Sequence record: MK672798.1 | Source of the DNA: Escherichia phage Skure | DNA: 59,463 nucleotides | Reading direction: 5' to 3' (one strand) | Shown: one piece after another, positions 1 through 59,463 of the stretch | How positions within the stretch are numbered: the first letter of the stretch is position 1 | How the letters are laid out: each line of letters starts with the position of its first letter | Notes under the pieces: model-generated | Database searches by the model: none | What the model was told of the DNA's origin: nothing | Seen by the model: only the letters and a program-made list of their open reading frames with translations | Translations under genes and position numbers: made by a program

Positions 1-2
1 GT

Positions 3-92
3 AAACTGAGGGTTAAGGAAATCATACGCTATGAAGCTGAAAATGTTTCGCTTGATTTTGTAGGATCAAGCAATTATATTCAGCCTAAATAG
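3..92 (+). CDS. 3' end of an ORF entering from the window edge; possibly the tail of the o-spanin ORF that leaves the window at 59463 if the record is a permuted or circularised genome
   Basis: Frame open from position 3 to TAG at 90-92; joining 59463 to 1 keeps the o-spanin reading frame. Confidence 0.2.
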   Translation, partial: KLRVKEIIRYEAENVSLDFVGSSNYIQPK

Positions 93-112
93 CAATAAGA
101 AAGGGGGCTTCC

Positions 113-670
113 ATGAACGGGGCAAGTCAAGAGCAATATGATCGTGACTGGACGAATTACATCCAGTATGCAAATAGCTTGTCCGCTGAAGAGATGGCAA
201 TACGTGACAAAGTTGTTGCTGAGTACATGTTCGACTACAATTGGACTAACGCTTGCATGAGATGCGGGTTCAATGCTATGTTTGCACAGGAGCTTGGCCA
301 ACGCTTTGCCACGGACTGTTATGTTCGATGGAAGCTCAAGGAGATTGAAAGATCCCGTGTTCAACGTACTTCTGAGCAAGCTAACATTGAAGCAGACCTT
401 GAGCGTCAGCATATCATTGAAGCATTAAAACGTGAAGCTCATTATACAGGACCGGGATCTTCTCAAGCTGCTAGAGTCGCCGCATTGGGCAAGCTTGCAC
501 AAATTTATGATTTGGATGCTCCCAAGAAGGCTAAGATTGATGTTACTAACAGAGGCGGCGTAATGATAGTCCCTGCTGTAGCAAATATTGACGAATGGGA
601 AAAAACTGCATCCGAGTCTCAACAACGACTAGTTAAAGAGACTGAAGATGGAGCTAAACCGACAACCTGA
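113..670 (+). CDS. terminase small subunit (putative)
   Basis: 185 aa ORF immediately upstream of and overlapping the large terminase gene; assigned by position. Confidence 0.45.
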   Translation: MNGASQEQYDRDWTNYIQYANSLSAEEMAIRDKVVAEYMFDYNWTNACMRCGFNAMFAQELGQRFATDCYVRWKLKEIERSRVQRTSEQANIEADLERQHIIEALKREAHYTGPGSSQAARVAALGKLAQIYDLDAPKKAKIDVTNRGGVMIVPAVANIDEWEKTASESQQRLVKETEDGAKPTT

Positions 671-2207
671 TAACATGCCGCGAGTCGTCTGGAAACCACA
701 TCCAGGTTCACAGACACTCGCTCTATCCTGCCCCGCTGATATTATCCTATACCACGGAACTCGCGGTCCTGGAAAAACGGACTGCCAGCTTATGCGTTTC
801 CGTAAGAACGTTGGCGTAGGGTACGGTAAATTTTGGAAGGGTATTATATTCGACCGTGAATATAAAAACCTTGATGACCTTGTAACTAAATCCCAGCGTT
901 GGTTTCCTGAATTTAAAGACGGGGCTAAATTCCTTAGCTCTAAGTCTGATTATAAATGGGTTTGGCCTACAGGTGAAGAGCTACTGTTCCGCGTTGCTTG
1001 TAAAGAAAAGGATTACTGGTCTTATCACGGTCACGAATACCCATTTATCGGATGGAACGAATTAACAAAATATCCGGACGGGCGCTTGTTTGAAGCTATG
1101 ATGTCCTGTAACCGTTCATCTTTCTTACCAGAAGATAACCCAATTATTAATCCAGATGGTACGGTCACATATTTACCGGATATCCCTCTTGAAGTGTTTG
1201 CTACCAGTAACCCGTTCGGTGCGGGGCATAACTGGGTTAAGAAACGCTTCATTGACGCTGCACCGATGGGTAAAATACTCAGGAAGACTACGCGAGTGTT
1301 TAACCCGAGGACGCAGAAAGACGAAGATGTGGTTACGACGCAATGCCATATCTTTGGTTCGTACCGTGAAAACAAAAACCTAAGTCCAAAATATATTGCA
1401 GAACTTATGTCTATCACAGACCCGAACAAGCGTGCTGCATGGTTGGGCGGGAGCTGGGATATTACATCCGGTGGTATGTTCGATGATCTGTGGCGTAGCA
1501 CTGTTCACAAAGTACGTCCATTTCCGATTCCAGCGAGTTGGAAGATTACACGTTCTTTCGACTGGGGTTCTTCAAAACCGTTCTCTGTCGGTTGGTGGGC
1601 TATTAGTGATGGTTCGGATGTTGTGCATGAAGATGGCACTACATTCTCCACGGTCCGCGGTGACCTGTTTAGGATTAACGAATGGTATGGGACCAACGGT
1701 AAAACAAACGAAGGTCTACATTTGCTGGACTCAGAAATTGCAAGCGGTATACTGGAGCGGGAATTGGCCTGGGGTATACACGATCGTGTAGTTCCTGGTC
1801 CTGCGGATAACTCCATTTGGGATCTGGAGAACAATAACTCCACCGCTGCAACAATGGCGAAGAAAATTCGTCTTAACGGGAAGTTATACGACGGTATACA
1901 TTGGAAGCGCAGTGATAAGTCTGCTGGGTCACGTAAACGGGGCTGGCAGAAAATGCGTGAGTTCCTTAAAGCTGCACTGCGGCAAGATGCGAACGGTAAA
2001 CCTTTGCCCGGTCCGCGCGAGAATCCAGCAATGTACATTTTTGATAACTGCAACTATTTCTTTGAGCTGGTTCCAAGTCTGCCTCGCGATGAAGTGGATC
2101 AGGACGACGTTGATACGGAATGTGAAGACCATATGGGTGATGAAGTTCGTTATATGGTTCTGGATCAAGCTGTTTATACAGGTGTTGGCAAAACTATCGG
2201 TATTTAA
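648..2207 (+). CDS. terminase large subunit
   Basis: 519 aa; Walker A-like HGTRGPGKTD near N-terminus; first gene of morphogenesis operon; AAGAG RBS-like sequence upstream. Confidence 0.8.
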   Translation: MELNRQPDNMPRVVWKPHPGSQTLALSCPADIILYHGTRGPGKTDCQLMRFRKNVGVGYGKFWKGIIFDREYKNLDDLVTKSQRWFPEFKDGAKFLSSKSDYKWVWPTGEELLFRVACKEKDYWSYHGHEYPFIGWNELTKYPDGRLFEAMMSCNRSSFLPEDNPIINPDGTVTYLPDIPLEVFATSNPFGAGHNWVKKRFIDAAPMGKILRKTTRVFNPRTQKDEDVVTTQCHIFGSYRENKNLSPKYIAELMSITDPNKRAAWLGGSWDITSGGMFDDLWRSTVHKVRPFPIPASWKITRSFDWGSSKPFSVGWWAISDGSDVVHEDGTTFSTVRGDLFRINEWYGTNGKTNEGLHLLDSEIASGILERELAWGIHDRVVPGPADNSIWDLENNNSTAATMAKKIRLNGKLYDGIHWKRSDKSAGSRKRGWQKMREFLKAALRQDANGKPLPGPRENPAMYIFDNCNYFFELVPSLPRDEVDQDDVDTECEDHMGDEVRYMVLDQAVYTGVGKTIGI

Positions 2208-2218
2208 CTGGAGGGTAT

Positions 2219-3715
2219 ATGGGTATTGATGCAACTCACCCGCTATATGACAAGTGGAAGGACGCATGGGTTAAGTGCAACGACTGCTATGAGGGTGAAG
2301 ATAAAATTAAGGAAGAAGGTGTTAAATATCTACCACCTTTAGCTTCCATGATTATTGATGGGATGAATAATCCTAATGATTTGGGCTTTCAACGTTGGCT
2401 CGCTTATCGTCTGCGTGCCAACTTCCCTGACGATTATTCAAGTGCGGTTACAAACAATTTAGGTCTGCTGCACCAGAAGCCCCCTACAATCCAGCTTCCA
2501 CCTGAAATGGAATACATGCGGGAGCTGTGTACTGCGGACGGTGAAGACATTATTGCTCTGCTACGTCGCATCAATGAAATGCAGTTAAAAAATGGGCGTT
2601 TGGGGCTGCTGCTGGACTTGCCTAAAGGTGAGGATGTAAATAACAGACCTTATATTAGTGTTTATGATGCTTTATCCATTATCAACTGGGATGATGGTAA
2701 AGATGAATTGGGTAATATCAACTTGAACATGGTTGTTCTGGATGAAAGCGGCCCTGTACGTGTCAATCAGTTTGACTGGAAAGAAGAGAAGCGTTATCGC
2801 GTTCTACAATTAGGTCCAATGGACACAGATGAAGTTGCAGGTGGGGCGGTCTACTCCCAACATCTGTTTATTAACAATACCAATTATGATGAAGGGCAAA
2901 TGATTGCTCCTTATTATAAAGGTAATACGCTGGATGAAATTCCTTTCCAGTTTGTCAATACAACAGATATTACCCCAGCACCGGAAGCGCCGCCATTGTT
3001 GGGTCTTGCTAACATTTGTCTAAGCATGTACCGAAGTGACGCGGATTACCGCCAATGCTTGCATATGCAGGGTCAGGATACTTTAGTTGTTGTTGGTGGT
3101 TCCATGGAAAATGGAGATAAAGCCCCTCAGCGTATTGGTCCTGGTGCAGTCATTAACGTTTCTCAGGGAGGTGACGCTAAATATGTAGGTGTTAGCGGTG
3201 ACGGTTTGTCCGAGCAACGTCTCGCACTGGCAGCGGATAAGCAGGAAGCCCAAATTAAAGCCGGGCAAATGGTAAACAATACCAAGAGTACGCAGGAATC
3301 AGGCGAAGCTATGAAAACGCGTATTGCTGCGCGTACAGCTAGTTTGATTCGAATTGCGTATACTGGTGCGGCTGGTTTGGAGAACTTGCTGAAGGTTTGC
3401 GCTAAGTGGATGGGTGCTGATCCCGAGAAAGTTGTGGTCAAGCCTAATCTTGAATTTACCAAGAGCATGTTTAACGGTCAGGACTTTGTTCAAATTATTA
3501 CTGCACGCAACCTTAAGGCTCCGATTAGCTTGCAGTCTATTCATGGCTGGCTTGTTGATCAGGGCTTAACCACACTAAGCTTTGAAGAAGAAATGGCAAT
3601 TCTTGAAGAAGAGCTTAAGAAGTGGCCTCTGCCCGATGATGCTAAAGCTGATTTAAACGCAGAGCAGCAAGTAAGCAAAGATCCTAAGGAAGACGACGCT
3701 TCCGATAAAGAATAG
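2219..3715 (+). CDS. portal protein
   Basis: 498 aa ORF directly after terminase; GGAGGG RBS; acidic C-terminus. Confidence 0.7.
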   Translation: MGIDATHPLYDKWKDAWVKCNDCYEGEDKIKEEGVKYLPPLASMIIDGMNNPNDLGFQRWLAYRLRANFPDDYSSAVTNNLGLLHQKPPTIQLPPEMEYMRELCTADGEDIIALLRRINEMQLKNGRLGLLLDLPKGEDVNNRPYISVYDALSIINWDDGKDELGNINLNMVVLDESGPVRVNQFDWKEEKRYRVLQLGPMDTDEVAGGAVYSQHLFINNTNYDEGQMIAPYYKGNTLDEIPFQFVNTTDITPAPEAPPLLGLANICLSMYRSDADYRQCLHMQGQDTLVVVGGSMENGDKAPQRIGPGAVINVSQGGDAKYVGVSGDGLSEQRLALAADKQEAQIKAGQMVNNTKSTQESGEAMKTRIAARTASLIRIAYTGAAGLENLLKVCAKWMGADPEKVVVKPNLEFTKSMFNGQDFVQIITARNLKAPISLQSIHGWLVDQGLTTLSFEEEMAILEEELKKWPLPDDAKADLNAEQQVSKDPKEDDASDKE

Positions 3716-3810
3716 TTGCAACTTCCAAGTTGATTGGTTTATATTAACGAACACGGGGCTGGGACGGCTCAGCTCCAAAAACGTCACACGGGTGACAACG
3801 GAGATAAGAA

Positions 3811-4683
3811 ATGAAAAAGAGTTCTGTAGCTATTAGTGTTGGTATGGCTTTAATTAATCCACGCGCTCGCGGTGAAGGTGATGTGGAACTGGAATACGAA
3901 TATGCATCTGCGGAAGAGATCCCGGCAGAGTTTGCAACTCTTTACGCAGAGCAGGGCGGTAAATACGTTCTTGCAAAAGTTAAAGGTGTAGCCCCTGCTG
4001 ATAGCGTTCGTCGTCTGGAAAGTGCATTGGCAAAAGAACGTAACGACCATCGTCAGGTGAAGCAACAGATTAGCGCACTTGGGCGTCCGGTTGAAGAAGT
4101 CCTTGCGGACCTTGATCGTATCCCACAACTGGAAGCTGCCGCTAACGGTAAAGGTACTCCGGAAGACATCGAAAAGATGGTTAAAGCTCGTCTTGCTCCG
4201 CTCGAGCGTCAATTGCAAACTGTAGCAGCTGAACGCGATTCCGTTAAGCAGGAAATTGAAGGCTACCGCACTCGCGAAACTAAAGCGAAAATTAAAGACG
4301 CAGTTATTGCCGCTGCATCCGGTGCTAAGCTGCGTCCGTCTGCTATCGAAGATGCGGTGACTTATGCACAGTTGCAAATGACCGTCGACGAGAACGGCAA
4401 TGTGGTTACGAAAGATGGGGCGGGTGTAACTCCATACCTAACCCCAGCGGATTGGCTTAACGAGATCCTCCCGAAACGTCCTCACTGGGTTGAGGGTTCT
4501 GCTGGTGGCGGTGCATCTGGTCCGGGCGCTGGCGGTCATCACGGTGAAGACCCATACAGTCACGACGGTTGGAACATCTCTAAGCAGATGAATCTCTGGA
4601 AAACTAATCAATCTTTAGCTAAACGCTTAGCTGAAAAGAATGGCGTAGATCCGCTGAAGCCTGTACGTCCTGCTAAGAAATAA
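3811..4683 (+). CDS. capsid scaffolding protein (putative)
   Basis: 290 aa, charged helical protein between portal and major capsid gene; GGAG RBS. Confidence 0.5.
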   Translation: MKKSSVAISVGMALINPRARGEGDVELEYEYASAEEIPAEFATLYAEQGGKYVLAKVKGVAPADSVRRLESALAKERNDHRQVKQQISALGRPVEEVLADLDRIPQLEAAANGKGTPEDIEKMVKARLAPLERQLQTVAAERDSVKQEIEGYRTRETKAKIKDAVIAAASGAKLRPSAIEDAVTYAQLQMTVDENGNVVTKDGAGVTPYLTPADWLNEILPKRPHWVEGSAGGGASGPGAGGHHGEDPYSHDGWNISKQMNLWKTNQSLAKRLAEKNGVDPLKPVRPAKK

Positions 4684-4697
4684 GTTGACATCCCGAC

Positions 4698-4730
4698 GTC
4701 CCTGATGTTAAGTTTCAACACATCAGGGAC
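4698..4730 (+). promoter_or_regulatory. perfect 11-bp stem-loop between scaffold and major capsid genes
   Basis: GTCCCTGATGT-(11 nt loop)-ACATCAGGGAC; no following U-tract; overlaps a TTGACA hexamer at 4685-4690. Confidence 0.45.
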
Positions 4731-4805
4731 ACGGGTTCCTAAACAGCCTTCCACGGGGAAAGGCTACCAACAGTAAACAAATCAATCCTTTTCCTGGAGA
4801 CAAGT

Positions 4806-5867
4806 ATGTCTAAATCTAAAATTATTCTGCCATTTGGTCGTGGCGAAACTGACCTGACTCGTTTGACGGATGTCATTGTCCCTGAGATCTTCACTGGTTA
4901 TGTGCAGACGCAGACCGCTGAACTTTCTGCCCTGATCCAATCCGGTGCGGTTGTGATGGACGAGCGTTTATCAGCTAACCTTGCTGGTGCAGGTCTGACT
5001 TTTAACGAGCCGTTCTATAACGACTTGAAAGATGAAGACGAAGATATCGCGGTTGATAAAGGTAATCCGTCAAAACCGTCTAATATCACTACTGGATCTG
5101 AAGTTCAGGTTCGTATGAGTCGTTCAAAATCCTGGGGTTCTGCGGATCTGGTATCAGCTTTGATTGGTAACGACCCAATGACCGCTATCGGTAACCGCGT
5201 GTCTGCGTGGTGGGTCCGCCGTCTGCAAGCTGCATACATCGCAACCTGGAAAGGTGTATTTGCTAATGCGAAGAAATCTCATAACGACGATTTGACTTTC
5301 GACATCTCTGGTTCTTCTTTTGTAAATAACCAGACCAACTTTACCGCGTCTAACTTCATCAACGCAACTGCAACGATGGGTGATGCTGCCCGCGGTCTGA
5401 CTATGATTATGGTACACTCTACCGTTCGTAACCGTATGCGTCAGTTGAACCTGATCGACTTCATTCCAGATGCTCGCGGCGAAACTCAGTTTGAGTATTA
5501 TCAGGGTCTGCGTATTATTGAAGACGACTCCATGCCACACGATCCGTCTACTGGTGTGTTTGAAAGCTGGCTGTTCGGCCCGGGCGCAACTGCAATGGGT
5601 GCTGGGTCACCGAAAGTTCCGACCGCTGTGGTGCGTGACGAAGCTGCTAACCAAGGCGCTGGTGAAGAAGTTCTTCACAACCGTGTTGAATGGATTCTGC
5701 ATCCAGTTGGGCATGCTTGGGCTGCTGCTCAAACTGCTAAAGGTGGTCCGTCTAACGCTGCTACCACTAACAACCTGGCCCATGAAGATTCCTGGCGTCG
5801 TGCGTTCCCTGAGCGCAAGCAGCTTAAAGTTGCACGCCTGATCACTCGTGAGTATCAGGGTTCCTAA
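4806..5867 (+). CDS. major capsid protein
   Basis: 353 aa; position after scaffold; followed by strong intrinsic terminator typical of a highly expressed capsid gene. Confidence 0.7.
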   Translation: MSKSKIILPFGRGETDLTRLTDVIVPEIFTGYVQTQTAELSALIQSGAVVMDERLSANLAGAGLTFNEPFYNDLKDEDEDIAVDKGNPSKPSNITTGSEVQVRMSRSKSWGSADLVSALIGNDPMTAIGNRVSAWWVRRLQAAYIATWKGVFANAKKSHNDDLTFDISGSSFVNNQTNFTASNFINATATMGDAARGLTMIMVHSTVRNRMRQLNLIDFIPDARGETQFEYYQGLRIIEDDSMPHDPSTGVFESWLFGPGATAMGAGSPKVPTAVVRDEAANQGAGEEVLHNRVEWILHPVGHAWAAAQTAKGGPSNAATTNNLAHEDSWRRAFPERKQLKVARLITREYQGS

Positions 5868-5898
5868 GGCTTCACTCAACGCTGCGCTGTAGTATTTT

Positions 5899-5925
5899 GG
5901 GGACATCTTATGTCCCCTCTTTTTT
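5899..5925 (+). terminator. rho-independent terminator after major capsid gene
   Basis: GGGGACAT-ctt-ATGTCCCC followed by TCTTTTTT. Confidence 0.6.
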
Positions 5926-5937
5926 AGGAGAACAACC

Positions 5938-6261
5938 ATGCGTTATCAACGTTATGAACGACATGACTTGATGGAAAAATCGTTGCAGGTGGAGCCAATT
6001 TCGATTACTCTCGATCCTGCTACGATTGACACCACAACTTCAGAAGTAAAAACGGTTACTGTTAAAATAAACTTTGTCCCAGGCGGAACTACAAACAAAG
6101 CGTATAGCGCGTCAGTTGACGGTTCCTCTGCTACAATTAAAGACAACGGGGACGGTACAATTACTGTGACCACAACCGAAAGCAGCGGTACTTCAAACTT
6201 GACAGTAACGTCCAAGGCAAAGGATAGTGTTACTGGTACATGTGTTATTAATGTGACCTAA
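5938..6261 (+). CDS. Ig-like (Big_2-type) domain protein, possible head decoration protein
   Basis: 107 aa, Thr/Ser/Val-rich beta-strand pattern resembling bacterial Ig-like group 2 domains; AGGAG RBS. Confidence 0.45.
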   Translation: MRYQRYERHDLMEKSLQVEPISITLDPATIDTTTSEVKTVTVKINFVPGGTTNKAYSASVDGSSATIKDNGDGTITVTTTESSGTSNLTVTSKAKDSVTGTCVINVT

Positions 6262-6277
6262 AAATAAGGATTAAACA

Positions 6278-6931
6278 ATGAAGACATTAATTGAAGCATT
6301 GTTAGAACTTGATCCGGAAAACCCGAATCATTGGACCAGCGATGGCTTACCTAAAGTAGACGCTCTGCGTTTCGCTACCGCTAACCCGTCTTTAACCCGC
6401 GACGATATTACGACTGCTGCTCCTCTATTTACCCGCGACAACCGCGTGCTGGAAGAGCCCGAGCCTGTGGAACCCGTTAAATCTGCTGATCCAGTTTTAC
6501 ATGAAGCAGTTAAACAGGAGAAAGCTCATGAAGAACAAAAGAAAGTCGCGGTTGCAACGATGCAAATCGAAGTTAAGATTAGCGAAGCACTGCGTGCTCT
6601 TCTGGAGCCGGAAAAAATCGGTGACGCTACCAGCTTAACCGATGAAGAACTGAAAGCGAAGCGCGAAAAGCTTAGCAATGTGGTTAAAGAGATTGCCCAC
6701 ACTAAGCACGCGTTGGAGCTTGCTATCGCAGACGTTCAAGCGGATCTGGATAAGATTATCGTTGAGCAGGAGCGTCGTCGTCCTAAGTCCGGTCTTACTG
6801 CAACTCAGATGTATCTTGAAGCGCAGAAAAAACGTAAACCGGAAGACATGCTTTCTGACCATCGCTTCCAGAACCCTATTGACGATCCTGTCGCCCGTAT
6901 GGTTGCACGTAATATGATGCGTCGAGGTTAA
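6278..6931 (+). CDS. hypothetical head-associated protein
   Basis: 217 aa ORF with RBS, in head module. Confidence 0.4.
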   Translation: MKTLIEALLELDPENPNHWTSDGLPKVDALRFATANPSLTRDDITTAAPLFTRDNRVLEEPEPVEPVKSADPVLHEAVKQEKAHEEQKKVAVATMQIEVKISEALRALLEPEKIGDATSLTDEELKAKREKLSNVVKEIAHTKHALELAIADVQADLDKIIVEQERRRPKSGLTATQMYLEAQKKRKPEDMLSDHRFQNPIDDPVARMVARNMMRRG

Positions 6932-6984
6932 CCATGGAAATGAGCCATAGACAATATGTGTTGTGGCTCCTCCGACGTAATAGA

Positions 6985-7015
6985 AAACGGCGTCAAGAAG
7001 ACGCCGTTTCTGTTC
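6985..7015 (+). terminator. candidate intrinsic terminator / attenuator
   Basis: AAACGGCGTC-aagaa-GACGCCGTTT then CTGTTCC; weak U-tract. Confidence 0.35.
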
Positions 7016-7069
7016 CTGAAGAAGAGCTCCCGTCACTTATCCCTACAACCATCGCAATGAGGAAGAAAG

Positions 7070-7576
7070 ATGGAGATTCCACTGATAGTTGAAGATGGTA
7101 CTGGTGTACCGGACGCCAACAGTTATGTCACCATTGAACAAGTCCGCATGTATGCCGCAATGCGAGGTATTGTACTTCCAAGTGAAGACGAAGATCTAAA
7201 GACAAAGATCTTTGACGCTATGGATTTTGTGGAAGGGTACAGCCAACGCTTTAAAGGTTATAAAATTGACCCACAGCAACCGCTAAATTGGCCACGCTAC
7301 GGGGTGTTTGTGGATGGGTTCGAGCTACCCCAAAGCCCCTTACCAAAGGCGCTTATAAACGCTGTTTGCCAGCTTACAGCGGACTCAGCTACTGGCGGTC
7401 CTCTTAATGGGAAAACTACCGCATATGCGGTCAAAAGAACTAAAGTAGAAGGTCTTGAGATTGAATATGCAACTGGTAGCACAGCACAGTCAGGTCCAGC
7501 AAAAACATACGATAAAGCTATGACGTTTTTATCACCTTTGCTGGGTTATCAAATGGGTAACAGATTAATACGGTGA
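7070..7576 (+). CDS. head-tail connector/adaptor protein (putative)
   Basis: 168 aa; position between head and tail genes; AGGAAG RBS. Confidence 0.4.
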   Translation: MEIPLIVEDGTGVPDANSYVTIEQVRMYAAMRGIVLPSEDEDLKTKIFDAMDFVEGYSQRFKGYKIDPQQPLNWPRYGVFVDGFELPQSPLPKALINAVCQLTADSATGGPLNGKTTAYAVKRTKVEGLEIEYATGSTAQSGPAKTYDKAMTFLSPLLGYQMGNRLIR

Positions 7577-7579
7577 TTT

Positions 7580-7960
7580 ATGAGCTTTCCTTATGAGCAG
7601 TTAGTTGAAGCTGCAAAGCAAATGATCAACGACGCTGGCGTGAACTGTACCCTTGTGGTCATGGAAGAAGGAGAAGGTCAAGATGAGTGGGACGATCCTA
7701 GTGTTGAAAAACGCTACCCATTTATCGGAGCTTTCCTTTCTCCGAAGGAAAAAATGATCGGTGGGAGTCTTGTTGCTGCTGGCGAATTGAAAGTCTTAAC
7801 CTATCCAATGACTCCACCATTGACACGAGATAAAGCAATGACTGCACGCATTGAGCGTATGTCTCCTGATGGTGAGTTGGAAGTATGGACAATTAACGAG
7901 TTCGTTGATACAAGACCTGCTAATGTTTCTGTTCTTTATACTTTCAAGGTGACGCGATAA
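7580..7960 (+). CDS. head-tail joining protein (putative)
   Basis: 126 aa, tightly packed in connector gene series. Confidence 0.35.
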   Translation: MSFPYEQLVEAAKQMINDAGVNCTLVVMEEGEGQDEWDDPSVEKRYPFIGAFLSPKEKMIGGSLVAAGELKVLTYPMTPPLTRDKAMTARIERMSPDGELEVWTINEFVDTRPANVSVLYTFKVTR

Positions 7961-8367
7961 TGGGATTCGGGGCGGATATACGGCGTGCAAGTCAAAAGGT
8001 GCTTGTCCAGACTGGGGAGCAAGCCAAAAAGGTTGTTGTCAAGTTCACGGAGAATGTAATTCAGGATACTCCTGTTAAGACCGGACGTACAAAAGGCGGT
8101 TGGCGTTCATCCATTGGTGCACCATATGCGACGGAAACAATCCGCCTCGATCCTACTGGGGAGTTAGCTAAAGCGGAAGCTAGAGTTGTTGTTCGACAGC
8201 TACCAGATAATAAAGACTGGACTTTCTATTTTAGCAATTTGACTCCCTATGCTTCAAAACTTGAATATCTTGGATGGTCGCAGCAAGCGCCAAATGGTAT
8301 GGTGCGTATTAACGTTGCGAAGCTGCCAATGCTAATACGTCAAGCTATTGTAGAAGGAAAACTATAA
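7960..8367 (+). CDS. neck protein, HK97 gp10-like (putative)
   Basis: 135 aa; start overlaps previous stop; position in neck series. Confidence 0.4.
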   Translation: MGFGADIRRASQKVLVQTGEQAKKVVVKFTENVIQDTPVKTGRTKGGWRSSIGAPYATETIRLDPTGELAKAEARVVVRQLPDNKDWTFYFSNLTPYASKLEYLGWSQQAPNGMVRINVAKLPMLIRQAIVEGKL

Positions 8368-8816
8368 TGCTGGGATATGATTATATTAATGACGCATTTA
8401 ATACAATGCTTCGTGAAGCGGTTGGACCGGATATTGGTATAGCTTGGAAGAATAAGAAGTTTACACCTAAAGCCAACCAGATGTGGTTAAAGGCAATCAA
8501 TGCGCCCGCTTCAACTTATGCAGCAACTCTAGGTGATAACGGTCTGAATGAAATTCCAGGCTTCTATCAAATTACAGTATATAGTCCTTTAAACACCGGA
8601 ACGTCTAAACAGAATCAAATCTTGGATTCTATTCGGAAAAAGTTTAAACTGGGCTTGCGTATCCCGTGCCCGGATGACCACACGTTACGGATTGTCAGTT
8701 TAGACTTTTCGCAGGGTGGACAAACTTCGCTGAACGATTTTACCAAAGGCGGGGTTGAAGATAACTGGGACGTTAACTTTATCACAATCTATTGGTCGGC
8801 TCGTGAGCCGAGGTAA
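8367..8816 (+). CDS. tail terminator/tail completion protein (putative)
   Basis: 149 aa immediately upstream of major tail protein gene. Confidence 0.35.
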   Translation: MLGYDYINDAFNTMLREAVGPDIGIAWKNKKFTPKANQMWLKAINAPASTYAATLGDNGLNEIPGFYQITVYSPLNTGTSKQNQILDSIRKKFKLGLRIPCPDDHTLRIVSLDFSQGGQTSLNDFTKGGVEDNWDVNFITIYWSAREPR

Positions 8817-8830
8817 GAGAGGAACTAAAT

Positions 8831-9754
8831 ATGGCTACAGGTTCACGTTATTCGTGCTACTACGTCAAAGAAGATGTAAGTAACACTACACCAGCTAGTG
8901 CGAAGTTTACTCCGTTCCGTGTAACCAGCTCCGGTCTGGACATCAATATTGCAACGCTGGAATCTGAAGAACTGCGTGACGATGCTGAAACCGCATACTT
9001 CCGTCTTGGTGCTCGTAGCGTTGAAGGTACTGTAACTGGCGAAATGTCCTTTGGTACATTTGACGATCTTATTGCTGCTGCACTTCGTGGGGAATGGCAA
9101 GACAACGTCCTCAAAGGCGGCATTGTGCGTCAATCGTTTACTTTTGTAGACTATAACGCAGATCTCCCGTCAGGTAAATATACAATTTATCGCGGATGTG
9201 AAGTTAACAGCATGACGTTCTCACTTTCTGCGGAAAACATGACCACAGTGGAGTTTGGCATTGTTGGACGTTCAATGGAAATTGCGGAATCTCTTCCGTC
9301 CGGTGCAACCATTAAAGACCGCACCACTACATCTCCTATGGACGGCTTCTCCGGTCGCTTGCTGGAAAACGGCGAAGAAATCAGTGTTATTACGGAAATC
9401 GGTCTTACTGTTGAAAACGATATTGCCCCGCGCTTTGTTGTTGGATCGAAGTTCTCCATCGAACCGTCTGCTGGTCGTCGTGCTGTAACTGGTACGGCTA
9501 ACGTATACTTCCTGGATAACAAGCTGCGTATGAAGTATCTGGATGAAGTGGAAACTTCAATCAAGTTTGACCTGATTGATCCTACTAATCCGGAACAAAA
9601 ATACACAGTTGAAATTCCGCGCGTGAAGTTTACCGAAGCTCCGCGTCCTATTGACGGCGAAGGTGATATCATGCTTAATATGGGCTATCGCGGTTTGCTG
9701 GACCCAACAACCGCAAGTTCCATCAAAATTACCCGCGTTTTAGCGGCAGCATAA
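8831..9754 (+). CDS. major tail protein
   Basis: 307 aa, upstream of the chaperone pair and tape measure gene. Confidence 0.6.
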   Translation: MATGSRYSCYYVKEDVSNTTPASAKFTPFRVTSSGLDINIATLESEELRDDAETAYFRLGARSVEGTVTGEMSFGTFDDLIAAALRGEWQDNVLKGGIVRQSFTFVDYNADLPSGKYTIYRGCEVNSMTFSLSAENMTTVEFGIVGRSMEIAESLPSGATIKDRTTTSPMDGFSGRLLENGEEISVITEIGLTVENDIAPRFVVGSKFSIEPSAGRRAVTGTANVYFLDNKLRMKYLDEVETSIKFDLIDPTNPEQKYTVEIPRVKFTEAPRPIDGEGDIMLNMGYRGLLDPTTASSIKITRVLAAA

Positions 9755-9769
9755 TATCAAGGATAAGTA

Positions 9770-10177
9770 ATGACCGACACCAAAAAAGCCAAACAAGCTG
9801 TATCTAAAAGCTTTCGTGATTTCAAAACTGTAAGTCGTGCTAACGACCCAGCCAACACCAAACCATTAGATGTGGTTATTCCTGGTGTTGGTAATACAGG
9901 TGAAAAGCTGTATATCCGTAGCCGTTATTGCACAGAATATCGCGAAGCTGAACTGAAAGCGCAACGTCAATTGTTAGCACTCATGCAGGGTAACGACGGT
10001 GAAGTAACGGACAGCATGAAGGAAGATATCCTTACTCGCTCGTTAGCTAACCTTGTTGCAGGTTGGACGTTTGAAGAGCCGCCGACTATTGATAATGTGT
10101 TTGAGTTCTTGACAGAGAACCCAACGGTTCGTGAAGACATTAACGTATTTGCCGCTAAAGATAGTAATTTTTTCTAA
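9770..10177 (+). CDS. tail assembly chaperone (lambda G-like)
   Basis: 135 aa between major tail and tape measure; ends ...AAT TTT TTC TAA with a slippery heptamer. Confidence 0.6.
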   Translation: MTDTKKAKQAVSKSFRDFKTVSRANDPANTKPLDVVIPGVGNTGEKLYIRSRYCTEYREAELKAQRQLLALMQGNDGEVTDSMKEDILTRSLANLVAGWTFEEPPTIDNVFEFLTENPTVREDINVFAAKDSNFF

Positions 10178-10575
10178 AAGCGCGCAGACAGTTAATTGAT
10201 AAGAAGATCCTCCAATGGGAACTAAATAGCAAAGTCCCCGGCGGGGGATCTTCTTTATTATCGCAACTACAAAAGGTTGAAGAACAGTCTGGTAAGACGC
10301 CTCAAAAACTTAAAGACTATCGGGAAAAGGAAATACCTGTTTGTTTTGAGTACCTTTCTAACTTGTTTGATGATTTTTACACAGGAGGTGATTTTAGTTA
10401 TACGGAGTTGCATAACTATCAGACAACTATGCGATTAAGCTTACAGCCGTACGAATGCGAAATACTGCGACAGTTATGGCTTGAAAAGCGCGTGTCTGAA
10501 GCTGAACAAAATGCTAAACTCATGGAAAGTCAAATGCAAAATCAGAATAAAGGTAGAAGGAAAAGGAGAAGATAA
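9770..10575 (+). CDS. tail assembly chaperone -1 frameshift product (lambda GT-like), shift at T TTT TTC 10168-10174
   Basis: The -1 frame is open from 10168 to TAA at 10573-10575 without needing a start codon; the extension ends exactly where the tape measure ATG begins (TAATG). Confidence 0.5.
10168..10174 (+). promoter_or_regulatory. slippery heptamer T TTT TTC for -1 programmed ribosomal frameshift
   Basis: X XXY YYZ heptamer in frame at the last two sense codons of the chaperone gene; -1 frame open downstream to 10575. Confidence 0.5.
10201..10258 (+). promoter_or_regulatory. nested stem-loop downstream of the slippery site
   Basis: Outer stem AAGAAGATCC/GGATCTTCTT enclosing TCCCC-ggc-GGGGA; lies within the frameshift extension ORF. 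Confidence 0.35.
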
Positions 10576-13500
10576 TGGCTGAAACTGCTTCGCTAGTAAT
10601 CAGAGTTGACGCGAAAGGGATTAGCACAGCGGACTCCATGCTGCGTAACCTTGCGCGTACAGGTGACACAGCGGAGCGTTCCGCTCAACGTGTCACTTCA
10701 AGCTATAAAACATTATCCAACACGTCAAACGAGCTTGCAACTGTCACAGGTCGTTTGGATGCTGCAATTGTAGGTATGATTAGCGTTGACACAATTAACC
10801 GTGTTATTTCGCTATCAGACTCCTGGACTATCCTTACTAACAAACTTGAACTAGCTCGTATGGGTAACGAAACCGTTGCGGATTCTCAGCAACGTGTGTT
10901 TGATATTGCGCAGCGTTCCCGTACTAGCTTAGAAGCAACTGCAACTCTGTATTCCCGTCTTCAGCGTGCAATGAAGAATACTGGCATGACGGGGTTGGAG
11001 CTTGGGCGCATCACAGAAACTATCAACAAAGCGATGATTGTTTCTGGTGCAACTTCCCACGAAGCAAGTGCTGCTCTTATTCAGTTTTCGCAGGCTATGG
11101 CTTCCGGCGTTCTTCGCGGTGACGAATTTAGATCGGTTGCAGAACAGGCTCCGCGTTTAACTCAAATTATGTCCGACGCGTTAGGCGTTACCATTGGACA
11201 ATTGCGTGAAATGGCTTACAGCGGCAAGTTAACCGCCGATGTGGTTATCAAATCATTGTCTGGTGCTGCGGATACAATTGATAAAGAATTCAGCCGCACT
11301 ATGCCAACGTTCAACCAACAATGGACGATTGCAACAAACAACCTGACTAAATTTATGGGTGAATCCCAAAAGACTCAAGGTGCGGTCGCTGCATTGGGTC
11401 AGACGTTTGTTGCATTATCTAAAAACTTAGGAACGGTTGTAACGGTTGGTTCAGCTTTAGCCACAGTGATTACCGCCCGTATCATTACGGCAATGCTTGC
11501 TAAGACTAAAGCGTCTATAGCTGCTGCAAAAGCATCACAGATGGAGGCTGCACAGACTGCGGCAACTACTGCGGTTATGCAAAGCTCCATTGGCGTTACT
11601 GCACAAAAGGCGGCTGCGGATCGTGCTGCGTCGCTTGCTGCGTTACAGGTTGCTCGCGGATCATTAGCGGTTGCTAAGGGCACGGCAGCGGAAGCAGGTG
11701 CACGTCTTGCACTTATTAACGCTACCCGTGCACACTCTGCGGCAATTGTGGCGGACGTACAAGCGCGACAGGCGCTTAATGCTGCGCTTAACGCAACCGT
11801 ACCAGCGGCAAGCCGTGCTGCTACAGCAATGAGCGTGCTGCGCGGTGCTATGGGGTTAATTGGCGGTCCGGTTGGTGTAGCAATGCTGGCAGCGGGCGCT
11901 ATTTACTCGTATAAAGCATCGCTGGAAGCTGGTCGTGCTGAAAATAATCAGTTCGCAGATAGCGTTGACAGTGTACGCGATAAATTGATGCAAATGACGG
12001 AAGCTCAGCTGGCAGCTAACGCGGTCAAAGCTAGAGCAATCCTTCCGGAACTTGAAGAGCAACTGAAGCGGGAGCAGAACGCTCTAAAATCTGCAACAGA
12101 AACACAGAAGTTCTATGAAGCACAATTAAAACGCCGTGCCGCGTCCGGTCGTGATACAGCTAGTGCTGAGAAGAACTTACAAATTGCAACGGATAACGTC
12201 AAGCTTGCTGCCGAGCGTGCTGAAGAAGCTCAACGCCGTTACAACAATGTCTTAGAAATGACAAGCCCTGCTATCGAGAAGATAATTCCGTTAGCTCGTC
12301 AGCTTGCTGCTGATATGAAGGCAGTTCTTAACATCAAATCCGGTCCACTTATTGACGAGAAAGTCCTTGACCGTTTTAAAGGTCAGCTAGGTGATGTCAA
12401 CCGTGAGATTGATGTTAACACGGTTAAGGGTGCTGGCAATGCTCGCCAAGCTGCAATCCTTAGTGGACTGTATCAGACGCTGGGCAAGGATGCAGACACC
12501 TATGGAAGTCTAATTCGCAAAGTAGCTATGGGGCAGGACGTTAGCTCAGAGGCAACAAGCGAATCCGCTAAAGAGCTTGTTAAATATGCTCAAGATTTAG
12601 CCCAAGCTCTTGGCAAAAACTACGATCTTGAAGAAGCAGAGAGAAACCGAACTAAAGCGACAAAAGACGGTATTAAAGCAGAACAACAGAACGCCAAAGT
12701 TATTGACGATTTACGCAATAAGCTTAACGAAGTAACCACAGGGGTTAAGGAAAACGCCAAAGCGAAAGCGCAAGCGGTAGCACTTAATAAGCTCAATGCG
12801 TCTGCAACGGCTGCGGAAAAAGCAGAAGTCGTTAGTCTTGCTGCTGCAATTTACGATGCAGAAGAAGCTCAAAAGAAACTGGACGAGCGTAAGAAGAATC
12901 GTAAAGCTGCCGAAGACTTGTTAGGGGAAGGTAGAACAGACTACGCTAAAATTGAATACGAAATGCAAGAAAAGATCATGAAGCTTCATAGGGATCAAGA
13001 AGCAGATGACCTTGAGCATTACAAACTGTATGAGGACGCTAAGACTCAAGTATTGGCGCAAGCTAACCTTCAAAGGGAAAACCTGAATAAAGTTCTTATG
13101 AACAGGATGATATCCTTTTCTCAGGACTCCTTAGGTATTATAATGGATGGTCTGTCACAGGCTGTAAGCCAGCAGAACTTCTTTTATAAAGCTATGTTTG
13201 CAGCACAGAAAGCAATGCAAATCCCGTCAATCCTTGCCAACACGGAAACGGCAGCATCCGCGGCGCTTGCATGGGGTACACAGCAAGGCGGTGCTACAAT
13301 GGGCGCAACAATGGCAGCTATAGTGAAAACTATGGGTTATGCCTCGGCTGCTACTGTGGGTGGCTTAGCAATTGCTGGTATGGCTCACGACGGTATTGAT
13401 AACGTTCCGCGTGAAGGTACGTGGCTGCTGGATAAAGGGGAGCGTGTTCTTAATGCTCCGTCAAATGATAAGCTAAACAGATTTCTGGACAGTCAATCCT

Positions 13501-13691
13501 CACAACAAGGTGGCATGAATATGTCCGGTGGTGTTAGCATTATTCAGTATATCACGGTGCAAGGAAATGGCGATGCCGCACTCACGCAAGCCATGCAGAA
13601 AGCAGCTCGTGATGGCGCAGAGCAGGGATATAACAAAGTTCTTAATGACTTTGCATCCCGAGGAACAATTCGTAGGACTGCAATGGGGTAA
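10575..13691 (+). CDS. tail tape measure protein
   Basis: 1038 aa, Ala/Gln-rich helical protein, largest gene in tail module. Confidence 0.85.
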   Translation: MAETASLVIRVDAKGISTADSMLRNLARTGDTAERSAQRVTSSYKTLSNTSNELATVTGRLDAAIVGMISVDTINRVISLSDSWTILTNKLELARMGNETVADSQQRVFDIAQRSRTSLEATATLYSRLQRAMKNTGMTGLELGRITETINKAMIVSGATSHEASAALIQFSQAMASGVLRGDEFRSVAEQAPRLTQIMSDALGVTIGQLREMAYSGKLTADVVIKSLSGAADTIDKEFSRTMPTFNQQWTIATNNLTKFMGESQKTQGAVAALGQTFVALSKNLGTVVTVGSALATVITARIITAMLAKTKASIAAAKASQMEAAQTAATTAVMQSSIGVTAQKAAADRAASLAALQVARGSLAVAKGTAAEAGARLALINATRAHSAAIVADVQARQALNAALNATVPAASRAATAMSVLRGAMGLIGGPVGVAMLAAGAIYSYKASLEAGRAENNQFADSVDSVRDKLMQMTEAQLAANAVKARAILPELEEQLKREQNALKSATETQKFYEAQLKRRAASGRDTASAEKNLQIATDNVKLAAERAEEAQRRYNNVLEMTSPAIEKIIPLARQLAADMKAVLNIKSGPLIDEKVLDRFKGQLGDVNREIDVNTVKGAGNARQAAILSGLYQTLGKDADTYGSLIRKVAMGQDVSSEATSESAKELVKYAQDLAQALGKNYDLEEAERNRTKATKDGIKAEQQNAKVIDDLRNKLNEVTTGVKENAKAKAQAVALNKLNASATAAEKAEVVSLAAAIYDAEEAQKKLDERKKNRKAAEDLLGEGRTDYAKIEYEMQEKIMKLHRDQEADDLEHYKLYEDAKTQVLAQANLQRENLNKVLMNRMISFSQDSLGIIMDGLSQAVSQQNFFYKAMFAAQKAMQIPSILANTETAASAALAWGTQQGGATMGATMAAIVKTMGYASAATVGGLAIAGMAHDGIDNVPREGTWLLDKGERVLNAPSNDKLNRFLDSQSSQQGGMNMSGGVSIIQYITVQGNGDAALTQAMQKAARDGAEQGYNKVLNDFASRGTIRRTAMG

Positions 13692-13694
13692 AAT

Positions 13695-14279
13695 ATGCTC
13701 ACCTGGCCTGAAGAACTTAGACCGTCCGAGATGGAATGGTATTTAGTCTCAAACTCTGTAGAATTTACAAGCCCCTTCAATGGGGCTTCCCAAACTGTGT
13801 CCTATCCAGGATCTCGATGGGAAGCAACATTAACTTTTAACAATTTGAATGACTGGCAATCAAGAAAGCTGGAATCGACTTTAGCTAAGCTTGACGGTAA
13901 AGCTGGTCGAATTATGCTTCAAGATTTTGGTCGTTGGGGTCGTGCACCGATCGGATCACCTGTGGTTAATGGTGCTAACAATACGGGGACAACTTTATCA
14001 ACTAAAGGCTGGACACCTAACAGAAAGGTTTTATGGGAAGGAGATTACATTGCAGTAAACAATGAATTAAAACTAATAACAGAAGACGCTTGGAGCGATT
14101 CGTCTGGTAATGTAATCTTAAACATTGCACCAATGTTAAGGACCATACCTCCAAATGGTTCGAAGATTGAAACTCAAAAGCCGCAAGGAGCTTTCCGGTT
14201 AGCAGAAAATACTAACGGAGTTAAGCGTCAACCAGCTTTTAATAATTCATTCACTTTAAAATTTTCGGAGGCGTTCTAA
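13695..14279 (+). CDS. minor tail protein (lambda gpM-like position)
   Basis: 194 aa, first gene after tape measure. Confidence 0.45.
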   Translation: MLTWPEELRPSEMEWYLVSNSVEFTSPFNGASQTVSYPGSRWEATLTFNNLNDWQSRKLESTLAKLDGKAGRIMLQDFGRWGRAPIGSPVVNGANNTGTTLSTKGWTPNRKVLWEGDYIAVNNELKLITEDAWSDSSGNVILNIAPMLRTIPPNGSKIETQKPQGAFRLAENTNGVKRQPAFNNSFTLKFSEAF

Positions 14280-14863
14280 TGCTATTTAGTCCATTTAGTG
14301 ACGAACTTCTTACCGCAATGGAGCAGCCGAACGTCGGATTAGTGTTAGCAGCGGAAATAGACTTTCCGTCCGGTGTAACGCGTGTGCATACTGGGACAGG
14401 TGTTGTTGTTATCAATGGTCAAACTTTCCTGGGCGTCGGTACGCTCGGAGACGTAGGATCTGTAACAGAAGAAAACAGCACAAGTTCCAGCACGATGTCA
14501 ATGGCGCTTAGCGGTTTGGACATGAGTCTAGTTGGGGAAACTTTAAACGAAGAAGTCATTGGCCGTAATGTTGTTTGCTATCTAGCTGTAATGAATGATC
14601 AAGGTGTAGTGTCTGCTGCCAATATCTTGTTTGAAGGCTTTATCACAGATACAGCATTACAAGCAGGGCAACAGAACGCATTAAGTTACGTTATATCTAA
14701 TGTGTTTGAAAGATGGTCGCAGGGTTTACCTGATCGTTATACAGATGAAAGTCAACAGCGGCTATATCCGGGCGATCGTTTTTTCCGATATGTTGCACAA
14801 ATGGCTGAACGTTCTATCTTTTGGGGGAGTAAAAAAGATGCGCCAGGTTTCTCATATGAGTAA
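14279..14863 (+). CDS. minor tail protein (lambda gpL-like position)
   Basis: 194 aa, second gene after tape measure. Confidence 0.45.
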   Translation: MLFSPFSDELLTAMEQPNVGLVLAAEIDFPSGVTRVHTGTGVVVINGQTFLGVGTLGDVGSVTEENSTSSSTMSMALSGLDMSLVGETLNEEVIGRNVVCYLAVMNDQGVVSAANILFEGFITDTALQAGQQNALSYVISNVFERWSQGLPDRYTDESQQRLYPGDRFFRYVAQMAERSIFWGSKKDAPGFSYE

Positions 14864-15272
14864 ATTGCCGGGCTGGCAGACACGTTTGTTAACCACAGTA
14901 AAGGAGTTGTCATCGACTCCTTTTTCTTGGGGCGAGAATGATTGCTGCACATTTGCGGCAAGATGTGTTGATGCTCAATATGGTACTAATATCTATGATC
15001 AAATCGCTGGAAAATATAATACAGAACTAGGAAGTAAAAAATTCACTTTGCAAAGAGTTGGAACCTCTTATCTTCCTTTACTTCTGGATACATACCTGAG
15101 CGAGCGGGTTGAAGCAAACTTTGCGCAAAGAGGCGATGTGGTTACATTTGAGGGAGCATTGGGCTTAACTGCTGGCATATTATGGACTGGATATGTATGG
15201 GCTATGGGTCCGAACGGTGTGGAAACATTCCCGCTTAATAAGATCAAAATTACGGATATTTGGAGGGTCTAA
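14838..15272 (+). CDS. tail assembly protein, NlpC/P60-like (lambda gpK-like)
   Basis: Start moved to ATG 14838 (GGGGGAG RBS upstream) instead of 14700; GENDCCTFAARC motif consistent with NlpC/P60 catalytic Cys. Confidence 0.5.
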   Translation: MRQVSHMSKLPGWQTRLLTTVKELSSTPFSWGENDCCTFAARCVDAQYGTNIYDQIAGKYNTELGSKKFTLQRVGTSYLPLLLDTYLSERVEANFAQRGDVVTFEGALGLTAGILWTGYVWAMGPNGVETFPLNKIKITDIWRV

Positions 15273-18200
15273 TGCCACCAGCAATAATTGGAGCAGCGAT
15301 AGCTTTAGGTGCGTCGGCTGCTGCCGCGGCTAGTATTATTTCAGCAACTACCGCTCTCGTTATTGGTATTGCTGCAACTGCGGCAGGTGCTCTTTTAACT
15401 AAGACACCAAATATGAACTTTGATGCTTACAAGGGGCAGCAAGAGCGTAAACAGGTTCTGCGTGCGGCTACAGCCTCACGTTCTGTTGTATATGGCACGA
15501 CCGTAGCGTCCGGACTATTAGCATTTGCGGAGGAAGAAGCTGGAGATCAAGATGAAGGTGAATGGATGCATCTTGTTGTTGTTCTTGCTAGTCATAAATT
15601 GGAAGGTATTGAAACGATTTGGTTGGGTGATGACGGAATTGATTGGTTTGGTGAAAACGCTACTTGGGAGTTTCATAACGACCGTCAGACTGTTGACCCA
15701 TTCATGTTAAGACATTGTCCTTCCTGGAAGGAGGATATGATTGGCAAGGGTATTGCATGGCTACGTTTAAGCTTAAAGTTTGATGCTGAAAAATTCCCAT
15801 CCGGTTTGCCAAACGTCAAGGTGTTGAAAAAGGGACGTAGAGTCTATGACCCACGTTCCGGTCAAACTGTGTTTAGCGATAACGCTGCTCTTGTTATTCT
15901 TGATTATTTCCGCACGTATTTAAAGCGCAAGGACGAGAATATTAACTGGGACCAATTCAAGGAAGCTGCTAACATCTGCGACGAGTTTGTAACTAATGCG
16001 GATAACACTACGGAAAGACGCTACCGCATTAACGGTGAGTTTGAAGTGGACGAAGCACCTGCCAAGATCCTTGATGCTATGCTTGAAGCTTGCGGTGGGG
16101 AACTAACCTATATTGGCGGTAAGCATGGTCTGTTAGTTGGTGCTTATTACGGCCCAGCCACCATGACTTTGGATGAAAGCTGCATTGCTGGGGATATCAA
16201 AATAATCCCTGAGACGTCTTATAAAGAGCGTACCAATACCATTACAGGTACATTCGTCGACCCGAAGCAAACATACGCTGAAGCAGATTTCCCTCCAGTT
16301 GTGGTTAAGGAATGGGTGGAAAAAGATGGCGGTGAAATAACGCAAGACATGGATTTCCGCTTTGTTACAAGTGAATATCAAGCTCAACGTCTTGCTAATA
16401 TTATTTTACGTCGTAAGCGTGTTGGTCGAACAATTGAAGTTCCGTGTAACATGAAGGGGTATAAATTCCGCCCAGGCATGTATGTCAACGTAACCATTTC
16501 AAATATCGGAATGAAAAACGTTGAGATGCGCGTTACTAAATGGTCATTCGATCCTAAAGGTGGGATTAATCTTGTTCTTCGTCAAGACTTCCTGGAAATG
16601 TGGGACGACGCTATTGGTAAACCAATGGAGCGCCCGGATCTGGTAGACCTTCCGTCTGGTGCTATTGCTCAGCCTCAAAACCTTCAGTATCAGGTATTGC
16701 AGATTAGCGATGTTGTGCAAGGTGTTTTAACGTGGAGCAATATTGGACAGGTAGCATATAACCGCGTAGCCGTGCGACAGGGAGGTACAACGGTTTGGAC
16801 CGCACAAGTCCCTGGCCAAAACGTTCGCGTTACTGGGCTGCTGCGTGGCGCGTATACAGCGCATGTTCAAGCGGTAGCTTATAGCGGGGCAATATCGCCG
16901 GAAGCATATCTGCAATTCAATATTCAAGCACCACCTCCGCCAACTTCTGTTGAAGTGCAACAGGGTTACTTTGCTATAAGTTTGATCCCAAAATCTGCGG
17001 ATATTGCAAACGTTAGCACGCAGTATGATTTCTGGACTTCCGGTGAAACAAGATTGTCTTCCGTGTCTACAGACATTGTAGAACGCGAAGCAACTCGTAA
17101 AGGTATGGGTGCAACTTGGACGTCGGAAGGGTTGAAGAATGACCACACTTATTACTGGTATGTCCGCACCATTAACGCTTTCGGATCATCTGCATTTGTA
17201 GAAGTAGCTGCATTGTGCTTTACAACAGCTACAGATTTGATGCCACAAATTGATTCTGAATTCAAGAAGACGGAGACTTACAAAGAGCTCACTTCAGAAA
17301 TCAAAGGCGTTAAAGACGGGATTACATCTGTCAATGAAAGCCTTGTAGACGCAGAAAAGAGACTCAGCCAGAGTATTAACAGTGTTCAGGAGACTGTGAA
17401 TGGTGTTAGTGCAACTGTGCAGGAAACAAGTAAAGCGGTAGTAACGCTCGAAGGTAAAGTTAACGCTCAATGGGGCGCTAAAATACAAGTTGACAGTAAA
17501 GGGCAAAAATACGTTGCTGGTATCCAGTTAGGTATGGAGGGCTCCGGTGGTGCTGTTCAATCTTACTTCATGGTGAGTGCAAACAACTTTGCTGTTTATA
17601 ACCCGACAAACAGCGTAGCAGAACTGGCATTTGCTGTTAAGAACGGTCAAGTGTTCATGAAGGCTGCGTTTATTGAAAACGGTACGATTGACAGTGCTAA
17701 GATTTCACAGCAAATTCAGTCAACCAATTATGCAGCTGGATCTGCTGGTTGGATGATAAATAAGAACGGTAATGCGGAATTAAATAACGTAACGATAAGA
17801 GGTACTGTATACGCTAGCAACGGGTCTTTTACTGGTACAGTCAACGCTACAAGCGGTAAATTCAAGGGTACTGTGGAAGCCACCAGTTTTGTGGGTGATG
17901 TTGCGAATATGTGTGTCATTGCTGAGTCTGCAATACCAAACACACAAACTACAAGTTCAAGAACCTGGACAAAAACTTTCAAAGACTCATCTGGTTCAAC
18001 ATTATCTAAAGACTTTGTGTTGCTATTAAGTTATAGTTTAACCGCATATACATCAAAACAGGCAAGTCGTATAATTGTGACTGCTAACATAGGGGGGACA
18101 TCAATGACAAGGAGGATTGAGCGAGCTGCTAATGGTCCTGCCATGGATGTAACCATACCTTTAGCAGTGAAAGGAAAGACAGCGTCGAGCGTGACAATAA

Positions 18201-18289
18201 GCGTTACGGAGGAATATACGAATGTCTATGGGAGTTACTTGCGCCCGTCTGTAATATTGATGACTCGCGGAACTGGTAGTTGGTCGTAA
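15260..18289 (+). CDS. tail tip / host specificity protein (lambda gpJ-like) with gpI-like hydrophobic N-terminal region
   Basis: 1009 aa; C-terminal two thirds resemble lambda J (fibronectin-like region DFWTSGETRL...YYWYVRTINAFGSSAFVE and ...KYVAGIQLGMEGS...FMVSANNFAVYNP); N-terminus Gly/Ala-rich as in lambda gpI C-terminus. Confidence 0.8.
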   Translation: MEGLMPPAIIGAAIALGASAAAAASIISATTALVIGIAATAAGALLTKTPNMNFDAYKGQQERKQVLRAATASRSVVYGTTVASGLLAFAEEEAGDQDEGEWMHLVVVLASHKLEGIETIWLGDDGIDWFGENATWEFHNDRQTVDPFMLRHCPSWKEDMIGKGIAWLRLSLKFDAEKFPSGLPNVKVLKKGRRVYDPRSGQTVFSDNAALVILDYFRTYLKRKDENINWDQFKEAANICDEFVTNADNTTERRYRINGEFEVDEAPAKILDAMLEACGGELTYIGGKHGLLVGAYYGPATMTLDESCIAGDIKIIPETSYKERTNTITGTFVDPKQTYAEADFPPVVVKEWVEKDGGEITQDMDFRFVTSEYQAQRLANIILRRKRVGRTIEVPCNMKGYKFRPGMYVNVTISNIGMKNVEMRVTKWSFDPKGGINLVLRQDFLEMWDDAIGKPMERPDLVDLPSGAIAQPQNLQYQVLQISDVVQGVLTWSNIGQVAYNRVAVRQGGTTVWTAQVPGQNVRVTGLLRGAYTAHVQAVAYSGAISPEAYLQFNIQAPPPPTSVEVQQGYFAISLIPKSADIANVSTQYDFWTSGETRLSSVSTDIVEREATRKGMGATWTSEGLKNDHTYYWYVRTINAFGSSAFVEVAALCFTTATDLMPQIDSEFKKTETYKELTSEIKGVKDGITSVNESLVDAEKRLSQSINSVQETVNGVSATVQETSKAVVTLEGKVNAQWGAKIQVDSKGQKYVAGIQLGMEGSGGAVQSYFMVSANNFAVYNPTNSVAELAFAVKNGQVFMKAAFIENGTIDSAKISQQIQSTNYAAGSAGWMINKNGNAELNNVTIRGTVYASNGSFTGTVNATSGKFKGTVEATSFVGDVANMCVIAESAIPNTQTTSSRTWTKTFKDSSGSTLSKDFVLLLSYSLTAYTSKQASRIIVTANIGGTSMTRRIERAANGPAMDVTIPLAVKGKTASSVTISVTEEYTNVYGSYLRPSVILMTRGTGSWS

Positions 18290-18296
18290 TAAATAA

Positions 18297-18326
18297 TTAA
18301 CCCCTCGTTTGAGGGGTTAATTTTCA
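18297..18326. terminator. bidirectional intrinsic terminator between convergent tail tip and lipoprotein genes
   Basis: TTAACCCCTC-gttt-GAGGGGTTAA flanked by T-rich sequence on both strands. Confidence 0.65.
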
Positions 18327-18557
18327 ATAATCAATCACACAGTTTGAAGGTGAACCAATTCGTCGGTATTCATGATCAATCTCATGGCACCATTGCCCAG
18401 TCATTGGAAGCTTTTCGGTATCATAAATTAAAGAACCGTTACCATCACGGTCTAACGGTTTTGGGATAACGCCGGAATTAGGTTTACCAGTATTCAGACC
18501 GTTACCACATGCAGTGAGGGATAAAGTTAATGCCAGCATAATTAAAGCGCGTTTCAT
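18324..18557 (-). CDS. small lipoprotein, putative receptor-blocking superinfection exclusion protein (Cor/Llp-like)
   Basis: 77 aa; signal peptide MKRALIMLALTLSLTAC with lipobox; AAGGAG RBS; opposite strand between tail tip and tail fibre genes. Confidence 0.5.
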   Translation of the reverse strand: MKRALIMLALTLSLTACGNGLNTGKPNSGVIPKPLDRDGNGSLIYDTEKLPMTGQWCHEIDHEYRRIGSPSNCVIDY

Positions 18558-18627
18558 CAGGACTCCTTTGTGTTGTTGTGAATGTTCAATTCTAATATAC
18601 TTGTTGTGTTGAGTAAGTCAAATTAAT

Positions 18628-19254
18628 GTGGGAGATATTATGGCGACTCGTTTATACGGCGTTTTATTGGATGGTTTGAATAAACCTATTATCAACGCCA
18701 CAGTAGCACTTATTTCGAAAGGAAATACTCTTACCGTATTAAACGGAAGCGAGGCAATATTCCGTACAGACGCACAAGGTGCGTATAACGTAACAGTTCA
18801 GACTGGTCGTTATAAAGTTATTATTGGACCGCAAGGTATTGAGCCATATAAAGCTGGTGAGATTGTTATTTATTCAGATAGTAAAGAAGGTTCACTAAAT
18901 AACTATCTTACTAACTGGGTCCCGGAGGAATTAACTCCGGAAGTAATTGCACAAGTAAAAGAACTTGTGGCTAATTCTGAAGCCTATGCACTCCAAGCAG
19001 GTCGATCTGCGGCTTCTGCACAAGCGGACGCTACCGATGCGCGTAACAGCAAGGCAGCTTCTGCAACGTCTGCGGCGGAAGCATTGACTTATAAAAATGA
19101 CTCAAAGGCAAACGCAGATGCAGCTAAACAAGCCCAAGCTGGAGCGGCGGGATCTGCTAACACTGCAACACAAGCTGTAACCACAGTTACTCAGCTTAAA
19201 GCTGATGTTGCTCAGTTAAAACAGATACTCAAGCAATTAAAGACTCCGCGTTGA
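18628..19254 (+). CDS. tail fibre protein, N-terminal segment
   Basis: 208 aa; Ala-rich coiled-coil C-terminal part shares composition with the start of the next ORF, which overlaps in the -1 frame. Confidence 0.55.
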   Translation: MGDIMATRLYGVLLDGLNKPIINATVALISKGNTLTVLNGSEAIFRTDAQGAYNVTVQTGRYKVIIGPQGIEPYKAGEIVIYSDSKEGSLNNYLTNWVPEELTPEVIAQVKELVANSEAYALQAGRSAASAQADATDARNSKAASATSAAEALTYKNDSKANADAAKQAQAGAAGSANTATQAVTTVTQLKADVAQLKQILKQLKTPR

Positions 19255-20612
19255 CTGAAGTCGCAACAGCTAAAGCCGACGCAGTCAAAGAAGTTAATAC
19301 AGCTAAAACATCGGGTGTTGCTGCGGTCAACACCGCTAAGACGGAAGCAATTAATGCAATAACCCCGCTAAAAGACGCTGCCGCAGCTTCTGCAACTCAA
19401 GCGGGTGCTAGTGCAACCGAAGCGGTGAAACAAGCTACAGCAGCCGCAGGCAGCGCTGCAACCGCAGGGCAGAAAGCTACCCTAGCAACAGAGGAAGCTA
19501 ACCGCGCGAAAGGGTATGCGGATTCAATGGACCCCTCCAGCATAGCTAAACTTGATGCTGAAAATACTTTTACCAAAAAGCAGAAGTTTAACCTTAATGC
19601 AGAATTTGGGGCAAACGCTGGTAATCCTCTTTTAATCAAGAGTGTTAACCCAACAATTAAATTTGAAGAAGTTGACGCCACAGGTGATGTAACTGGCTAT
19701 GTTATGGTCATGGAGGGCGGTAACATACAACTCCAGGAGAACGATACTGGTAGCACTAATGTTGTCTTTAACTACAGCGCTTCAGCTAAAACAGTCAGGC
19801 TACCATCTCACAAGACTGGTTCATTTGGGGAAGTTGGTCAGCTCAGGACAACTGGGAGTTATAGTCAAGACAGCATATTAATTAGAGCGACGGGAGCGGG
19901 TTCGGCTTACACAGCTTATACCGGATCTTCCAGTCCATCTATTGTAAGATGGCGATCAGGGCTTGCTACCAGCGGGGGCTATGCATTCTACAACTACAAT
20001 GAGGATGGCACGTATCATTCTACTCCGGTAGCCATTGGGGGTGCGGGTACTGGGATTGCAATTGCGTTCTCTACCAATATTACCGGGCGAATTACAGCAG
20101 GTGGCGGGGACGCAGGAACCGACGCTGCAACGTTTAGATCCAATGGTTCAGCGTCTTATGTTTGTAACTTAGCATCAAATGGAGTTATTCGAACCCGTGT
20201 GGGATTTAGCGACACTGTAGGGAGCTATGGATTTCAAACATATACCACAGCAGGTTCGCCTGAGTATTGGATTAGACTTCCGAGTGCTGGCGGAACCCTT
20301 GCACTGCAAGGAACATCGGGCTTAGCATATAAAAAGGCGATCAATGACGGTAATCCTATTGATGCTTTAAACCGCATCATGGCACAACGCATGGTCACTT
20401 TTATTTATAAGGACGATAAACAAGAAAGAATAAGATTTGGTATTATTGCAGAAGAATCGGAGAAAGTCACACCACAATATGTGAAGCACAATGAAGAGAT
20501 TTATGAGGATGTATACGAGGATGTTATACGAGGATGTACCTGTAGAGGTTACTGTAGATCATACCGACCCCGAAACTGGTATTACAGAACAAATCAAAGA
20601 ACAACGCATTGA
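19251..20612 (+). CDS. tail fibre protein (central/distal segment), TTG start in ORF track
   Basis: 453 aa; Ala-rich N-terminus, Gly/Ser/Thr-rich body; its C-terminus begins an intramolecular-chaperone-like region (GIIAEESEKVTPQYV); frame 0 is open from 19206. Confidence 0.6.
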   Translation: MTEVATAKADAVKEVNTAKTSGVAAVNTAKTEAINAITPLKDAAAASATQAGASATEAVKQATAAAGSAATAGQKATLATEEANRAKGYADSMDPSSIAKLDAENTFTKKQKFNLNAEFGANAGNPLLIKSVNPTIKFEEVDATGDVTGYVMVMEGGNIQLQENDTGSTNVVFNYSASAKTVRLPSHKTGSFGEVGQLRTTGSYSQDSILIRATGAGSAYTAYTGSSSPSIVRWRSGLATSGGYAFYNYNEDGTYHSTPVAIGGAGTGIAIAFSTNITGRITAGGGDAGTDAATFRSNGSASYVCNLASNGVIRTRVGFSDTVGSYGFQTYTTAGSPEYWIRLPSAGGTLALQGTSGLAYKKAINDGNPIDALNRIMAQRMVTFIYKDDKQERIRFGIIAEESEKVTPQYVKHNEEIYEDVYEDVIRGCTCRGYCRSYRPRNWYYRTNQRTTH

Positions 20613-20805
20613 ACAGAAATTTATTCGTCGTGAAGTCGAGAAGAAAATTGTTTCACAGAAGACCCGAGACAGACCTTCAATTGATACTAACCCTATTGTT
20701 ATGGACTTGATGGGCGCCACTCAAGCGCTCAAAGCAGAAATTGATAGTTTGAAAGCGGAGATAGCTGCGTTGAAGGGCAATGTGGTTAATAACAATCTGC
20801 CATAA
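20491..20805 (+). CDS. C-terminal intramolecular chaperone-like segment of the tail fibre, in +1 frame relative to 19251-20612
   Basis: Ends ...ALKAEIDSLKAEIAALKG, resembling the tail-fibre intramolecular chaperone C-terminus; frame joins the upstream ORF if one T is removed from the tandem repeat at 20505-20540. Confidence 0.45.
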   Translation: MKRFMRMYTRMLYEDVPVEVTVDHTDPETGITEQIKEQRIEQKFIRREVEKKIVSQKTRDRPSIDTNPIVMDLMGATQALKAEIDSLKAEIAALKGNVVNNNLP

Positions 20806-20816
20806 CCACAATAATT

Positions 20817-20845
20817 AAGGAGCCAAACGGCTCCTTTTTTTTTTT
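20817..20845 (+). terminator. rho-independent terminator after tail fibre genes
   Basis: AAGGAGCC-aaac-GGCTCCTT followed by ten T. Confidence 0.75.
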
Positions 20846-21066
20846 AGTTGTCACTTTCTCACCTACCTGCGACCGCACCGCGTTTAAACATAACTCCCTC
20901 CTTTTGTTCAAGTCGTGACGTCCATTGCATTATAAGGGTACCAATGCCAGGCTATTTACAATTTATTTACACGCATATCATGGTAAATAATATGTTAACG
21001 AGTATACTTACCAGCGTAACCCGTTGGTTACATCCGCTTAACAAATCCATATATGGAGATTTTCCT

Positions 21067-21774
21067 ATGTCTGACATGACTCTTTTACCTACTAATCTCG
21101 GTGGCGACGGTTTCGGTGGTGAAGCTGGTGCGGCTGGTATCGGTGGCGCGATCGGTGGCTTAATTGGTTCCTGGATCGGTAATGGTTGGGGTGGCAATGG
21201 TGGTTGGGGTGGTCGCGGTAACTTCGCTGGTCCGGTAGAAGTGCAAGCTTCTGTTGACACCAACGCAATTCTGCAAGCTATCAACAACGGTACTCTTCAG
21301 ACCATTCAGGGGTAGAACGGTACTAACCTGACTGTTGAGCGCTCCGCTGCTTCTACCTATAACGGTATTACTCAGCAGAACACTCAAAACCTGCTGGCTT
21401 CCGTTCAGGGCTTTGCTGGTCTGAACACGCAAATCCAGGGCGGCACCAGCCAAGTGCTCGCGGCTCTGTGTAACAACGAAGCAGCTAACATTACCCGCTC
21501 CTTCCAGGCTCAGTTAGAAGCTCAGAAGTGTTGCTGCGAAACCAACCTGAACATCGAGCGTCAAGCAGAAGCTACTCGTGCTCTCCTGCGCGATCAGCAC
21601 GCACAAGCGCAAGCTGTTCTGATCTGTGACCTGAAGTCCCAGTTGCAGGAAGCTCGCTTTGCAAACTCTCAGTTGGCGCAGACGGCTGGCCTTACCTGTA
21701 AAATCAATCAGGTTGAGCAGTTAGTTAACTTTAAACTGCCAACTCCTCCAACTCCTCCGACTGGCTGCTGCTAA
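21067..21774 (+). CDS. Gly-rich N-terminus / Cys-containing C-terminus protein interrupted by in-frame TAG at 21313-21315
   Basis: ATG 21067 with GGAG RBS; same frame open on both sides of the TAG; coding-like composition continues 46 codons to the annotated downstream ORF 21454-21774. Confidence 0.4.
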
Positions 21775-21845
21775 TCGTTGAAGTGCGGTTAAACTAAAGC
21801 GCCTTTCGCTCCTCCGCTTGGGGCGCTTTTAACAGAGGTAATATC

Positions 21846-22214
21846 ATGAGCCACATTAAAATTGCAACGATGGGAATGCCACGGGTCAAATTGCCTAAGG
21901 TTGCTTTACCTCGCATTAGCGTAGGTGAGCACCACCATGAACATGAGAAAGAGGAATATAAACATGCTCACTCTTATGCTCGAGATCATGAACATATGGC
22001 AGCTATGTCAAATGTTCTTGACCGGATGGAAGAACCTCCGCATACGTGGGCGGCGTACCACGACAAGCCCGGCGGTATGATGTCCATTGTTGAAATGGAA
22101 TACCGCGAATTAATGGAGTGTAAGAAAGAAGGCGACCGCGCAGGGATCATGAAAGAGTTGACTGATCTTGCCGCAGCTTGTACTTGCGCTCTTCAAAAAA
22201 TGAAAGATATGTAA
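21846..22214 (+). CDS. MazG-like nucleotide pyrophosphohydrolase (putative)
   Basis: 122 aa; EMEYRELMECKKEGDRAGIMKELTDLAA resembles the E-x-x-E...E-x-x-D metal-binding helices of all-alpha NTP pyrophosphatases. Confidence 0.35.
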   Translation: MSHIKIATMGMPRVKLPKVALPRISVGEHHHEHEKEEYKHAHSYARDHEHMAAMSNVLDRMEEPPHTWAAYHDKPGGMMSIVEMEYRELMECKKEGDRAGIMKELTDLAAACTCALQKMKDM

Positions 22215-22229
22215 GAATAGGAAGCCGAC

Positions 22230-22760
22230 ATGCAAAACGTAAACGCAGGAATGGGCGTAACCCAGTTCAACGGGATGAAACCGAAAAACTCCATCAACAT
22301 GGGCGGTGTTGATTGGACGTTACGTCGGGACGCTACCGATTCAACTACCATGTTCCCACACCAGAAGGTGAGCTGGCTTAATGCTGGATGTGAACCTATG
22401 GGTGATGGAAGGGTTCATTACTGTTGGATTATGGGAGTGATACCGCCTACGCCGGGCACTATCGAACGACCCGTGAATGTGATGTATGTCGGCTTCCACC
22501 AGTTCAAGATCACAATTGCTCCAAACTCCATTAGTCAGTCAGATCTTGATCGTATGCATGTTTACGTCAGCGATGGTACAGACTTCGCAGGGGATTTTAT
22601 TAGTAAGTTTCTTGGTATGCAACCAGAGCAGCCTGTAGAAGTACGCGAGCATATTAGCCCGTGGCCACCCATGATTGATCAGGAAGTGCTGCAACCAAAG
22701 ACCGCTCAAACGGTCCCTCAGAAACCGGAGCAGAAGGTGAAACCAAATGACGAAGAATGA
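22230..22760 (+). CDS. hypothetical protein
   Basis: 176 aa ORF with RBS at distal end of late operon. Confidence 0.4.
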   Translation: MQNVNAGMGVTQFNGMKPKNSINMGGVDWTLRRDATDSTTMFPHQKVSWLNAGCEPMGDGRVHYCWIMGVIPPTPGTIERPVNVMYVGFHQFKITIAPNSISQSDLDRMHVYVSDGTDFAGDFISKFLGMQPEQPVEVREHISPWPPMIDQEVLQPKTAQTVPQKPEQKVKPNDEE

Positions 22761-23031
22761 AGGTATTGATAAAGTCGTTGAAGGGCTTTCTATTCGTGCT
22801 CATGTTATAGCAGACGAAGGTCATGATCAACTCACAATTATGAAATCTGCATTCAGCGATTTTAAGTCTCTTGGAAACTTAAGCGGGTTAATGACTGTGG
22901 TGTCGACCGGAAAATTAACCCAGCAGCAAATCAGTCTGGCTCAGCGTATTGCTGTTAAAGTTATTGCGGTACTTGGGATGATTGAAGCTGAAAAGCCTAG
23001 TTCCAAGCAGGATAACGAAAGCGACCTTTAA
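22747..23031 (+). CDS. hypothetical protein
   Basis: 94 aa ORF overlapping previous stop. Confidence 0.35.
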   Translation: MTKNEGIDKVVEGLSIRAHVIADEGHDQLTIMKSAFSDFKSLGNLSGLMTVVSTGKLTQQQISLAQRIAVKVIAVLGMIEAEKPSSKQDNESDL

Positions 23032-23042
23032 GGAGGTCTACT

Positions 23043-23246
23043 ATGTGTGGTAATACTAACCGTTGCTGTCTAGGCAGTCCTGCAACACAAGCAGGTATAC
23101 TTCAGGGGCAATTAGCTCAAGCAGCGTGTAATTGCAAAACTTTTCAACCAGTAGCGCCAACTCCTGTGTTTGTGAATGCTTTTGCACCGCCTGTTTTCAA
23201 TACTTTTGGCGTATACCCATACGGTGCTTTCTTTCGTATATTCTAA
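23043..23246 (+). CDS. hypothetical Cys-containing small protein
   Basis: 67 aa, GGAGG RBS, last + strand gene before bidirectional terminator. Confidence 0.3.
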   Translation: MCGNTNRCCLGSPATQAGILQGQLAQAACNCKTFQPVAPTPVFVNAFAPPVFNTFGVYPYGAFFRIF

Positions 23247-23252
23247 GAAGAG

Positions 23253-23277
23253 AAAAGGGGCAAACGCCCCTTTCTTT
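23253..23277. terminator. bidirectional intrinsic terminator at convergence of + and - strand blocks
   Basis: AAAGGGGC-aaac-GCCCCTTT with T-rich flanks on both strands. Confidence 0.6.
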
Positions 23278-23557
23278 AACGCTTATGAAAAGCTGACAGG
23301 ATTGCAAGTGTTACAGCACCCAATCCAACGACGGTAGCATAAGTGAGTTGGCGTTGAACTTTAACAAAGCCATAATAGGTGCTAGGGATGTCTACAATCC
23401 CAAACGCCATAGCAAAGCTGGTCCCAAGTAGTGCTACAGCAAGGGCGCGTAATAACGCCCTGCTCATTGCTGTAAAACCCTTCTCATTACTATCTCCGGT
23501 CATTATAACAACAATGATTAGAAATAGCGAAACGACAACTAATAGATATTCCATCAT
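23276..23557 (-). CDS. small membrane protein
   Basis: 93 aa with hydrophobic helices. Confidence 0.4.
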   Translation of the reverse strand: MMEYLLVVVSLFLIIVVIMTGDSNEKGFTAMSRALLRALAVALLGTSFAMAFGIVDIPSTYYGFVKVQRQLTYATVVGLGAVTLAILSAFHKR

Positions 23558-23760
23558 TTGCGCCTCCTGTACATGTATTGATCATACGCAGTCGCAATAA
23601 TAGTGACTGGCCAGCAAGCGAGTATACATAGAAGACTTACAATCTTCTCCCAACGTTTCTTATGGGCTAGCGCATAATCATAGTTATTCCAACAAAAGAA
23701 ATAAGTCATTGCTGCAATAATTGCGCCAATTACAAAATACATAACCACATACTCACTCAT
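23554..23760 (-). CDS. small membrane protein
   Basis: 68 aa, two hydrophobic helices, basic C-terminus. Confidence 0.4.
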   Translation of the reverse strand: MSEYVVMYFVIGAIIAAMTYFFCWNNYDYALAHKKRWEKIVSLLCILACWPVTIIATAYDQYMYRRRK

Positions 23761-23947
23761 TGGTAAATTCCCATTCTAAAGAGTTACGATAACTTGATGG
23801 TACATAGCGCCCTGGACGTGGATCGAAGCTTTTCACTGAAAATTCCAGCGTTCCGGCGCTATATAGTTGCACCTTTTGTCCGTCCCACGGTCCGCCTATC
23901 AATTTAAAAGTCTGTCGATAACCTTTTGCAGCTCTAGCCATGCTCAC
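23753..23947 (-). CDS. hypothetical protein
   Basis: 64 aa ORF in operon context. Confidence 0.35.
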   Translation of the reverse strand: MSMARAAKGYRQTFKLIGGPWDGQKVQLYSAGTLEFSVKSFDPRPGRYVPSSYRNSLEWEFTNE

Positions 23948-23983
23948 TCCTTAAATACCCGCGCGAACGCGGGTATTATTTTA

Positions 23984-24190
23984 TTACGCTTCCGGTGTTT
24001 CCGGTGATGGTTCATCAGGAACAACAATAACGTCGGCTAAAACTTTTAACGCTTCTTGCTGCTCCGCGGTCATATTATTCCAGTAATAGACGTGAATGTA
24101 AACTACTGGTTTGTCACCATGTTGCCACGGTTCGCGACTTACTACATCCGCAGCTAAATCGCTTGCTACGCTCTTTTCTTTACCAGCCAT
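23984..24190 (-). CDS. hypothetical acidic protein
   Basis: 68 aa ORF. Confidence 0.35.
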   Translation of the reverse strand: MAGKEKSVASDLAADVVSREPWQHGDKPVVYIHVYYWNNMTAEQQEALKVLADVIVVPDEPSPETPEA

Positions 24191-24222
24191 GCTAATATAC
24201 CCCTTTAAGGTTTTACACGCGG

Positions 24223-24516
24223 CTAGCCCCCAAAAGTACCCATATGATCAAGGGTTCTAATGCGCTGCTCCAGCCAACGTGCGTTCTTTTCAAAATGTTT
24301 ATTGGTACGCGCTGCTTTGCACGCATCAATAATACCTAACTCACATCCAAGCTGCGTTTGTCCCATCACGTAAGAATGGGTTAACATGCTGGATACAAGC
24401 TCTTCACATTGTAACTTAATAGGATGGTCTTGGCATAGTTTCTTTGCTGCATCTTTTAAATCCACAGCTTGGACACCAGGCGCTATCAGCAAAGTTACGA
24501 GTAATAAACGTTTCAT
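24223..24516 (-). CDS. secreted/periplasmic small protein
   Basis: 97 aa; N-terminal signal peptide MKRLLLVTLLIAPGVQA; four Cys. Confidence 0.4.
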   Translation of the reverse strand: MKRLLLVTLLIAPGVQAVDLKDAAKKLCQDHPIKLQCEELVSSMLTHSYVMGQTQLGCELGIIDACKAARTNKHFEKNARWLEQRIRTLDHMGTFGG

Positions 24517-24800
24517 TATACTTTCCCTTTACGACATAAGGCTTGAAGTTCCAGAAGCGCATCAATGTCTTCCTGTGGAGTTACACCAACGTGAATTGGA
24601 TATTTATCGCGGCATTCGTTACCGACCTCAACAGTGTGGTTAATGTAGCCGTAAACACATCCACCAATAACAGTGAAGATAAGCGCAACAATCATTGTAA
24701 GGTACTTACCTTGTTTGCGTTCTTCATTTTGTTTATTAAGCTGACGGTTAAGTTCTACCGCGTCGATTTTACCTTTATTGTAATCGTCTACTAAGCTCAT
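24516..24800 (-). CDS. small membrane protein
   Basis: Start moved to internal ATG (MSLVDDYNK) with GAGGAG RBS; one TM helix. Confidence 0.4.
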   Translation of the reverse strand: MSLVDDYNKGKIDAVELNRQLNKQNEERKQGKYLTMIVALIFTVIGGCVYGYINHTVEVGNECRDKYPIHVGVTPQEDIDALLELQALCRKGKV

Positions 24801-24864
24801 TTTGTATCTCCTCTTGTTGTATGCATATATTAAAACAGACCCGCGAAGGGTCTGCAAGTAGAAT

Positions 24865-26850
24865 TTAGGCGTATCCCATGTCTTCGAGATACTTCTCTGC
24901 TTTAGCTATATAAGCATCATAATCTATGTCGTCCGGTATTTTATCCGGTAGCGTCATAATCGGGACACCTCCCGCGCTACCAGCTACACGGTTGCCCGAG
25001 TTAGCATAGATTATTTCAGGTGTTTCTTCATTAGTGCTTAAGTACCAGCGTACAACCTTACCCAAAAATTCGCCATTCCATACCGCGCCGCCTTTTACCG
25101 CACGTAGGATAATGAATTTTCTAATATCGTTGCAATTGCGTATAGTACGAGAAACAGGCGTACCGTGGGCCAAACATTCACATACAGCTTCCATAATGAT
25201 CTCACCAGTACAGTTCTTTTGAAGACCTGTCTTTGCGAACCACCCTTTACGTTTAATTTCAACATTTCCTTCCTTGTCAGGTTCTTTTACTGCAACATAG
25301 TTATTGACGTTAGCACTGTACAGCTTGTCATAGTAGTTGGATTCCATTTCAAAACCTGTTACGGATTCCCACCACTTGATCATATTATCAACGAAGTCCT
25401 GCATGTGGTCTGGATACTTAACCACAATGCCGTCCGTGTTGGCTGAAATTACTTTAACACCATTCAATTCAAATGCTTCAATAAGCATCAATAGTGAAAG
25501 TTGTCCAGTTAATGTAACTTGTATCAATAATTGAGGCGCGTACAGTACAGACCACATGGACCCCAACTTACCAAACGATCCGTTGATAACGATCTTCAGC
25601 GTGTTGGCTGTGTTCTTGTCCCCGCTGTGCTTTGCAGCAATACGTCGGTCTACAATACTTTTATAAACACGAAGGAACGCTGGTCCTAACTGTTCTGGAT
25701 ATAATCCCTGATTAAGAATAATTGAAGGATAATAAGACGTTACGTCAATGTCCCGCTTTTTGATACCTGGCTCTTTACCGTGCCCAGCACACTCTTCGGA
25801 GCTATGTAAACCACCAATACCCATACGGTACACACCGTCCGCAATCTTGATCTCAAGACCTGTTAATGCAGGAGGTAAGCTAACACCACCGTTATCGCTA
25901 ACAATAAAGCGACAGTCCCGAACAATATCCAAAACACTATTCATCAAAGGTGTTTGAAAACGAATAAAGTCCGGTATGTTGTATGCATACTTTGTTCCAG
26001 GATAAACTTGCGGACGCTGTGGGCGCACGCCCGTTAACGCTTGAATTTCGTGCTTAATTACGTCTTCTGCAATCTGTGCATCGGAGCGTGAACGTAGATC
26101 CACACCGTATTCTTGCGACATAATTTCACGCAAGTGAATAGGCTCTTGCAATGCAATAAAACATTCTTCTGTCTGTACAAGGTCGTTAATACAGTACCAG
26201 CGCACAATAAGCATCTGGTCTTGCGTCAACATTGTATTAGGCTTGAACGGTAAATCCTGCATACGACGAGTATGTACACGTCCGCCGTATTGTTTCAAAC
26301 CGCCGGACCCAGGCAGCACTTCCATGATATCAATGTGGTTAACGTTCTGCATACGCTTGAGACGGTAACTTTTCAATACATCCGAAGGACGCCAGTCTTC
26401 AACGATTATCTTATCGGTCGCGTCTTTAAGCTGCGCATTAGAACAGCCGTTAAGCGCAAGCGTAGCAATGGGCATATCGTACCCGTTACCGTTAAAGCTT
26501 ACGATAAGGAAGTTTGTCATTACCCAGTTAAGTAATAAGCAATTCAAACTACAACCGTGATACATCTCGAAGTAGACAACTTTCTTAGTTCGCACTCCGC
26601 GAAATGCAATTAAAAAATAATTTGGATAACATTCTATATCATATACAAGCGGTTCGCGGTTAATCCATGCTTGAATAAGTTCGTCCTGTGTGTACAGGTT
26701 GTATTGGAAGTTCCGCGCTTCCTCAAGATTAGGCAAATAATCCGGGCGCTCCCAAGTGCGCTCCGGCGGTAAACGTTTAACCTTTTCTTTTTTTGCTTTT
26801 GGCTCAGGCGGTAAGTCCTGCCAAAAGAAACCAATAGCATCTGTCCGCAT
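24865..26850 (-). CDS. DNA polymerase, family B, with 3'-5' exonuclease domain
   Basis: Exo motifs YDIECY, FNGNGYD, YCIND; polymerase motifs DVTSYYPSI (A), KIVINGSFGKLG (B), ANTDGI (C); start ATG 26850 overlaps upstream stop (TAATG). Confidence 0.8.
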   Translation of the reverse strand: MRTDAIGFFWQDLPPEPKAKKEKVKRLPPERTWERPDYLPNLEEARNFQYNLYTQDELIQAWINREPLVYDIECYPNYFLIAFRGVRTKKVVYFEMYHGCSLNCLLLNWVMTNFLIVSFNGNGYDMPIATLALNGCSNAQLKDATDKIIVEDWRPSDVLKSYRLKRMQNVNHIDIMEVLPGSGGLKQYGGRVHTRRMQDLPFKPNTMLTQDQMLIVRWYCINDLVQTEECFIALQEPIHLREIMSQEYGVDLRSRSDAQIAEDVIKHEIQALTGVRPQRPQVYPGTKYAYNIPDFIRFQTPLMNSVLDIVRDCRFIVSDNGGVSLPPALTGLEIKIADGVYRMGIGGLHSSEECAGHGKEPGIKKRDIDVTSYYPSIILNQGLYPEQLGPAFLRVYKSIVDRRIAAKHSGDKNTANTLKIVINGSFGKLGSMWSVLYAPQLLIQVTLTGQLSLLMLIEAFELNGVKVISANTDGIVVKYPDHMQDFVDNMIKWWESVTGFEMESNYYDKLYSANVNNYVAVKEPDKEGNVEIKRKGWFAKTGLQKNCTGEIIMEAVCECLAHGTPVSRTIRNCNDIRKFIILRAVKGGAVWNGEFLGKVVRWYLSTNEETPEIIYANSGNRVAGSAGGVPIMTLPDKIPDDIDYDAYIAKAEKYLEDMGYA

Positions 26851-27803
26851 TAGACACGTTCTCCAATTAATACACCGCGAAGATTTTCCCCAAAGAATGC
26901 GCAAGGTTGCGGATATAAACTAAAGTCCGCAGTCTTAACCACATTTTCGAGTAATAACAGGATGTCGATATTGTAAACTCCCGTTATTGATCTGTCCTGC
27001 AATACGAAGCTTGCACCTTCTGCATCATCATAATGAGTACGCGCTAGACCGTTTTCAATATATACGCGAGGACGATCTTCCGCAAAAGGTTTGATTTTAT
27101 GCAAGCCCTCAAAAAGACCTGGATCAACAGGATGTGCATTGCATTGAACATTTAAAATACGACGTATATCAGGCCACTCCGCATCAATAAGCTGTGTTCG
27201 CAACCAGCGACCTTCCGGATAATGAAACGTCACATTGTTCTTGCTGACCTGAATATGTGTCGGGTTAGCTTTAATGCGCAGTATTTCTTTAATAGCAACA
27301 GACGGTATTATGCAGTCAATAGGGAATTGATTACCGAACCAATATTCCGCAATGGTGACGTTATTTGTAGCAAACAGGCTACCGTTATTAATCAGAATAC
27401 CGCAAGCCCACGGGCGGGATGCATCTGAGCCTACGAACGGAGCAACGGACTTCACACCGTGTACGAAGCGAGCACCGTCTATTTCGTATAAATCGCCTTC
27501 AGGGAATACGTGAGGTGTTTCCTTGTCAATACAGCGTATAGCAACACGAAACGGTCCGGACTTGATATTAAGTTTACCGTTAGCCATCATTGTTAACTGT
27601 ACGGTTTCGTCACAGTTTGAAATAGCTTTAATCATAGGCCCAGCTTCGGGTTTGCAATCAATATCCAGCTCAATAGGGCTACCCAGTGCAATAACACCGT
27701 TAAAGCCCTGTACCTGTCCATCACGGATAAGAAAGCTGGTAAGCCCTTCTACCAGTTCCTTTCGAGCGACGGAGCCTTGAACAAATTTAAGAGCGTCTAA
27801 CAT
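26850..27803 (-). CDS. hypothetical protein, possible polymerase processivity factor (sliding clamp-like)
   Basis: 317 aa, translationally coupled to the polymerase gene; function guessed from position and size only. Confidence 0.3.
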   Translation of the reverse strand: MLDALKFVQGSVARKELVEGLTSFLIRDGQVQGFNGVIALGSPIELDIDCKPEAGPMIKAISNCDETVQLTMMANGKLNIKSGPFRVAIRCIDKETPHVFPEGDLYEIDGARFVHGVKSVAPFVGSDASRPWACGILINNGSLFATNNVTIAEYWFGNQFPIDCIIPSVAIKEILRIKANPTHIQVSKNNVTFHYPEGRWLRTQLIDAEWPDIRRILNVQCNAHPVDPGLFEGLHKIKPFAEDRPRVYIENGLARTHYDDAEGASFVLQDRSITGVYNIDILLLLENVVKTADFSLYPQPCAFFGENLRGVLIGERV

Positions 27804-28030
27804 TAGCGATCCTCGATTGCTCTAATTGTGGTTAAATCTAATTCGCAGGTTGGAGGGTATCCATAAAGTCCCATTTGTTTTCCTTGTGCATTAAACCATG
27901 TACCTGACGGATCCTGCCATTGCTTAGGTGTCTTGTGGAGAAATACTACTCTGTTTTCACCGTAATAATTAATTCTTACGCCTGTGTGAGTATATTTACG
28001 TTTACCTTTTGGTCTTCTTAAGTTAGCCAT
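27803..28030 (-). CDS. hypothetical protein
   Basis: 75 aa between DpdA and the polymerase accessory gene. Confidence 0.4.
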   Translation of the reverse strand: MANLRRPKGKRKYTHTGVRINYYGENRVVFLHKTPKQWQDPSGTWFNAQGKQMGLYGYPPTCELDLTTIRAIEDR

Positions 28031-28950
28031 CAGAACAACTCCATTACACGATCACGGAATGTGCCGTCATGGGTGGCGTTAATGTTTGCAGCAATTACAC
28101 CATACGCCCATAAGTTGAAGGCAGCACGTGATTCATAGATTGTTGATAAACGTTCGTAAGTGAAACCGTTTTGCTCAAGGTATTTAAGGACAGCGTCTTG
28201 TTCAATTTCAGTTAATGTTGAAACATGCTTACCAAAATGATGGCGGTCCGGTGACTTATCTGAAACGCGCATTGGTCCCCACGGAGGGGTAACCACACTT
28301 CCAAACGCTGCCGCTTGTATCCAGGAGGATGAGTCGCAGCTATACCACGGGTAACGTTCCATAATGGTTGTGGACGTAATACCAAACGCATGAAGTTTAA
28401 TCTTAGCACGTCCGCTACCGTCGCAAATGTATTTGTCCCACATGCGGTCAAGCCAAGTCTTAAGCGTGTCCGTGGAACGCCCTACCATGCCCCCGATGGT
28501 GATATATTCGTAGTTCTTCATGTAGTATTCAAGATAGCGGAAGTCCTCCCCAAAGTGAAAGCAAGGTAACGGTTTAGCACCGCGTGCTTCCATTTCAAGC
28601 TGGTTACGGTAGGTTTGTAGCGGATCACCGATACCATCGAGCACCGATGCCATCACCGCACCATCTTCTACGCGAAGGATGTCTTTGTTACGCTTAATGT
28701 ATTCGCAGTATTCAACAATATCAATGTGAGCACCCAAAGAGTGCGCGGAGAATGCACCGGAGTCGAGAAACACTTTAGCCCCGTCCGCACGCATCTGATC
28801 AACATACTTTTGACGTCCAACGTAGTGGTATGATTCCAAAATATGGGGCAGATTGCGCGTGATATTTTTCTCATGCTCCGACAGCTTTTCATAACGCTGC
28901 TGCCCGGGCATATATCCGTTTGTGTAAACTGCTGCCATAAAAACGTTCAT
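28030..28950 (-). CDS. dpdA: DpdA-like DNA-guanine transglycosylase (TGT superfamily)
   Basis: 306 aa; KVFLDSGAFS resembles the TGT catalytic DSGGFQ region; embedded in preQ0 biosynthesis genes; GGAGGA RBS. Confidence 0.7.
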   Translation of the reverse strand: MNVFMAAVYTNGYMPGQQRYEKLSEHEKNITRNLPHILESYHYVGRQKYVDQMRADGAKVFLDSGAFSAHSLGAHIDIVEYCEYIKRNKDILRVEDGAVMASVLDGIGDPLQTYRNQLEMEARGAKPLPCFHFGEDFRYLEYYMKNYEYITIGGMVGRSTDTLKTWLDRMWDKYICDGSGRAKIKLHAFGITSTTIMERYPWYSCDSSSWIQAAAFGSVVTPPWGPMRVSDKSPDRHHFGKHVSTLTEIEQDAVLKYLEQNGFTYERLSTIYESRAAFNLWAYGVIAANINATHDGTFRDRVMELF

Positions 28951-29180
28951 TTTTGGAATGGTCCTCCAAACTGATCAATTAGTTCTAAGGTACGCCATGC
29001 ATTATTAAATGCTTCGTCCGCTTGATGTTTAGCGTCAATAAGCTGCTGCTTTAAGACATTTGTAGGAGCATCATTCTGTATCGCAGAGCAAGCATCCGCA
29101 GTACCTGCTTTAAGCTTGTAGAATGCAGCTTCTAAAATTAATTGTCTTGACATATTTCCCCCAATGACTAAAAAGCCCAT
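28947..29180 (-). CDS. hypothetical protein
   Basis: 77 aa; stop overlaps dpdA start (ATGA). Confidence 0.4.
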   Translation of the reverse strand: MGFLVIGGNMSRQLILEAAFYKLKAGTADACSAIQNDAPTNVLKQQLIDAKHQADEAFNNAWRTLELIDQFGGPFQK

Positions 29181-29224
29181 ACCAGTATTATGACCGATAT
29201 GGGCTTGATCTGTAAAGCTATCTA

Positions 29225-29815
29225 TTATTTACAAGCTTCAAGGAACTCCCGGCGCCATTCTTTACCAATATCGCTACCATGCTCCAGTTCTGTAGCGCCC
29301 CGGAACGCTTTGGTAATAGTAGAGCTTCCGCATACCTGCTTGACGCCACGACTTTCCATGCACATATGCTTGGCGTCAATATAAACACATACAGCTTTCG
29401 GGTTTAAATGCTCCTGAATAGCGTCTGCAATCTGGTTAGTAAGACGTTCCTGAACTTGCAGTCGACGACTAAAAGCATCCACAACGCGAGACAGCTTACT
29501 AAGCCCAACGATCTTCCCATTGGGGACATAACCCACAACAGCACGCCCGATAATAGGAGCCATGTGATGCTCACAATGACTGTATACAGGAATATCACGG
29601 ACAATGACCATTTCATCCGCACCTTCCGCACCATCTTCAAAGGTTTTAAACAATCCAGCGATATCTACATCGTAACCGCTGAACCACGTTGCATAAGCTT
29701 TCGCTACACGCTCCGGAGTTTCCATCAACCCATCACGCAGACCTTCTTCTGCTTTTACGCCTTCAATCTGACGCAGGATAGAAATAATATTCGCTTCGAG
29801 TATTGTTTTATTCAT
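29225..29815 (-). CDS. folE: GTP cyclohydrolase I
   Basis: 196 aa; canonical CEHH motif and VGYVPNGKIVGLSKL region. Confidence 0.9.
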   Translation of the reverse strand: MNKTILEANIISILRQIEGVKAEEGLRDGLMETPERVAKAYATWFSGYDVDIAGLFKTFEDGAEGADEMVIVRDIPVYSHCEHHMAPIIGRAVVGYVPNGKIVGLSKLSRVVDAFSRRLQVQERLTNQIADAIQEHLNPKAVCVYIDAKHMCMESRGVKQVCGSSTITKAFRGATELEHGSDIGKEWRREFLEACK

Positions 29816-29851
29816 GGTTTGCAGTTTCCTTGTTTGTTAATGTGGTCATAC

Positions 29852-30373
29852 TTACAGGCTATAATTTACGTGACATTTCGAAGTTTCTTCGATGGTGCAT
29901 TCTACAAGTTGAACACCATGCTCGTCAAGCAGTTGCGGCCCAATTACTTCAACCATGTATGCAGCTAAGTTTTCCGCAGTTGGGTTGAACGGTAGAGCTA
30001 CCAGTGAATCAACGAAATGTGAGTGCTCTTCTTCTGTAATATAACCTTCACTTTCATCCGCTAAAACATCACGAAGACCGATAAGTAAGTGATCTTTTTC
30101 CCAATGCAGGAACTTATGATCCCAGTTATCTTCCAGCCACTGGCAAAGCGTAGTTTTAACCACACTGAAGTCGATAACACGACCAACACTGTCCAGGCCT
30201 CCTTCTAGCGTCAGTTTACCGCACGTAATCTTTTTAACATCCGTGCGACCTTTCGGGGCAACCTTAAAGTGAAACTTATAGTTATGTCCGTGAAGATGTC
30301 GACATTTGCTTTCATGTCCTACAACACGGTGCCCAGCGCAAATTTCATGTGAACGGATCACTGTATAGCTCAT
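29852..30373 (-). CDS. queD: 6-carboxy-5,6,7,8-tetrahydropterin synthase
   Basis: 173 aa; CxxxHGH zinc motif (CRHLHGHNY); AGGAGA RBS. Confidence 0.85.
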   Translation of the reverse strand: MSYTVIRSHEICAGHRVVGHESKCRHLHGHNYKFHFKVAPKGRTDVKKITCGKLTLEGGLDSVGRVIDFSVVKTTLCQWLEDNWDHKFLHWEKDHLLIGLRDVLADESEGYITEEEHSHFVDSLVALPFNPTAENLAAYMVEVIGPQLLDEHGVQLVECTIEETSKCHVNYSL

Positions 30374-30374
30374 T

Positions 30375-30698
30375 TTATTCTCCTAACTCTGCTTTAACCG
30401 CTGCTTCGATATCTTCAAGGGCTTTAAGTTCATGAGTATAGTAACTCATATCATCTGGTTCAGTCGACTCTTCGTGCATGGTTTCTAATGCTTGACGCCA
30501 TATAGCTATGTGACCTTTAATCATACATGCAAGCGAACTATGACCTTTGTAAACTGCTTTGTCCACTTGCATCTGTGGGTTGAATTGCACAATAGCATCT
30601 TCAACAAGATCAATCAGATCATATGCTTGTTGAGGGACTGGGTTTCCAAATGCTTTATGAGCTATACCCATTCTTGCTAAATTACTTATCCTATTCAT
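30375..30698 (-). CDS. hypothetical protein inside deazaguanine cluster
   Basis: 107 aa, AAGGAG RBS, no recognisable motif. Confidence 0.45.
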   Translation of the reverse strand: MNRISNLARMGIAHKAFGNPVPQQAYDLIDLVEDAIVQFNPQMQVDKAVYKGHSSLACMIKGHIAIWRQALETMHEESTEPDDMSYYTHELKALEDIEAAVKAELGE

Positions 30699-31264
30699 TT
30701 CGATACTCCTTTCGATTGTTCAATTTCTAACGCACGCTGTGCGGACGCAATAATGTCTTTTAAGTCTTCTACCAGACTTTTATGCCCGCGCTCACCGGGT
30801 TGCAATGCTTTTTTGATAAGGTGTTGCAGAGCTGGGTTCGTTGTTTCCCAGGCGGTAAGAACATCATACACATCTACAACAATTGAAGCAACATGCCCGT
30901 CAATATCTTTACCGCGGATAAGGCGCTGGTATTTGGTCAGACGGTTATCTTCAGGATAGCTCTGGTAACGCGCTTCTGGAACCGTCATTGCAATTTCCAT
31001 CACTTCTTTAAACTTGTGCTCGGTTATTGGGTCTTTGCTGGTCATTTGTTGATTAATTGGCTCTTCAATGATGTAACGCCAAGCAGTCACATCAAATTGT
31101 GTGGTCATTGGGATTGGCGAATATGACCATATCCAACCAGCTCCGCGATGGTTTCTTAAAACGTTACCATTTCTTAGTTTCACTTCAAAATGGTCATTCT
31201 GAAGATAGACGGGCATCCCTTTGCCGTCGTGTTTGTGCCAAATTTTATCCAGATTATCTTTCAT
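30695..31264 (-). CDS. hypothetical protein inside deazaguanine cluster
   Basis: Start placed at internal ATG (MKDNLDK) one nt after upstream stop; about 189 aa; no recognisable motif. Confidence 0.45.
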   Translation of the reverse strand: MKDNLDKIWHKHDGKGMPVYLQNDHFEVKLRNGNVLRNHRGAGWIWSYSPIPMTTQFDVTAWRYIIEEPINQQMTSKDPITEHKFKEVMEIAMTVPEARYQSYPEDNRLTKYQRLIRGKDIDGHVASIVVDVYDVLTAWETTNPALQHLIKKALQPGERGHKSLVEDLKDIIASAQRALEIEQSKGVSK

Positions 31265-31265
31265 T

Positions 31266-31745
31266 TTATGCTCTCGCTGTACGTGAATGAACTTCGTAAA
31301 CAACCCAAAGGATAGCTGATGCTGTGAACTTACTTAAGCTCATTGCTACCATCGATCCCGGATTTACAATACCAATAATACTTAAGAATACAATGGAGTC
31401 AATTGGTACTGCGACCAAAGAGCTGATAAATACTCGTTGATGGAAAGGCTTCTTGGTGACCGTGTATACCACATAGTCAGCAAACTCGCTAAGTGCAAAT
31501 GACGCAACGGATGCAACTACAACCGCAGGATCCCCGAACACCCAGCTAAGAATGCAACCGACAATCATTGCAGGGATAACGCCTTTGCCAGCGTTACGCT
31601 GTGCGTAGTCACGCAGGACGAAGATAATACCTACGAAGAAAGCCATCATGGGTACTACGCCAAGCGGCGTGTTAAGTATTGGAAGGTAGGAAAAGCCCAG
31701 GTTTACGAACGTAATTGCAGCCAGGTAAGCAACGATAAATTTCAT
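31266..31745 (-). CDS. integral membrane protein, putative queuosine-precursor (preQ0/preQ1) transporter of the YhhQ/COG1738 type
   Basis: 159 aa, about 5 TM helices; sits between queC and queD; assigned by context, not by motif. Confidence 0.4.
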   Translation of the reverse strand: MKFIVAYLAAITFVNLGFSYLPILNTPLGVVPMMAFFVGIIFVLRDYAQRNAGKGVIPAMIVGCILSWVFGDPAVVVASVASFALSEFADYVVYTVTKKPFHQRVFISSLVAVPIDSIVFLSIIGIVNPGSMVAMSLSKFTASAILWVVYEVHSRTARA

Positions 31746-31865
31746 ACTTTTGTTCTCCAGTTTTAACAGCGTTATTCGCTGGTTGTTGGGTTTAAAAGCT
31801 TTAGTAGTATAGTTGGGTTACCGCACCCTAAACAATGCGCTAGCGGTGCGGTTTTCGCGGTAAGA

Positions 31866-32588
31866 TCAAACGTGTTTGCTGTAAGCGTTATCCATAAATT
31901 CAGTGTAACCCTTAGCACGGAGTTTACACGCTGGGCATTCCCCGCAACCGTATCCCCAGTCATGCAAAGTTCGACGAATGCCGTTATAGCAGGTGTGCGA
32001 CTGTTCAATAACTGTGGTTAAGAAACCAACCTTGTCCGCCAGCTCAAACGTTTCAGCTTTGTTTAAACGCATAAGTGGGGTAACAAAATGAATATCTGTT
32101 TCATATCCAACGTTTAAGGTAGCTTCAAGCAAATCAACAAACTGCTGACGGCAATCCGGATAACCGCTATAGTCCGTTTCACATACGCCTGTAACCACAT
32201 ATCGGGCTCCGACCTTCTGCGCGTAAGCGTGCGCGGTTGTCAGAAAAAGCGCATTACGATTTGGCACAAAACTTGCCGGAAGGTTATTGTGCTGTTCGTG
32301 ATGCTCGTTGACATCACCTTCGTTCCCGATCAAAGCGCTATTACCAATCTGTTTCAAAGCTGGTAATTCGAAGACAACAAACGGGACATTGTGCTCTTTA
32401 CAAATTTGATTAGCACAAGCCAGCTCAATGTTATGACGTTGACCGTATGCAAAACCAATAGCGTAAACTTTATCATAGTTATTAAGCGCAAGACCTAGAC
32501 AAGTCACGCTGTCCTGACCGCCAGACAGGACCACAACGGCGGAGTTATGATTTTTTACAGGGAACACCAGTTTATCTAATTTATTCAT
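31866..32588 (-). CDS. queC: 7-cyano-7-deazaguanine synthase
   Basis: 240 aa; PP-loop VVLSGGQDS; C-terminal zinc ribbon CxxCxxC (GCGECPACK); no fused amidotransferase domain. Confidence 0.9.
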   Translation of the reverse strand: MNKLDKLVFPVKNHNSAVVVLSGGQDSVTCLGLALNNYDKVYAIGFAYGQRHNIELACANQICKEHNVPFVVFELPALKQIGNSALIGNEGDVNEHHEQHNNLPASFVPNRNALFLTTAHAYAQKVGARYVVTGVCETDYSGYPDCRQQFVDLLEATLNVGYETDIHFVTPLMRLNKAETFELADKVGFLTTVIEQSHTCYNGIRRTLHDWGYGCGECPACKLRAKGYTEFMDNAYSKHV

Positions 32589-32589
32589 T

Positions 32590-32787
32590 TTAGAAACCTT
32601 TAAGGCTAATATTAAGGTTAACGACTACTTGTTCAACTACATCTTCACAGGTCACCTGACGCTTGTGAATTTCAAGTTCCGAATATATTTTCTTTGAAGC
32701 TGCGCGACATAGGGCGTCATTCAATTCGTCTTGTAGACGTTGAATCTTGTGCATAAGCACTACAGTTTCTTCATTCATTTTCCACAC
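32590..32787 (-). CDS. hypothetical small protein inside deazaguanine cluster
   Basis: 65 aa between queE and queC. Confidence 0.35.
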   Translation of the reverse strand: MWKMNEETVVLMHKIQRLQDELNDALCRAASKKIYSELEIHKRQVTCEDVVEQVVVNLNISLKGF

Positions 32788-32983
32788 CTTTAATATAACA
32801 AGGGTTGATTGTTACATTTGACATTACAATTGGATGATTACGTGCTCCAATTGTACTAACGTGATTAATATCTAATTCTACATGCACACCCTGCATAGTA
32901 GCATGGGCAATTGCAGAATTAAGTTTTTCTACCAGCTCAGTAATCATTTCCTGATGCTGTTTTGCTTCTTCTAAAGTGATCAT
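32771..32983 (-). CDS. hypothetical small protein inside deazaguanine cluster
   Basis: 70 aa; stop overlaps next start. Confidence 0.35.
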   Translation of the reverse strand: MITLEEAKQHQEMITELVEKLNSAIAHATMQGVHVELDINHVSTIGARNHPIVMSNVTINPCYIKGVENE

Positions 32984-33690
32984 TATTCCACTCCGATATA
33001 TTTGTGAACCTGAAGCTGCAACGTGTAACCGTGTTTCATACAGCTTTGGACAACGGCTTGGATATTACTGTGGTTAAGGTCTTCATCCTGCTCGTCCATT
33101 GGCTGTAAATATATCTTACCCTTGAACCCCTTCGGAGGTCTAGCGATAAATGGCGTAGCTTGATGATCTAATGCTTGAAGAGGTAAACCATCTTCCACGT
33201 TTACACAGCACGCTTTAAGTACATATTTAAATGCATTAGCGCGGCGCAGCACAGAAGGATGAATCTTTGAGGTCTTAGGACTACATACAATCACAGGTAA
33301 CTGGGAAAAGTTCTTAGGTAAAGGCATAGACCCATTAGTTTCAATTTGCACCAAATAGCCGCGCGATAACAGTTGTTCAATAAACGGGTTAATTTGCTGA
33401 CGGAACGGTTCACCCCCAGTGATAACCACAAGTGAGGTGCTATTGCCGGATTCCAGCTTACGGCTTTCGATTAAACGCATAATATCGACAATATGATAAA
33501 GACTACGACCAACAGTATAATCCGTATCACAGCCAGGACATTGCAGGTTGCACCCAGCAAGACGCACAAATACAGCAGGTTGGCCGCAGAATGGACCTTC
33601 ACCCTGAATGGTAGAGAATACCGAATGCACGTCTAAATACATATCGTTTTCTTTAGAACGGGGCTCGGGAGCTTGTTGATTAATATTCAT
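32983..33690 (-). CDS. queE: 7-carboxy-7-deazaguanine synthase (radical SAM)
   Basis: 235 aa; LAGCNLQCPGCDTDYT cluster-binding motif typical of QueE. Confidence 0.85.
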   Translation of the reverse strand: MNINQQAPEPRSKENDMYLDVHSVFSTIQGEGPFCGQPAVFVRLAGCNLQCPGCDTDYTVGRSLYHIVDIMRLIESRKLESGNSTSLVVITGGEPFRQQINPFIEQLLSRGYLVQIETNGSMPLPKNFSQLPVIVCSPKTSKIHPSVLRRANAFKYVLKACCVNVEDGLPLQALDHQATPFIARPPKGFKGKIYLQPMDEQDEDLNHSNIQAVVQSCMKHGYTLQLQVHKYIGVE

Positions 33691-33699
33691 CTTAAATCC

Positions 33700-33735
33700 T
33701 CTAGTGAAAAAGAAAGCGCCTCATTGGGCGCTTTC
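33700..33735 (-). terminator. rho-independent terminator (- strand) downstream of the Ala-rich protein gene
   Basis: Plus-strand GAAAGCGCC-tcattg-GGCGCTTTC; on - strand followed by TTTTTCAC. Confidence 0.5.
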
Positions 33736-33759
33736 ATTATAACGTGATATGTTTTGATA

Positions 33760-34563
33760 TTACAAGCCGTTCAGGGCTTCCGGTACTGGCATAGGTACGC
33801 GACCAGTCACACCATTAAACTTCTTCCAACGTGCATACTGAGTTTTAACAGTATCTTCGTTCAGACCGTGACGACCTGCCAGATTCAGAACATAAGAGAT
33901 CGGAGCAGGCTGACCCAGCGTAGCGCTAATCTGGTCCATCAGAGCCCAGGCACGACCGCAGGAAGTTTCCGGTTGCGGACGACGAACACCATTCTGTTCA
34001 GGCATACGGTTCGCTTCTTTCGCTTTTTCACGTTCAGCTTTTTCGCGGGCTTTTTCAGCAGCCTTTTCAGCCTGTTTAGCAGCGCGGATCTTGTCTTTGA
34101 AGCCTTTGATAGACGAATCCAGTTCGTCGACCATGCTCTGAGCAGCAGTTACTGCACCGGACAGATCTTCACCTTTGGATTTTTTAACAACTGCTTTCAG
34201 ATCTTTCAGAGCATTCTTTAAATGCTTCAGCTGTTCGGAACCCTTAGATTCTGCTTCCGTAATCTGTTCAACAGTGCTTTCATCGGTAATACCGGATAAA
34301 GCAAACTTCACGGTTTCAACTGCCTGGGAAAGAGCGGTAAATTTATTTTCCGCTTCAGTACGAATTTCAGCTTGTTTCTTTTCAGCGGCAGCTTTTTTCT
34401 CTGCTTCTTTTTTCTCTTTTGCTACGCGTGCAGCTTCAGCGGCAGCGGCTTTTTTAGCTTCTGCGTCGTTAGCAGTAGCTTCTTTCTTTGCAGGCTTAGC
34501 AGATTTTGCAGCGGCAGCAGCGGCTGCGGCAGCAGCGGCTTTCTTATCTTCAATATTACTCAT
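33760..34563 (-). CDS. Ala/Lys/Glu-rich protein with poly-Ala tract and conserved C-terminal domain (function unknown)
   Basis: Start at ATG 34563 (GGAG RBS) rather than GTG 34572; 12-residue poly-Ala; C-terminus ...QYARWKKFNG paralogous to the protein at 50611-51225. Confidence 0.5.
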   Translation of the reverse strand: MSNIEDKKAAAAAAAAAAAKSAKPAKKEATANDAEAKKAAAAEAARVAKEKKEAEKKAAAEKKQAEIRTEAENKFTALSQAVETVKFALSGITDESTVEQITEAESKGSEQLKHLKNALKDLKAVVKKSKGEDLSGAVTAAQSMVDELDSSIKGFKDKIRAAKQAEKAAEKAREKAEREKAKEANRMPEQNGVRRPQPETSCGRAWALMDQISATLGQPAPISYVLNLAGRHGLNEDTVKTQYARWKKFNGVTGRVPMPVPEALNGL

Positions 34564-34690
34564 TTTCTTCACTCCGAATTATTATGGGTTCGTTTGTTAC
34601 CAACGGGGTTAAATGTACCAAAGGATTTTGTGACACGCAACCCCTTACATAAACATTTTTAAAAATATTTTTGATCAGGGTTAGAACTTA

Positions 34691-35185
34691 TTAGCTCTTC
34701 GCACCTCTGCCCGGTGTCCATGCTGCTTGCAATGCGGGTCGCTCACAAATGACCCTGGCACCGGAAATAATACTACCCTCCCGTTCAGCATCGTATTTGA
34801 CACGGGCAGGTTTCCAAAGTCCTTCATCCATTGACGGAACGTATTGCCCAATTTGAGGTGAGCAAAAGCCTTGGATATCGTATTCCACACAGAATTCGGC
34901 TTGTGCGCTAATTTGGGTGTGATCCAGGATTGTTTCTGGAAGTTGCGTAAAGTAATCAGACAAAATGCGCTCAACGATTTCCCGTTCATATGGTGCAGCT
35001 CCTAAGTTTTCTGTCAGGTTAATATAAAGCATTTGAAGATCAACATCTTCAAGATCTTTTAAATCGTTTACTGGTGTTACCAGTGTTGACTCCGGACAAC
35101 AGATAATTCCAAGTTGGTGTAGTGTCAACCAATTGGGATGTTTTGCCAAGAGTTCAAATTTATCTGTATCAATTAGGACGTACAT
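34691..35185 (-). CDS. hypothetical protein
   Basis: 164 aa ORF. Confidence 0.45.
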   Translation of the reverse strand: MYVLIDTDKFELLAKHPNWLTLHQLGIICCPESTLVTPVNDLKDLEDVDLQMLYINLTENLGAAPYEREIVERILSDYFTQLPETILDHTQISAQAEFCVEYDIQGFCSPQIGQYVPSMDEGLWKPARVKYDAEREGSIISGARVICERPALQAAWTPGRGAKS

Positions 35186-35244
35186 TGCAATCCCCTATAA
35201 ATAAGTAATGCCCCAATAGTAGGGGCATTAGATGTTGAAGTCAA

Positions 35245-37221
35245 TTAGAACGGGACGTAATCCGGATCATCTACTTGTACAGGGTTAACCACATTGTTCA
35301 CCGTTATGCCTTGCGTATTCTGCGAAACAATATCGTCCCAGCTTACATCATCGTTATAGCTCGGACCTTCTGTTGTTCCATCCTGCCCGTATACTTTAAC
35401 CTGAATAGCTTCGTCGTCCTGTGGAGCTTCAAACTTACCGAAACAAGTACCATCATAATCATAGTTCAATATCTCAGGCCATTTCTTATTGGTATGAACT
35501 TTGATGTATTTTGGTGTTTTAAGCATTGCAGCAACATCAAGAGCTTCTTCAATAGTTTGTGGTAAAGGTAAGTGAGTCCTTTTCTTCCACCATGCAACAG
35601 CTTTACGACCTGCCCAGTCCCCATGAAGCAGAGCTACCCATTCGCTGAATATTTTACTACCGCAATAATAAGTCACCTTCATTGTTGGAGGTTTAGAGCT
35701 GTCATTGCGTTTAGTATGCTTTGCATAAGTCACATGCGTAACTTTAAAGTCTTCAACTACTGGAATATCCTGCTTGATCAGGGCTTCCGTACTTGCTGCT
35801 TTCTTGAGTTTGGTCTGGAACTTAAACTCATGACCGCAAAAGCCTTCTTTAACGTAATCCGTCCCGCGTAGCCTAAATCCTTTCAGATATAATTGTTGAA
35901 CTTGTTCCTGTGTGACGCTGTCCATTGGGATTGGTGCGAAGCCACCGCAATAGCGAGCGGATGCATGATTATACGACCCACATACATCGCATTCTTTAAC
36001 CGGAGCAGTACCAGCACCTTTTTCGCCAGGGCGCTTGGGTTTAACAGGGTCGTTAATAGGGCCCAAACGGCGCGTATTACCGCTGAAATCCAGTACAAGG
36101 CAGTTCTGCTTGGGGCTTGCCGCAATAGCTTGTAAGCGCCCCTCCTGCGTGGAAAGATCAAAGCCCTCCGCGTACACCGGACGCGTACCACGACCCAGCA
36201 TCTGAACCCATAGCACCGCCGACGCAGTGGGACGGAGCATGATAATTAAGTCCAGCATTGGATGATCAAAACCTGTGGTTAAGACGTTGTTGTTCGTTAA
36301 TGCTCGAAATTCACCGCGCTTGAATTTTTCAATAATCTCGTCACGTTCTTTTGCATCAAGCTTAGAGTGAATACATCCACAGCTAATACCCATATCGTTC
36401 AGCATATCACACGCGTCTTTAGCGTGTTCAATGCCAGAACAAAATATAAGCCAGCTTTGACGGTCTTCACCACATTCAATCGCTTCCTCAAGTGCGCGGA
36501 GTGTTGCGTCATCGCGGTTTACCGCACTTTGCAGCTCACTCTGGATAAACTCACCGCCGCGTTTACCTACCCCGTTGAGGTCCAGCTCCATCTTAGTACG
36601 CTTTGGCACAACCGGAAGAAGATAACCTTGTTCCAGAAACCAGTTGAAGGCTTCCGGAGTAGTTGCATCAAACGTTACCTTATCAAATAACGCATCATCG
36701 TCTTCGTTTTCCTTAACAATTGAACCATACCCCAGTCGATAAGGTGTAGCAGTAAGACCGATGATTTTTAAGTAAGGGTTAACTTCACGCAACGCTGCAA
36801 AGAACTTCTTATACATTGTTGCATCACGCGGACTAATAAGATGCGCTTCGTCCACAAAAATAAGATCAACTTTGCCGAACTTTTTCGGATGCTTAGCAAC
36901 GGACGCAATCCCTGCAAAGGTAATAAGATTGTAGACTTCTTTACGCTTCAAACCCGCGCTGTAAATACCTGCTGGCGCTTCGGGCCAGACTTTCATTAAT
37001 TTATCATAGTTTTGTGCAATTAACTCTTTGACGTGAGTTAACATCATTACTCGCTGGTTTGGATACCATTTGTAAAGCAGATCGAGGAACCCCGCGATAA
37101 CGAGCGATTTTCCTGTCCCTGTTGGTAACAGGATCAAAGGGTTCCCCGCGTTACCCTTTTCAGCATCAAAATAGCGGAATACGCTATAAACTGCTTCCTG
37201 TTGATAATCGCGGAGTTGCAT
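35245..37221 (-). CDS. SF2 DEAD/DEAH-box helicase
   Basis: 658 aa; LRDYQQEA (Q motif), LLPTGTGKS (Walker A), FVDEAH (DEAH), LTATP, QMLGRGTR. Confidence 0.8.
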   Translation of the reverse strand: MQLRDYQQEAVYSVFRYFDAEKGNAGNPLILLPTGTGKSLVIAGFLDLLYKWYPNQRVMMLTHVKELIAQNYDKLMKVWPEAPAGIYSAGLKRKEVYNLITFAGIASVAKHPKKFGKVDLIFVDEAHLISPRDATMYKKFFAALREVNPYLKIIGLTATPYRLGYGSIVKENEDDDALFDKVTFDATTPEAFNWFLEQGYLLPVVPKRTKMELDLNGVGKRGGEFIQSELQSAVNRDDATLRALEEAIECGEDRQSWLIFCSGIEHAKDACDMLNDMGISCGCIHSKLDAKERDEIIEKFKRGEFRALTNNNVLTTGFDHPMLDLIIMLRPTASAVLWVQMLGRGTRPVYAEGFDLSTQEGRLQAIAASPKQNCLVLDFSGNTRRLGPINDPVKPKRPGEKGAGTAPVKECDVCGSYNHASARYCGGFAPIPMDSVTQEQVQQLYLKGFRLRGTDYVKEGFCGHEFKFQTKLKKAASTEALIKQDIPVVEDFKVTHVTYAKHTKRNDSSKPPTMKVTYYCGSKIFSEWVALLHGDWAGRKAVAWWKKRTHLPLPQTIEEALDVAAMLKTPKYIKVHTNKKWPEILNYDYDGTCFGKFEAPQDDEAIQVKVYGQDGTTEGPSYNDDVSWDDIVSQNTQGITVNNVVNPVQVDDPDYVPF

Positions 37222-37222
37222 A

Positions 37223-38131
37223 TCAATCTTTCCCGTAATAATTAGCTACTTGATAGTTTTGACAACCAACTTTCTGCCCTTGCGTATCCACTGCGGCGGA
37301 ATGGAAATTGCAATACCATGTTCCATCTTCTTTTGGTTCAAGGAATTGGCATGTGCGGCAGTTTACTTCCGGCATAGTTTTACGCCAGCATAGTGAGGAG
37401 TGATCGCACCATTTACATTCGAAGAAAGTGGAATCTTTAAATGCGCGGTCCGGAATATCTGTAGCAATAGCAATCTGCACACCACGATCAATATACATGT
37501 CCGCGGTAACAGGATCAAACGGAATAATTTCTGCGTAAACTTCATCGTCATTCTTGTTTACTGCAAGATATAACGCTGCGCCAAGACCTAGTTTTCGCAT
37601 ATACACGTTCATCTGTACATAGTGCTCAGGTTTAGCTTCTTTGACACCTTTAGCTTTCAGCTTTTTAAAAGACTTATCGTTATGCGTCTTCATTTCGGTG
37701 AGCACGGGCATCCCAGGCTGCACGTCCGGACAACCTATAACCACACCATCACAGGAACCGCCAAAGTGTCCGCCAGCTTCGCTGATACGGAACTGGTGTC
37801 CGTTTTCGTCCTGCTGGTAGACCTGCATACCTGCCGCAAGCAGCATAGCAATGAAACGGGCTTCTTCCAGATGTCCGCGGTTAAACAGTCGAAGCTGGCG
37901 TCCGTCAAACTCTTTGCGTGTAGCCCAGCGATATCCATAGAAAAGCTTGCGTGCGCATTGCTGCCCAATAAGGGAAGCGCCTAAGTGACTGCGGTTACCG
38001 CTTTCAGGGCGATAAGCGTCTTCAATTGTGGGAATGACTACGCCAAGATACTTACGGTAAGTCCCACCCTGATCTTTTTGCACACCGTCATTGATCGCTT
38101 GAAGTGTTTTTTCTGCAATATAAATAGCCAT
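37223..38131 (-). CDS. PD-(D/E)XK nuclease with C-terminal Cys cluster (Cas4/RecB-like exonuclease)
   Basis: 302 aa; C-terminal CKWCDHSSLC...CRTC...C pattern; adjacent to annealing-type ATPase and SSB-like gene. Confidence 0.55.
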   Translation of the reverse strand: MAIYIAEKTLQAINDGVQKDQGGTYRKYLGVVIPTIEDAYRPESGNRSHLGASLIGQQCARKLFYGYRWATRKEFDGRQLRLFNRGHLEEARFIAMLLAAGMQVYQQDENGHQFRISEAGGHFGGSCDGVVIGCPDVQPGMPVLTEMKTHNDKSFKKLKAKGVKEAKPEHYVQMNVYMRKLGLGAALYLAVNKNDDEVYAEIIPFDPVTADMYIDRGVQIAIATDIPDRAFKDSTFFECKWCDHSSLCWRKTMPEVNCRTCQFLEPKEDGTWYCNFHSAAVDTQGQKVGCQNYQVANYYGKD

Positions 38132-38196
38132 TGGAATACCTTAGAAAAATAAGCCGTCTTTCGACGGCTTATGGACACTACAGAGGGAGGGTTATC

Positions 38197-39081
38197 TTAC
38201 TGCTGCCACGGCGGGACTGCTGCTTGTGCCGGATGCGGTTCAGCTTGCTGCTGCGGCTGAGCTTGCTGCTGAGGTGCTGCTGCCTGGCCCGGCTGTGCTA
38301 CCTGCTGCGTCCACGGCTGCTGAGCTGCTTCCGGTGCTACTGGCTGTTGTACCGGAGCTTGCTGCACTGGCTGCTGTGGTGCTGCGTTTTGAGCAGGATT
38401 ATCCCACGGCTGCGGTGCGGCATTCTGCCACGGTTGTGCTGCTGCGCCCTGCTGTGGTGCTGGTTGCTGCACAGGCTGCTGAACTGGTTGCTGTTGCTGC
38501 ACCGGAGCTTGCTGCTGTACAGGCGCTTGCTGTTGCTGTGCAAACGGGTTAGCTGCTGGTTGCTGAGGTGCTGCGCCCGGGAAAGCTGGCTGCTGTGCTG
38601 GCGCACCTGCACCGAACGGGTTAGCTACTGCCGCTTGAGCACCCATTGCTGGAGCACCTGCTTCTTTTTCTGCATACTTAACCGGATCGTTGATGTTAGC
38701 ATAACCGTTAGGCTCGTTGCTGTCTTCATAACCTTCCTGAGAACGAACTTTCAGACGCAGGTTCAGCGGAATGTTATGCAGTTGAGCAGGAGTATCCCAG
38801 CGAATTACGCCAACCGCATGGGAAAGCGCGCCCAGTTGCTCGTATGCAATACGCACAGTATCTTCGTTGTCGTTGATAACGTTGTAACGAGCAAAGATTT
38901 TACGGCCTTTAGCAAAACCATCAATAATGCTAAACGTTACCTGGATCGCCATACCGCCATTTTTGGTCGGTTTAAATTCAGATGCTTCAATTACTGCTTT
39001 ATACCAACCTTTCGGCAATGCGCCGTAAGAAGGTGCTTGATAGCTGCTCGCGTCAAAGTGGAAATTAGTTGGCATAGTCAT
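38197..39081 (-). CDS. putative ssDNA-binding protein with long Gln/Pro/Ala-rich low-complexity C-terminal tail
   Basis: 294 aa; globular N-terminal half then QQPV/QQAP repeats; position between Sak4-like ATPase and nuclease. Confidence 0.4.
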   Translation of the reverse strand: MTMPTNFHFDASSYQAPSYGALPKGWYKAVIEASEFKPTKNGGMAIQVTFSIIDGFAKGRKIFARYNVINDNEDTVRIAYEQLGALSHAVGVIRWDTPAQLHNIPLNLRLKVRSQEGYEDSNEPNGYANINDPVKYAEKEAGAPAMGAQAAVANPFGAGAPAQQPAFPGAAPQQPAANPFAQQQQAPVQQQAPVQQQQPVQQPVQQPAPQQGAAAQPWQNAAPQPWDNPAQNAAPQQPVQQAPVQQPVAPEAAQQPWTQQVAQPGQAAAPQQQAQPQQQAEPHPAQAAVPPWQQ

Positions 39082-39809
39082 TAGTTGATACCTTTCATTT
39101 TGTTGATAACAGAACCTAAGTGTGGGACTTCAACCGCATCTAAACGTCCCGAACGATCCTTAGCGATTGTATTAAAGTCCGGTTGAGTTTGCAAGTAACG
39201 ATACGAGTTACCTTGCTGATCCTTATTTACATTCAGACGAAATACTTCGTCGAAGAAGTAAGGGAGCATTTGCCCCAATTTGGACCCAGGCATAGATGGA
39301 GCATACGCGGTAACACCGGAGACTTCATCTTTGTCTTTGCCCATTTTAGCAGACATATAAACATGTTTGCCAGGAATATCGCGAAACTTACGGATCAGAT
39401 CTTGCATCTTTTCAAGCAAAGTACCATAAGCTTGACGAGGATCTTTCGTTCCCTTTTTTGCGTTGTTTAAACATTGTTCAGCAATTTCGCTCAAGCTGTC
39501 AAGTGCAATAGAATCGAAATACTGCTGGTTAGCTGGAGTTACACACCACTGATAAGCCGCTTCAACGTCTTCCAGACATTTCACTTCAATTACCGGAATA
39601 TCGTAGACGATGGGCAAACCCATGTTACCATAAACACGGTTAAGGTTTTCCGCTGCAATAGACAACAGACCGGATTCTGCGCTGATTAAAATTGGTTTAG
39701 GTAGTGTGGCTACAAGGCTGGTTTTACCCATACCTGCTTCACCGTAAACCAGAATTTTAACACCTGTGTCCTGCACAACTTGTGAAGACATTTTAATTTC
39801 AATGGCCAT
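39081..39809 (-). CDS. RecA-core ATPase, Sak4-like recombination protein (putative)
   Basis: 242 aa; Walker A GEAGMGKTS; AGAGAGG RBS; recombination module context. Confidence 0.45.
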   Translation of the reverse strand: MAIEIKMSSQVVQDTGVKILVYGEAGMGKTSLVATLPKPILISAESGLLSIAAENLNRVYGNMGLPIVYDIPVIEVKCLEDVEAAYQWCVTPANQQYFDSIALDSLSEIAEQCLNNAKKGTKDPRQAYGTLLEKMQDLIRKFRDIPGKHVYMSAKMGKDKDEVSGVTAYAPSMPGSKLGQMLPYFFDEVFRLNVNKDQQGNSYRYLQTQPDFNTIAKDRSGRLDAVEVPHLGSVINKMKGIN

Positions 39810-39874
39810 TTAACGCCTCTCTTTTAAGTTCGCGCTCATTGTAACGTAATATACTTTGAACCCTCAATTACTTT

Positions 39875-40789
39875 TTAATCTAAAGCCTGATCACTTTCAT
39901 CGCGGAAATGCATAAAGTTTGCAAAACGCGGTTTATCTTTCACGCCATGAGGGAAGTGTTTATATGAAATAGTCCGACCTTTAATTTTGTCAGGGTTATT
40001 CCAATAATAAATCTTATCCTCTTGCGTTAGTTTACCAGGACTAACGTTGATTGTATTGCCCGTCTTAACGTCTTTACAAACCAACGTCCCGATCATACCG
40101 TTAGGAACTTTATTTTCCTGATGTGAAGATCGTGTAGTCCTTCCCAGCTCGTTAACAGTAGCTTCATTAAGATTAGTTTCACCCTCAATAATATCAAGGA
40201 CAATAGCATCTTCCTGAATAAAGCGTTTAATACGAAGATATCCACCTTCACGAACTGTGCCGCGCCCATGTTTATAAGGCTTGTCAGGATCACGGATAAT
40301 AATACCTTCATAACCCATATCAAGCCAGATGTTTTCCCAGTAGAGCAACTCTTCTAAAGACTTAACCACATACATTGGCACAACTTGCAGGTCGAGCAAT
40401 TCACCTTTCGCGTGCTGTGTGGTTATAAAATCTTTCATCATGTTGTAGCGGGCTTCATAGCCCAGCTCTGCAACACTCTCAGCGCACAGATCAAAGATGT
40501 GCCATTTCAGGAACGGTTCACCTTCAATTGTGTTTACCGCACTGGTTGTTTTACGACACAGGTCTGGATCTGTTTCCACCCCTGCCGCAAGCTCACCGTC
40601 ATAGCCCATGTATTGAGAACCGCTGAAAATTGCGCTGGTATGGCGGTTTTTAAACAGCTTTAAGCTTCGCCCTACTATCCGCCCGTCCGGATTTAAACCG
40701 CGCACACCGTCGATTTTAGGCAGTATACAGCACGGAAACTTAATCTTTTCTTCAACCGCGTCAGTCGCTAAATGTGGCTTGAATGCCAT
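39875..40789 (-). CDS. ATP-dependent DNA ligase
   Basis: 304 aa; adenylation motif I KIDGVRG; later motifs EGIIIR and LRIKR. Confidence 0.7.
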   Translation of the reverse strand: MAFKPHLATDAVEEKIKFPCCILPKIDGVRGLNPDGRIVGRSLKLFKNRHTSAIFSGSQYMGYDGELAAGVETDPDLCRKTTSAVNTIEGEPFLKWHIFDLCAESVAELGYEARYNMMKDFITTQHAKGELLDLQVVPMYVVKSLEELLYWENIWLDMGYEGIIIRDPDKPYKHGRGTVREGGYLRIKRFIQEDAIVLDIIEGETNLNEATVNELGRTTRSSHQENKVPNGMIGTLVCKDVKTGNTINVSPGKLTQEDKIYYWNNPDKIKGRTISYKHFPHGVKDKPRFANFMHFRDESDQALD

Positions 40790-40798
40790 ATGTCCTCC

Positions 40799-41452
40799 TT
40801 ACATTTCATAGTCAAAGTCTGACCAGTCTGAGCGAGTTGTAATTGAATTTACGCCCATACCTTTACCCATAGAACGCCGCCAAACGGTTGCAGCTTTTTG
40901 AGCTTTCTCTTTCATACGAGTATTGCGACGTAAATGTCCGCTGCCCTTTTTAGGTCTATTTTCCTTTTTCTTTGCTTTGGAAATAAGCTCTTTGCATTCC
41001 TGCAAACGGATTTTGCTTCTTTCCAATCGCATAGCAGAACGCGCACGTTCATCGCAGAATCTTTGTGCTTTACTACGTTGGTCTTGCGTGCTCGTATGAC
41101 CTTTAACGTGGCGGAACTCAATAGTTAGATTATATTTACGCAATTGATCGTTCAACCATTTGAAAGCTACACCTTCCTGTTCACTTTTCCAGCTTGCTTC
41201 TTTATACACTTTAATAGCTGTTGAACAATCTGTTTGCACAATTAAATGATCGCCCGGATGGATTAATTTAGCCTTCATTCCCTCCCAAATAACATTACAG
41301 ATTGCCATTGTTTCAGCTGCATTATTATCAGGAGCTCCGCGTAACGGTCCACCGTTAGCGTTATTTCCACGGTTGCACACTACCCATCCACCGTATCCCG
41401 CAGCTTTTGTATTTGGACAAAAACTTGCATCAGATATAATTGTTACTCTCAT
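40799..41452 (-). CDS. ribonuclease H
   Basis: 217 aa; catalytic-motif equivalents IISDAS, AETMAI, VQTDCS, HVKGH, CDERA match RNase HI D-E-D-H-D; basic C-terminal tail. Confidence 0.7.
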   Translation of the reverse strand: MRVTIISDASFCPNTKAAGYGGWVVCNRGNNANGGPLRGAPDNNAAETMAICNVIWEGMKAKLIHPGDHLIVQTDCSTAIKVYKEASWKSEQEGVAFKWLNDQLRKYNLTIEFRHVKGHTSTQDQRSKAQRFCDERARSAMRLERSKIRLQECKELISKAKKKENRPKKGSGHLRRNTRMKEKAQKAATVWRRSMGKGMGVNSITTRSDWSDFDYEM

Positions 41453-41493
41453 TGTTTATCCTTAATAAAAAGGGGTCTGTTGACCCCTTATAG

Positions 41494-41724
41494 TTATGCA
41501 GGAATGGATTCTTCCGGTGCTTCCGGAATAACAATCTCGATCTCTTCCTCATTCTGGAAGGTTAGTCGAAACCCGTCTCCTGGACGCCCGAAAGCAAAGG
41601 TAAGGGCTATCGTATTATCCTGCTCGTAATGACAGATACTTTCTACTTTCATTTCGTTACCGTAAAAGTCACGGTAAATCATTCCAGGTAGCGCATCGGT
41701 CGCTTTGATCTTTCTTACAGCCAT
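41494..41724 (-). CDS. hypothetical protein
   Basis: 76 aa ORF. Confidence 0.4.
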   Translation of the reverse strand: MAVRKIKATDALPGMIYRDFYGNEMKVESICHYEQDNTIALTFAFGRPGDGFRLTFQNEEEIEIVIPEAPEESIPA

Positions 41725-41735
41725 TATTCCCCCGT

Positions 41736-42527
41736 TTACAGTTTGTCTTTGAACTCTTCGATATATTGCTCGATCGGATACTGCTTACGCTTGAAACGAT
41801 CAAACAAGATTTTAGCAGATTCTACGTCTTCGTCGCTCTCTTTACTTGCGCCCGGTGCCATAAAATCACGCCATGTAAAACCGTTCAGATTATGCATCTT
41901 AGCGATGTGTTTATTGTAACGACTTTCCCAGTCCACGCGCGGACCTTCCATCTTGCGCAAACCGCGTCCAAGAACTTGCACATATACATCTTTCTGACGT
42001 TGTACAGCTTCACCATTATAAGGTCCGGTTTTAAACTCAACAACACTACCGTTAAGATCTGCACCATCCGCAAAGTTGTGTAGCATAGTTTCAATGACGT
42101 CATTCAATGTTGGAACCGTCACTTTGCCCTGGGCAATACCTGCCAAATAACCGACGTTTTCTTCACCGTACAACTCGATCAGTTCTTTCTTGGTCGCTTC
42201 TGCTTCTTTGTTTGCGGACAAAGCCAACATCTGTTGTTCGAACATGTGCTCCTGTTCCAGGAAGTGCGTATATCGCTCTTCATCCACTTTACAGACAATC
42301 CATTTGTATTCAACATCCTTGCTGAAGTCCGGATACTGATCTACTTCTACTACTTCCGTAGTAAAGAACTTGCCGTTATATTGAATAACAACTGTATCGC
42401 CCGGCTGCAATTCGTCACTTTCCAGAGCACGGTAGGTATAAAGACGACCACCTGCTTCAAACTTAACTTTGACAGTTACAACGCCTTTTAACAGAGCATG
42501 ATAAGCTTTCTGAAATTCTTTACGCAT
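41736..42527 (-). CDS. hypothetical protein
   Basis: 263 aa ORF. Confidence 0.5.
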   Translation of the reverse strand: MRKEFQKAYHALLKGVVTVKVKFEAGGRLYTYRALESDELQPGDTVVIQYNGKFFTTEVVEVDQYPDFSKDVEYKWIVCKVDEERYTHFLEQEHMFEQQMLALSANKEAEATKKELIELYGEENVGYLAGIAQGKVTVPTLNDVIETMLHNFADGADLNGSVVEFKTGPYNGEAVQRQKDVYVQVLGRGLRKMEGPRVDWESRYNKHIAKMHNLNGFTWRDFMAPGASKESDEDVESAKILFDRFKRKQYPIEQYIEEFKDKL

Positions 42528-42568
42528 TTTAGTTTCCTCTTGGGCGGATTGACCGCCCGTTAATGTGG

Positions 42569-42979
42569 TTAGGCTTTATTTGGCACAATTTCCAGAGACG
42601 CGGAACCAACTTTCGATTCAACGCACTGGTTAAAGACTGCGGCTTGCTCCGCTGTAAGTTTACGCCAAGCCGCAACTTTCAACACAGGTTTATTTTCCAC
42701 AAGCTGATCAACGTTAACACCAACTTTAATTAGATCGCCCAGGATTCCGTTGAGGCTTGGAAGATCAATCTTGCGATCAATCTTGTGAGTCATTTTCATA
42801 ACCCCGCCAGTGATTTCAACTTTATTAGTCCCTTCAGATGGAGCAGGGAAATAGGACTTAATAATCTTTTCGCGTAGTGCTCGCTCGCGAGCTTGAAGCT
42901 TTTGTAATTCTGCTTTGGTTTTATACCACTCAATTACATCTGCTTCTGTTGCTTGTACTGCTTTATCTGCGTCGAACAT
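42569..42979 (-). CDS. hypothetical protein
   Basis: Start placed at internal ATG (MFDADKAV) with GAGGAT RBS. Confidence 0.4.
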   Translation of the reverse strand: MFDADKAVQATEADVIEWYKTKAELQKLQARERALREKIIKSYFPAPSEGTNKVEITGGVMKMTHKIDRKIDLPSLNGILGDLIKVGVNVDQLVENKPVLKVAAWRKLTAEQAAVFNQCVESKVGSASLEIVPNKA

Positions 42980-43220
42980 TTTTCTATCCTCTGTTGTGTT
43001 TCGATGTATGTATAATAGCACATCCATGTGACAGGGCAAGACTCAATTCGTATCAATTAATCTTTTTAAACGGATTTGTAATCTAGCAACCTTCCTCCAT
43101 TCAGCATCCTCCATTAAGGGTGAAGGCTTATACGCTTCGGGTATCGGACAAGGTATATAGGGTTCCATGTCAGATATTACTTGCTTTGATAACTTTTTCT
43201 TCCGTTTACCCATAAATAGC

Positions 43221-43877
43221 CTATTTCAAATAGCGGGAAGTCATGATTGGATGCAAAGACACTTCTTCCTCAGATGTAACCACATCAGTGGCAGGTACAA
43301 AGTTGTTTGACTGCTCGTCTCCAACTTTCCACCCTTTGCCGTTACCCTTTTTAAGTTCTCCCGTACCAGTGGACCCAAAGCCATTAACACCGCGCTCAGT
43401 GGTCTTAAGCTCGTCCACTTCTACCAGTTGCACGCTGGGCAGCTTAATAAGCATAGCTTGCGCAATGCGATCACCATGATTGACAGTAAAATTACCATCG
43501 TTATCAATAGTAATCTTAACCTTAAGTTCCCCAGTGTAGTCGCTATCAATGACGCCCACGCAGTTTGCCAGACGCACGTCGTTTTTGAATCCGTGTCCGC
43601 TACGGGAATACACCATAAGCGCGTGACCTTCAGGAATATCAAACGCCAATCCTGTGCGGAATATGTGCTCGTAAGAGAAAATAATTTGCTCACATCCATC
43701 TTCACTCTTAAGATCCGCGTGCAGGTCAAAGCAAGCTGCCCCCGCACTGGCAAACGATGGAAGAATTGCGCTGTCTGTTAAGCGTTTCACCCCGAGAAGA
43801 GTTGGCGCAAAGGATGCAGCAGTTACGCTACAATTAGTTATAGAAATAGTGTGCATATTATTTAATACGTCCGTCAT
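43221..43877 (-). CDS. dut: dUTP diphosphatase
   Basis: 218 aa; dUTPase motif 3 GVIDSDYTGE and motif 5 ERGVNGFGSTG; AAGGTG RBS. Confidence 0.85.
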   Translation of the reverse strand: MTDVLNNMHTISITNCSVTAASFAPTLLGVKRLTDSAILPSFASAGAACFDLHADLKSEDGCEQIIFSYEHIFRTGLAFDIPEGHALMVYSRSGHGFKNDVRLANCVGVIDSDYTGELKVKITIDNDGNFTVNHGDRIAQAMLIKLPSVQLVEVDELKTTERGVNGFGSTGTGELKKGNGKGWKVGDEQSNNFVPATDVVTSEEEVSLHPIMTSRYLK

Positions 43878-43909
43878 AATTTCACCTTATTGGATTGAAC
43901 CGCGATCAA

Positions 43910-44431
43910 TTAACCATTGTTGGAAAATTCACCGTGCAAAATTGCACGCATTTCCTTCAGCCATTGTGTCGCTTTATTTTTACCTTCATCATTAAATGGA
44001 AAATACCTATAATAGTTTTTACCATTCAGTCGAATCTGCGCTAACCAACTATTGCTGGTTTTAGATTTGTTATGTGTAAGACCTTTAACCCCGCTTGAAT
44101 TGTTACTGTATTTAAATCTATTATGTGCGTTCTGACTAGAATCGCAAGCCCTCAAATTGTATTGAGCATTATTCAGTTTATTGCAGTCGTCATGATCAAT
44201 TTCTTCAGGTTCTTCATCATAGAGCATTTTCCAGATTATGCGGTGGACAAAATATGAAATGCCATCAATCTTTGTTCTAAGATGACCAGTTGTATGAACC
44301 CATCCAACGCAAGATCCCTTTGGAGCTCTGTTGCTTCTATGGATCTTCCATGTTAATGCACCCGTCGACGGATCATAGTCAAATAGCTCCAGAAGCTGCT
44401 CTTGTGTAAGGTGTATAGGCTTCGCTTTCAT
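43910..44431 (-). CDS. HNH homing endonuclease with AP2-type DNA-binding domain
   Basis: 173 aa; HRIIW...EIDHDDCNKLNNAQYNLRACDSSQNAHN (HNH) followed by SGVKGLTHNKSKTSNSWLAQIRLNGKNYYRYF (AP2-like). Confidence 0.75.
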   Translation of the reverse strand: MKAKPIHLTQEQLLELFDYDPSTGALTWKIHRSNRAPKGSCVGWVHTTGHLRTKIDGISYFVHRIIWKMLYDEEPEEIDHDDCNKLNNAQYNLRACDSSQNAHNRFKYSNNSSGVKGLTHNKSKTSNSWLAQIRLNGKNYYRYFPFNDEGKNKATQWLKEMRAILHGEFSNNG

Positions 44432-44898
44432 GACATGAGTGAACCCCTCTCAATCAAGTAGCATTTCGCGTGCGCTTTAAAAATAATGCGGTAGTCATCA
44501 AGACTAATTTCCGCGCGGATGGAATCTTTAACTTCATACCACTGCCATTCACCATTACTGAAGACAACCGGATTAAGTGGTAGAACAACCTTCCATCCTT
44601 TACGTTCTATTTTATACATCAGAACTGGATATCTGCCAAGCTCTTTAGCAGATTGAACAGTCTGCTTCCACCATGTGTTTACTTGTGGTGTAGCATGGTT
44701 TTTTACTTCAACTGCATGGTGACATGTATTGCTAATGTCGCAACCACCGACCGCACTTTGATTCTGGTTACGCTGAGCAATAGGTTTTTCCGGTAACTGC
44801 ATCCCCAGCTCTGCGTAGATTTCGGCATAAATTGCATTAAAGAAATCACATACTTCCCGCTCACCGCGTTGACCTTTAGCGCGAATATTTACTGCCAT
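44428..44898 (-). CDS. PD-(D/E)XK nuclease, possible Holliday-junction resolvase-like
   Basis: Start at ATG 44898 (GGAGA RBS); KGQRGEREV...GGCDIS...VEVK pattern; function guessed. Confidence 0.4.
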   Translation of the reverse strand: MAVNIRAKGQRGEREVCDFFNAIYAEIYAELGMQLPEKPIAQRNQNQSAVGGCDISNTCHHAVEVKNHATPQVNTWWKQTVQSAKELGRYPVLMYKIERKGWKVVLPLNPVVFSNGEWQWYEVKDSIRAEISLDDYRIIFKAHAKCYLIERGSLMS

Positions 44899-44938
44899 GT
44901 TTGTCTCCATAACTTTAATGTAAAACACTTCATAAAGA

Positions 44939-44967
44939 ATTTTATATTGAAGTTCTGTTGATCTCAA
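44939..44967 (-). promoter_or_regulatory. sigma70-like promoter (- strand): -35 TTGAGA, 17-nt spacer, -10 TAAAAT
   Basis: Hexamers read on - strand at 44967-44962 and 44944-44939; lies between terminator and the 44898 start codon. Confidence 0.4.
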
Positions 44968-44969
44968 GG

Positions 44970-45003
44970 AACAAAAAAGCCCAGGCATAAGGATTCCTGG
45001 GCT
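44970..45003 (-). terminator. rho-independent terminator (- strand)
   Basis: Plus-strand AGCCCAGG-(10 nt)-CCTGGGCT; on - strand followed by TTTTTTGT. Confidence 0.5.
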
Positions 45004-45315
45004 CTCTTGATTGTCGGATAGCTTACTTTGACTGCCGTCTTCGTCTATCCTGGCCTACTTGTACAGCCTCGCCAAAGGCTGGTGACGGTTTGGTACATCT
45101 GGCGCCGTCGCGTTAAACATCGTTCACATCGTTCAGTAAGTTGCGGGTTTACCCTGTCCGCTCCAGGAAGCCCAGCGAAAGTAGTTGCTGTAAGGAGGTA
45201 CAGCTACCGCTTTCAAGGGCTTGAGTTAAGCATCGTTCACTAAGTTAATGTTGTTAAATTGTTAAACCTCGTTAACTGTGGTTATCTTAAAGGATGCAGT
45301 CTTGAATGGCAAGCT

Positions 45316-45633
45316 TCAATTTTGCGCGGTTCCCTTTGCCGCTTTTGGTGCTAAAGTACCATCATTTAACATCAACTCAAAACCTGTTACTTGATCGGTT
45401 GGAACAATAGGGTAATTCATAATAGCCATGTGAATACAATGTCCACCGTCACATTCCTCGATGTATTCATTACCCCAATAGTATAAATGCCCATCTCTTC
45501 GAATATCCATTGCCGTTGGGAAATCTACAAGAATTCTTTTAATTTCTTTTCGTCCTTCTTTATGCAGATTAGTTTCAATACGGATAAGCTCCGCATAAAT
45601 TGCTTCACAGATAGTGTTTACAATTCCCATCAT
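45316..45633 (-). CDS. hypothetical protein
   Basis: 105 aa, Cys/His-containing. Confidence 0.4.
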   Translation of the reverse strand: MMGIVNTICEAIYAELIRIETNLHKEGRKEIKRILVDFPTAMDIRRDGHLYYWGNEYIEECDGGHCIHMAIMNYPIVPTDQVTGFELMLNDGTLAPKAAKGTAQN

Positions 45634-45827
45634 TTACCCCTTAAGTTTTGAATCATTCTGTCGCAGGCAGCTTTTACAGAAGAGTTTTGCCAGTCTTCCT
45701 CGATTTGTGAAGGTTCTTCAGGTGAATAAGCAGCACTAATTAAGCACTGATTATAACCTTCAATATAAGCCTGCTTTGCGGTATCTATTATTGCTTGTAA
45801 AGCAATATTGAATAATTGTTGAGACAT
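45630..45827 (-). CDS. hypothetical protein
   Basis: Start at internal ATG (MSQQLFNIAL) with GAGGTG RBS; about 65 aa. Confidence 0.35.
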   Translation of the reverse strand: MSQQLFNIALQAIIDTAKQAYIEGYNQCLISAAYSPEEPSQIEEDWQNSSVKAACDRMIQNLRGK

Positions 45828-46068
45828 TTTACACCTCACAGAATATACATAAACCAGAAATAACCAGCTACGAAAATAGCACCCGCAAATAATTTTAAAA
45901 GCTCGAACATTGTCCCCTCCGTTAACTTTATGCTGTAAGTATAGCAAGACTTACGATGTATGCAACAACTTTAGACTTGAAATACATCTATGAAATAGCA
46001 CGATTTGCCTTTACCTCTGATCCGTCTAGCTGTACTATTAACCCATAAACAGAGCGGAGGATTACAAA

Positions 46069-46293
46069 ATGGTCATGCTGAATAAAGTATATAGCACAAT
46101 GGGCGCGGATTATAAAGTTGTACGTCACCCGCGTACTGGTAAATTTGAAGCATACATCCGTCCAATGGGTGAAGGTTGGATGTATTACGGTACTTATGAT
46201 GACGCTGAGAAAGCTTATGAAGAAGCGGAAAGTGCGGCGGAAGCATCCGAAATTATGGCAAGGTACGACGTCGACGATTACTATTTCAACTAA
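46069..46293 (+). CDS. small acidic protein on opposite strand (moron-like)
   Basis: 74 aa; GGAGG RBS 7 nt upstream; followed by intrinsic terminator; antisense ORF 45988-46296 looks non-protein-like. Confidence 0.4.
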   Translation: MVMLNKVYSTMGADYKVVRHPRTGKFEAYIRPMGEGWMYYGTYDDAEKAYEEAESAAEASEIMARYDVDDYYFN

Positions 46294-46297
46294 CAAT

Positions 46298-46326
46298 AAA
46301 GGGCCGAAAGGCCCTTTATTTATTTG
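46298..46326. terminator. bidirectional terminator between primase gene (-) and small + strand gene
   Basis: AAAGGGCC-gaaa-GGCCCTTT followed by ATTTATTT on + strand. Confidence 0.6.
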
Positions 46327-48659
46327 CTTAAGTCCTTGAAAACACTCTCAATTGACTCGTCTATATACCATCCCAATCCCCTGAAATTACGCTTCAACGC
46401 ATCTTCACGCGTGACTGGAACGAGCGCACCCATGTCTACAAGTTGCTTGATGGTAAGGTCTGTTGCAGTACCTGCTCCCATCCTGTGATTCTTGAATGCT
46501 GCTAGACCGTAGGTTCTGCGTGTGATAGTTGCCTTTGGAATAATACCGTCAACGCGCAGCTCCTTACGATCACATGCAATCTTACCGCCAAGATAATCTT
46601 TGCAGACCTGACAGATAGCCTTCACACGTGTTTCGTCATCACCGCCAATAGTACCTTTTTCCCATGCGTTGATCATGATGTCTTGTCCATGCGTAACAAA
46701 ATCTACCGCCCATTGCATGTGGTTTGGTTGCACCACAGGATTGATCCAGTTTTCCCCCACCGCTAACAGAGACGCAAGACGCAGAGCTTTAAGGTGAGCA
46801 CGGTTCCACGGCTGACGGATTGCTTCGTCTTTGGTTGCGTTAATGTGTTCATCACATAACAGGTTAAACTCCCGTTCAATCCTTTCAGCTTCAGGACTTA
46901 ACTGGACTGTGACAGTTTGAAACTTCGCCATTGTTACTAAGGTGTGGTTAACAAGATGGCACACCATGTCCTTTAACTGCTGGGGCATTATAATCTCAGG
47001 GTTTTCGTTTGCAGGAACTCGATCTCCTTCATATTGCACAATGTGGAAACGGGACAAGAAACCGTCTTCCATCATTTCACGAGTTAATGCTTCAAAGAAA
47101 GTGTCCGGTGTTGTTTCTCCCAGCACGCTGAACGCCACCCCTTCCATTGTTTTGGTATTATTAGCCTTATCAGAATATCCAATACCGCCAACAACATCCA
47201 TCGCACCAGATTTTTGATACACATCTGTGATAGTTTGCTTCAGGGTATAGTTTGCAGTGCCAGGCTGAGCTGTCGCCATACCTTTAATGGTTTTACCAAA
47301 CTCACCGTTAATATTCACAAACGAAGTATGATCCGCAAAACTTTTACGCAAGGCAGGACCGGAAGCATAGTTAGTCATATCTACAAATTCATGCACTTGC
47401 GGTAATTGCTCGCCTACTTGCTTACAGATATAACTAGGCCCAGCGTGAAGCATTTCTTTACCCACACCAGATCGGGCAATAAGGACAAAGTAACCGTTCA
47501 GCCCTGTGTTGGTGATAGTATTCCATACCTTACCGCATACGCCGGACAAGAATGCTAACGATGCAGTGATTGCAATTTCTTTCACCGGACGCTGCGATGC
47601 TTTGTAGATATACTTCGCAAGCTCACCAGCAAGACCCGGCGGCCATTCAATAGCTGTTGCATCAATGGACGTGCTTTCTGCTACTACTATTTCACCGGAC
47701 GGGCTGACTGTGGTTACAGGCATTTCCGTTACCTGCTGCATTGTGCTGTGTGCGGCTTGCATACGGGCAGCGTAATCCCGCGCCAGCGCCGCTACGTTTT
47801 CCTGGGCAATGCGCTCACGTTCCATGCGACCGCGACACATACGCAAGCAACGGTCAATATGAACATTGTTCTTATTAGCCTTCTCACGTTTGCCCAGTGC
47901 ACTATAACGGAACAGACGACGACATTGCTCATTACTTTCCGTGTAGAATGCATACATAGAAATAAGGGCAAGGTCTGCTTCAGACTGGGAAGGGAATCCC
48001 ATTTCAACCCATTCACCGTTAAATAACCGTGCATACTTATCGCCGTTGTCTGCTTCAAGTGCACGCTGATGAATAGTTGCATCATCTTCTACCGGATCTT
48101 TTTCTACCAGTTCAATTTCATATGTCTTGCGCTGAAGATCAATTTCATTCACAAGCATAGTAAGGTAATGATCACGTTCTGCAACTGGTTTGTTGTAAAC
48201 GGGATTGCCCGTGCAGATAATAAAACGCTCCTGACTATAAACCTCGACACCATCACGTCGACGACCTTTACCGATGTTACCTCTTAACCACAGGTGAACA
48301 CCCAAGCCTGAGCGACTCACTTCGGTGTAAGTATCGAACGCAGTCATGATCTGTTCGAAGCGGCGCAACTGCTCCGGCGTCGTGTGCTTCTTGGGGTCCG
48401 GTTCATTGGTTGCATTCTTCACATCCAGGTCGATGCAGGTGAACGGGTCTTGTGCAGTAAGCACAAAGCCAATATAAGGTTTATTGAAATGAGCAGCACA
48501 ACCTTTGGCAGCTTCAAACGTCATAAGCATATCCGGATCGGTAACGTCCGCCGCCATCAAACGTCCAATATCGTTATCCCATACGAGCGGCTTTTTATCC
48601 GCATCGGCGACCGCCCATTGTGGGAAAGCTTTAATTTCAGCGGGAAACAGTTCCATCAT
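46320..48659 (-). CDS. DNA primase / replication initiation protein (primase-polymerase-like N-terminal region)
   Basis: 779 aa; SRSGLGVHLW resembles the primase-polymerase active-site region; ARSGVGKE nucleotide-binding-like segment; next to candidate origin. Confidence 0.45.
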   Translation of the reverse strand: MMELFPAEIKAFPQWAVADADKKPLVWDNDIGRLMAADVTDPDMLMTFEAAKGCAAHFNKPYIGFVLTAQDPFTCIDLDVKNATNEPDPKKHTTPEQLRRFEQIMTAFDTYTEVSRSGLGVHLWLRGNIGKGRRRDGVEVYSQERFIICTGNPVYNKPVAERDHYLTMLVNEIDLQRKTYEIELVEKDPVEDDATIHQRALEADNGDKYARLFNGEWVEMGFPSQSEADLALISMYAFYTESNEQCRRLFRYSALGKREKANKNNVHIDRCLRMCRGRMERERIAQENVAALARDYAARMQAAHSTMQQVTEMPVTTVSPSGEIVVAESTSIDATAIEWPPGLAGELAKYIYKASQRPVKEIAITASLAFLSGVCGKVWNTITNTGLNGYFVLIARSGVGKEMLHAGPSYICKQVGEQLPQVHEFVDMTNYASGPALRKSFADHTSFVNINGEFGKTIKGMATAQPGTANYTLKQTITDVYQKSGAMDVVGGIGYSDKANNTKTMEGVAFSVLGETTPDTFFEALTREMMEDGFLSRFHIVQYEGDRVPANENPEIIMPQQLKDMVCHLVNHTLVTMAKFQTVTVQLSPEAERIEREFNLLCDEHINATKDEAIRQPWNRAHLKALRLASLLAVGENWINPVVQPNHMQWAVDFVTHGQDIMINAWEKGTIGGDDETRVKAICQVCKDYLGGKIACDRKELRVDGIIPKATITRRTYGLAAFKNHRMGAGTATDLTIKQLVDMGALVPVTREDALKRNFRGLGWYIDESIESVFKDLSK

Positions 48660-48925
48660 TTACCTTCGTTAACAATCACTTTTAACAGAGATGTAATTAC
48701 ATCCTTGACTTTATCGATAGTGACGAAAGCTGTATCCATTGTGGCATATGTGCCAATATACTGATACTCATCCATGACTCTAATAAATGCGCGATATTGT
48801 GTAATCCCACCTTTTAATTCCACCTCTTCAAAATAAGCGCATACATCCTCAAATTGTCCTTCTCCCAGCCATGGAGCAGGGAATCGAATCATCTCTTTAC
48901 CTATATATGGTATTTTTCTAGCCAT
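48656..48925 (-). CDS. hypothetical protein
   Basis: Start at internal ATG (MARKIPYI) with GGAGG RBS. Confidence 0.4.
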   Translation of the reverse strand: MARKIPYIGKEMIRFPAPWLGEGQFEDVCAYFEEVELKGGITQYRAFIRVMDEYQYIGTYATMDTAFVTIDKVKDVITSLLKVIVNEGK

Positions 48926-49217
48926 AGATCTGTTTCCTCCGCCATTCTTCGTATGCTGAATTATTTGCGTCATATACTTCGCAAGCGTCTTTCATGCTGT
49001 CATACAGTCCAAGGAAAGTTCGCCTTGTTTCTCCACCTGCATCTACCCATGTTAATCGGGCGAGCCATTTACCAGTTTTATAATCGAAAGTAACTCCCTC
49101 ACGCCCGCTCACATTTTCCCGCGGCACTCGGGGCTTTCGGCGTGCGAGTCCACGACCTTTGAAATTACTACCCGGGACAGTCCTGCACTTACGACCCACG
49201 ACCAACCTCCGGCACAA
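48918..49217 (-). CDS. AP2-like DNA-binding domain ORF, possibly a degenerate homing-endonuclease fragment
   Basis: GVTFDYKTGKWLARLTWVDAGGETRRTFLGLYDSMKDACEVY resembles the AP2 domain of HNH endonucleases; Arg-rich N-terminus, no HNH motif. Confidence 0.3.
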   Translation of the reverse strand: MCRRLVVGRKCRTVPGSNFKGRGLARRKPRVPRENVSGREGVTFDYKTGKWLARLTWVDAGGETRRTFLGLYDSMKDACEVYDANNSAYEEWRRKQIYG

Positions 49218-49404
49218 CCCGGCCAGCGTGCAACATTAAGACAGGTTCTGCAACTGCACGAACATAGACATACACGTTAGCAATTTTAACTTCGCCCGGC
49301 AGCTTACCGCGAAGCGAACATAATTTGCGACGACTAAGACCGAAGCGGTTTTCAATTTCTGATGTGGTTATGTATTTAAGATCAAATTCTTTTTGACAGT
49401 CCAT
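49189..49404 (-). CDS. small protein with HTH-like segment
   Basis: 71 aa; AGGAGG RBS; ITTSEIENRFGLSRRKL resembles a helix-turn-helix; C-terminal part overlaps the next ORF out of frame. Confidence 0.35.
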   Translation of the reverse strand: MDCQKEFDLKYITTSEIENRFGLSRRKLCSLRGKLPGEVKIANVYVYVRAVAEPVLMLHAGRVVPEVGRGS

Positions 49405-49560
49405 ACCTACCTCCTAACAGCACTATACACAATCCATAGTAAGCCAGCCACAATTATTCCACCTGAAGTTATGATGTGAGCGGATTGTTAACATATAACC
49501 ACATGTGATGGAAAGTTTTGGGTAGGAATAGTTGGTGCTCCGCAGTTTGCACAATGTGAC

Positions 49561-49600
49561 GGAAAGTTTTGTGAGTTTTGCAAAGTTTTGCGAAGTTTTG
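49561..49600. repeat. four tandem (A)AGTTTTG repeats at about 10-bp spacing
   Basis: ggaaagttttg tgagttttg caaagttttg cgaagttttg; a fifth copy at 49513-49520. Confidence 0.6.
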
Positions 49601-50075
49601 TGGTGCCACTGTTGCTAAAAACTTTAATAAAAACAATAAGTTGGTGCAGTAAGTTTTTGCGTTTTGGGGTAAAACGCATTTTTTACCCTAATACCCTAAT
49701 CCCGACTGTTAGTAAAAAACGTATATAAATCAATAAGATAGATACTAAATGAATAGTGAATGGAATGGGTAGAAATCCAAATGATGGAAGTGGAATAAAT
49801 TATTCCTACTTGATGGAATAATGGAATCGGTACTCTGGAGCGCAAAAACCTAAAACTTTCAGTCAACAGACTAAAAACGGATAGAAACTAAAAGTTAATA
49901 AGTAATACCATAAATATATATAAAATAAGGATTTATTAGTAATGTATATAGTACCTATTGGTATTTATTTGAATGTTTTTGGGTCTGCAATAAAAAGTCG
50001 CAAAACTCACAAAAAGTGAAAGAATACAATTCGTGACAGGATTGTTAATGGAATATGGTGTATGGATATACAGTA

Positions 50076-50113
50076 TTATTCCAGATTCCGGAATAATTGG
50101 AATAATGGAATAA
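50076..50113. repeat. GGAATAA repeat cluster with embedded 10-bp palindrome ATTCCGGAAT
   Basis: TTATTCC-agattcc-GGAATAA-tt-GGAATAA-t-GGAATAA; related palindrome GGAATAA-a-TTATTCC at 49792-49806. Confidence 0.6.
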
Positions 50114-50233
50114 ATTATTGAACTATTGTGGTCGGAAGGTATATCAAGCTATAATGCGCTTAATCGCGGGATATTGGAGGAGGACTTTATTGCGCGGTTA
50201 ACCGGACCAGTAGGAGGGCTGGCCCGGAGTAGT

Positions 50234-50566
50234 TTAGAGCTGTACAGGTATGAAGTGGGCTAATGTGTCGTCGGACATGATACCCGACAATTTTTCGCTT
50301 ACCCATTCGGACCAAATGCTATCCGGTTCCTGGCGGTGCACAAACCAGATTTCGGAAGTGCCTTCTTTGCGCATCGGCTGCACTTCTACAAGGAACTTGT
50401 CCTGCATGAGGCGGGTGAAGCAGACGCTGGTCATTGGAACCGGCTTTTCGTGTTTATTGTAATAAGGAGTCAGTAATTTATTTCCGAAGTTGGCAACTTC
50501 ATAAACTGTTCCTTTGCGAAGCCCTCTGATGTCTGTGTAAGAGCGGATAAATGTTCTCATGTTCAC
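50234..50566 (-). CDS. hypothetical protein
   Basis: 110 aa ORF, first gene downstream (on - strand) of the iteron region. Confidence 0.45.
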   Translation of the reverse strand: MNMRTFIRSYTDIRGLRKGTVYEVANFGNKLLTPYYNKHEKPVPMTSVCFTRLMQDKFLVEVQPMRKEGTSEIWFVHRQEPDSIWSEWVSEKLSGIMSDDTLAHFIPVQL

Positions 50567-50610
50567 TCCTAGGGCTCCCGCAGAAGCCCGTTGGTTGATG
50601 TGGTTATAGA

Positions 50611-51225
50611 TTATGCGTCCAGTCCGTTATATTTGCGCCAGGCGTAGAACTGAATGGCGACTGTTGTCCCGTTGTGAGAAGGCATTGCCGCTTTCATTTC
50701 TTTCAGCTCCGGCGTGCGGCCCAGTTTGGCTAAAAGTTTGTCGCCCATTGCCCACACTTCGGCGGTTTTTCCTTTCAGAGGCTTGCGAGCGCCATTTTTG
50801 AAATCACAGCGAGCAGCTTTTGCATCCTGTTTTGGCGCAGCAGCTTTTGGCTCTTCAATTTTGATTTCAGAAACCTGCGTGGCAGCTTTTGCATGTTTCA
50901 TATCTTTCTCTTCCTCCTGCTCCAGAGCTTCGAGGCAGCTTTTGACGATTTCCGGATTTACCATCGGGCGCAGTACCGAGACGCTGGCAGCTGGCGCGGC
51001 GGTTGGTGCTGGGACTTTCTGCTCCGGTTGTTGCGCTTTTTTATGGTCGCGCAGTACCTGAAGGACTTCCTTCTCGACGATGTAAAAACCGATCTCGTCC
51101 TGATGGATAAGTTGTTCGTGTGCATCGCGTGCAACCTGGCCCCAACGGGTCTTAAGGGCGCGGCGTGCATTCGTTTTCATGGTGTAACGCATTTTGTCCT
51201 GTTCGCGGTGAGTTACTTTAGACAT
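50611..51225 (-). CDS. hypothetical protein with C-terminal domain paralogous to the 33760-34563 protein
   Basis: Start at internal ATG (MSKVTHREQ) with AAGGAG RBS; C-terminus ...VAIQFYAWRKYNG. Confidence 0.45.
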   Translation of the reverse strand: MSKVTHREQDKMRYTMKTNARRALKTRWGQVARDAHEQLIHQDEIGFYIVEKEVLQVLRDHKKAQQPEQKVPAPTAAPAASVSVLRPMVNPEIVKSCLEALEQEEEKDMKHAKAATQVSEIKIEEPKAAAPKQDAKAARCDFKNGARKPLKGKTAEVWAMGDKLLAKLGRTPELKEMKAAMPSHNGTTVAIQFYAWRKYNGLDA

Positions 51226-51298
51226 GGTATAGCTCCTTTCATTAATATTAGTTTGCTTATTACTGCCCACCGTAATGATGAGCAGTGTATAAGAAAAC

Positions 51299-51547
51299 TT
51301 ACTGCACGATTGCTACGAAATCGACGGTTGCGATATCCATACTTGCGAAAGCAACAATGCTGTAGTCGGTGTCGTTGTCCGCGTTAAAAGCTTTGAGGAA
51401 CTGCTGTACTGCTGCTTTATGGTTAAGCGTTACGTCGATAGCATAGTCCCAGCTATAGACTTTGCGCTTGCCAAAACCTTTAACTGCAATGCGAGCGCTT
51501 TTAGTGTTGGTCGGTGCCAAAAATTTGGTGACGATAGAAGTAGCCAT
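51299..51547 (-). CDS. hypothetical protein
   Basis: 82 aa ORF. Confidence 0.4.
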   Translation of the reverse strand: MATSIVTKFLAPTNTKSARIAVKGFGKRKVYSWDYAIDVTLNHKAAVQQFLKAFNADNDTDYSIVAFASMDIATVDFVAIVQ

Positions 51548-51615
51548 GATGTAATCCTCGTTTTGTTTAAGTTGACTTATTATTGCCCAGTCAGATCAAC
51601 TAGGCAAGATATAAA

Positions 51616-51768
51616 TCACTTAATTTGGACTAAATCGTATTCCTTGTAGATATCGCTAATGTACATGTCGAACTGTCCCATTAAGAAGATTTCAGCCTCC
51701 TCCCAGCTTGGGGCAGATACATAACCAGCTATTTTACCGGACGCGAGTTCCACTAATTTGAATTCCAT
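51616..51768 (-). CDS. hypothetical small protein, first gene of the - strand block
   Basis: Start at internal ATG (MEFKLVEL) with AAGGG RBS; about 50 aa. Confidence 0.3.
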   Translation of the reverse strand: MEFKLVELASGKIAGYVSAPSWEEAEIFLMGQFDMYISDIYKEYDLVQIK

Positions 51769-52088
51769 GATGTAACCCTTAATGTGGTTAAGCAGTATTG
51801 CTTTGTTGAAGTAATAATAGCCTTGCATCGTGATATTGAATAGGCCAAAAGTGCTATTTTGATATTGTTTTGCATCTAGTGAAAATTATGCTTGCCTTGC
51901 ATGTTTAGCACAAATGGCCTAACTAACATCACATTATCTGGAGTATTCGCACGGGCGCACACATACATATAAAGCTGCCAAAATATTTTTATAAAAAGAT
52001 GCAAAAAGGTGTAGACATATGATCGGTCTAGCACTACTATATACACATACCGCAAGGGTACTACAAATTAACTTAAAGGGTACACATT
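51769..52088. promoter_or_regulatory. divergent promoter/operator region between - strand and + strand blocks
   Basis: 320-nt AT-rich spacer; repeated motifs CCTTGCAT (51821, 51895) and TGATATTG (51831, 51860); candidate + strand promoter TAGACA-17-TACTAT at 52012-52040. Confidence 0.35.
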
Positions 52089-52373
52089 ATGTCCATCGTT
52101 ACTATGTCGTTCTTCGACCATTGCAATAACGAAAAACAAATTATCGTTAACTTGCAAAAAGGATCTGTTGTCGCACGCAATGCTAACCGCCAATGCATCG
52201 CGCTAACCGATTTTGCTTTCCGTCTTAACGTGGACAACACCACCGCCAAAAATATCGTTCACGATACAGCGTTGCAAGCTGCTCACGCTGCGAAGGATGA
52301 AGGTATCCGCGCCGCACGCAAAATCATGCATAAGGTGCTCGGCATCACGTTCTTCATTGGCATTAAGGGGTAA
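52089..52373 (+). CDS. hypothetical protein
   Basis: 94 aa, first gene of right-hand + strand block. Confidence 0.45.
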   Translation: MSIVTMSFFDHCNNEKQIIVNLQKGSVVARNANRQCIALTDFAFRLNVDNTTAKNIVHDTALQAAHAAKDEGIRAARKIMHKVLGITFFIGIKG

Positions 52374-52378
52374 CTACT

Positions 52379-52519
52379 ATGGCTCGCAAATACACGCTTA
52401 CACGCGCACAGCACGCGTTATTAATTGCAGCAATGCGCGCAGAATATGCAGTTCATGGCTGGCATAGTGCCATGATGCGCGGTAAAAGCATATATGCGGA
52501 CATACGCTCGCAAGGATAA
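52379..52519 (+). CDS. hypothetical small protein (46 aa)
   Basis: ATG 52379 with AAGGGG RBS; below ORF-track size cut-off; hand translation MARKYTLTRAQHALLIAAMRAEYAVHGWHSAMMRGKSIYADIRSQG. Confidence 0.3.
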   Translation: MARKYTLTRAQHALLIAAMRAEYAVHGWHSAMMRGKSIYADIRSQG

Positions 52520-52561
52520 CGCACACAGCAGCACCACAGCGAGCTAAAGCTCAAAGGTAAT

Positions 52562-52575
52562 GGTAATGCATTACC
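52562..52575. repeat. perfect 14-bp palindrome GGTAATGCATTACC
   Basis: Preceded by a direct GGTAAT copy; inside the 52520-52982 noncoding region. Confidence 0.4.
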
Positions 52576-52982
52576 AACACACAATAAGCACGCTGTACCC
52601 AGCAAAGCGGCGCTAATTTCAACACTCACAGGCTGTACGTTAACGCGTACGGCCTGCTATGCTATATGCGCGCCATGTATATAGCCAGCTCACACTGTGC
52701 ATCGATATAATTACGAATGAAATGGATTCGTCTGGAACAATAACAGATCTTACAGTCACAGACCGGTCCAATGAGCCGACTCATAGACCCCACCTAGGAT
52801 CATCAGGGTACTAATAATCACCCGAGGGTGCCTTATCCATCCTGATAGTAAGTCCTTGTCTAAATCTCACCTGTCACATACCCCACCTACCATAAAAAGT
52901 GACCCTTAGGAGTTTCACACTTTCTATATACTGGGTTTAGTGCTAAAATATAGGTGATGTAAACTTGATCAGAGGTATTGAA

Positions 52983-53456
52983 ATGAACTGGAATAACATA
53001 TTTGAATACAGGGATGGTGTTCTGTATTGGAAGGTGAGTAGACGATGTATAAACGCAGGAGACAGAGCTGGATATGTTCAAGAGGACGGATACACGAGAA
53101 TAGCATTTGAAGGCAAGCAATACCTGCGCCACCGAATAGTGTGGTTAATGCACGGAAGAACTATTCCGGAAGGTATGGAAATTGACCACATTGACCATGA
53201 CCGCCAAAATGACCGAATTGAAAATTTACGTTTAGTTACTGCTGTAGTAAACTGTCAAAATAAAGGAAAATATATCAGTAACACAAGCGGCGTTACTGGT
53301 GTAAGCTGGGACAGAAAGAATTTAAAATGGTTTGTAACTATAAGAGTCAATAAAAAGAATGTATTTTTAGGTCGTTTTGACAAATTTGATGAAGCAGTTA
53401 AGGTACGAAAGGAAGCGGAATTGCTGTATAATTTCCACGAAAACCACGGTAAATGA
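52983..53456 (+). CDS. HNH homing endonuclease with AP2-type DNA-binding domain
   Basis: HRIVWLMHG...EIDHIDHDRQNDRIENLRLVTAVVNCQNK (HNH) then SGVTGVSWDRKNLKWFVTIRVNKKNVFLGRFDKFDEAVKVR (AP2); ATG 52983 preferred over TTG 52965. Confidence 0.75.
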   Translation: MNWNNIFEYRDGVLYWKVSRRCINAGDRAGYVQEDGYTRIAFEGKQYLRHRIVWLMHGRTIPEGMEIDHIDHDRQNDRIENLRLVTAVVNCQNKGKYISNTSGVTGVSWDRKNLKWFVTIRVNKKNVFLGRFDKFDEAVKVRKEAELLYNFHENHGK

Positions 53457-53475
53457 TGGTTAAGCGGAGGAAATT

Positions 53476-53661
53476 GTGAGACTTGGACCTTATCTTGGTT
53501 TCTATGGTCGTGCTTTTTGGAATGATGAAACAAACAGGTTTGAAGGTTGGCTAATTACACCGGATCGTTTTACATTTCACAGTGTAAAAGAGAAGAATAT
53601 CGTTCTTAATTTTCAAAAATGTGTCGCTAAATATGTAGAGGAGCAAGAAGAATGCGTGTAG
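53476..53661 (+). CDS. hypothetical protein
   Basis: 61 aa, GGAGG RBS. Confidence 0.35.
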   Translation: MRLGPYLGFYGRAFWNDETNRFEGWLITPDRFTFHSVKEKNIVLNFQKCVAKYVEEQEECV

Positions 53662-53945
53662 AAGAAATTGTTGAAGGTAAAGAGTACCGTCTGCTAACTG
53701 ATATCGGTGCTGTAGGCTATACTCCGGATGGTGCAGCTTGTTTTAATGTCTTACCGCAAGCGGCAATTGTCACAGTTAATAAGGTTGTGACAAATTTATA
53801 CACTACTTCGCCTGACGGGAATTGGCCACATGCGGTTATTGTCACCTTCGGTAAAGATGGCTATGTTGACCTTGACGGCGAAGAAGACACTTACGAAGTT
53901 GCTTATACAGGTCTTGTCAGCCCCAATTTCCTGGAAGAAGTATAA
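53652..53945 (+). CDS. hypothetical protein
   Basis: 97 aa ORF. Confidence 0.4.
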   Translation: MRVEEIVEGKEYRLLTDIGAVGYTPDGAACFNVLPQAAIVTVNKVVTNLYTTSPDGNWPHAVIVTFGKDGYVDLDGEEDTYEVAYTGLVSPNFLEEV

Positions 53946-53996
53946 TTATCAATCTATAATGGGCTCTACGGAGCCCTTAATTATCTGGAGGTTGTT

Positions 53997-54293
53997 ATGC
54001 TGTATCTAGGAATGGATGAAACTGGTCACGCAATTCCTTCTGTTAACAAAGAAACGCAAGTATTTACAGACTATTACGGGTCTGCTATCCCTGTAGAGCC
54101 CTGGGCTAACTTTATCGCTGTAGATGCAGACGGTAAAGTACATTGTTATGATGCAAAACCTTCTTGCTATGAATCTGGTAAGCAGTGGATGCTTGGCGTA
54201 TACGGTTTGCATGTTCGCTACTGCGGCGAAGTTGACATTGAAGGTGTGGACTGGCGCGATACGTTGAAGGAGATTAAAGATGTCCGCGGCTGA
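53997..54293 (+). CDS. hypothetical protein
   Basis: 98 aa ORF. Confidence 0.45.
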   Translation: MLYLGMDETGHAIPSVNKETQVFTDYYGSAIPVEPWANFIAVDADGKVHCYDAKPSCYESGKQWMLGVYGLHVRYCGEVDIEGVDWRDTLKEIKDVRG

Positions 54294-54366
54294 AGTTACG
54301 ACATTTATAATAGCTTTTGCTGTTGCTTTATTCCTTATAGCTAAGTTAGATTTAATGATGGGATAG
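54280..54366 (+). CDS. 28-aa hydrophobic peptide
   Basis: ATG 54280 with AAGGAG RBS; hand translation MSAAEVTTFIIAFAVALFLIAKLDLMMG; overlaps upstream stop. Confidence 0.3.
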   Translation: MSAAEVTTFIIAFAVALFLIAKLDLMMG

Positions 54367-54369
54367 TTT

Positions 54370-54594
54370 ATGCGCTTACTCATGGTGTTAGGCGTTATAC
54401 TTGCCGCTTTCGTTGTATTTGCAATTGTAGACTCTAAAGAAATGGAGCGGCAAAACTGCCAACGTACTGGTAACAGCCGGGATGATATTATTTGGCAATA
54501 TATTTACGATGCAAAAGGTAATGTTATGTCAATGTATCCTCAGGTTATTACTGAGTATGAATATAAATGCAATGACCGTAACAGGTGGAGATAA
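54370..54594 (+). CDS. small membrane-anchored protein
   Basis: 74 aa; N-terminal TM helix LLMVLGVILAAFVVFAIV. Confidence 0.4.
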   Translation: MRLLMVLGVILAAFVVFAIVDSKEMERQNCQRTGNSRDDIIWQYIYDAKGNVMSMYPQVITEYEYKCNDRNRWR

Positions 54595-54596
54595 TA

Positions 54597-55076
54597 ATGG
54601 AAGTTACTGAAGCTGCTAAACGCATGGTAAAATTCTATGTCGGTTCTGATGCACCTTTAATTCGCGCTTTTGGTCAGGAACTTTATGTTTTCCAGGGCGA
54701 TCGAGAGGAGGCTGAAGAAATTGCTCAGGCAATCCTCGATCTGCAAGCAAAAGCGGATCGTGCGGAAGCCCTTGAAGCAGAATGGCGAGCTCAGGAAGAA
54801 CGTGCTGAAAATGCTGAAACGAATCTTGTCAACATGCGTGCTGCTGAGCACGCTCTATCCGATTCTTATATTCGTTTGCGTCAAATTGTTGGTGCAATGA
54901 ACCCGCCTGGTGTGAGCAGCGAAGAGGTGTGGGCGCATACCGAGAAGAAGGCTCAAGAGTTGCGTGATCGTTGCGAAGCTCTGGAAGCTGTAGCAAAGGA
55001 CTTCCTGCGCCGTAACAAATATGGTCCTTTGTTCTATCGTGATTTGTATAACCGTTTTAAGGAGATTGTGGAATGA
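54597..55076 (+). CDS. hypothetical protein (coiled-coil)
   Basis: Start at ATG 54597 with GGAG RBS. Confidence 0.45.
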   Translation: MEVTEAAKRMVKFYVGSDAPLIRAFGQELYVFQGDREEAEEIAQAILDLQAKADRAEALEAEWRAQEERAENAETNLVNMRAAEHALSDSYIRLRQIVGAMNPPGVSSEEVWAHTEKKAQELRDRCEALEAVAKDFLRRNKYGPLFYRDLYNRFKEIVE

Positions 55077-55342
55077 TTACCGCTCAAGAAGCTCGTGAAT
55101 TAAGCGATAAACTGGATATTAGCGAAGATATTGAATTTATCAGTGACAGCATTCGCGTAGCTGCTACAAAGGGATACAATAAAGTATCACTGGTAACCAA
55201 ATACGGAGCTGTTGGCAATCCTGACACTCAAGACCCGACCACTATGAAGATTGCTAAATGGTTAGCTGATTCTGGTTTTACGGTGTTATATTATCCTTCA
55301 ATGGACCAACGTGATAACGAGCGTACTGAGGTGGTCTGGTGA
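55073..55342 (+). CDS. hypothetical protein
   Basis: 89 aa ORF, start overlaps previous stop. Confidence 0.4.
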   Translation: MITAQEARELSDKLDISEDIEFISDSIRVAATKGYNKVSLVTKYGAVGNPDTQDPTTMKIAKWLADSGFTVLYYPSMDQRDNERTEVVW

Positions 55343-55409
55343 TTGAACAACATATGCAACACTGGAAAGATTTTATTGAAGAAATGCTGAAACCTTTGGA
55401 GAAGAAATA

Positions 55410-55802
55410 ATGTTATTAGTCGTCACCGGAGGGCGTAATTTTAAGCATGTGGAATATATTTATGCTCAACTGGATAAGTTGCATATGCAAAGAAGGATAA
55501 CCACACTTCGCCACGGTGACGCTGACGGTGTTGACCGCATTTGCGCACAGTGGGCAGAGCGCAACGGTATTAAGACAGAAGCGTTCCCTGCCCCGTGGGA
55601 CAATCTTTCCTTACCAAATACCAAGATACGGTATAACGCCAAGGGTGCTTATAATGCACAAGCTGGCGCTTACCGCAATCAATTGATGCTGGATACTGAT
55701 CCTAAACCAGATCACGCTATTGTATTTCCTGGCGGAGCTGGTACTATGGATATGTACAGACGGATTAAAGCATCCGGTATCCCTTACACATTAGCGGAGT
55801 AA
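55410..55802 (+). CDS. LOG/SLOG-like Rossmann-fold protein (putative nucleotide-binding or N-glycosidase-like)
   Basis: 130 aa; N-terminal LLVVTGGRNF and C-terminal VFPGGAGTMDM resemble the LOG family PGGxGTxxE motif. Confidence 0.35.
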   Translation: MLLVVTGGRNFKHVEYIYAQLDKLHMQRRITTLRHGDADGVDRICAQWAERNGIKTEAFPAPWDNLSLPNTKIRYNAKGAYNAQAGAYRNQLMLDTDPKPDHAIVFPGGAGTMDMYRRIKASGIPYTLAE

Positions 55803-55805
55803 ATA

Positions 55806-56276
55806 ATGGCTGACGTTAAAACTATTGTTGATGCAATGGACGAATCCAAAGACGACCAACTGAAGAAGTCGTTTGAAGTAAAACAGGTTACAGAGACTCA
55901 GTTGGTCTGTAATTTTGCGCGTTATTGTGGACTGGGGCGCGGGAAAGACTGGAACGGGCTTATTGTTATGCCCACATCACAAATCCTCGTTTACGTTCGC
56001 AATATTCTTGAGGATTTATTATATCTTCAGATTGATATCGGTGATGTAGAAATCAATATGACTGCGAGCTCTACCATTGTGGTTAAATGGCAGTCGGGCG
56101 AGACACTGCGTTTGGAAGCGTGCCATTGTGCTAAGAGCCTACACCACCTGCGCGGTTGTCATTACCAGTTCGTTGGGTTTGTACATCCGCAAGGGTTAAG
56201 CGAGCGTACGGCGCTGGTAGCGCGTTTGCTGCTGCGTCCTTATAATAACGAGCCGGAAGTTATATACGAGGCATAA
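55806..56276 (+). CDS. hypothetical protein
   Basis: 156 aa ORF. Confidence 0.45.
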   Translation: MADVKTIVDAMDESKDDQLKKSFEVKQVTETQLVCNFARYCGLGRGKDWNGLIVMPTSQILVYVRNILEDLLYLQIDIGDVEINMTASSTIVVKWQSGETLRLEACHCAKSLHHLRGCHYQFVGFVHPQGLSERTALVARLLLRPYNNEPEVIYEA

Positions 56277-56278
56277 AC

Positions 56279-56635
56279 ATGAGAAGCGGGCGATGTCGTT
56301 TTGTATTTTTTATTGGGCGTTACGCGATAAAAATACCTCGTCTAAATAGTTACGAAGGGTTCCTACAAGGCTTATTAAGTAATATTACAGAGCGGAAATG
56401 GCGTAATTATCCTGATAAACACTTGTGTCCTGTAGTGTATGCTAATTGTATTGGTTTAATTGTGATAATGCTAAGGGCGCAGGAAGTAACAGATTTTGAA
56501 AAGTTTAAAAAGGATTTGGATGTCATATGCAACGATGAAAAAGGGCTTGGCGAAGAGTTTTATCGCTGGGATGGTACAGCAAAAAACTTTGGATACCTTA
56601 ACGGTAAGTTAGTTAAAGTAGATTACGGTGATTAA
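56279..56635 (+). CDS. hypothetical protein
   Basis: 118 aa ORF. Confidence 0.4.
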   Translation: MRSGRCRFVFFIGRYAIKIPRLNSYEGFLQGLLSNITERKWRNYPDKHLCPVVYANCIGLIVIMLRAQEVTDFEKFKKDLDVICNDEKGLGEEFYRWDGTAKNFGYLNGKLVKVDYGD

Positions 56636-57064
56636 ATGACAAAAATACGATTTGTTAAACAGCCAACTTTAAATACATGCGTTTCTGCGTGTTTGGCAAT
56701 GATCCTTAATAAACCTGTTGAGAAGGTCATTGAGGAATTTCATAGTCGTTATTATAACAACTGGGAAATCACTATCAGCGAATATTTGACTAAAAACGGC
56801 GTCAAGCATCATTGTTCAGAAGGTGGTGGGCGTGAAGCTTTGCATATGGGAGGTCTGTTCCTGTGCACGGTGCCAAGTCTTAATATTCCGGGCGCATTGC
56901 ACCAGATTGTGATTGATATGACAGATCACAAGTTTATTGTGCATGATCCAATTAAAGGATGGGAAGGTAAAAAGTTCTATGTTGGTCCGGATCAAGATCC
57001 TGAAGAGCCTGGAGCTTTTATCATTCATACTTGGGTCAAAGACGTTGAAATCCTGCCTTATTAA
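56636..57064 (+). CDS. papain-fold cysteine peptidase-like protein (C39-like)
   Basis: 142 aa; QPTLNTCVSACLAMIL resembles the Q...C(G)xAxLxMI active-site region of C39 peptidases; later H in IVHDP. Confidence 0.4.
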   Translation: MTKIRFVKQPTLNTCVSACLAMILNKPVEKVIEEFHSRYYNNWEITISEYLTKNGVKHHCSEGGGREALHMGGLFLCTVPSLNIPGALHQIVIDMTDHKFIVHDPIKGWEGKKFYVGPDQDPEEPGAFIIHTWVKDVEILPY

Positions 57065-57126
57065 TTTTCTTGCTATCACATAACCATTCATTGTATTGTG
57101 TACCCATCGAATAAGAGGGGTACACA

Positions 57127-57312
57127 ATGACCAAACTATACGCCGGATTGTTTTTATTTGCGACGTTGATGTTCGCTGGGCTTTATACCTATACAGTAGT
57201 CGAACAACCTTCCACGGTTATCCGAATCTTTGCAAGTACAGGGCTTTGCATCTGTCTTATTCTATTTGTTTTATGCATTGTTATTATCCAAGACCAAAGG
57301 AAAGTTAAATGA
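57127..57312 (+). CDS. small membrane protein (two TM helices)
   Basis: 61 aa; AGAGGGG RBS. Confidence 0.35.
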   Translation: MTKLYAGLFLFATLMFAGLYTYTVVEQPSTVIRIFASTGLCICLILFVLCIVIIQDQRKVK

Positions 57313-57773
57313 CCACAATTGCGTTTGATGGAAAAGTATTAGCTGCGGACCGTGGCGTTATGCGCGGGGAAGCTGTGACTGCTTATAAGAAAGTTCATAG
57401 CGTGAATGGACATCGTGGACGGTTTTTACTGGGCTTGTGCGGTTTGACAGCATTTACCGATCAGGTGTTGCGTTATTTTAATAGCGCGGAACCTGTTAAG
57501 TTCCCTGATATTAAACTTTACAGCAAAGATGATGATTACGGGCAAACTTGCGGTCTTGCTATCACTCCGGAAGGTACTTGCCATTTTATTTATAATGATG
57601 GTACTTTGAGCGAGCCCATGCTGGATGGATGGGGATCTGAGGGTAGCGGTTGTGTGTTTGCCGCTGGTGCATTAGCCGCTGGTGCAAGCGCAAGCGAAGC
57701 TATTGAGCTGGCAATTAAACACACCACATGCGCATTCCTGGGAGTTGATACAATATCATTTGAGGGTTTTTAA
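57309..57773 (+). CDS. Ntn-hydrolase, HslV/proteasome beta subunit-like protein
   Basis: 154 aa; begins MTTIAFDGK (Thr right after Met as in HslV MTTIVSV); GSEGSG and AGALAAGASASEAIELAIK resemble HslV GSGG and C-terminal helix. Confidence 0.4.
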   Translation: MTTIAFDGKVLAADRGVMRGEAVTAYKKVHSVNGHRGRFLLGLCGLTAFTDQVLRYFNSAEPVKFPDIKLYSKDDDYGQTCGLAITPEGTCHFIYNDGTLSEPMLDGWGSEGSGCVFAAGALAAGASASEAIELAIKHTTCAFLGVDTISFEGF

Positions 57774-58034
57774 ATGACTACATTCAGTCACCTGATCCCA
57801 CCTGCTTATCATAGTAAGGTAGTTGACCACGGGACGCATGTTGTAATTGGTGGCGAAATCTTTATCACAGATAACGAGGAAATCGCCATTGCAATTATTG
57901 ACAGCACTCAGCATGACTTTATGGTTATCCTGCAACACGAACCAGATAACTTCACTTTTTACTCCAGCTACGGGGTCGATAAAGGTGGAAAAAGCCTTGT
58001 TAGCTGGTATATTAGCGAGTGGTTTGACGGGTAA
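57774..58034 (+). CDS. hypothetical protein
   Basis: 86 aa ORF. Confidence 0.4.
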   Translation: MTTFSHLIPPAYHSKVVDHGTHVVIGGEIFITDNEEIAIAIIDSTQHDFMVILQHEPDNFTFYSSYGVDKGGKSLVSWYISEWFDG

Positions 58035-58116
58035 TCTCCTTAGATCAATTCTCCTTGCGCCGTATCAAGTTTCTCTGTTACCCTTGAGTGGTTCATGTCA
58101 AGCGGAGGAACTCGAT

Positions 58117-58554
58117 ATGGCACTTCAACCTCGTGGTATTCGTAATAACAATCCAGGCAATATTCGCTGGGGTGATAATTGGCAGGGCTTAGTTCCTGCT
58201 GATAAGCGAACCGATAAATCTTTTGCTCAATTCACGCAACCGATTTACGGCATTCGTGCGCTAGCGAAAATCCTGACAAACTACACCAAACGTGAAGGCT
58301 TGCCCAATGTAGGTAAGAAAAACATCGACACTGTACGTGAAATTATCGCTCGCTGGGCACCGCCTAACGAAAACGATACGGAAGCGTATATTCGCTCTGT
58401 TGCTAAAGCAATTGGTGTTCAACCTAACGATCCAATTAATGTCTTCGACAAGGCAATTATGTCAGGATTGGTGAAAGCAATCATTCGTCATGAAAATGGC
58501 ATGATGCCCTATACCGACGACGTAATTAACCGCGCTATTGCAATGGTACTTTAA
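58117..58554 (+). CDS. putative endolysin
   Basis: Start at ATG 58117 (GGAGG RBS) rather than 57847; 146 aa soluble protein immediately upstream of holin and spanins; catalytic family not identified. Confidence 0.45.
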   Translation: MALQPRGIRNNNPGNIRWGDNWQGLVPADKRTDKSFAQFTQPIYGIRALAKILTNYTKREGLPNVGKKNIDTVREIIARWAPPNENDTEAYIRSVAKAIGVQPNDPINVFDKAIMSGLVKAIIRHENGMMPYTDDVINRAIAMVL

Positions 58555-58590
58555 CTGACGGGGCGTTAGCCCCTTTTGTTTGGAGGGAAC

Positions 58591-58935
58591 ATGTTCAATT
58601 CACCCAACGAACATTGGGCAGTTCTAGCGGGGTTTGCGTTTATCTCCCTCATTGGGGGAGCTCTCGGTTATGTCATGCGTACAATAGACGCTGGTAAGAA
58701 AGTACGGGCAAGCATTGCGTTTCTTGAAGGCTTATCCGCCGCTTTCTTTGGCGTTATAATGTATGCGATCTACAGGGAGTTTAACATCAGCCTTTGGTTC
58801 GCTTTTGGCCTTGCTGGCCTATTTGCTTGGGCAGGTTCACGTGCTACGCTAAAAGCCCTAACGTCGCTTATAGCTTCACGGACAGGGATCAAACTCGATT
58901 CAGGGGACTGCAAACATGAAAACGATTCTAAATAA
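58591..58935 (+). CDS. holin (three TM helices, class I-like)
   Basis: Start at ATG 58591 with GGAGGG RBS; three hydrophobic helices and charged C-terminus. Confidence 0.5.
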   Translation: MFNSPNEHWAVLAGFAFISLIGGALGYVMRTIDAGKKVRASIAFLEGLSAAFFGVIMYAIYREFNISLWFAFGLAGLFAWAGSRATLKALTSLIASRTGIKLDSGDCKHENDSK

Positions 58936-59392
58936 CTTCTTCAGTTTTATAAAAACTAAACCGCGTCTGTTTATCGAGTATTTGATGATCGGCGCGGTTG
59001 TGTTTTTATGCGGGGTGGCTGCATACTTGTGGTCACAGAACGAGCTTAGCAAAACTAATTTAAATCATGCTGAGCAAAGACTAACCGTTGTAGAACGGGA
59101 CAATGCAAAGCTGGGCGAAGCTGTTGTATTTCTTGCATCCCAACGGGAGAAGGATACTGAATCCTATCGAAAATTGGCTTCAGCAATTGAAAGTGAGCAA
59201 CATAACCACAGGTTGCTTCAGGACAAATTAAAAGCACTGGAGAAAAGCAATGCCGACGTCAAAGCTTATCTTAATGAGCGTGTTCCTGATGATTTGCGCA
59301 GGCTGCTCGACGGAGATACAACCTCCACCACCGCCGCAGATAGTGAAGATAAAACTTCCGGCCCATCTGTTGGTAGAATGTCGGGAAGTTGA
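58916..59392 (+). CDS. i-spanin (Rz-like)
   Basis: 158 aa; N-terminal TM helix then coiled-coil periplasmic domain; overlaps holin end and contains the o-spanin start. Confidence 0.6.
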   Translation: MKTILNNFFSFIKTKPRLFIEYLMIGAVVFLCGVAAYLWSQNELSKTNLNHAEQRLTVVERDNAKLGEAVVFLASQREKDTESYRKLASAIESEQHNHRLLQDKLKALEKSNADVKAYLNERVPDDLRRLLDGDTTSTTAADSEDKTSGPSVGRMSGS

Positions 59393-59463
59393 TAAATATC
59401 CTTTGGTTTATACAAGGGACATTATCCAACGTTTGCAGGATACAGAAACAGCTCTGACTGAAT
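59250..59463 (+). CDS. o-spanin (Rz1-like lipoprotein), partial, starts in +1 frame inside the i-spanin gene and runs off the window
   Basis: Hand translation MPTSKLILMSVFLMICAGCSTEIQPPPPPQIVKIK...; lipoprotein-like signal with Cys and a poly-Pro stretch typical of Rz1. Confidence 0.5.
   Translation, partial: MPTSKLILMSVFLMICAGCSTEIQPPPPPQIVKIKLPAHLLVECREVDKYPLVYTRDIIQRLQDTETALTE

What the first reader, a model, noticed from the sequence alone, without database searches (positions are those of the whole stretch)
31821..31852. Hairpin in the queC to transporter intergenic spacer
CCGCACC...GGTGCGG forms a 7-bp stem with a 17-nt loop about 15 nt after the queC stop. On the coding (-) strand it lacks a U-tract, so it may be an mRNA stability or processing element rather than a terminator.
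Basis: seen in the sequence. Interest (0 to 1): 0.25.

Follow-up and report, generated by a model that had tools for sequence, protein, structure and literature searches.

The report
Conserved U-less mRNA hairpin after queC
The hairpin is real and is conserved in a group of E. coli phages, sitting just after the queC gene with no run of U's behind it, so it is most likely an ordinary stem-loop that protects or bounds the upstream message rather than a classical terminator.

Summary
The window is Escherichia phage CAjan (Seuratvirus). The hairpin exists at 31820-31852. On the coding (minus) strand it starts 14 nt after the queC stop. It has an 8-bp outer stem (ACCGCACC/GGUGCGGU), a bulged G, a 4-bp inner stem and an 8-nt loop, and folds at -16.6 kcal/mol.

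It is single-copy and found in all 35 related phage records, always between queC and the putative preQ0 transporter gene. It is absent from E. coli genomes and matches no Rfam family. The core stem never varies in 14 close haplotypes. Three divergent lineages keep a -16 to -20 kcal/mol hairpin through changes on both arms.

No U-tract follows it. What follows is a rare G-poor, C-rich 38-nt linker, then a second small hairpin and the transporter's ribosome-binding site. More distant phages have an unrelated hairpin at the same place, with or without a U-run.

This anatomy best fits the U-less protective 3' stem-loops that E. coli uses on Rho-terminated or processed transcripts. Two GenBank records annotate the site as a rho-independent terminator, and the sequence does not support that. 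The finding is an ordinary member of a known kind and of low interest.

The parts
31866..31868 (-). queC stop codon (UGA); the queC CDS is 31866-32588
   Evidence: ORF list; Pfam QueC E 7.7e-75; TIGR00364 243 bits
31820..31852 (-). Hairpin 1, the finding. Outer stem 31845-31852 pairs with 31820-31827 (8 bp). Bulged G at 31844. Inner stem 31840-31843 pairs with 31828-31831 (4 bp, including one G-U). Apical loop 31832-31839.
   Evidence: Sequence; MFE and centroid fold; -16.6 kcal/mol against shuffles; conservation and changes on both arms
31852..31856 (-). GAAAA on the sense strand just 5' of the stem (TTTTC on the plus strand). Invariant in the CAjan-like group but replaced by CCCCU or CCCAG in STP-SP5, yong3 and L042.
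   Evidence: Alignments
31782..31819 (-). Linker predicted to be unstructured, G-poor and C-rich (A17 C12 G1 U8). It contains the direct repeat AACCCAAC at 31812-31819 and 31785-31792, and GC|UUUU, which I read as resembling an RNase E site.
   Evidence: Composition; one of only two such 38-nt windows in the 28.5-kb minus-strand block; repeat count; G-poverty is kept in the divergent lineages (sequences)
31767..31781 (-). Hairpin 2: CAGCG-AAUAA-CGCUG. The four outer pairs never vary in the close haplotypes; the loop is hypervariable and the closing pair varies (G-C, G-U or A.C).
   Evidence: Folds; variation table
31755..31758 (-). Shine-Dalgarno GGAG of the transporter gene. It is predicted to pair partly with CCCA at 31787-31790.
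   Evidence: Sequence; RNAalifold pairs 79-82/111-115, with one A-U to G-U change
31266..31745 (-). Putative preQ0 transporter gene (YhhQ-like, 159 aa) downstream of the intergenic region
   Evidence: ORF; Pfam Vut_1 25.7 bits, below the 27.2 cut-off; TIGR00697 21.6 bits, below 50.95; annotated as a preQ0 transporter in GenBank and in PMC7544227

Best explanation
Hairpin 1 is an RNA element of the sense (minus-strand) polycistronic message of the phage's 7-deazaguanine gene cluster. It sits just beyond the reach of a ribosome terminating at the queC stop codon. It is a stable stem-loop with no U-tract, so RNA polymerase mostly reads through it into the transporter gene. Its most likely job is post-transcriptional. 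Transcripts are ended downstream, either by Rho loading on the G-poor, C-rich untranslated linker or by endonuclease cleavage in that A/U/C-rich linker. The 3'-to-5' exonucleases PNPase and RNase II then trim back to the hairpin and stall there. This gives the queE-queC segment a defined, protected 3' end and a stability or abundance different from the transporter segment. Shown here: the hairpin, its stability, its strand context, the missing U-tract, its conservation with changes on both arms, the unusual linker composition, and unrelated hairpins at the same position in more distant phages. Inferred: the exonuclease-barrier role, and the source of the 3' ends (Rho or RNase E).
For: The hairpin is real and more stable than shuffles. 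It lies inside a 28-kb block of minus-strand genes. It is present once per genome in all 35 matching phage records and in 8 metagenome contigs, always between queC and the transporter gene. Fourteen close haplotypes carry no substitution in the 20 core stem positions. Substitutions fall in the 5' flank, the apical loop, the closing A-U pair, and one G-U to A-U change. STP-SP5, yong3 and L042 change both arms yet keep hairpins of -16 to -20 kcal/mol: the outer ACC/GGU becomes A/U or AGG/CCU, and the bulged G becomes a G-C pair. G-U pairs occur on the sense strand (G29-U38 in CAjan; G-U pairs in yong3 and L042), and these would be C.A mismatches on the other strand. There is no U-tract, and the terminator scan does not call the site. 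The 38 nt immediately downstream have 12 C and 1 G, a composition found at only two places in the 28.5-kb block. [quoted passage not shown] In a more distant lineage, contigs L045-L047 have an unrelated hairpin about 10 nt after the queC stop. Its stem covaries (CCAG/CUGG to CUAG/CUAG), and its U5 tail is present in L045 and L046 but absent in L047. Selection there acts on the stem, not on the U-run.
Against: There are no RNA-end, Rho or nuclease data for this phage or any relative. Sense and antisense folding energies are similar, so the strand is not decided by energy. Covariation rests on only three divergent lineages and a handful of events, and RNAalifold's covariation term on the MAFFT alignment is about zero. 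The G-poor linker is only 38 nt (74 nt up to the AUG), which is short for a rut site (my own knowledge of Rho). The whole 120-nt intergenic region is about ten-fold less diverse than synonymous sites, which is more conservation than a barrier hairpin needs. The CAjan group has an A-tract 5' of the stem, a feature Dar and Sorek associate with intrinsic terminators rather than Rho-type ends.
Confidence: 0.45

Rival explanations
1. It is a leaky, non-canonical intrinsic terminator or attenuator on the sense strand that lowers transcription of the transporter gene and downstream genes relative to queE-queC. This is how GenBank annotates it in phages SA80RD and SA126VB.
For: Both records carry a 'rho-independent terminator; discovered using WebGeSTer' feature at the homologous site. 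The hairpin at the same position in L045 and L046 has a canonical U5 tail and is called by the terminator scan. The stem is GC-rich and stable.
Against: The 8 nt after the stem are AACCCAAC, with no U. The consensus scan does not call the site in CAjan, STP-SP5 or yong3. In the same GenBank record another terminator is credited to both WebGeSTer and TransTermHP, but this one to WebGeSTer only. folE further downstream is required for DNA modification (PMC7544227), and queD lies there too, so strong termination would be costly unless internal promoters exist.
Confidence: 0.15
2. It is a 'ribosome termination structure': a stable fold just after the stop codon that keeps ribosomes terminating at queC from sliding on and re-initiating, which insulates transporter translation from queC translation. 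This is compatible with the best explanation.
For: The hairpin starts 14 nt after the stop, and the intergenic distance is 120 nt. Such structures are reported to be enriched when the distance is at least 25 nt (bioRxiv 10.1101/2020.02.10.941153). Several other intergenic regions over 35 nt in this phage also begin with a hairpin that has no U-run. Phage EC151 and contigs L045-L047 have hairpins starting about 10-12 nt after the queC stop.
Against: With 120 nt and many stop codons in all frames between the genes, re-initiation by scanning ribosomes is unlikely anyway. The published signal is a genome-wide average that also contains terminators. Nothing here tests translation.
Confidence: 0.15
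3. It is a DNA-level inverted repeat (an operator) or part of an internal promoter for the transporter gene. TTGTTT, an 18-nt spacer and TATACT overlap the 3' arm and the linker.
For: The whole intergenic region is about ten times less diverse than synonymous sites, as is the promoter-bearing region upstream of queE. TTGTTT-18-TATACT can be read in the CAjan sequence. Changes on both arms also preserve a DNA palindrome.
Against: The site fails the sigma-70 scan in CAjan, STP-SP5 and yong3. TATACT is replaced by TTACAC or TTACCT in the divergent lineages. The half-sites are 25 bp apart centre to centre, which I consider unusual for a dimeric repressor (my own knowledge). G-U pairs and a lineage-specific bulge fit RNA better than a protein-bound DNA palindrome.
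Confidence: 0.1
4. It terminates antisense (plus-strand) transcription. On the plus strand the stem is followed by TTTT, so it would act as a one-way or bidirectional terminator that shields queC from antisense RNA.
For: The plus-strand fold is -15.8 kcal/mol and is followed by UUUUC. The A/T tract is invariant in the 14 close haplotypes. A plus-strand promoter-like site lies at 31343-31370.
Against: All genes for 28 kb around the site are on the minus strand. The T-tract is lost in STP-SP5, yong3 and L042 while the hairpin is kept. Only 4 T's follow the stem, and the scan does not call the site. The number of promoter-like hits in the region is at chance level.
Confidence: 0.07
5. The hairpin is one domain of a ligand- or factor-responsive leader (for example a preQ0/preQ1 sensor) that controls the transporter gene's ribosome-binding site.
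For: From my own knowledge, bacterial yhhQ and queT genes often carry preQ1 riboswitches. The 120-nt leader is highly conserved. Predicted CCCA/UGG.G pairing covers part of the Shine-Dalgarno sequence, with one A-U to G-U change.
Against: No preQ1-I, -II or -III hit, nor any other Rfam hit, even at E up to 10. The loop of hairpin 2 is too short and too variable to be a binding pocket. The predicted outer helix carries two disruptive substitutions. A preQ1-I-like alternative hairpin (GGGU...ACCC) is not kept in STP-SP5, yong3 or L042. The element was found only in Seuratvirus sequences.
Confidence: 0.05

Closest known systems
U-less protective 3' stem-loops at the ends of Rho-dependent or processed E. 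coli transcripts (Dar & Sorek 2018, PMC6061677)
   Same: A stable stem-loop of terminator-like size, no U-rich tail, C-over-G enrichment immediately downstream, and a position shortly after a stop codon in the host whose RNA machinery the phage uses.
   Different: No 3' end has been mapped here. The element lies inside a phage operon whose downstream genes must still be expressed. The CAjan group has an A-tract 5' of the stem. The G-poor stretch is short (38-74 nt).
Canonical Rho-independent (intrinsic) terminator
   Same: A GC-rich hairpin after a gene end. It is annotated as such in GenBank records OL960575 and OL960573. The hairpin at the same position in L045 and L046 is canonical.
   Different: No U-tract on the transcribed strand. 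The consensus scan does not call it. The hairpin has a bulge and a two-part stem.
Ribosome termination structure (Chemla et al., bioRxiv 10.1101/2020.02.10.941153)
   Same: A stable mRNA fold directly downstream of a stop codon where the intergenic distance is at least 25 nt.
   Different: That class is defined statistically and by reporter assays, and no translation test exists here. With a 120-nt gap, insulation may be unnecessary.
Intercistronic stabiliser hairpins and REP elements in differentially decaying operons (Dar & Sorek 2018, PMC5927463)
   Same: A conserved RNA structure between cistrons that could give the upstream segment a different stability from the downstream one.
   Different: It is single-copy and phage-specific, with no sequence relation to E. 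coli REPs (no match in 5,426 E. coli genomes).
preQ1 riboswitches upstream of queuosine-precursor transporter genes
   Same: A conserved, structured leader in front of a putative preQ0/preQ1 transporter gene.
   Different: It fails all Rfam preQ1 models, and neither the loop nor the tail shows the required features. This is a resemblance of context only.

Membership tests
Intrinsic (Rho-independent) terminator | GC-rich stem-loop | tested here: met
   8 + 4 bp; 6 of the 8 outer pairs are G-C; -16.6 kcal/mol
Intrinsic (Rho-independent) terminator | U-rich tract immediately 3' of the stem on the transcribed strand | tested here: not met
   The sense-strand tail is AACCCAAC. The scan does not list the site in CAjan, STP-SP5 or yong3. 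L046 served as a positive control.
U-less protective 3' stem-loop of Rho-dependent or processed transcripts | Stable stem-loop not followed by a U-rich sequence | tested here: met
   criterion taken from PMC6061677
U-less protective 3' stem-loop of Rho-dependent or processed transcripts | C-over-G enrichment just downstream (the rut region) | tested here: met
   C12/G1 in 38 nt and C18/G9 in 74 nt; one of two such windows in the 28.5-kb block; kept in the divergent lineages
U-less protective 3' stem-loop of Rho-dependent or processed transcripts | No A-tract upstream of the stem | tested here: inconclusive
   GAAAA precedes the stem in the CAjan group but not in STP-SP5, yong3 or L042
U-less protective 3' stem-loop of Rho-dependent or processed transcripts | Steady-state RNA 3' end right after the stem; ends extended by bicyclomycin or in pnp/rnb mutants | not testable with these tools
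   No transcript data found for any Seuratvirus
Ribosome termination structure | [quoted passage not shown] | tested here: met
   The hairpin spans +14 to +46 after the stop codon; the intergenic region is 120 nt; definition
Ribosome termination structure | Reduces re-initiation at the downstream cistron | not testable with these tools
   Needs reporter assays
preQ1 riboswitch (classes I-III) | Match to the Rfam covariance models | tested here: not met
   No hit at E up to 10 in 31600-32000; none at gathering score in the whole window
RNase III processing site (T7 R1.1 type) | About two helical turns (around 20 bp) of double-stranded RNA; this criterion is from my own knowledge | tested here: not met
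   Only 12 bp, interrupted by a bulge
Lambda-type nut site (boxA plus boxB) | boxA consensus YGCUCUUUA upstream of a short boxB hairpin; this criterion is from my own knowledge | tested here: not met
   UGAUCUUAC is more than one mismatch from the consensus and is absent from the 1-mismatch list. Such matches occur at chance level (34 against 31 expected). The sequence is not kept in yong3.
REP / host repetitive palindromes | Multi-copy element with sequence similarity to host repeats | tested here: not met
   One copy in the window, one per phage record, and no match in the E. coli genomes

The most novel reading that the evidence does not exclude
The whole 120-nt queC-yhhQ spacer is a single conserved regulatory leader RNA. 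Its parts would be hairpin 1, the duplicated AACCCAAC motif in the G-poor linker, hairpin 2, and a CCCA stretch that pairs with the Shine-Dalgarno sequence. It would tune translation or transcription of the phage's preQ0 transporter gene in response to a signal such as preQ0/preQ1 or Rho availability. That would make it a new, phage-borne sensor unrelated to the known preQ1 riboswitch classes.
Probability: 0.05. Interest if true: 0.65.

Novelty: new member of a known kind. Interest (0 to 1): 0.15.

Why it matters
If the explanation is right, the hairpin sets the relative amounts of the preQ0-synthesis enzymes (queE, queC) and the salvage transporter in a phage that replaces guanine in its DNA to escape restriction. 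It would also show that phages use the host's U-less "trim-back" 3'-end hairpins inside their own operons. In practice, it shows that the "rho-independent terminator" label in two GenBank records is not supported by the sequence. This matters only modestly, because elements of this kind are common and already described in E. coli.

Tried and rejected
- **Rfam:** a permissive scan of 31600-32000 (E up to 10) and a whole-window scan at gathering score found nothing relevant. No tRNA or tmRNA genes were found.
- **preQ1-I-like alternative hairpin:** GUUUAGGGU...ACCCAAC with a CUA-containing tail can be drawn in CAjan, but GGGU and ACCC are not kept in STP-SP5, yong3 or L042.
- **Anti-anti-SD switch:** the idea that the GGGU of the hairpin's 3' arm frees the Shine-Dalgarno sequence fails for the same reason. 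The hairpin also starts too far from the stop codon for a terminating ribosome to melt it (my own knowledge of ribosome footprints).
- **Sigma-70 promoter in the spacer:** no site passes the scan in three lineages, and the -10-like TATACT is not conserved.
- **boxA/nut-like site at UGAUCUUAC:** matches are at chance level and the sequence is not conserved. The pattern used was mis-specified and did not cover the site itself.
- **Small ORFs in the spacer:** a 20-aa TTG ORF on the plus strand and a 78-aa ORF overlapping queC out of frame have no ribosome-binding site. They are also broken or unconserved given the indels and the two queC 3' alleles.
- **Host origin or REP relationship:** no match in the E. 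coli genomes.
- **Wider homologues of the leader:** protein-guided searches of viral, metagenome and genome contigs added only one more divergent copy (L042). More distant transporter genes sit in other contexts.
- **Predicted outer helix GCUUUU/AAAAGU around the transporter leader:** two disruptive substitutions in close relatives.
- **Strand assignment by folding energy:** sense and antisense energies are about equal.
- **Literature:** no transcript-level information on CAjan or Seuratvirus was found.

Full report
**Identity of the window.** A 1.4-kb segment around the finding is 99.9% identical to Escherichia phage CAjan (Seuratvirus, Queuovirinae) and 90-93% identical to about 30 other Seuratvirus phages. 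The finding lies in CAjan's 7-deazaguanine (preQ0) DNA-modification cluster, inside a roughly 28-kb block in which all genes are on the minus strand. The neighbours are:
- QueC at 31866-32588 (Pfam E 7.7e-75; TIGR00364 243 bits);
- a 159-aa membrane protein at 31266-31745 that GenBank and the CAjan literature call a preQ0 transporter (YhhQ). Its family matches fall below the curated cut-offs: Vut_1 25.7 bits against 27.2, and TIGR00697 21.6 bits against 50.95.

The 120-nt spacer at 31746-31865 is the largest non-coding gap in the cluster.

- On the coding strand the "loop" holds a further 4-bp helix after a bulged G, leaving an 8-nt apical loop.
- The 33-nt element folds at -16.6 kcal/mol, against -9.2 +/- 2.3 for shuffles; 0.3% of shuffles reach it.
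- It begins 14 nt after the queC stop. It is followed by AACCCAAC on the sense strand, so there is no U-tract, and by TTTT on the antisense strand.
- The pattern is unique in the window, with 0.03 expected by chance.
- Perfect GC-rich 8-bp inverted repeats are strongly enriched genome-wide (22 against 3.3) and are mostly intergenic. This hairpin belongs to a population of intergenic hairpins. Some of them carry U-tracts (33712-33735, 38151-38170, 41470-41489) and several do not (42528-42568, 50567-50610).

**Conservation among close relatives.** The 126-nt stop-to-start segment occurs once in each of 35 phage records, all classed in or closely resembling Seuratvirus, always between queC and the transporter gene. 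It is absent from 5,426 complete E. coli genomes.
- Among close relatives the spacer's nucleotide diversity is 0.018. Third codon positions of both flanking genes are at 0.17.
- The other regulatory spacer of the cluster, upstream of queE, is similarly conserved. High conservation of intergenic regions is therefore general here.
- Across 36 loci I found 14 close haplotypes. None has a substitution in the 20 core stem positions of hairpin 1.
- Changes fall in the 5' flank (positions 11 and 12 counted from the UGA), in the apical loop (31, 32), at the closing A-U pair (U49G, in 5 of the 14 haplotypes), and at G29A, which turns a G-U pair into A-U.
- On its own this distribution is only suggestive (P about 0.06 for no hits in the core stem, by my calculation).

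**Conservation in divergent lineages.** Three divergent lineages add changes on both arms: Salmonella phage STP-SP5, Hafnia phage yong3 and metagenome contig L042.
- The invariant core CGCACC/GGUGCG is kept.
- The outer ACC/GGU of CAjan becomes a single A-U pair in STP-SP5, and AGG/CCU with a bulged C in yong3 and L042.
- CAjan's bulged G becomes a G-C pair through a one-base insertion in the 3' arm.
- All four versions fold at -16 to -20 kcal/mol.
- G-U pairs on the sense strand mildly favour sense RNA. Folding energies of the two strands are otherwise similar.
- RNAalifold on the MAFFT alignment recovers the core helix but gives almost no covariation score, because the informative changes sit where the alignment shifts register.

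**Unrelated hairpins at the same position.** In more distant Queuovirinae contigs that keep the queC-transporter order (L045-L047, 66% transporter identity), a hairpin of unrelated sequence sits about 10 nt after the queC stop.
- Its stem covaries (GGGCCAG/CUGGCCC against GGGGCUAG/CUAGCCCC) and its loop is identical.
- It is followed by U5 in L045 and L046, where the scan calls it a terminator. No U-run follows it in L047.
- Enterobacter phage EC151 also has a hairpin just after queC.

A stem-loop right after queC therefore recurs across lineages, while the U-run comes and goes.

**The rest of the spacer.**
- Directly after hairpin 1 comes a 38-nt stretch with 12 C and 1 G (31782-31819). It is one of only two such windows in the 28.5-kb minus-strand block, and its G-poverty is kept in the divergent lineages. 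It contains AACCCAAC twice.
- Then comes hairpin 2 (31767-31781, CAGCG-AAUAA-CGCUG). Its loop is the most variable site of the spacer and its closing pair varies among G-C, G-U and A.C.
- Then comes the GGAG ribosome-binding site (31755-31758).
- A predicted CCCA/UGG.G pairing would cover part of the ribosome-binding site and shows one A-U to G-U change. The predicted outer helix of that fold has two disruptive substitutions and is not supported.

**Mechanism.** The anatomy has three parts:
- a stable stem-loop of terminator-like size with no U-rich tail;
- C-over-G enrichment immediately downstream;
- a start far enough past the stop codon that, by my own estimate of ribosome footprints, terminating ribosomes should not melt it.

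This matches what Dar and Sorek mapped at the steady-state 3' ends of Rho-dependent E. coli transcripts, where such stem-loops stop PNPase and RNase II after diffuse termination further downstream (PMC6061677).

My best explanation (confidence 0.45) is that hairpin 1 is a sense-strand mRNA 3' barrier and boundary element for the queE-queC segment. The 3' ends would be generated in or beyond the G-poor linker, by Rho or by endonuclease cleavage, and read-through transcripts would carry on into the transporter gene. The hairpin, its conservation, the missing U-tract and the linker composition are shown. The nuclease-barrier role and the origin of the ends are inferred.

**Rivals.**
- **Leaky non-canonical intrinsic terminator (0.15).** This is how GenBank records OL960575 and OL960573 annotate the site, from WebGeSTer alone. 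The missing U-tract and three negative scans argue against it.
- **Ribosome termination structure insulating translation (0.15).** This is compatible with the best explanation. The position fits the published description, but nothing here tests translation.
- **DNA operator or promoter element (0.10).** TTGTTT-18-TATACT can be read in CAjan, but it is not conserved and fails the scan.
- **Terminator for antisense transcription (0.07).** It would use the plus-strand TTTT, but the tract is lost in the divergent lineages while the hairpin is kept.
- **Domain of a riboswitch-like leader for the transporter gene (0.05).** No Rfam match, and no conserved alternative pairing.

**Comparison with known families.**
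- It works most like the U-less protective 3' stem-loops of E. coli, and like intercistronic stabiliser hairpins. Three of that class's sequence-level features were tested: two are met and one is inconclusive. The defining experimental feature, a mapped 3' end sensitive to Rho and exonucleases, cannot be tested here.
- It is not a canonical intrinsic terminator: the U-tract was tested and not met.
- It is not a preQ1 riboswitch: the covariance models were tested and not met.
- It is not an RNase III site (only 12 bp), not a nut site (the boxA match is at chance level), and not a REP-type repeat (single copy, no host match).

**Verdict.** The hairpin is a real, conserved and structurally constrained RNA element, and an ordinary new member of a known kind. 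Its main practical value is to correct an automated "terminator" annotation. It also flags a compact, very conserved leader in front of the phage's putative preQ0 transporter gene that would be cheap to test. Interest is 0.15. The most novel reading the evidence does not exclude is that the whole spacer is a new signal-responsive leader RNA, at about 5% probability.

Noticed in passing
window 31767-31781 (minus strand): A second small hairpin (CAGCG-AAUAA-CGCUG) lies 9 nt upstream of the transporter gene's Shine-Dalgarno sequence. The four outer pairs do not vary in the close haplotypes; the loop is the most variable site of the spacer (A, G, C or U at one position), and the closing pair varies among G-C, G-U and A.C. 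A predicted CCCA (31787-31790) pairing with UGG.G would partly mask the ribosome-binding site.
   Followed up: partly
window 31782-31819 (minus strand): The 38-nt linker has 12 C and 1 G, one of only two such windows in the 28.5-kb minus-strand block. It holds two copies of AACCCAAC (31812-31819 and 31785-31792). That 8-mer occurs 6 times in the window against 1.9 expected.
   Followed up: partly
window 29836-29845, 42559-42568, 50594-50603 (all minus strand): The motif CCACATYAAC occurs three times (0.31 expected). Each copy is on the coding strand in a short intergenic spacer just after a stop codon. In two cases a U-less GC-rich hairpin and a ribosome-binding site follow. This may be a phage-specific intercistronic signal.
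   Followed up: no
window 31866-31905: The last 30-40 nt of queC exist as two very different alleles among Seuratvirus phages (diversity 0.287; C-termini ...FMDNAYSKHV or ...YSEFISKA). They abut the nearly invariant spacer exactly at the stop codon, which suggests recombination breakpoints at the conserved intergenic sequence.
   Followed up: partly
window 33691-33765: The spacer upstream of queE is 100% identical in four relatives. It holds a promoter-like TTGTAA-18-TATAAT whose -10 is followed directly by a canonical hairpin plus U5 (33712-33735). Transcripts starting at this promoter would therefore begin inside the terminator stem.
   Followed up: no
window 23948-23983, 35186-35244, 42528-42568, 50567-50610: Other short minus-strand spacers also carry strong GC-rich hairpins with weak or absent U-tracts just after stop codons. 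Perfect GC-rich 8-bp inverted repeats number 22 in the window against 3.3 in shuffles.
   Followed up: partly
window 49867-50233: A 367-nt AT-rich non-coding region contains repeated TTATTCC units and an ATTCCGGAAT palindrome (about 50075-50115). It may be a regulatory or replication-related region.
   Followed up: no
window 31266-31745: The 'preQ0 transporter YhhQ' label rests on sub-threshold family matches (Pfam Vut_1 25.7 bits against a 27.2 cut-off; TIGR00697 21.6 against 50.95). The protein is 159 aa, against a profile of about 200 positions. PHROG 4899, which it matches strongly, has no assigned function.
   Followed up: partly
L045-L047 (metagenome contigs), about 60 nt upstream of the transporter start: A more distant Queuovirinae lineage has an unrelated hairpin after queC with an identical loop (AAGAAAC), a covarying stem, and a U5 tail that is present in two contigs and absent in the third.
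   Followed up: partly

What the first reader, a model, noticed from the sequence alone, without database searches (positions are those of the whole stretch)
33760..34563. Poly-Ala, Lys/Glu-rich protein with a C-terminal domain duplicated elsewhere in the genome
The protein has a 12-residue poly-Ala run encoded by a GCN repeat and an A/K/E-rich helical region. Its C-terminal domain (...GRAWALMDQISATLGQPAP...TQYARWKKFNG) is clearly related to the C-terminus of the protein at 50611-51225 (...AEVWAMGDKLLAKLGRTPE...QFYAWRKYNG), which also has a low-complexity basic middle region. Two paralogous genes with histone-like tails placed next to the modification cluster and next to the candidate origin suggest DNA-binding roles.
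Basis: seen in the sequence. Interest (0 to 1): 0.45.

Follow-up and report, generated by a model that had tools for sequence, protein, structure and literature searches.

The report
Uncharacterised phage HTH-like domain, paralogous proteins
Two proteins of this Seurat-like coliphage share a small, basic, helix-turn-helix-like end domain from a large, unnamed, phage-restricted family; one of them sits immediately upstream of queE, the first gene of the 7-deazaguanine DNA-modification genes, and looks as highly expressed as the capsid protein, so it is most likely an abundant DNA-associated protein whose function nobody has tested.

Summary
The window is a near-complete Seuratvirus genome. Protein A (33760-34563, minus strand, 267 aa) and protein B (50611-51225, minus strand, 204 aa) share a roughly 70-residue C-terminal domain. 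BLASTP gives E = 1e-6, a profile built without either protein hits B at 2e-12, and hhalign gives 99.7% probability.

A-type genes lie immediately upstream of queE in 79 of 80 related viral contigs. Most relatives carry a cassette: helicase, B-type paralog, gp45-like protein (with a third divergent copy of the domain), A-type paralog, queE. B-type N-termini are modular (a 'KSNAKRAA' module, or a HeH/SAP-like module, often with a zinc ribbon). B-type proteins also occur in integrase/primase islands without que genes.

Gene A has the highest codon adaptation in the genome, or second after the major head protein when Lys, Glu and Ala codons are excluded.

The 'histone-like tail' reading is not supported, because the A/K/E region is almost neutral and helical. 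DNA binding is plausible but untested. Interest is moderate.

The parts
33760..34563 (-). Gene A (267 aa, homolog of Seurat gp44; phrog_11298). It comprises an N-terminal disordered tail, a three-helix bundle and a C-terminal HTH-like domain.
   Evidence: ORF list, annotation of Seurat, PHROG hit at 1e-120, AlphaFold model with pLDDT 90.
34507..34539 (-). Run of 11 alanines (GCN codons) within the low-confidence N-terminal tail.
   Evidence: Sequence and tandem repeat result. The run is variable or absent in orthologs. pLDDT is 56-63 for residues 1-30.
34012..34485 (-). A/K/E-rich helical region (residues 27-184), predicted as three long antiparallel helices: 27-90, 98-128 and 135-184.
   Evidence: AlphaFold pLDDT above 90. 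Net charge +3. Conserved only among enterobacterial relatives.
33802..34011 (-). Conserved C-terminal domain, A-type (residues 185-254). It has the arm motif 'PEQNGVRRPxP' with a beta-hairpin, then three helices ending in 'QYARWKKFNG..GR'.
   Evidence: HMM hit at 2e-36. Domain model with pLDDT 83-97. 2,137 cluster representatives at E <= 1e-3.
33712..33735 (-). Intrinsic-terminator-like hairpin between gene A and queE. A promoter-like site at 33736-33765 overlaps the end of gene A.
   Evidence: Promoter/terminator scan. A terminator is annotated at the same place in Seurat.
34691..35185 (-). Upstream partner gene (164 aa, gp45-like, phrog_7864). This is a short form that lacks the divergent C-terminal copy of the domain carried by the ~240-aa relatives.
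   Evidence: PHROG profile positions 1-163 of 242 matched. Profile hit in 62 of 80 loci, always between the two paralogs. Third domain copy shown. Natural fusions to A-type proteins: P0019, P0051, P0078, P0079, P0090, P0105, P0124, P0133.
50611..51225 (-). Gene B (204 aa, homolog of CAjan gp68; phrog_22313). It comprises an N-terminal 'KTNARRALK' module, a low-complexity linker and a C-terminal domain.
   Evidence: ORF list, annotation, PHROG hit.
50614..50820 (-). Conserved C-terminal domain, B-type (residues 136-204).
   Evidence: HMM hit at 2e-12. hhalign 99.7% probability. pI 10.0, net charge +8.
51046..51192 (-). N-terminal module of B, 'M(K)T..NA(R/K)RA..'. The same module is found at the N-terminus of the cassette paralog in related phages and in proteins of integrative islands.
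   Evidence: Sequence comparison. There is no Pfam match and phmmer found no significant match, so this rests on a shared short motif and position only.
32983..33690 (-). queE (radical SAM), the first gene of the 7-deazaguanine cluster and the invariant downstream neighbour of A-type genes.
   Evidence: Annotation. queE lies downstream in 79 of 80 loci, with a median gap of 149 bp.

Best explanation
A and B are two members of an uncharacterised domain family found almost only in phages and phage-like elements. Its defining module is a roughly 70-residue basic domain: an N-terminal arm (G-x-R/K-R/K-P) with a beta-hairpin, followed by a three-helix HTH-like bundle whose last helix carries the conserved 'Y-A-R-W-R/K-K-F' motif.

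I propose that this module binds DNA. The arm would lie in a groove and helix 3 would lie against the backbone or major groove. The variable N-terminal parts would then add other properties. In A this is a long rigid helical rod or bundle that acts as a spacer or oligomeriser. In B-type proteins it is a small N-terminal module, or a HeH/SAP-like module plus a zinc ribbon.

On this model A is made in capsid-protein-like amounts. It acts stoichiometrically as an architectural, DNA-coating or DNA-organising protein of the replication/recombination/modification module, together with the adjacent gp45-like protein. B would be the replication-origin- or primase-associated paralog.

Shown here: the homology, the fold prediction, the charge, the architectures, the synteny and the codon bias. 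Inferred: DNA binding, abundance, and every functional step.
For: Homology and family size: establish the homology. There are 2,137 cluster representatives at 50% identity.

Charge: the domain is net positive in 97% of members, with a median of +4. A's domain has pI 9.85 and B's has pI 10.0.

Domain partners typical of nucleic-acid binders: a HeH/SAP/Rho_N-like module (Rho_N E = 0.004) and CxxC...CxxC zinc ribbons in B-type paralogs. P0196 carries a precomputed Rho_N domain.

Position: A-type genes always sit inside the replication module, between the SF2 helicase and queE. B-type members sit next to DUF3987 primase genes in integrative islands and about 2 kb from the primase gene in the window.

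Expression proxy: gene A has the highest CAI of 91 genes (0.56 against a median of 0.29). With Lys, Glu and Ala codons removed it ranks second (0.487), just after the major head protein (0.503). It has its own flanking terminators.

Partner: natural fusions of the gp45-like N-domain to A-type proteins, and a third domain copy on long gp45-like proteins, indicate that the cassette proteins act on one common target.
Against: - Small three-helix winged-helix-like modules also serve as protein-protein adaptors (RPA32C, cullin WHB and RecX are among the top hits).
- CAI is only a proxy for expression, and the w-values were typed in from memory.
- A few family members start with signal-peptide-like segments (P0013, P0016, P0046, P0097). 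These would not fit a cytoplasmic DNA binder unless their start codons are miscalled.
- The queE adjacency cannot be separated from shared ancestry of the whole module.
Confidence: 0.45

Rival explanations
1. The shared C-terminal domain is a protein-protein docking module. It would tether several different N-terminal modules (coiled-coil rod, gp45 N-domain, HeH plus zinc ribbon) to one hub protein of the phage replisome or of the host, such as the helicase, clamp, primase, SSB or RNA polymerase. Any DNA contact would be made by the N-terminal HeH or zinc-ribbon parts.
Against: The domain is consistently basic, with conserved Arg/Lys in the arm and in helix 3. B-type members occur in small integrative islands that lack the phage helicase and clamp, so any hub would have to be the primase or a host protein. 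The very high codon adaptation of A fits a stoichiometric coat better than a hub adaptor.
Confidence: 0.2
2. A and/or B are transcription regulators of the phage programme, for example an activator of middle or late genes or a repressor of early genes. This is what the GenBank label 'transcriptional activator (FtrA domain)' suggests.
For: The domain has an HTH-like fold and a weak Sigma70_r4_2 hit (E = 0.069). B lies near the divergent early control region and an AT-rich repeat region. Several GenBank records carry that label.
Against: The FtrA/AraC label has no support. There is no HTH_18/AraC or DJ-1 hit at E <= 1. Capsid-like codon adaptation and 2-3 paralogs per genome are unusual for a specific regulator. 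No operator-like repeats were found next to gene A.
Confidence: 0.12
3. The A-type protein works with the 7-deazaguanine system. It could be a DNA-handling accessory of DpdA, playing the role that DpdB plays in bacteria, or a protein that preferentially binds or organises dPreQ0/dG+-modified phage DNA, as TF1 of phage SPO1 does for hydroxymethyluracil DNA.
For: A-type genes lie immediately upstream of queE on the same strand in 79 of 80 viral contigs and in all annotated examples, from Rhizobium to Stenotrophomonas phages. Phage genera that carry the domain match those that carry the close DpdA, genus by genus: Escherichia 40/40, Pseudomonas 31/32, Vibrio 23/23, Rhizobium 13/14. No DpdB-like gene is annotated in these clusters, whereas some mycobacteriophages have a ParB-like gene next to dpdA.
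Against: The whole replication module is syntenic, so linkage may be inheritance only. A terminator separates A from queE. DpdA phages of other lineages (Mycobacterium, Cellulophaga, Streptococcus Dp-1) show no detectable copy. Divergent B-type members live in islands without que genes. In Synechococcus phage Yong-L2-223 the gene follows the polymerase, not queE.
Confidence: 0.1
4. A is a virion-associated or assembly protein, for example an internal DNA-condensing or scaffold-like protein. This would explain its capsid-like codon usage and helical A/K/E-rich composition.
For: Its CAI is comparable to the major head and scaffolding genes. Its composition is helical, like that of scaffolding proteins. 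GenBank records carry stray labels such as 'outer capsid protein' (CSP1C, on the gene A homolog) and 'internal head protein' (SHIN8, somewhere under the 50000-52000 match; which gene was not checked).
Against: The gene lies on the opposite strand inside the replication module, far from the head genes. A scaffolding gene already exists at 3811-4683. The virion LC-MS/MS of the related phage Vid5 lists the extra proteins found (gp07, gp10, gp99) and does not include the homolog (PMC6266253). The stray labels come from records with evidently unreliable annotation.
Confidence: 0.05

Closest known systems
Generic winged-helix / tri-helical HTH modules (e.g. MCM C-terminal WH 2m45, RPA32C, RecX repeats, Z-alpha, homeodomain, LexA N-domain)
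   Same: Three-helix bundle of similar size and topology. A basic surface. In homeodomains, an N-terminal basic arm precedes the helices and helix 3 carries a Trp/Phe plus Arg/Lys motif.
Phage phi29 p16.7 and p6 (from my own knowledge, not tested here beyond the PDB sequence search)
   Same: They are abundant early phage proteins that organise replicating phage DNA. p16.7 has a coiled-coil followed by a small three-helix, homeodomain-like DNA-binding domain at its C-terminus.
   Different: No sequence similarity: PDB sequence searches found nothing. A and B have no membrane anchor. The phage lineage and the replication mode are different.
Linker histone H1 / bacterial H1-like Ala-Lys-rich proteins
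   Same: A small winged-helix-like globular domain combined with an Ala/Lys-rich low-complexity region. The whole protein is basic (pI 9.4).
   Different: The A/K/E region has as many Glu as needed to be almost neutral (+3 over 158 aa), and it is predicted as a folded helical bundle. There is no Linker_histone Pfam match.
Pfam HNH_repeat (PF18780) and HARE-HTH (PF05066)
   Same: They are the most recurrent weak Pfam matches to the domain: HNH_repeat in 3 of 58 members with best E = 0.0015, and HARE-HTH at E = 0.058. Both are small HTH-type modules attached to DNA-acting enzymes.
   Different: All scores are below the gathering thresholds (19.3 against 26 bits), and window proteins A and B themselves give no hit to these families. 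This is a lead only.
SPO1 TF1 (HU-type protein preferring hydroxymethyluracil DNA; from my own knowledge)
   Same: A precedent for an abundant phage-encoded DNA-binding protein in a phage whose DNA carries a modified base.
   Different: The fold is unrelated (HU/IHF), and no evidence here shows any preference for modified DNA.

Membership tests
PHROG families phrog_11298 (A), phrog_22313 (B) and the shared phrog_21588 | Significant match to the family profile | tested here: met
   A matches phrog_11298 at 1.3e-120 and B matches phrog_22313 at 1.1e-141. Both also match phrog_21588 (7e-8 and 2e-6). All three are listed as 'unknown function'.
The unnamed domain family defined here (A-type, B-type and gp45-like C-terminal subfamilies) | Profile match across about 70 residues, with the arm motif N-G-x-+-+-P, the helix-1 Trp-x3-Asp, the G-x-P loop and the helix-3 'W-R/K-K-F/Y-x-G' motif | tested here: met
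   An HMM built without A and B hits A at 2e-36 and B at 2e-12. hhalign gives 99.7% and 97.6% probability between subfamilies. Invariant Trp, Asn, Gly and Pro columns are seen.
Winged-helix / HTH DNA-binding superfold | Three-helix bundle with a helix-turn-helix, supported by a significant structural match to solved members | tested here: inconclusive
Winged-helix / HTH DNA-binding superfold | Demonstrated nucleic-acid binding | not testable with these tools
   This needs EMSA, ChIP or a complex structure.
FtrA/AraC-type transcriptional activator (GenBank label in CAjan, SA80RD, CSP1) | AraC-type HTH (HTH_18) and a DJ-1/PfpI-like domain | tested here: not met
   No such Pfam hit even at E <= 1, and none among 138 family members.
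Linker histone H1/H5 | Linker_histone globular domain plus a strongly polycationic Lys/Ala/Pro tail | tested here: not met
   No Pfam match. The tail's net charge is +3 over 158 aa, and the family median is +3.4 per 100 aa.
TolA ('membrane protein involved in colicin uptake', the JGI label on relatives) | N-terminal membrane anchor, and a TolA profile match above the cutoff | tested here: not met
   Relatives P0012 and P0097 score 12-21 bits against TolA models whose cutoffs are 59 and 213 bits, through the A/K/E region only. A and B themselves give no TolA hit. A and B have no hydrophobic N-terminus.
Pfam HNH_repeat (PF18780) | Score above the gathering threshold (26 bits) | tested here: not met
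   The best score is 19.3 bits (E = 0.0015), in 3 of 58 members. A itself gives no hit.
H-NS / xenogeneic silencer type | Histone_HNS C-terminal domain with a Q/RGR minor-groove hook, after an N-terminal coiled-coil | tested here: not met
   No Pfam or PDB sequence match. The only resemblance is architectural: a helical N-terminal part followed by a small basic C-terminal domain with a G-x-R-R-P arm.

The most novel reading that the evidence does not exclude
The A-type protein is a dedicated partner of 7-deazaguanine DNA. It would be an abundant phage 'chromatin' protein or DpdA accessory factor that handles or recognises dPreQ0/dG+-modified DNA. This would explain why its gene is fixed directly upstream of queE in nearly every related phage contig examined and why it co-distributes with the close DpdA subfamily.
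Probability: 0.1. Interest if true: 0.75.

Novelty: new variant of a known kind. Interest (0 to 1): 0.45.

Why it matters
The family is large: more than 2,000 clusters at 50% identity. It is restricted to phages and phage-like islands, and it is missing from Pfam, NCBIfam and the PDB. Within the supergroup of proteobacterial and cyanobacterial siphoviruses that replace guanine by 7-deazaguanines, it is a near-universal gene present in multiple copies. One copy carries the strongest expression signature in this genome.

If it binds DNA, it is a new class of abundant phage DNA-organising protein. If it is tied to DpdA or to modified DNA, it would fill the gap left by the absence of a DpdB-like partner in these phages.

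For annotation, it shows that the labels 'FtrA transcriptional activator', 'plectin', 'outer capsid protein' and 'colicin-uptake membrane protein' are unfounded, and it defines a domain that could be added to the domain databases.

Tried and rejected
- Pfam, NCBIfam and PADLOC-independent annotation. There were no family hits for A, B, the gp45-like protein or 138 relatives. The only Pfam and NCBIfam hits for A came from composition bias (SMBP, Mitofilin, PqiB).
- PDB sequence and profile searches with A, B, A1, A3 and A7 found nothing meaningful. The 'Tet4 variant' hit is a designed repeat protein with per-domain E above 100.
- SSB hypothesis for A: rejected. The phage's SSB candidate is 38197-39081 (phrog_6015).
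- Scaffolding hypothesis: a scaffolding gene already lies at 3811-4683.
- Histone-like polycationic tail: rejected on charge and predicted structure.
- Plasmid origin: there was no tblastn match in 72,556 plasmids.
- Chromosomal or prophage origin of A-type genes: only 6 loci were found in 185,579 species genomes. All are on MAG contigs (four of about 56 kb, the others 24-112 kb) that carry the same helicase-to-DpdA phage module.
- Literature: no paper in the held library mentions these proteins or their PHROG ids.
- Significant sequence similarity between B's N-terminal module and the cassette paralogs could not be shown (phmmer E >= 0.03). The link rests on a shared short motif and position only.

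Full report
**What the window is.** Megablast places the window at 98-99% identity to Escherichia phages vB_Eco_SLUR76, Seurat and CAjan (Queuovirinae, Seuratvirus). At 59,463 bases it is essentially a whole phage genome. Structural genes lie on the plus strand. Replication, recombination and 7-deazaguanine (que/dpdA) genes lie on the minus strand.

**The observation.** Protein A is encoded at 33760-34563 on the minus strand, starting at an ATG behind a GGAG site. It has 267 residues and corresponds to Seurat gp44, annotated 'hypothetical protein'.
- The poly-Ala run has 11 residues, not 12. It is encoded by GCN codons at 34507-34539.
- The run is not conserved. Orthologs have 10 Ala, an interrupted run, 7 Ala, or none. 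It lies in the only low-confidence part of the model.

Protein B is at 50611-51225 on the minus strand, has 204 residues and corresponds to CAjan gp68. The similarity of the two C-termini is real:
- BLASTP gives E = 1e-6.
- Both proteins hit phrog_21588.
- A profile made only from other family members hits A at 2e-36 and B at 2e-12 among all 658 stop-to-stop ORFs of the window, with no third copy.
- hhalign gives 99.7% probability.

**The domain family.** An exhaustive profile search found 2,137 cluster representatives (at 50% identity) with E <= 1e-3, and 1,003 with E <= 1e-10. Nothing in Pfam, NCBIfam or the PDB sequences matches it.
- Source names are only 'hypothetical protein', or 'membrane protein involved in colicin uptake', which is a composition artefact.
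- GenBank labels such as 'transcriptional activator FtrA domain', 'plectin 1' and 'outer capsid protein' have no support.
- Conserved features are an arm 'P-E-Q-N-G-V-R-R-P-x-P', a Trp-x3-Asp helix, a G-x-P loop, and a last helix 'T-x-Y-A-R-W-R/K-K-F-N-G' followed by 'G-R'.

**Predicted structure.** Full-length A, modelled with a 138-sequence alignment, has mean pLDDT 90. It shows three long helices (27-90, 98-128, 135-184), then a two-stranded hairpin (189-194), then three short helices (201-216, 222-231, 236-249). The domain alone gives the same fold.
- Foldseek against the PDB has no significant hit.
- The viral structure library returns only uncharacterised phage proteins.
- Weak Pfam matches recur for HNH_repeat (best E = 0.0015, in 3 of 58 members). 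Single matches appear for HARE-HTH and sigma region 4. All are below threshold.

**Charge.** The domain is net positive in 97% of members. A's domain has pI 9.85 and B's has pI 10.0. The A/K/E region, by contrast, is almost neutral: +3 over 158 residues in A, and a family median of +3.4 per 100 residues. B's middle region is slightly acidic. The 'histone-like tail' reading therefore fails, while a basic HTH-like end domain remains.

**Distribution.**
- tblastn finds the domain in 149 phage records (Escherichia, Pseudomonas, Vibrio, Rhizobium, Synechococcus and others), often twice or three times per genome.
- It finds none in 72,556 plasmids.
- The per-genus counts mirror those of the close DpdA homologs: 40/40, 31/32, 23/23, 13/14. 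DpdA phages of Mycobacterium, Cellulophaga and Streptococcus show no copy.
- Among 185,579 species genomes, only six loci have A-type genes. All are on MAG contigs (four of about 56 kb, the others 24-112 kb) that carry the same phage module from helicase to DpdA.

**Synteny.** In 80 IMG/VR loci, queE follows the A-type gene on the same strand in 79, with a median gap of 149 bp. The remaining locus ends 81 bp after the gene. The annotated genomes of Iggy, RHEph04, a Stenotrophomonas phage and Achromobacter phage ART show the same arrangement.

Most loci (57 of 80) have 2-3 domain-bearing ORFs. The typical order is helicase, B-type paralog, gp45-like gene, A-type paralog, queE.
- The gp45-like proteins (phrog_7864; profile hit in 62 of 80 loci) are about 240 aa in most phages and end in a third, divergent copy of the domain (hhalign 97.6%, E = 3e-12).
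- The window's version (34691-35185, 164 aa) is a short form without that copy.
- Eight cluster representatives are natural fusions of the gp45-like N-domain to an A-type protein.
- In Seuratvirus the B-type paralog has moved 17 kb away.

**B-type architectures.** The N-termini are modular. Some have a 'MKTYSNKSNAKRAA' module, which resembles B's 'MKTNARRALK'. Others have a HeH/SAP/Rho_N-like module (Rho_N E = 0.004). Either is often followed by a CxxC...CxxC zinc ribbon.

More divergent B-type proteins (P0226, P0229, P0234) sit in chromosomal islands that carry an integrase, an AlpA-type HTH and a DUF3987 primase, with no que genes in view. In the window, B lies about 2 kb upstream of the related primase gene (46320-48659). 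Between them is an AT-rich non-coding stretch (49350-50230, GC 0.29-0.37). It holds the only three copies of TGAYKGAAAGTTTT in the genome, against 0.18 expected by chance.

**Expression proxy.** I used Sharp-Li E. coli codon weights, typed in from memory. Gene A has the highest CAI of 91 genes (0.56 against a median of 0.29). With Lys, Glu and Ala codons removed it is second (0.487), after the major head protein gene (0.503) and ahead of the scaffolding and tail genes. The C-terminal domain alone scores 0.55. Terminator-like hairpins flank the gp45-A pair.

**Interpretation.** The best-supported reading is an abundant, DNA-associated architectural protein (A) and a replication-region paralog (B), both built on a new HTH-like DNA-binding module. 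I put confidence at about 0.45.

The rivals are a protein-docking module (0.2), a transcription regulator (0.12), a function tied to 7-deazaguanine DNA or DpdA (0.1) and a virion or assembly protein (0.05). The virion proteome of the related phage Vid5 does not list the homolog (PMC6266253). No paper in the held library deals with these proteins.

**Verdict.**
- This is a new, uncharacterised family of a known general kind (small HTH-like modules).
- Its genomic behaviour is unusually regular, and its expression signature is striking.
- Overall interest is moderate.

Noticed in passing
window 49350-50230: An AT-rich (GC 0.29-0.37) non-coding stretch lies between gene B's operon and the primase gene. 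It holds the genome's only three copies of TGAYKGAAAGTTTT (49506, 49557 direct; 49852-49865 inverted; 0.18 expected by chance), plus several other short direct and inverted repeats. It is a candidate origin or control region.
   Followed up: partly
window 51299-51547 (-): An 82-aa protein of unknown function (phrog_3199) sits immediately upstream of gene B. Its codon adaptation is rank 3-4 in the genome (CAI 0.525), comparable to the head protein.
   Followed up: no
window 34691-35185 (-); loci L018-L091: The gp45-like protein is a truncated form in Seuratvirus. In most related phages it is about 240 aa and ends in a third, divergent copy of the same C-terminal domain. In eight metagenomic cluster representatives its N-domain is fused to an A-type protein. 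The N-domain has no Pfam or PDB relative.
   Followed up: yes
L098-L102 (metagenomic and Nitrosospira multiformis contigs): Divergent B-type family members occur in chromosomal islands with a tyrosine integrase, an AlpA-like HTH_17, a DUF3987 primase and DUF5681. These islands look like P4-like or satellite-like elements, and no que genes are in view.
   Followed up: partly
window 33712-33765 (-): A strong terminator-like hairpin (9 bp stem, 6 GC pairs, T-run) follows gene A, and a promoter-like TTGTAA-18-TATAAT overlaps its stop codon. Together they mark an operon boundary just before queE.
   Followed up: partly
window 38197-39081 (-): This 294-aa protein, annotated as hypothetical in Seurat, matches PHROG single-strand DNA-binding protein families (phrog_6015 at 3e-38). 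It sits next to the Sak4-like annealing protein gene.
   Followed up: no
window 50566-50611 versus CAjan (L002 5501-5983): CAjan carries an HNH homing endonuclease gene directly downstream of its gene B homolog. This window has none there, so the site is a variable insertion point among Seuratviruses.
   Followed up: no
window 41736-42527 (-) and 21454-21774 (+): Two further genes of unknown function have high codon adaptation (CAI 0.43 and 0.52).
   Followed up: no
P0013, P0016, P0046, P0097 (family members): A few family proteins begin with signal-peptide-like hydrophobic segments (for example MNKSLTLGAALTAIALAMPARA). They may reflect miscalled start codons or a membrane-anchored or secreted subgroup.
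   Followed up: no

Follow-up and report, generated by a model that had tools for sequence, protein, structure and literature searches.

MicL and DapZ (of the 3'-UTR type), P22 Sar, P1 C4 and P4 CI are trans-acting phage or enterobacterial RNAs that have their own operon-end promoter and share a terminator. Other regulatory RNAs, such as S. aureus RNAIII and RsaE, B. subtilis RoxS and E. coli ChiX, have C-rich anti-Shine-Dalgarno (anti-SD) seeds that occlude ribosome binding sites (RBSs). To our knowledge, long structured noncoding RNAs of lytic phages have rarely been characterised. In the lactococcal phage c2 (Ceduovirus), the origin is a noncoding region between two promoters that yields the noncoding transcript PE1-T, and both length and structure of this transcript are critical (PMC7150918).

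Here we describe a noncoding island, GC-richer than its flanks, at positions 44973-45312 of a 59,463-nt stretch of DNA from Escherichia phage Skure (MK672798.1), a Seuratvirus (Queuovirinae) coliphage. The stretch is called the window, and all positions refer to it. We conclude that a structured noncoding RNA of about 300 nt is probably encoded here by a gene of its own. Like the trans-acting RNAs with an operon-end promoter, the predicted RNA has a candidate promoter inside or just after an upstream ORF, ends in a Rho-independent terminator and U-tail, exposes a conserved loop that could be a seed, and has no coding capacity. However, it exceeds them 3-5 fold in length and has several domains, a pseudoknot and repeats; a target of extended complementarity was not found for it, and it has no sequence or Rfam relationship with these RNAs. 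With RNAIII, RsaE, RoxS and ChiX it has in common a CCUCC-type motif in a hairpin loop, complementary to the SD sequence, but the phage loop has the full 9-nt 16S 3' terminus, occurs in a single copy, and belongs to a lytic phage. As in c2, there are two same-direction promoters (here predicted) and a (predicted) structured untranslated transcript of a few hundred nucleotides in a lytic siphovirus. The c2 origin, in contrast, lies between divergent early and late modules, whereas the present element is inside the replication cluster; an iteron-rich, AT-rich region lies separately at the divergence point of the window, and there is no sequence similarity with c2.

Genome setting and distribution of the element

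A first-pass annotation of this DNA, made from the letters only, had pointed to a GC-richer noncoding island, and the composition bears this out, with a GC content of 0.53 at 45000-45199 and about 0.39-0.42 in the flanks. The element sits in the replication module of the phage genome. An NrS-1-like primase-polymerase with a DUF3987 helicase is encoded 1 kb upstream, and genes for RNase H, ligase and a RusA-like nuclease are near. The upstream neighbour, always adjacent to the element, encodes a protein of 105 aa. The gene downstream differs, being RusA-like (a PDDEXK nuclease) in the window and replaced by other genes in relatives, namely by HNH in phages of the VogelGryff type and by an extra 100-aa gene in STP-SP5. 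We also observed a small AP2-like gene beside the primase in the window; the small primase-adjacent gene of Providencia phage PSTCR7 is not homologous to it.

A blastn search of phages returned 34 records matching the element, all Seuratvirus-type, and a scan of IMG/VR and metagenomes identified Seuratvirus-like contigs only, plus one chance match in a MarR gene (L018). So far, the element is specific to the genus Seuratvirus. No homologue was found in the E. coli genome and plasmid collections, a pattern scan of bacterial genomes gave 0 matches, and no paralogue was found elsewhere in the window. Searches of 80 RusA-like-gene loci of related phages by blastn, nhmmer and a custom covariance model, which failed to recover even the diverged second module of metagenome contig L020 (see below), identified no remote homologue. 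In phage 9g and in L026 (a 64%-RusA relative), the position of the element is occupied by coding sequence or just a short gap; Klebsiella phage K9PH25C2 has a gap of about 100 nt there, with a terminator only. Related genera with homologous replication genes are without the element. PSTCR7 has an analogous noncoding unit in the same position, with AGTGAAC repeats and a common 12-mer.

The covariance-model scan that the first-pass annotation had proposed gave no family for the island. At gathering thresholds, none of the 4227 models of Rfam 15 matched in the whole window, and at E<=10 the segments 44700-45600 and 45120-45190 (a 71-nt slice) gave chance-level scores only (12-17 bits, compared with the 80-270 needed). 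ARAGORN detected no tRNA or tmRNA genes in the window. In the full-text literature, we found no mention of the RNA or of Seuratvirus transcript maps, and a paper on Bas25 escape mutants is likewise without mention.

Coding potential

The ORF at 45028-45243, reported earlier, is present, with a TTG start, 71 aa and no RBS. We rejected it as a gene, as it is not conserved. The indels in the region (1, 2, 1 and 3 nt) are not confined to multiples of three and shift every frame, the nucleotides being conserved, and comparison of the window with STP-SP5 identified no conserved ORF on either strand. A small protein gene, either the 71-aa Arg-rich plus-strand ORF or the 21-aa and 27-aa minus-strand ORFs that also occur in the window, is therefore extremely improbable. 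In STP-SP5, the plus-strand ORF has 48 aa, with only TVWYIWRR in common before the frames diverge, and the 21-aa minus-strand ORF is open but its middle is read in a different frame. The small ORFs are without RBS, and the substitutions are compensatory in stems, not synonymous. Database annotations place spurious "hypothetical proteins" here (bas25_0058, NGRRMQZB_64).

Predicted promoters, terminator and transcribed strand

The island had been described as bounded by an intrinsic terminator and a sigma70-like promoter, and we found both, on the minus strand (Table 1). The promoter of the RNA begins 4 nt past the stop codon of the upstream 105-aa gene, has 9 of 12 consensus matches, and would place the transcription start near 45277-45279. 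As a class, promoter-like matches were no commoner than expected by chance in the 19-kb region at 36-55 kb, so that the support for this promoter comes from its position and its conservation. In STP-SP5, it is nearer to the consensus (TTGACA-17-TAATAT), with the spacer length kept and 3 spacer bases changed. The promoter of the RusA-like gene, which has 10 of 12 matches and ranked best over the 19 kb scanned, is kept in all versions. It lies outside the RNA and marks the RNA boundary.

The terminator, which functions on the minus strand only, had been missed in a pattern scan because its loop exceeds 8 nt. STP-SP5 keeps it with a different loop, and VogelGryff-type phages have another terminator in its place. 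From the orientation of promoter and terminator, together with the G.U pairs described below, the functional strand is predicted to be the minus strand. The fold z-score was -3.65 for the minus strand versus -2.11 for the plus strand. In the proposed gene, host RNA polymerase would start at the sigma70-type promoter just past the upstream stop codon and stop at the intrinsic terminator, and the next gene would use its own promoter. The earlier suggestion of a regulatory leader is weakened by the strong terminator and the separate promoter before the next gene, and by the variation of that gene.

Table 1. Predicted features of the island and its borders (window positions; sequences are given 5' to 3' on the minus strand).
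Feature	Positions	Strand	Details
Second promoter, for the PDDEXK (RusA-like) gene	44939..44967	-	TTGAGA-17-TAAAAT
Predicted noncoding RNA, about 300-305 nt	44973..45279	-	Fold, covariation, promoter/terminator
Intrinsic terminator	44973..45002	-	Stem 44979-45002: GCCCAGG, 10-nt loop, CCUGGGC; then U6 (T-run 44973-44978)
3' domain hairpin, helices 9 and 10	45016..45050	-	Internal loop keeps GAA / AGUA on opposite strands
Central region, two hairpins	45064..45109	-	GACGG(16-nt loop)CCGUC 45084-45109; CAGCCUU-UGGC-GAGGCUG 45064-45081
Direct repeat R2	45112..45142	-	AACUUACUGAACGAUGUGAACGAUGUUUAAC; 9-nt core doubled in tandem (2.1 copies)
H-type pseudoknot	45143..45167	-	CCUG-GA-GCGG-A-CAGG-RUAAAC-CCGC; stem 1 CCUG/CAGG, stem 2 GCGG/CCGC
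Three-tier hairpin (helix 3), 55 nt	45168..45222	-	Apical loop 45191-45199 = ACCUCCUUA on the RNA
Direct repeat R1, 22 nt	45225..45246	-	AACUUAGUGAACGAUGCUUAAC
A/U-rich 5' tail	45247..45279	-	Mostly single-stranded (predicted); four UUAAC repeats
Sigma70-like promoter of the RNA	45284..45312	-	-35 TTGCCA 45312-45307, spacer 17 nt, -10 TAAGAT 45289-45284

Besides this terminator, the 36-55 kb region has only two strong ones on the minus strand, and no terminator was found between the upstream genes and the element, which means that read-through transcripts must include the element. Both observations, together with the modest promoter score, would fit an element that acts in cis as 3' UTR or boundary of the primase operon and would only stabilise and terminate the upstream mRNA, the internal promoter being fortuitous. 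We regard this as quite improbable. Termination or 3' protection would need far less than 300 nt, invariant loops, a pseudoknot and covarying helices, K9PH25C2 has only a terminator in its gap, and the hexamers of the RNA promoter are conserved, and better in STP-SP5.

Fold and covariation of the predicted RNA

From 5' to 3', the RNA would consist of the A/U-rich tail, R1, the 55-nt hairpin, the pseudoknot, R2, the two-hairpin centre, the internal-loop hairpin and the terminator. In order to evaluate this fold, we used a homologue set of 12 distinct versions from phages and metagenomes. Across these versions, the 69 predicted pairs were 98.9% paired, and one-sided changes kept pairing by G.U on the minus strand (15 pair positions with G.U versus 2 with A.C), a percentage and counts that are biased since the structure was predicted from the same 12 sequences. 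Compensatory changes were present in 12 of the 69 pairs (23 cells), a level reached in 0 of 500 shuffles, with 1-2 pairs in slid controls; because the diversity is low (effectively 3-4 lineages), these counts partly repeat single events. The changes occurred in at least 4 lineages, namely STP-SP5, the L008 clade, the VogelGryff-type 3' domain, and the paralogous module of L020. STP-SP5 and the window are about 80% identical in the RNA, compared with only 44-45% in the adjacent upstream protein, which indicates purifying selection on the RNA itself.

The comparison with related phages, which had been named as a check, thus identified a conserved sequence and an RNA fold backed by 12 versions. 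The earlier proposal of a structured RNA has gained ground from it, as the island is noncoding, conserved, bracketed by a predicted promoter and a terminator, and shows compensatory changes in several helices.

In the central region, 27 + 15 nt are invariant in all versions, and one change from G-C to G.U was found in STP-SP5. The pairing of the hairpin at 45084-45109 had no covariation support among the 12 versions. In the 3' domain hairpin, compensatory changes were detected at 5 of 9 pairs in the VogelGryff-type version, where GGAUAG/CUAUCC is replaced by AAAUAAGG/CCUUAUUU. Its internal loop may resemble the loop E/sarcin-ricin motif.

A hairpin loop with the sequence of the 16S rRNA 3' end

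Helix 3 has 21 pairs, 6 of them with compensatory changes (99.2% paired, with the bias named above). Folded alone, it gave z = -5.5 for the window and -3.6 for STP-SP5, with CCUCC(U) unpaired in both. The loop is unchanged in 12 of 12 versions while its stem covaries, and it is identical to the 3' end of E. coli rrsH plus the next base. The predicted loop displays nine bases identical to those at the end of host 16S rRNA.

The tip of helix 3 is the hairpin GCTGTA-AGGAGG-TACAGC (45187-45204) of the first-pass annotation, which had taken it for a sequestered SD sequence. This reading did not survive. With the minus strand predicted to be transcribed, AGGAGG is not an SD sequence on the RNA; its complement CCUCCU forms the unpaired apical loop, both in the window and in the 80%-identical STP-SP5.

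We tentatively consider it possible that the RNA is a trans-acting regulator or decoy that works via this anti-SD loop. The exposed loop would pair with RBSs of particular phage or host mRNAs and so block translation initiation; alternatively, the RNA would be a decoy for a factor recognising the 16S 3' tail. The repeated GAACGAUG motifs may be protein-binding or processing sites. That the RNA mimics the 16S rRNA 3' tail as such, with its invariant ACCUCCUUA loop soaking up SD sequences or else a toxin or host factor recognising the 16S 3' end, appears improbable. Such a mimic, made from its own promoter in infection, would reprogramme translation or neutralise a ribosome-directed defence, and its hairpin-pseudoknot modules, flanked by repeats, would serve as a decoy platform open to expansion. 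We know of no RNA-based host takeover or anti-defence of this kind in lytic coliphages. The RNA has just one anti-SD site in 300 nt. A search within the phage for extended mRNA targets, done by RNA segment, gave matches of at most 12 nt and generic SD sequences only. The best SD-type match, 10 nt at the ligase RBS, did not co-vary in STP-SP5.

Resemblances to boxA and the preQ1-I aptamer

Near the 5' end of the transcript, a location that would suit a boxA, the tail contains UUUAACAAUUUA (45255-45266), which matches 12 nt in the boxA region of E. coli rrn exactly. The boxA consensus is GYTCTTTAANA, and C4 point mutations abolish function (PMC5725501). We rejected a boxA in the element. The window sequence GAGGTTTAACA agrees with the consensus at 8 of 11 positions and departs from it at positions 2-4, including C4, and two single-base gaps are needed to align STP-SP5 with the consensus. 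The identity to the boxA region is confined to the 3', less critical half, and 12-nt matches are not rare when all 2.6 kb of the rrn locus are considered (P about 0.04).

The pseudoknot has 8 pairs, which were 100% paired and included 4 with compensatory changes in 7 versions, the paralogous copy of L020 among them (stems CCAG/CUGG and CUGU/ACAG); slid controls gave 0-2. The subfamily Queuovirinae is named for 7-deazaguanine DNA modification, and the pseudoknot has the topology and size of the preQ1-I aptamer and of further small H-type pseudoknots, with a 4-bp S1, 2-nt L1, 4-bp S2 and A-rich 6-nt L3 (RUAAAC). A preQ1-I riboswitch was nevertheless rejected. There was no match to RF00522 or any Rfam model even at E<=10 in the 71-nt slice, and L2 is a single A, so that the ligand-pairing C and the pocket are absent. 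Unlike the aptamer, the phage pseudoknot lies 140 nt from the terminator and beside no start codon.

Repeats and a duplicated module

The first-pass annotation had listed two copies of a repeated motif; there are 3 exact copies of CATCGTTCA in the 59-kb window, at 45118, 45127 and 45231 (plus strand), all within the island. By our own arithmetic, about 0.45 exact matches to a 9-mer are expected in the whole window. With one mismatch allowed, the genome-wide count was 15 versus 14.9 by chance, so that the repeat signal is the cluster of exact copies. The copies belong to longer repeat units (GTTAARCATCGTTCAC, 3 copies; CATCGTTCAsTAAGTT, 2-3 copies). Altogether, 3-4 repeats have the same orientation, with irregular spacing of 9, 104/113 and 36 nt. 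STP-SP5 keeps R1 save for an 8-nt deletion at its 5' edge, and R2 of Dru_SM1 has three tandem cores. In L020, an extra module of about 110 nt is inserted exactly at R2; it is a second, diverged set of three-tier hairpin, pseudoknot and repeat.

This modular build, the 9-nt core in 2 or 3 tandem copies, and the restriction to a single genus, as is often found for anti-defence genes, would suit a protein-binding RNA (scaffold, sponge or anti-defence decoy), in which a phage or host protein would bind or cleave at the AACUUAsUGAACGAUGyUUAAC units. We consider such a role unlikely on balance, and the same applies to the related notion that the repeats flank duplicable hairpin-plus-pseudoknot modules, in a loose parallel to type III antitoxin arrays or RNA anti-CRISPRs. 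No partner protein was found; the structure prediction for the 105-aa upstream protein was unusable (pLDDT 43), and the downstream gene varies between phages. The order of promoter, RNA, terminator and nuclease recalls ToxIN, but repeat unit and spacing are unlike the 34-36-nt repeats of type III antitoxins. A ToxI-like antitoxin was rejected, as there are only 9-nt tandem and dispersed 22-nt repeats and the downstream gene, for a PDDEXK nuclease in place of a ToxN-family endoribonuclease, has its own promoter and is exchanged in relatives. With the type I-E CRISPR repeat of E. coli, the likeness is limited to GGAUAAACC, and no CRISPR-DR family was matched in Rfam.

Direct repeats whose copy number varies are a common mark of DNA binding sites too, and the main rival to a trans-acting RNA is a replication origin. 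The promoter-driven structured RNA would then form an R-loop or primer in cis, comparable to ColE1 RNA II, and so prime or activate replication, which we consider unlikely. Just as unlikely is that the GTGAACGATG repeats are iterons for a phage initiator, e.g. the neighbouring primase-helicase. The location in the replication module, with primase-polymerase/DUF3987, RNase H, ligase and RusA-like nuclease, the varying copy number of the direct repeats, and the AGTGAAC repeats of the PSTCR7 unit favour an origin, and structured origin transcripts would give the same covariation. P4 ori and crr have type I iterons (TGTTCACC), which are bound by the alpha primase-helicase and have the core GTGAAC in common with the phage repeats; in both, short direct repeats lie near a large primase-helicase gene. 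The phage repeats, however, number only 3-4, are irregularly spaced, and lie inside a covarying RNA fold. A P4-alpha-like origin-binding primase was rejected, as the protein is an NrS-1-like AEP primase-polymerase with DUF3987, with no P4 match among its PDB matches. The architecture also fits the c2 account of a noncoding stretch between two same-direction promoters (PMC7150918).

Against an origin at the element, there is a far more classical candidate at 49405-50230. This stretch of about 800 nt, which precedes the primase operon, is AT-rich and noncoding, contains five GAAAGTTTTG as well as many TGGAAT repeats, and lies at the cumulative GC-skew minimum. The repeats of the element are absent from this region; with regard to an iteron origin, they have one orientation and an adjoining AT-rich 5' tail, but irregular spacing. 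Moreover, related genera have the same replication genes without the element, and the RNA ends at an efficient-looking terminator.

Implications

Seurat, CAjan and, from the widely used BASEL collection, the five phages Bas21-25 all belong to the genus Seuratvirus, and the RNA is therefore directly testable. If it acts via the loop identical to 16S rRNA, it would represent a new phage route by which translation initiation is disturbed or a ribosome-directed factor is decoyed. As an origin transcript, it would show how phages of enterobacteria with an NrS-1-type primase-helicase start replication. In either reading, the predicted RNA, which so far matches no catalogued family, would be a new RNA family for Rfam.

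Boundaries of the element and its genomic setting

The window comprises essentially the entire genome of a Seuratvirus (Queuovirinae) siphophage, and the element lies in a block of minus-strand genes that spans approximately 23-53 kb. The same region is 99-100% identical in the E. coli phages GottfriedDienst, phiG7, Seurat and CAjan. The first-pass annotation had described a GC-richer island with a repeated motif, bounded by a terminator and a sigma70-like promoter, and these descriptions were borne out. GC content is 0.53 where the flanking sequence has about 0.40. The 59 kb contain exactly three copies of CATCGTTCA, every one inside the element (the true repeat units are longer, 16-22 nt), and the region is delimited by a terminator and two sigma70-like promoters. 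Their placement defines a unit of promoter, about 300 nt and terminator, all on the minus strand. A scan of the surrounding region identified no terminator upstream of the element. In Salmonella phage STP-SP5, a relative that is about 80% identical over the element, the promoter (TTGACA-17-TAATAT) has both hexamers nearer to consensus and the same spacer length.

Features of the element and its surroundings in the window
Feature	Coordinates	Strand	Remarks
AT-rich region	49405-50230		noncoding, ~800 nt, upstream of primase operon
Palindromic hairpin	46295-46320		between convergent 74-aa gene and primase gene
74-aa gene	46069-46293	plus	weak AP2-domain match
105-aa protein	45316-45633	minus	function not assigned; upstream neighbour of element
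Sigma70-like promoter	45312-45284	minus	TTGCCA-17-TAAGAT; starts 4 nt past upstream stop codon
Predicted noncoding RNA	44973-45279	minus	
Direct repeat R1	45225-45246	minus	
Hairpin with anti-SD loop	45168-45222	minus	
AGGAGG hairpin	45187-45204		GCTGTA-AGGAGG-TACAGC
Predicted pseudoknot	45143-45167	minus	two interleaved stems
Direct repeat R2	45112-45142	minus	tandem 9-nt core
3' hairpin	45016-45050	minus	
Intrinsic terminator	44973-45002	minus only	GCCCAGG, 10-nt loop, CCTGGGC, T-run
Second, stronger promoter	44967-44939	minus	for nuclease gene; directly after terminator
PDDEXK "RusA-like" nuclease gene	44428-44898	minus	downstream neighbour of element
HNH_3 homing-endonuclease gene	43910-44431		between RusA-like and dUTPase genes; 4-nt overlap with RusA-like gene

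Several observations concern the neighbouring genes. The 105-aa protein evolves fast, and its last ~20 codons are far better conserved (K[GD]TAQ[ND] end; window 45316-45340, alignments A2 and A8). Since these codons coincide with the stretch immediately 5' of the -35 hexamer of the RNA promoter, they may be under constraint from the promoter or an UP element. Seurat has no gene at the position of the HNH_3 gene. The palindromic hairpin is a perfect 11-bp one (AATAAAGGGCC GAAA GGCCCTTTATT); the Seurat annotation lists it as a bidirectional terminator.

Coding capacity

The 71-aa ORF noted in the first-pass annotation is present as described. The plus-strand ORF of STP-SP5 comprises 48 aa and has 8 residues in common with that of the window, after which the frames diverge; minus-strand mini-ORFs likewise shift frame between the two phages, which differ by indels of 1, 2, 1, 3 and 8 nt. 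Because ORFs of either strand change frame in STP-SP5, the reading as a small protein-coding gene is effectively excluded, and we regard it as extremely improbable. Several public Seuratvirus records (MZ501110, bas25_0058; PP596835, NGRRMQZB_64; PP627278-82; and others) place one to three "hypothetical proteins" per genome within the element, on either strand. These annotations are probably spurious.

A conserved RNA fold

The minus strand folds better relative to shuffled sequences (z = -3.65) than the plus strand (z = -2.11). For the 12 distinct versions in alignment A3, RNAalifold predicted 69 pairs, with standard pairs in 98.9% of cells. Both-sided changes affected 12 pairs (23 cells); column shuffles gave 4.0 pairs (0/500) and controls with partners slid by 1-3 columns gave 1-2, the structure being derived from the same sequences on which it is scored and only about four lineages being represented. 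Pairing was retained through G.U (minus strand) at 15 pair positions after one-sided changes, versus two A.C cases, a pattern more consistent with a minus-strand RNA than with one from the plus strand or with double-stranded DNA.

The hairpin with the anti-SD loop has 21 pairs, 6 of them compensatory. In STP-SP5, AAGCCC/GGGCUU is replaced by GGGUCU/AGACCU and GAAAG/CUUUC by GCAAUUG/CAAUUGC; one C-G pair is U-A in the L008 clade, with an apparent C.A intermediate in slur01. A short helix changes from GCGG/CCGC to GUGG/CCAC in STP-SP5. The 3' hairpin changes from GGAUAG/CUAUCC to AAAUAAGG/CCUUAUUU, and its inner 3-bp helix covaries too. Between these covarying helices, an internal loop whose 5' strand reads GAA and whose 3' strand reads AGUA is present in both diverged versions. 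We take this combination to be the sequence signature of loop E/sarcin-ricin (bulged-G) motifs, which are typical docking sites for protein or RNA.

The compensatory changes, the putative promoter and the terminator on the minus strand, and the lack of a conserved frame all agree with the earlier suggestion of a structured RNA, and we consider it likely that the element is a genuine gene for a structured RNA that earlier annotations had missed. A role as a mere 3' UTR or boundary element seems too simple for such an extent of conserved structure and is quite unlikely.

An invariant anti-Shine-Dalgarno loop

The AGGAGG hairpin exists, but its reading as a sequestered Shine-Dalgarno sequence did not hold, since the RNA carries the complement. 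The apical loop on the RNA, ACCUCCUUA, is invariant in all versions while its supporting stem covaries, and independent folds of the window hairpin (z = -5.5) and the STP-SP5 hairpin (z = -3.6) leave it unpaired. It equals the last 9 bases of E. coli rrsH; the version in the window also matches the next spacer base. The only complementarity found in the phage was of the generic Shine-Dalgarno kind; a 10-nt complementarity at the ligase ribosome-binding site does not co-vary in STP-SP5.

A predicted pseudoknot and its duplication

Metagenome contig L020 (ERZ1026901 NODE-154) carries a ~110-nt insertion (L020 1136-1262) at the tandem-core site, bordered by the repeat variants UUAACGAUG and UUAAUGAUG. 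The insertion is a diverged copy of the module [three-tier hairpin + CCNG-GA-NNNN-A-CNGG-AUAAAC-NNNN + AACUNNNUUAAYGAUG], in which the second three-tier hairpin has the loop UUCGU instead of the anti-SD loop, and the second pseudoknot copy has compensatory changes. Alignment of both L020 copies with the other versions supports the two interleaved stems, S1 (CCUG/CAGG to CCAG/CUGG) and S2 (GCGG/CCGC to GUGG/CCAC or CUGU/ACAG). All 56 of 56 cells were paired and 4/8 pairs were compensatory, against 0-2 in slid controls. The predicted structure is a compact pseudoknot of the H type whose third loop is A-rich. The topology resembles preQ1-I, a tempting likeness for a 7-deazaguanine phage, but the ligand-pairing loop is absent.

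Comparison with known elements

At gathering thresholds the covariance-model scan proposed earlier returned no Rfam 15 family, and relaxing the cut-off to E<=10 added nothing but noise, also for a 71-nt slice around the pseudoknot, where preQ1-I gave no score. ARAGORN predicted no tRNA or tmRNA. The likenesses of the element to the E. coli I-E CRISPR repeat (GGAUAAACC) and the P4 iteron (GTGAAC) are short. UUUAACAAUUUA of the rrn boxA region also occurs in the 5' tail of the element; the tail mismatches positions 2-4 of the functional boxA consensus GYTCTTTAANA (PMC5725501), and matches this long are not unusual for a locus of 2.6 kb.

Homologues and variants

The homologue set comprised 34 phage records, 3 IMG/VR contigs and 8 metagenome contigs, plus one chance hit. 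As the comparison with related phages showed, the element is conserved and restricted to Seuratvirus-type sequences: searches by blastn and nhmmer and with a custom covariance model, run across 379 kb of related-phage loci, did not find it outside such contigs, and E. coli genomes, plasmids and GTDB representative genomes contained nothing similar. At the equivalent site, phage 9g, Klebsiella phage K9PH25C2 and a relative with a 64% RusA have coding sequence or a terminator alone. This distribution identifies the element, as far as sequence comparison can tell, as a genus-level accessory. It is even so more strongly conserved, at about 80% nucleotide identity, than the adjacent upstream protein, at 44-45% aa identity. 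STP-SP5 diverges from the other versions along the entire element. Dru_SM1 has three tandem 9-nt cores instead of two.

In VogelGryff-type phages, the 5' two-thirds of the element are >99% identical to the window. From ~45059 leftward follow a diverged yet homologous 3' domain with its own terminator and then an inserted HNH homing-endonuclease gene. In five such phages (including L002 2361-3010, L003 2361-3010 and L016) the HNH gene comes immediately after the RNA, and the 3' domain, terminator and RusA-like gene (61% aa identity) are all diverged homologous versions. The breakpoint lies within the RNA, just past GAGGCUGUACAA, and the replacement resembles a tract co-converted from a donor lineage that has not been sampled.

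Providencia phage PSTCR7 (L012 1863-2390) has an analogous ~500-nt noncoding unit between primase and RusA-like genes, with several promoters, a terminator and ACCAAGTGA repeats (AGTGAAC-type). The 12-mer AACTTAGTGAAC is common to this unit and R1; overall homology with the element was not detectable.

Possible functions

From the anatomy of the element we infer that host RNA polymerase would transcribe the RNA, either on its own or together with the primase operon, whose 3' end it would then form, and that the transcript would then act as RNA. It may act in trans through the exposed anti-SD loop, either occluding ribosome-binding sites or mimicking the 16S tail for a binding factor, while the repeats would serve as protein-binding or processing sites. 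We prefer this trans-action among the mechanisms considered, but tentatively, as possible rather than probable, and count as weaknesses the single anti-SD-type loop per RNA and the generic nature of the complementarity in the phage. The duplicable modules would also suit a protein-binding scaffold or decoy, which we consider unlikely.

The position among replication genes raises the alternative of a transcript-primed replication origin, which also fits the published origin of phage c2, a noncoding region between two promoters that gives the structured noncoding transcript PE1-T (PMC7150918). However, the spacing of the 45-kb repeats is irregular, and the AT-rich region upstream of the primase operon is far more classically origin-like, making this alternative rather improbable. 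That region lies at the cumulative GC-skew minimum and contains short direct repeats (GAAAGTTTTG five times at 49510-49600, TACCCTAA twice) and many copies of (A)TGGAAT(AA) at 49757-49830 and 50048-50119; STP-SP5 has a gap at the equivalent position (32080-32906). It is probably the replication origin and/or an early control region of the phage.

The RNA would represent a new family, seen so far in Seuratvirus alone; one of its loops is unusual in matching the 3' end of 16S rRNA exactly. The element is new, and the BASEL phages allow direct testing.
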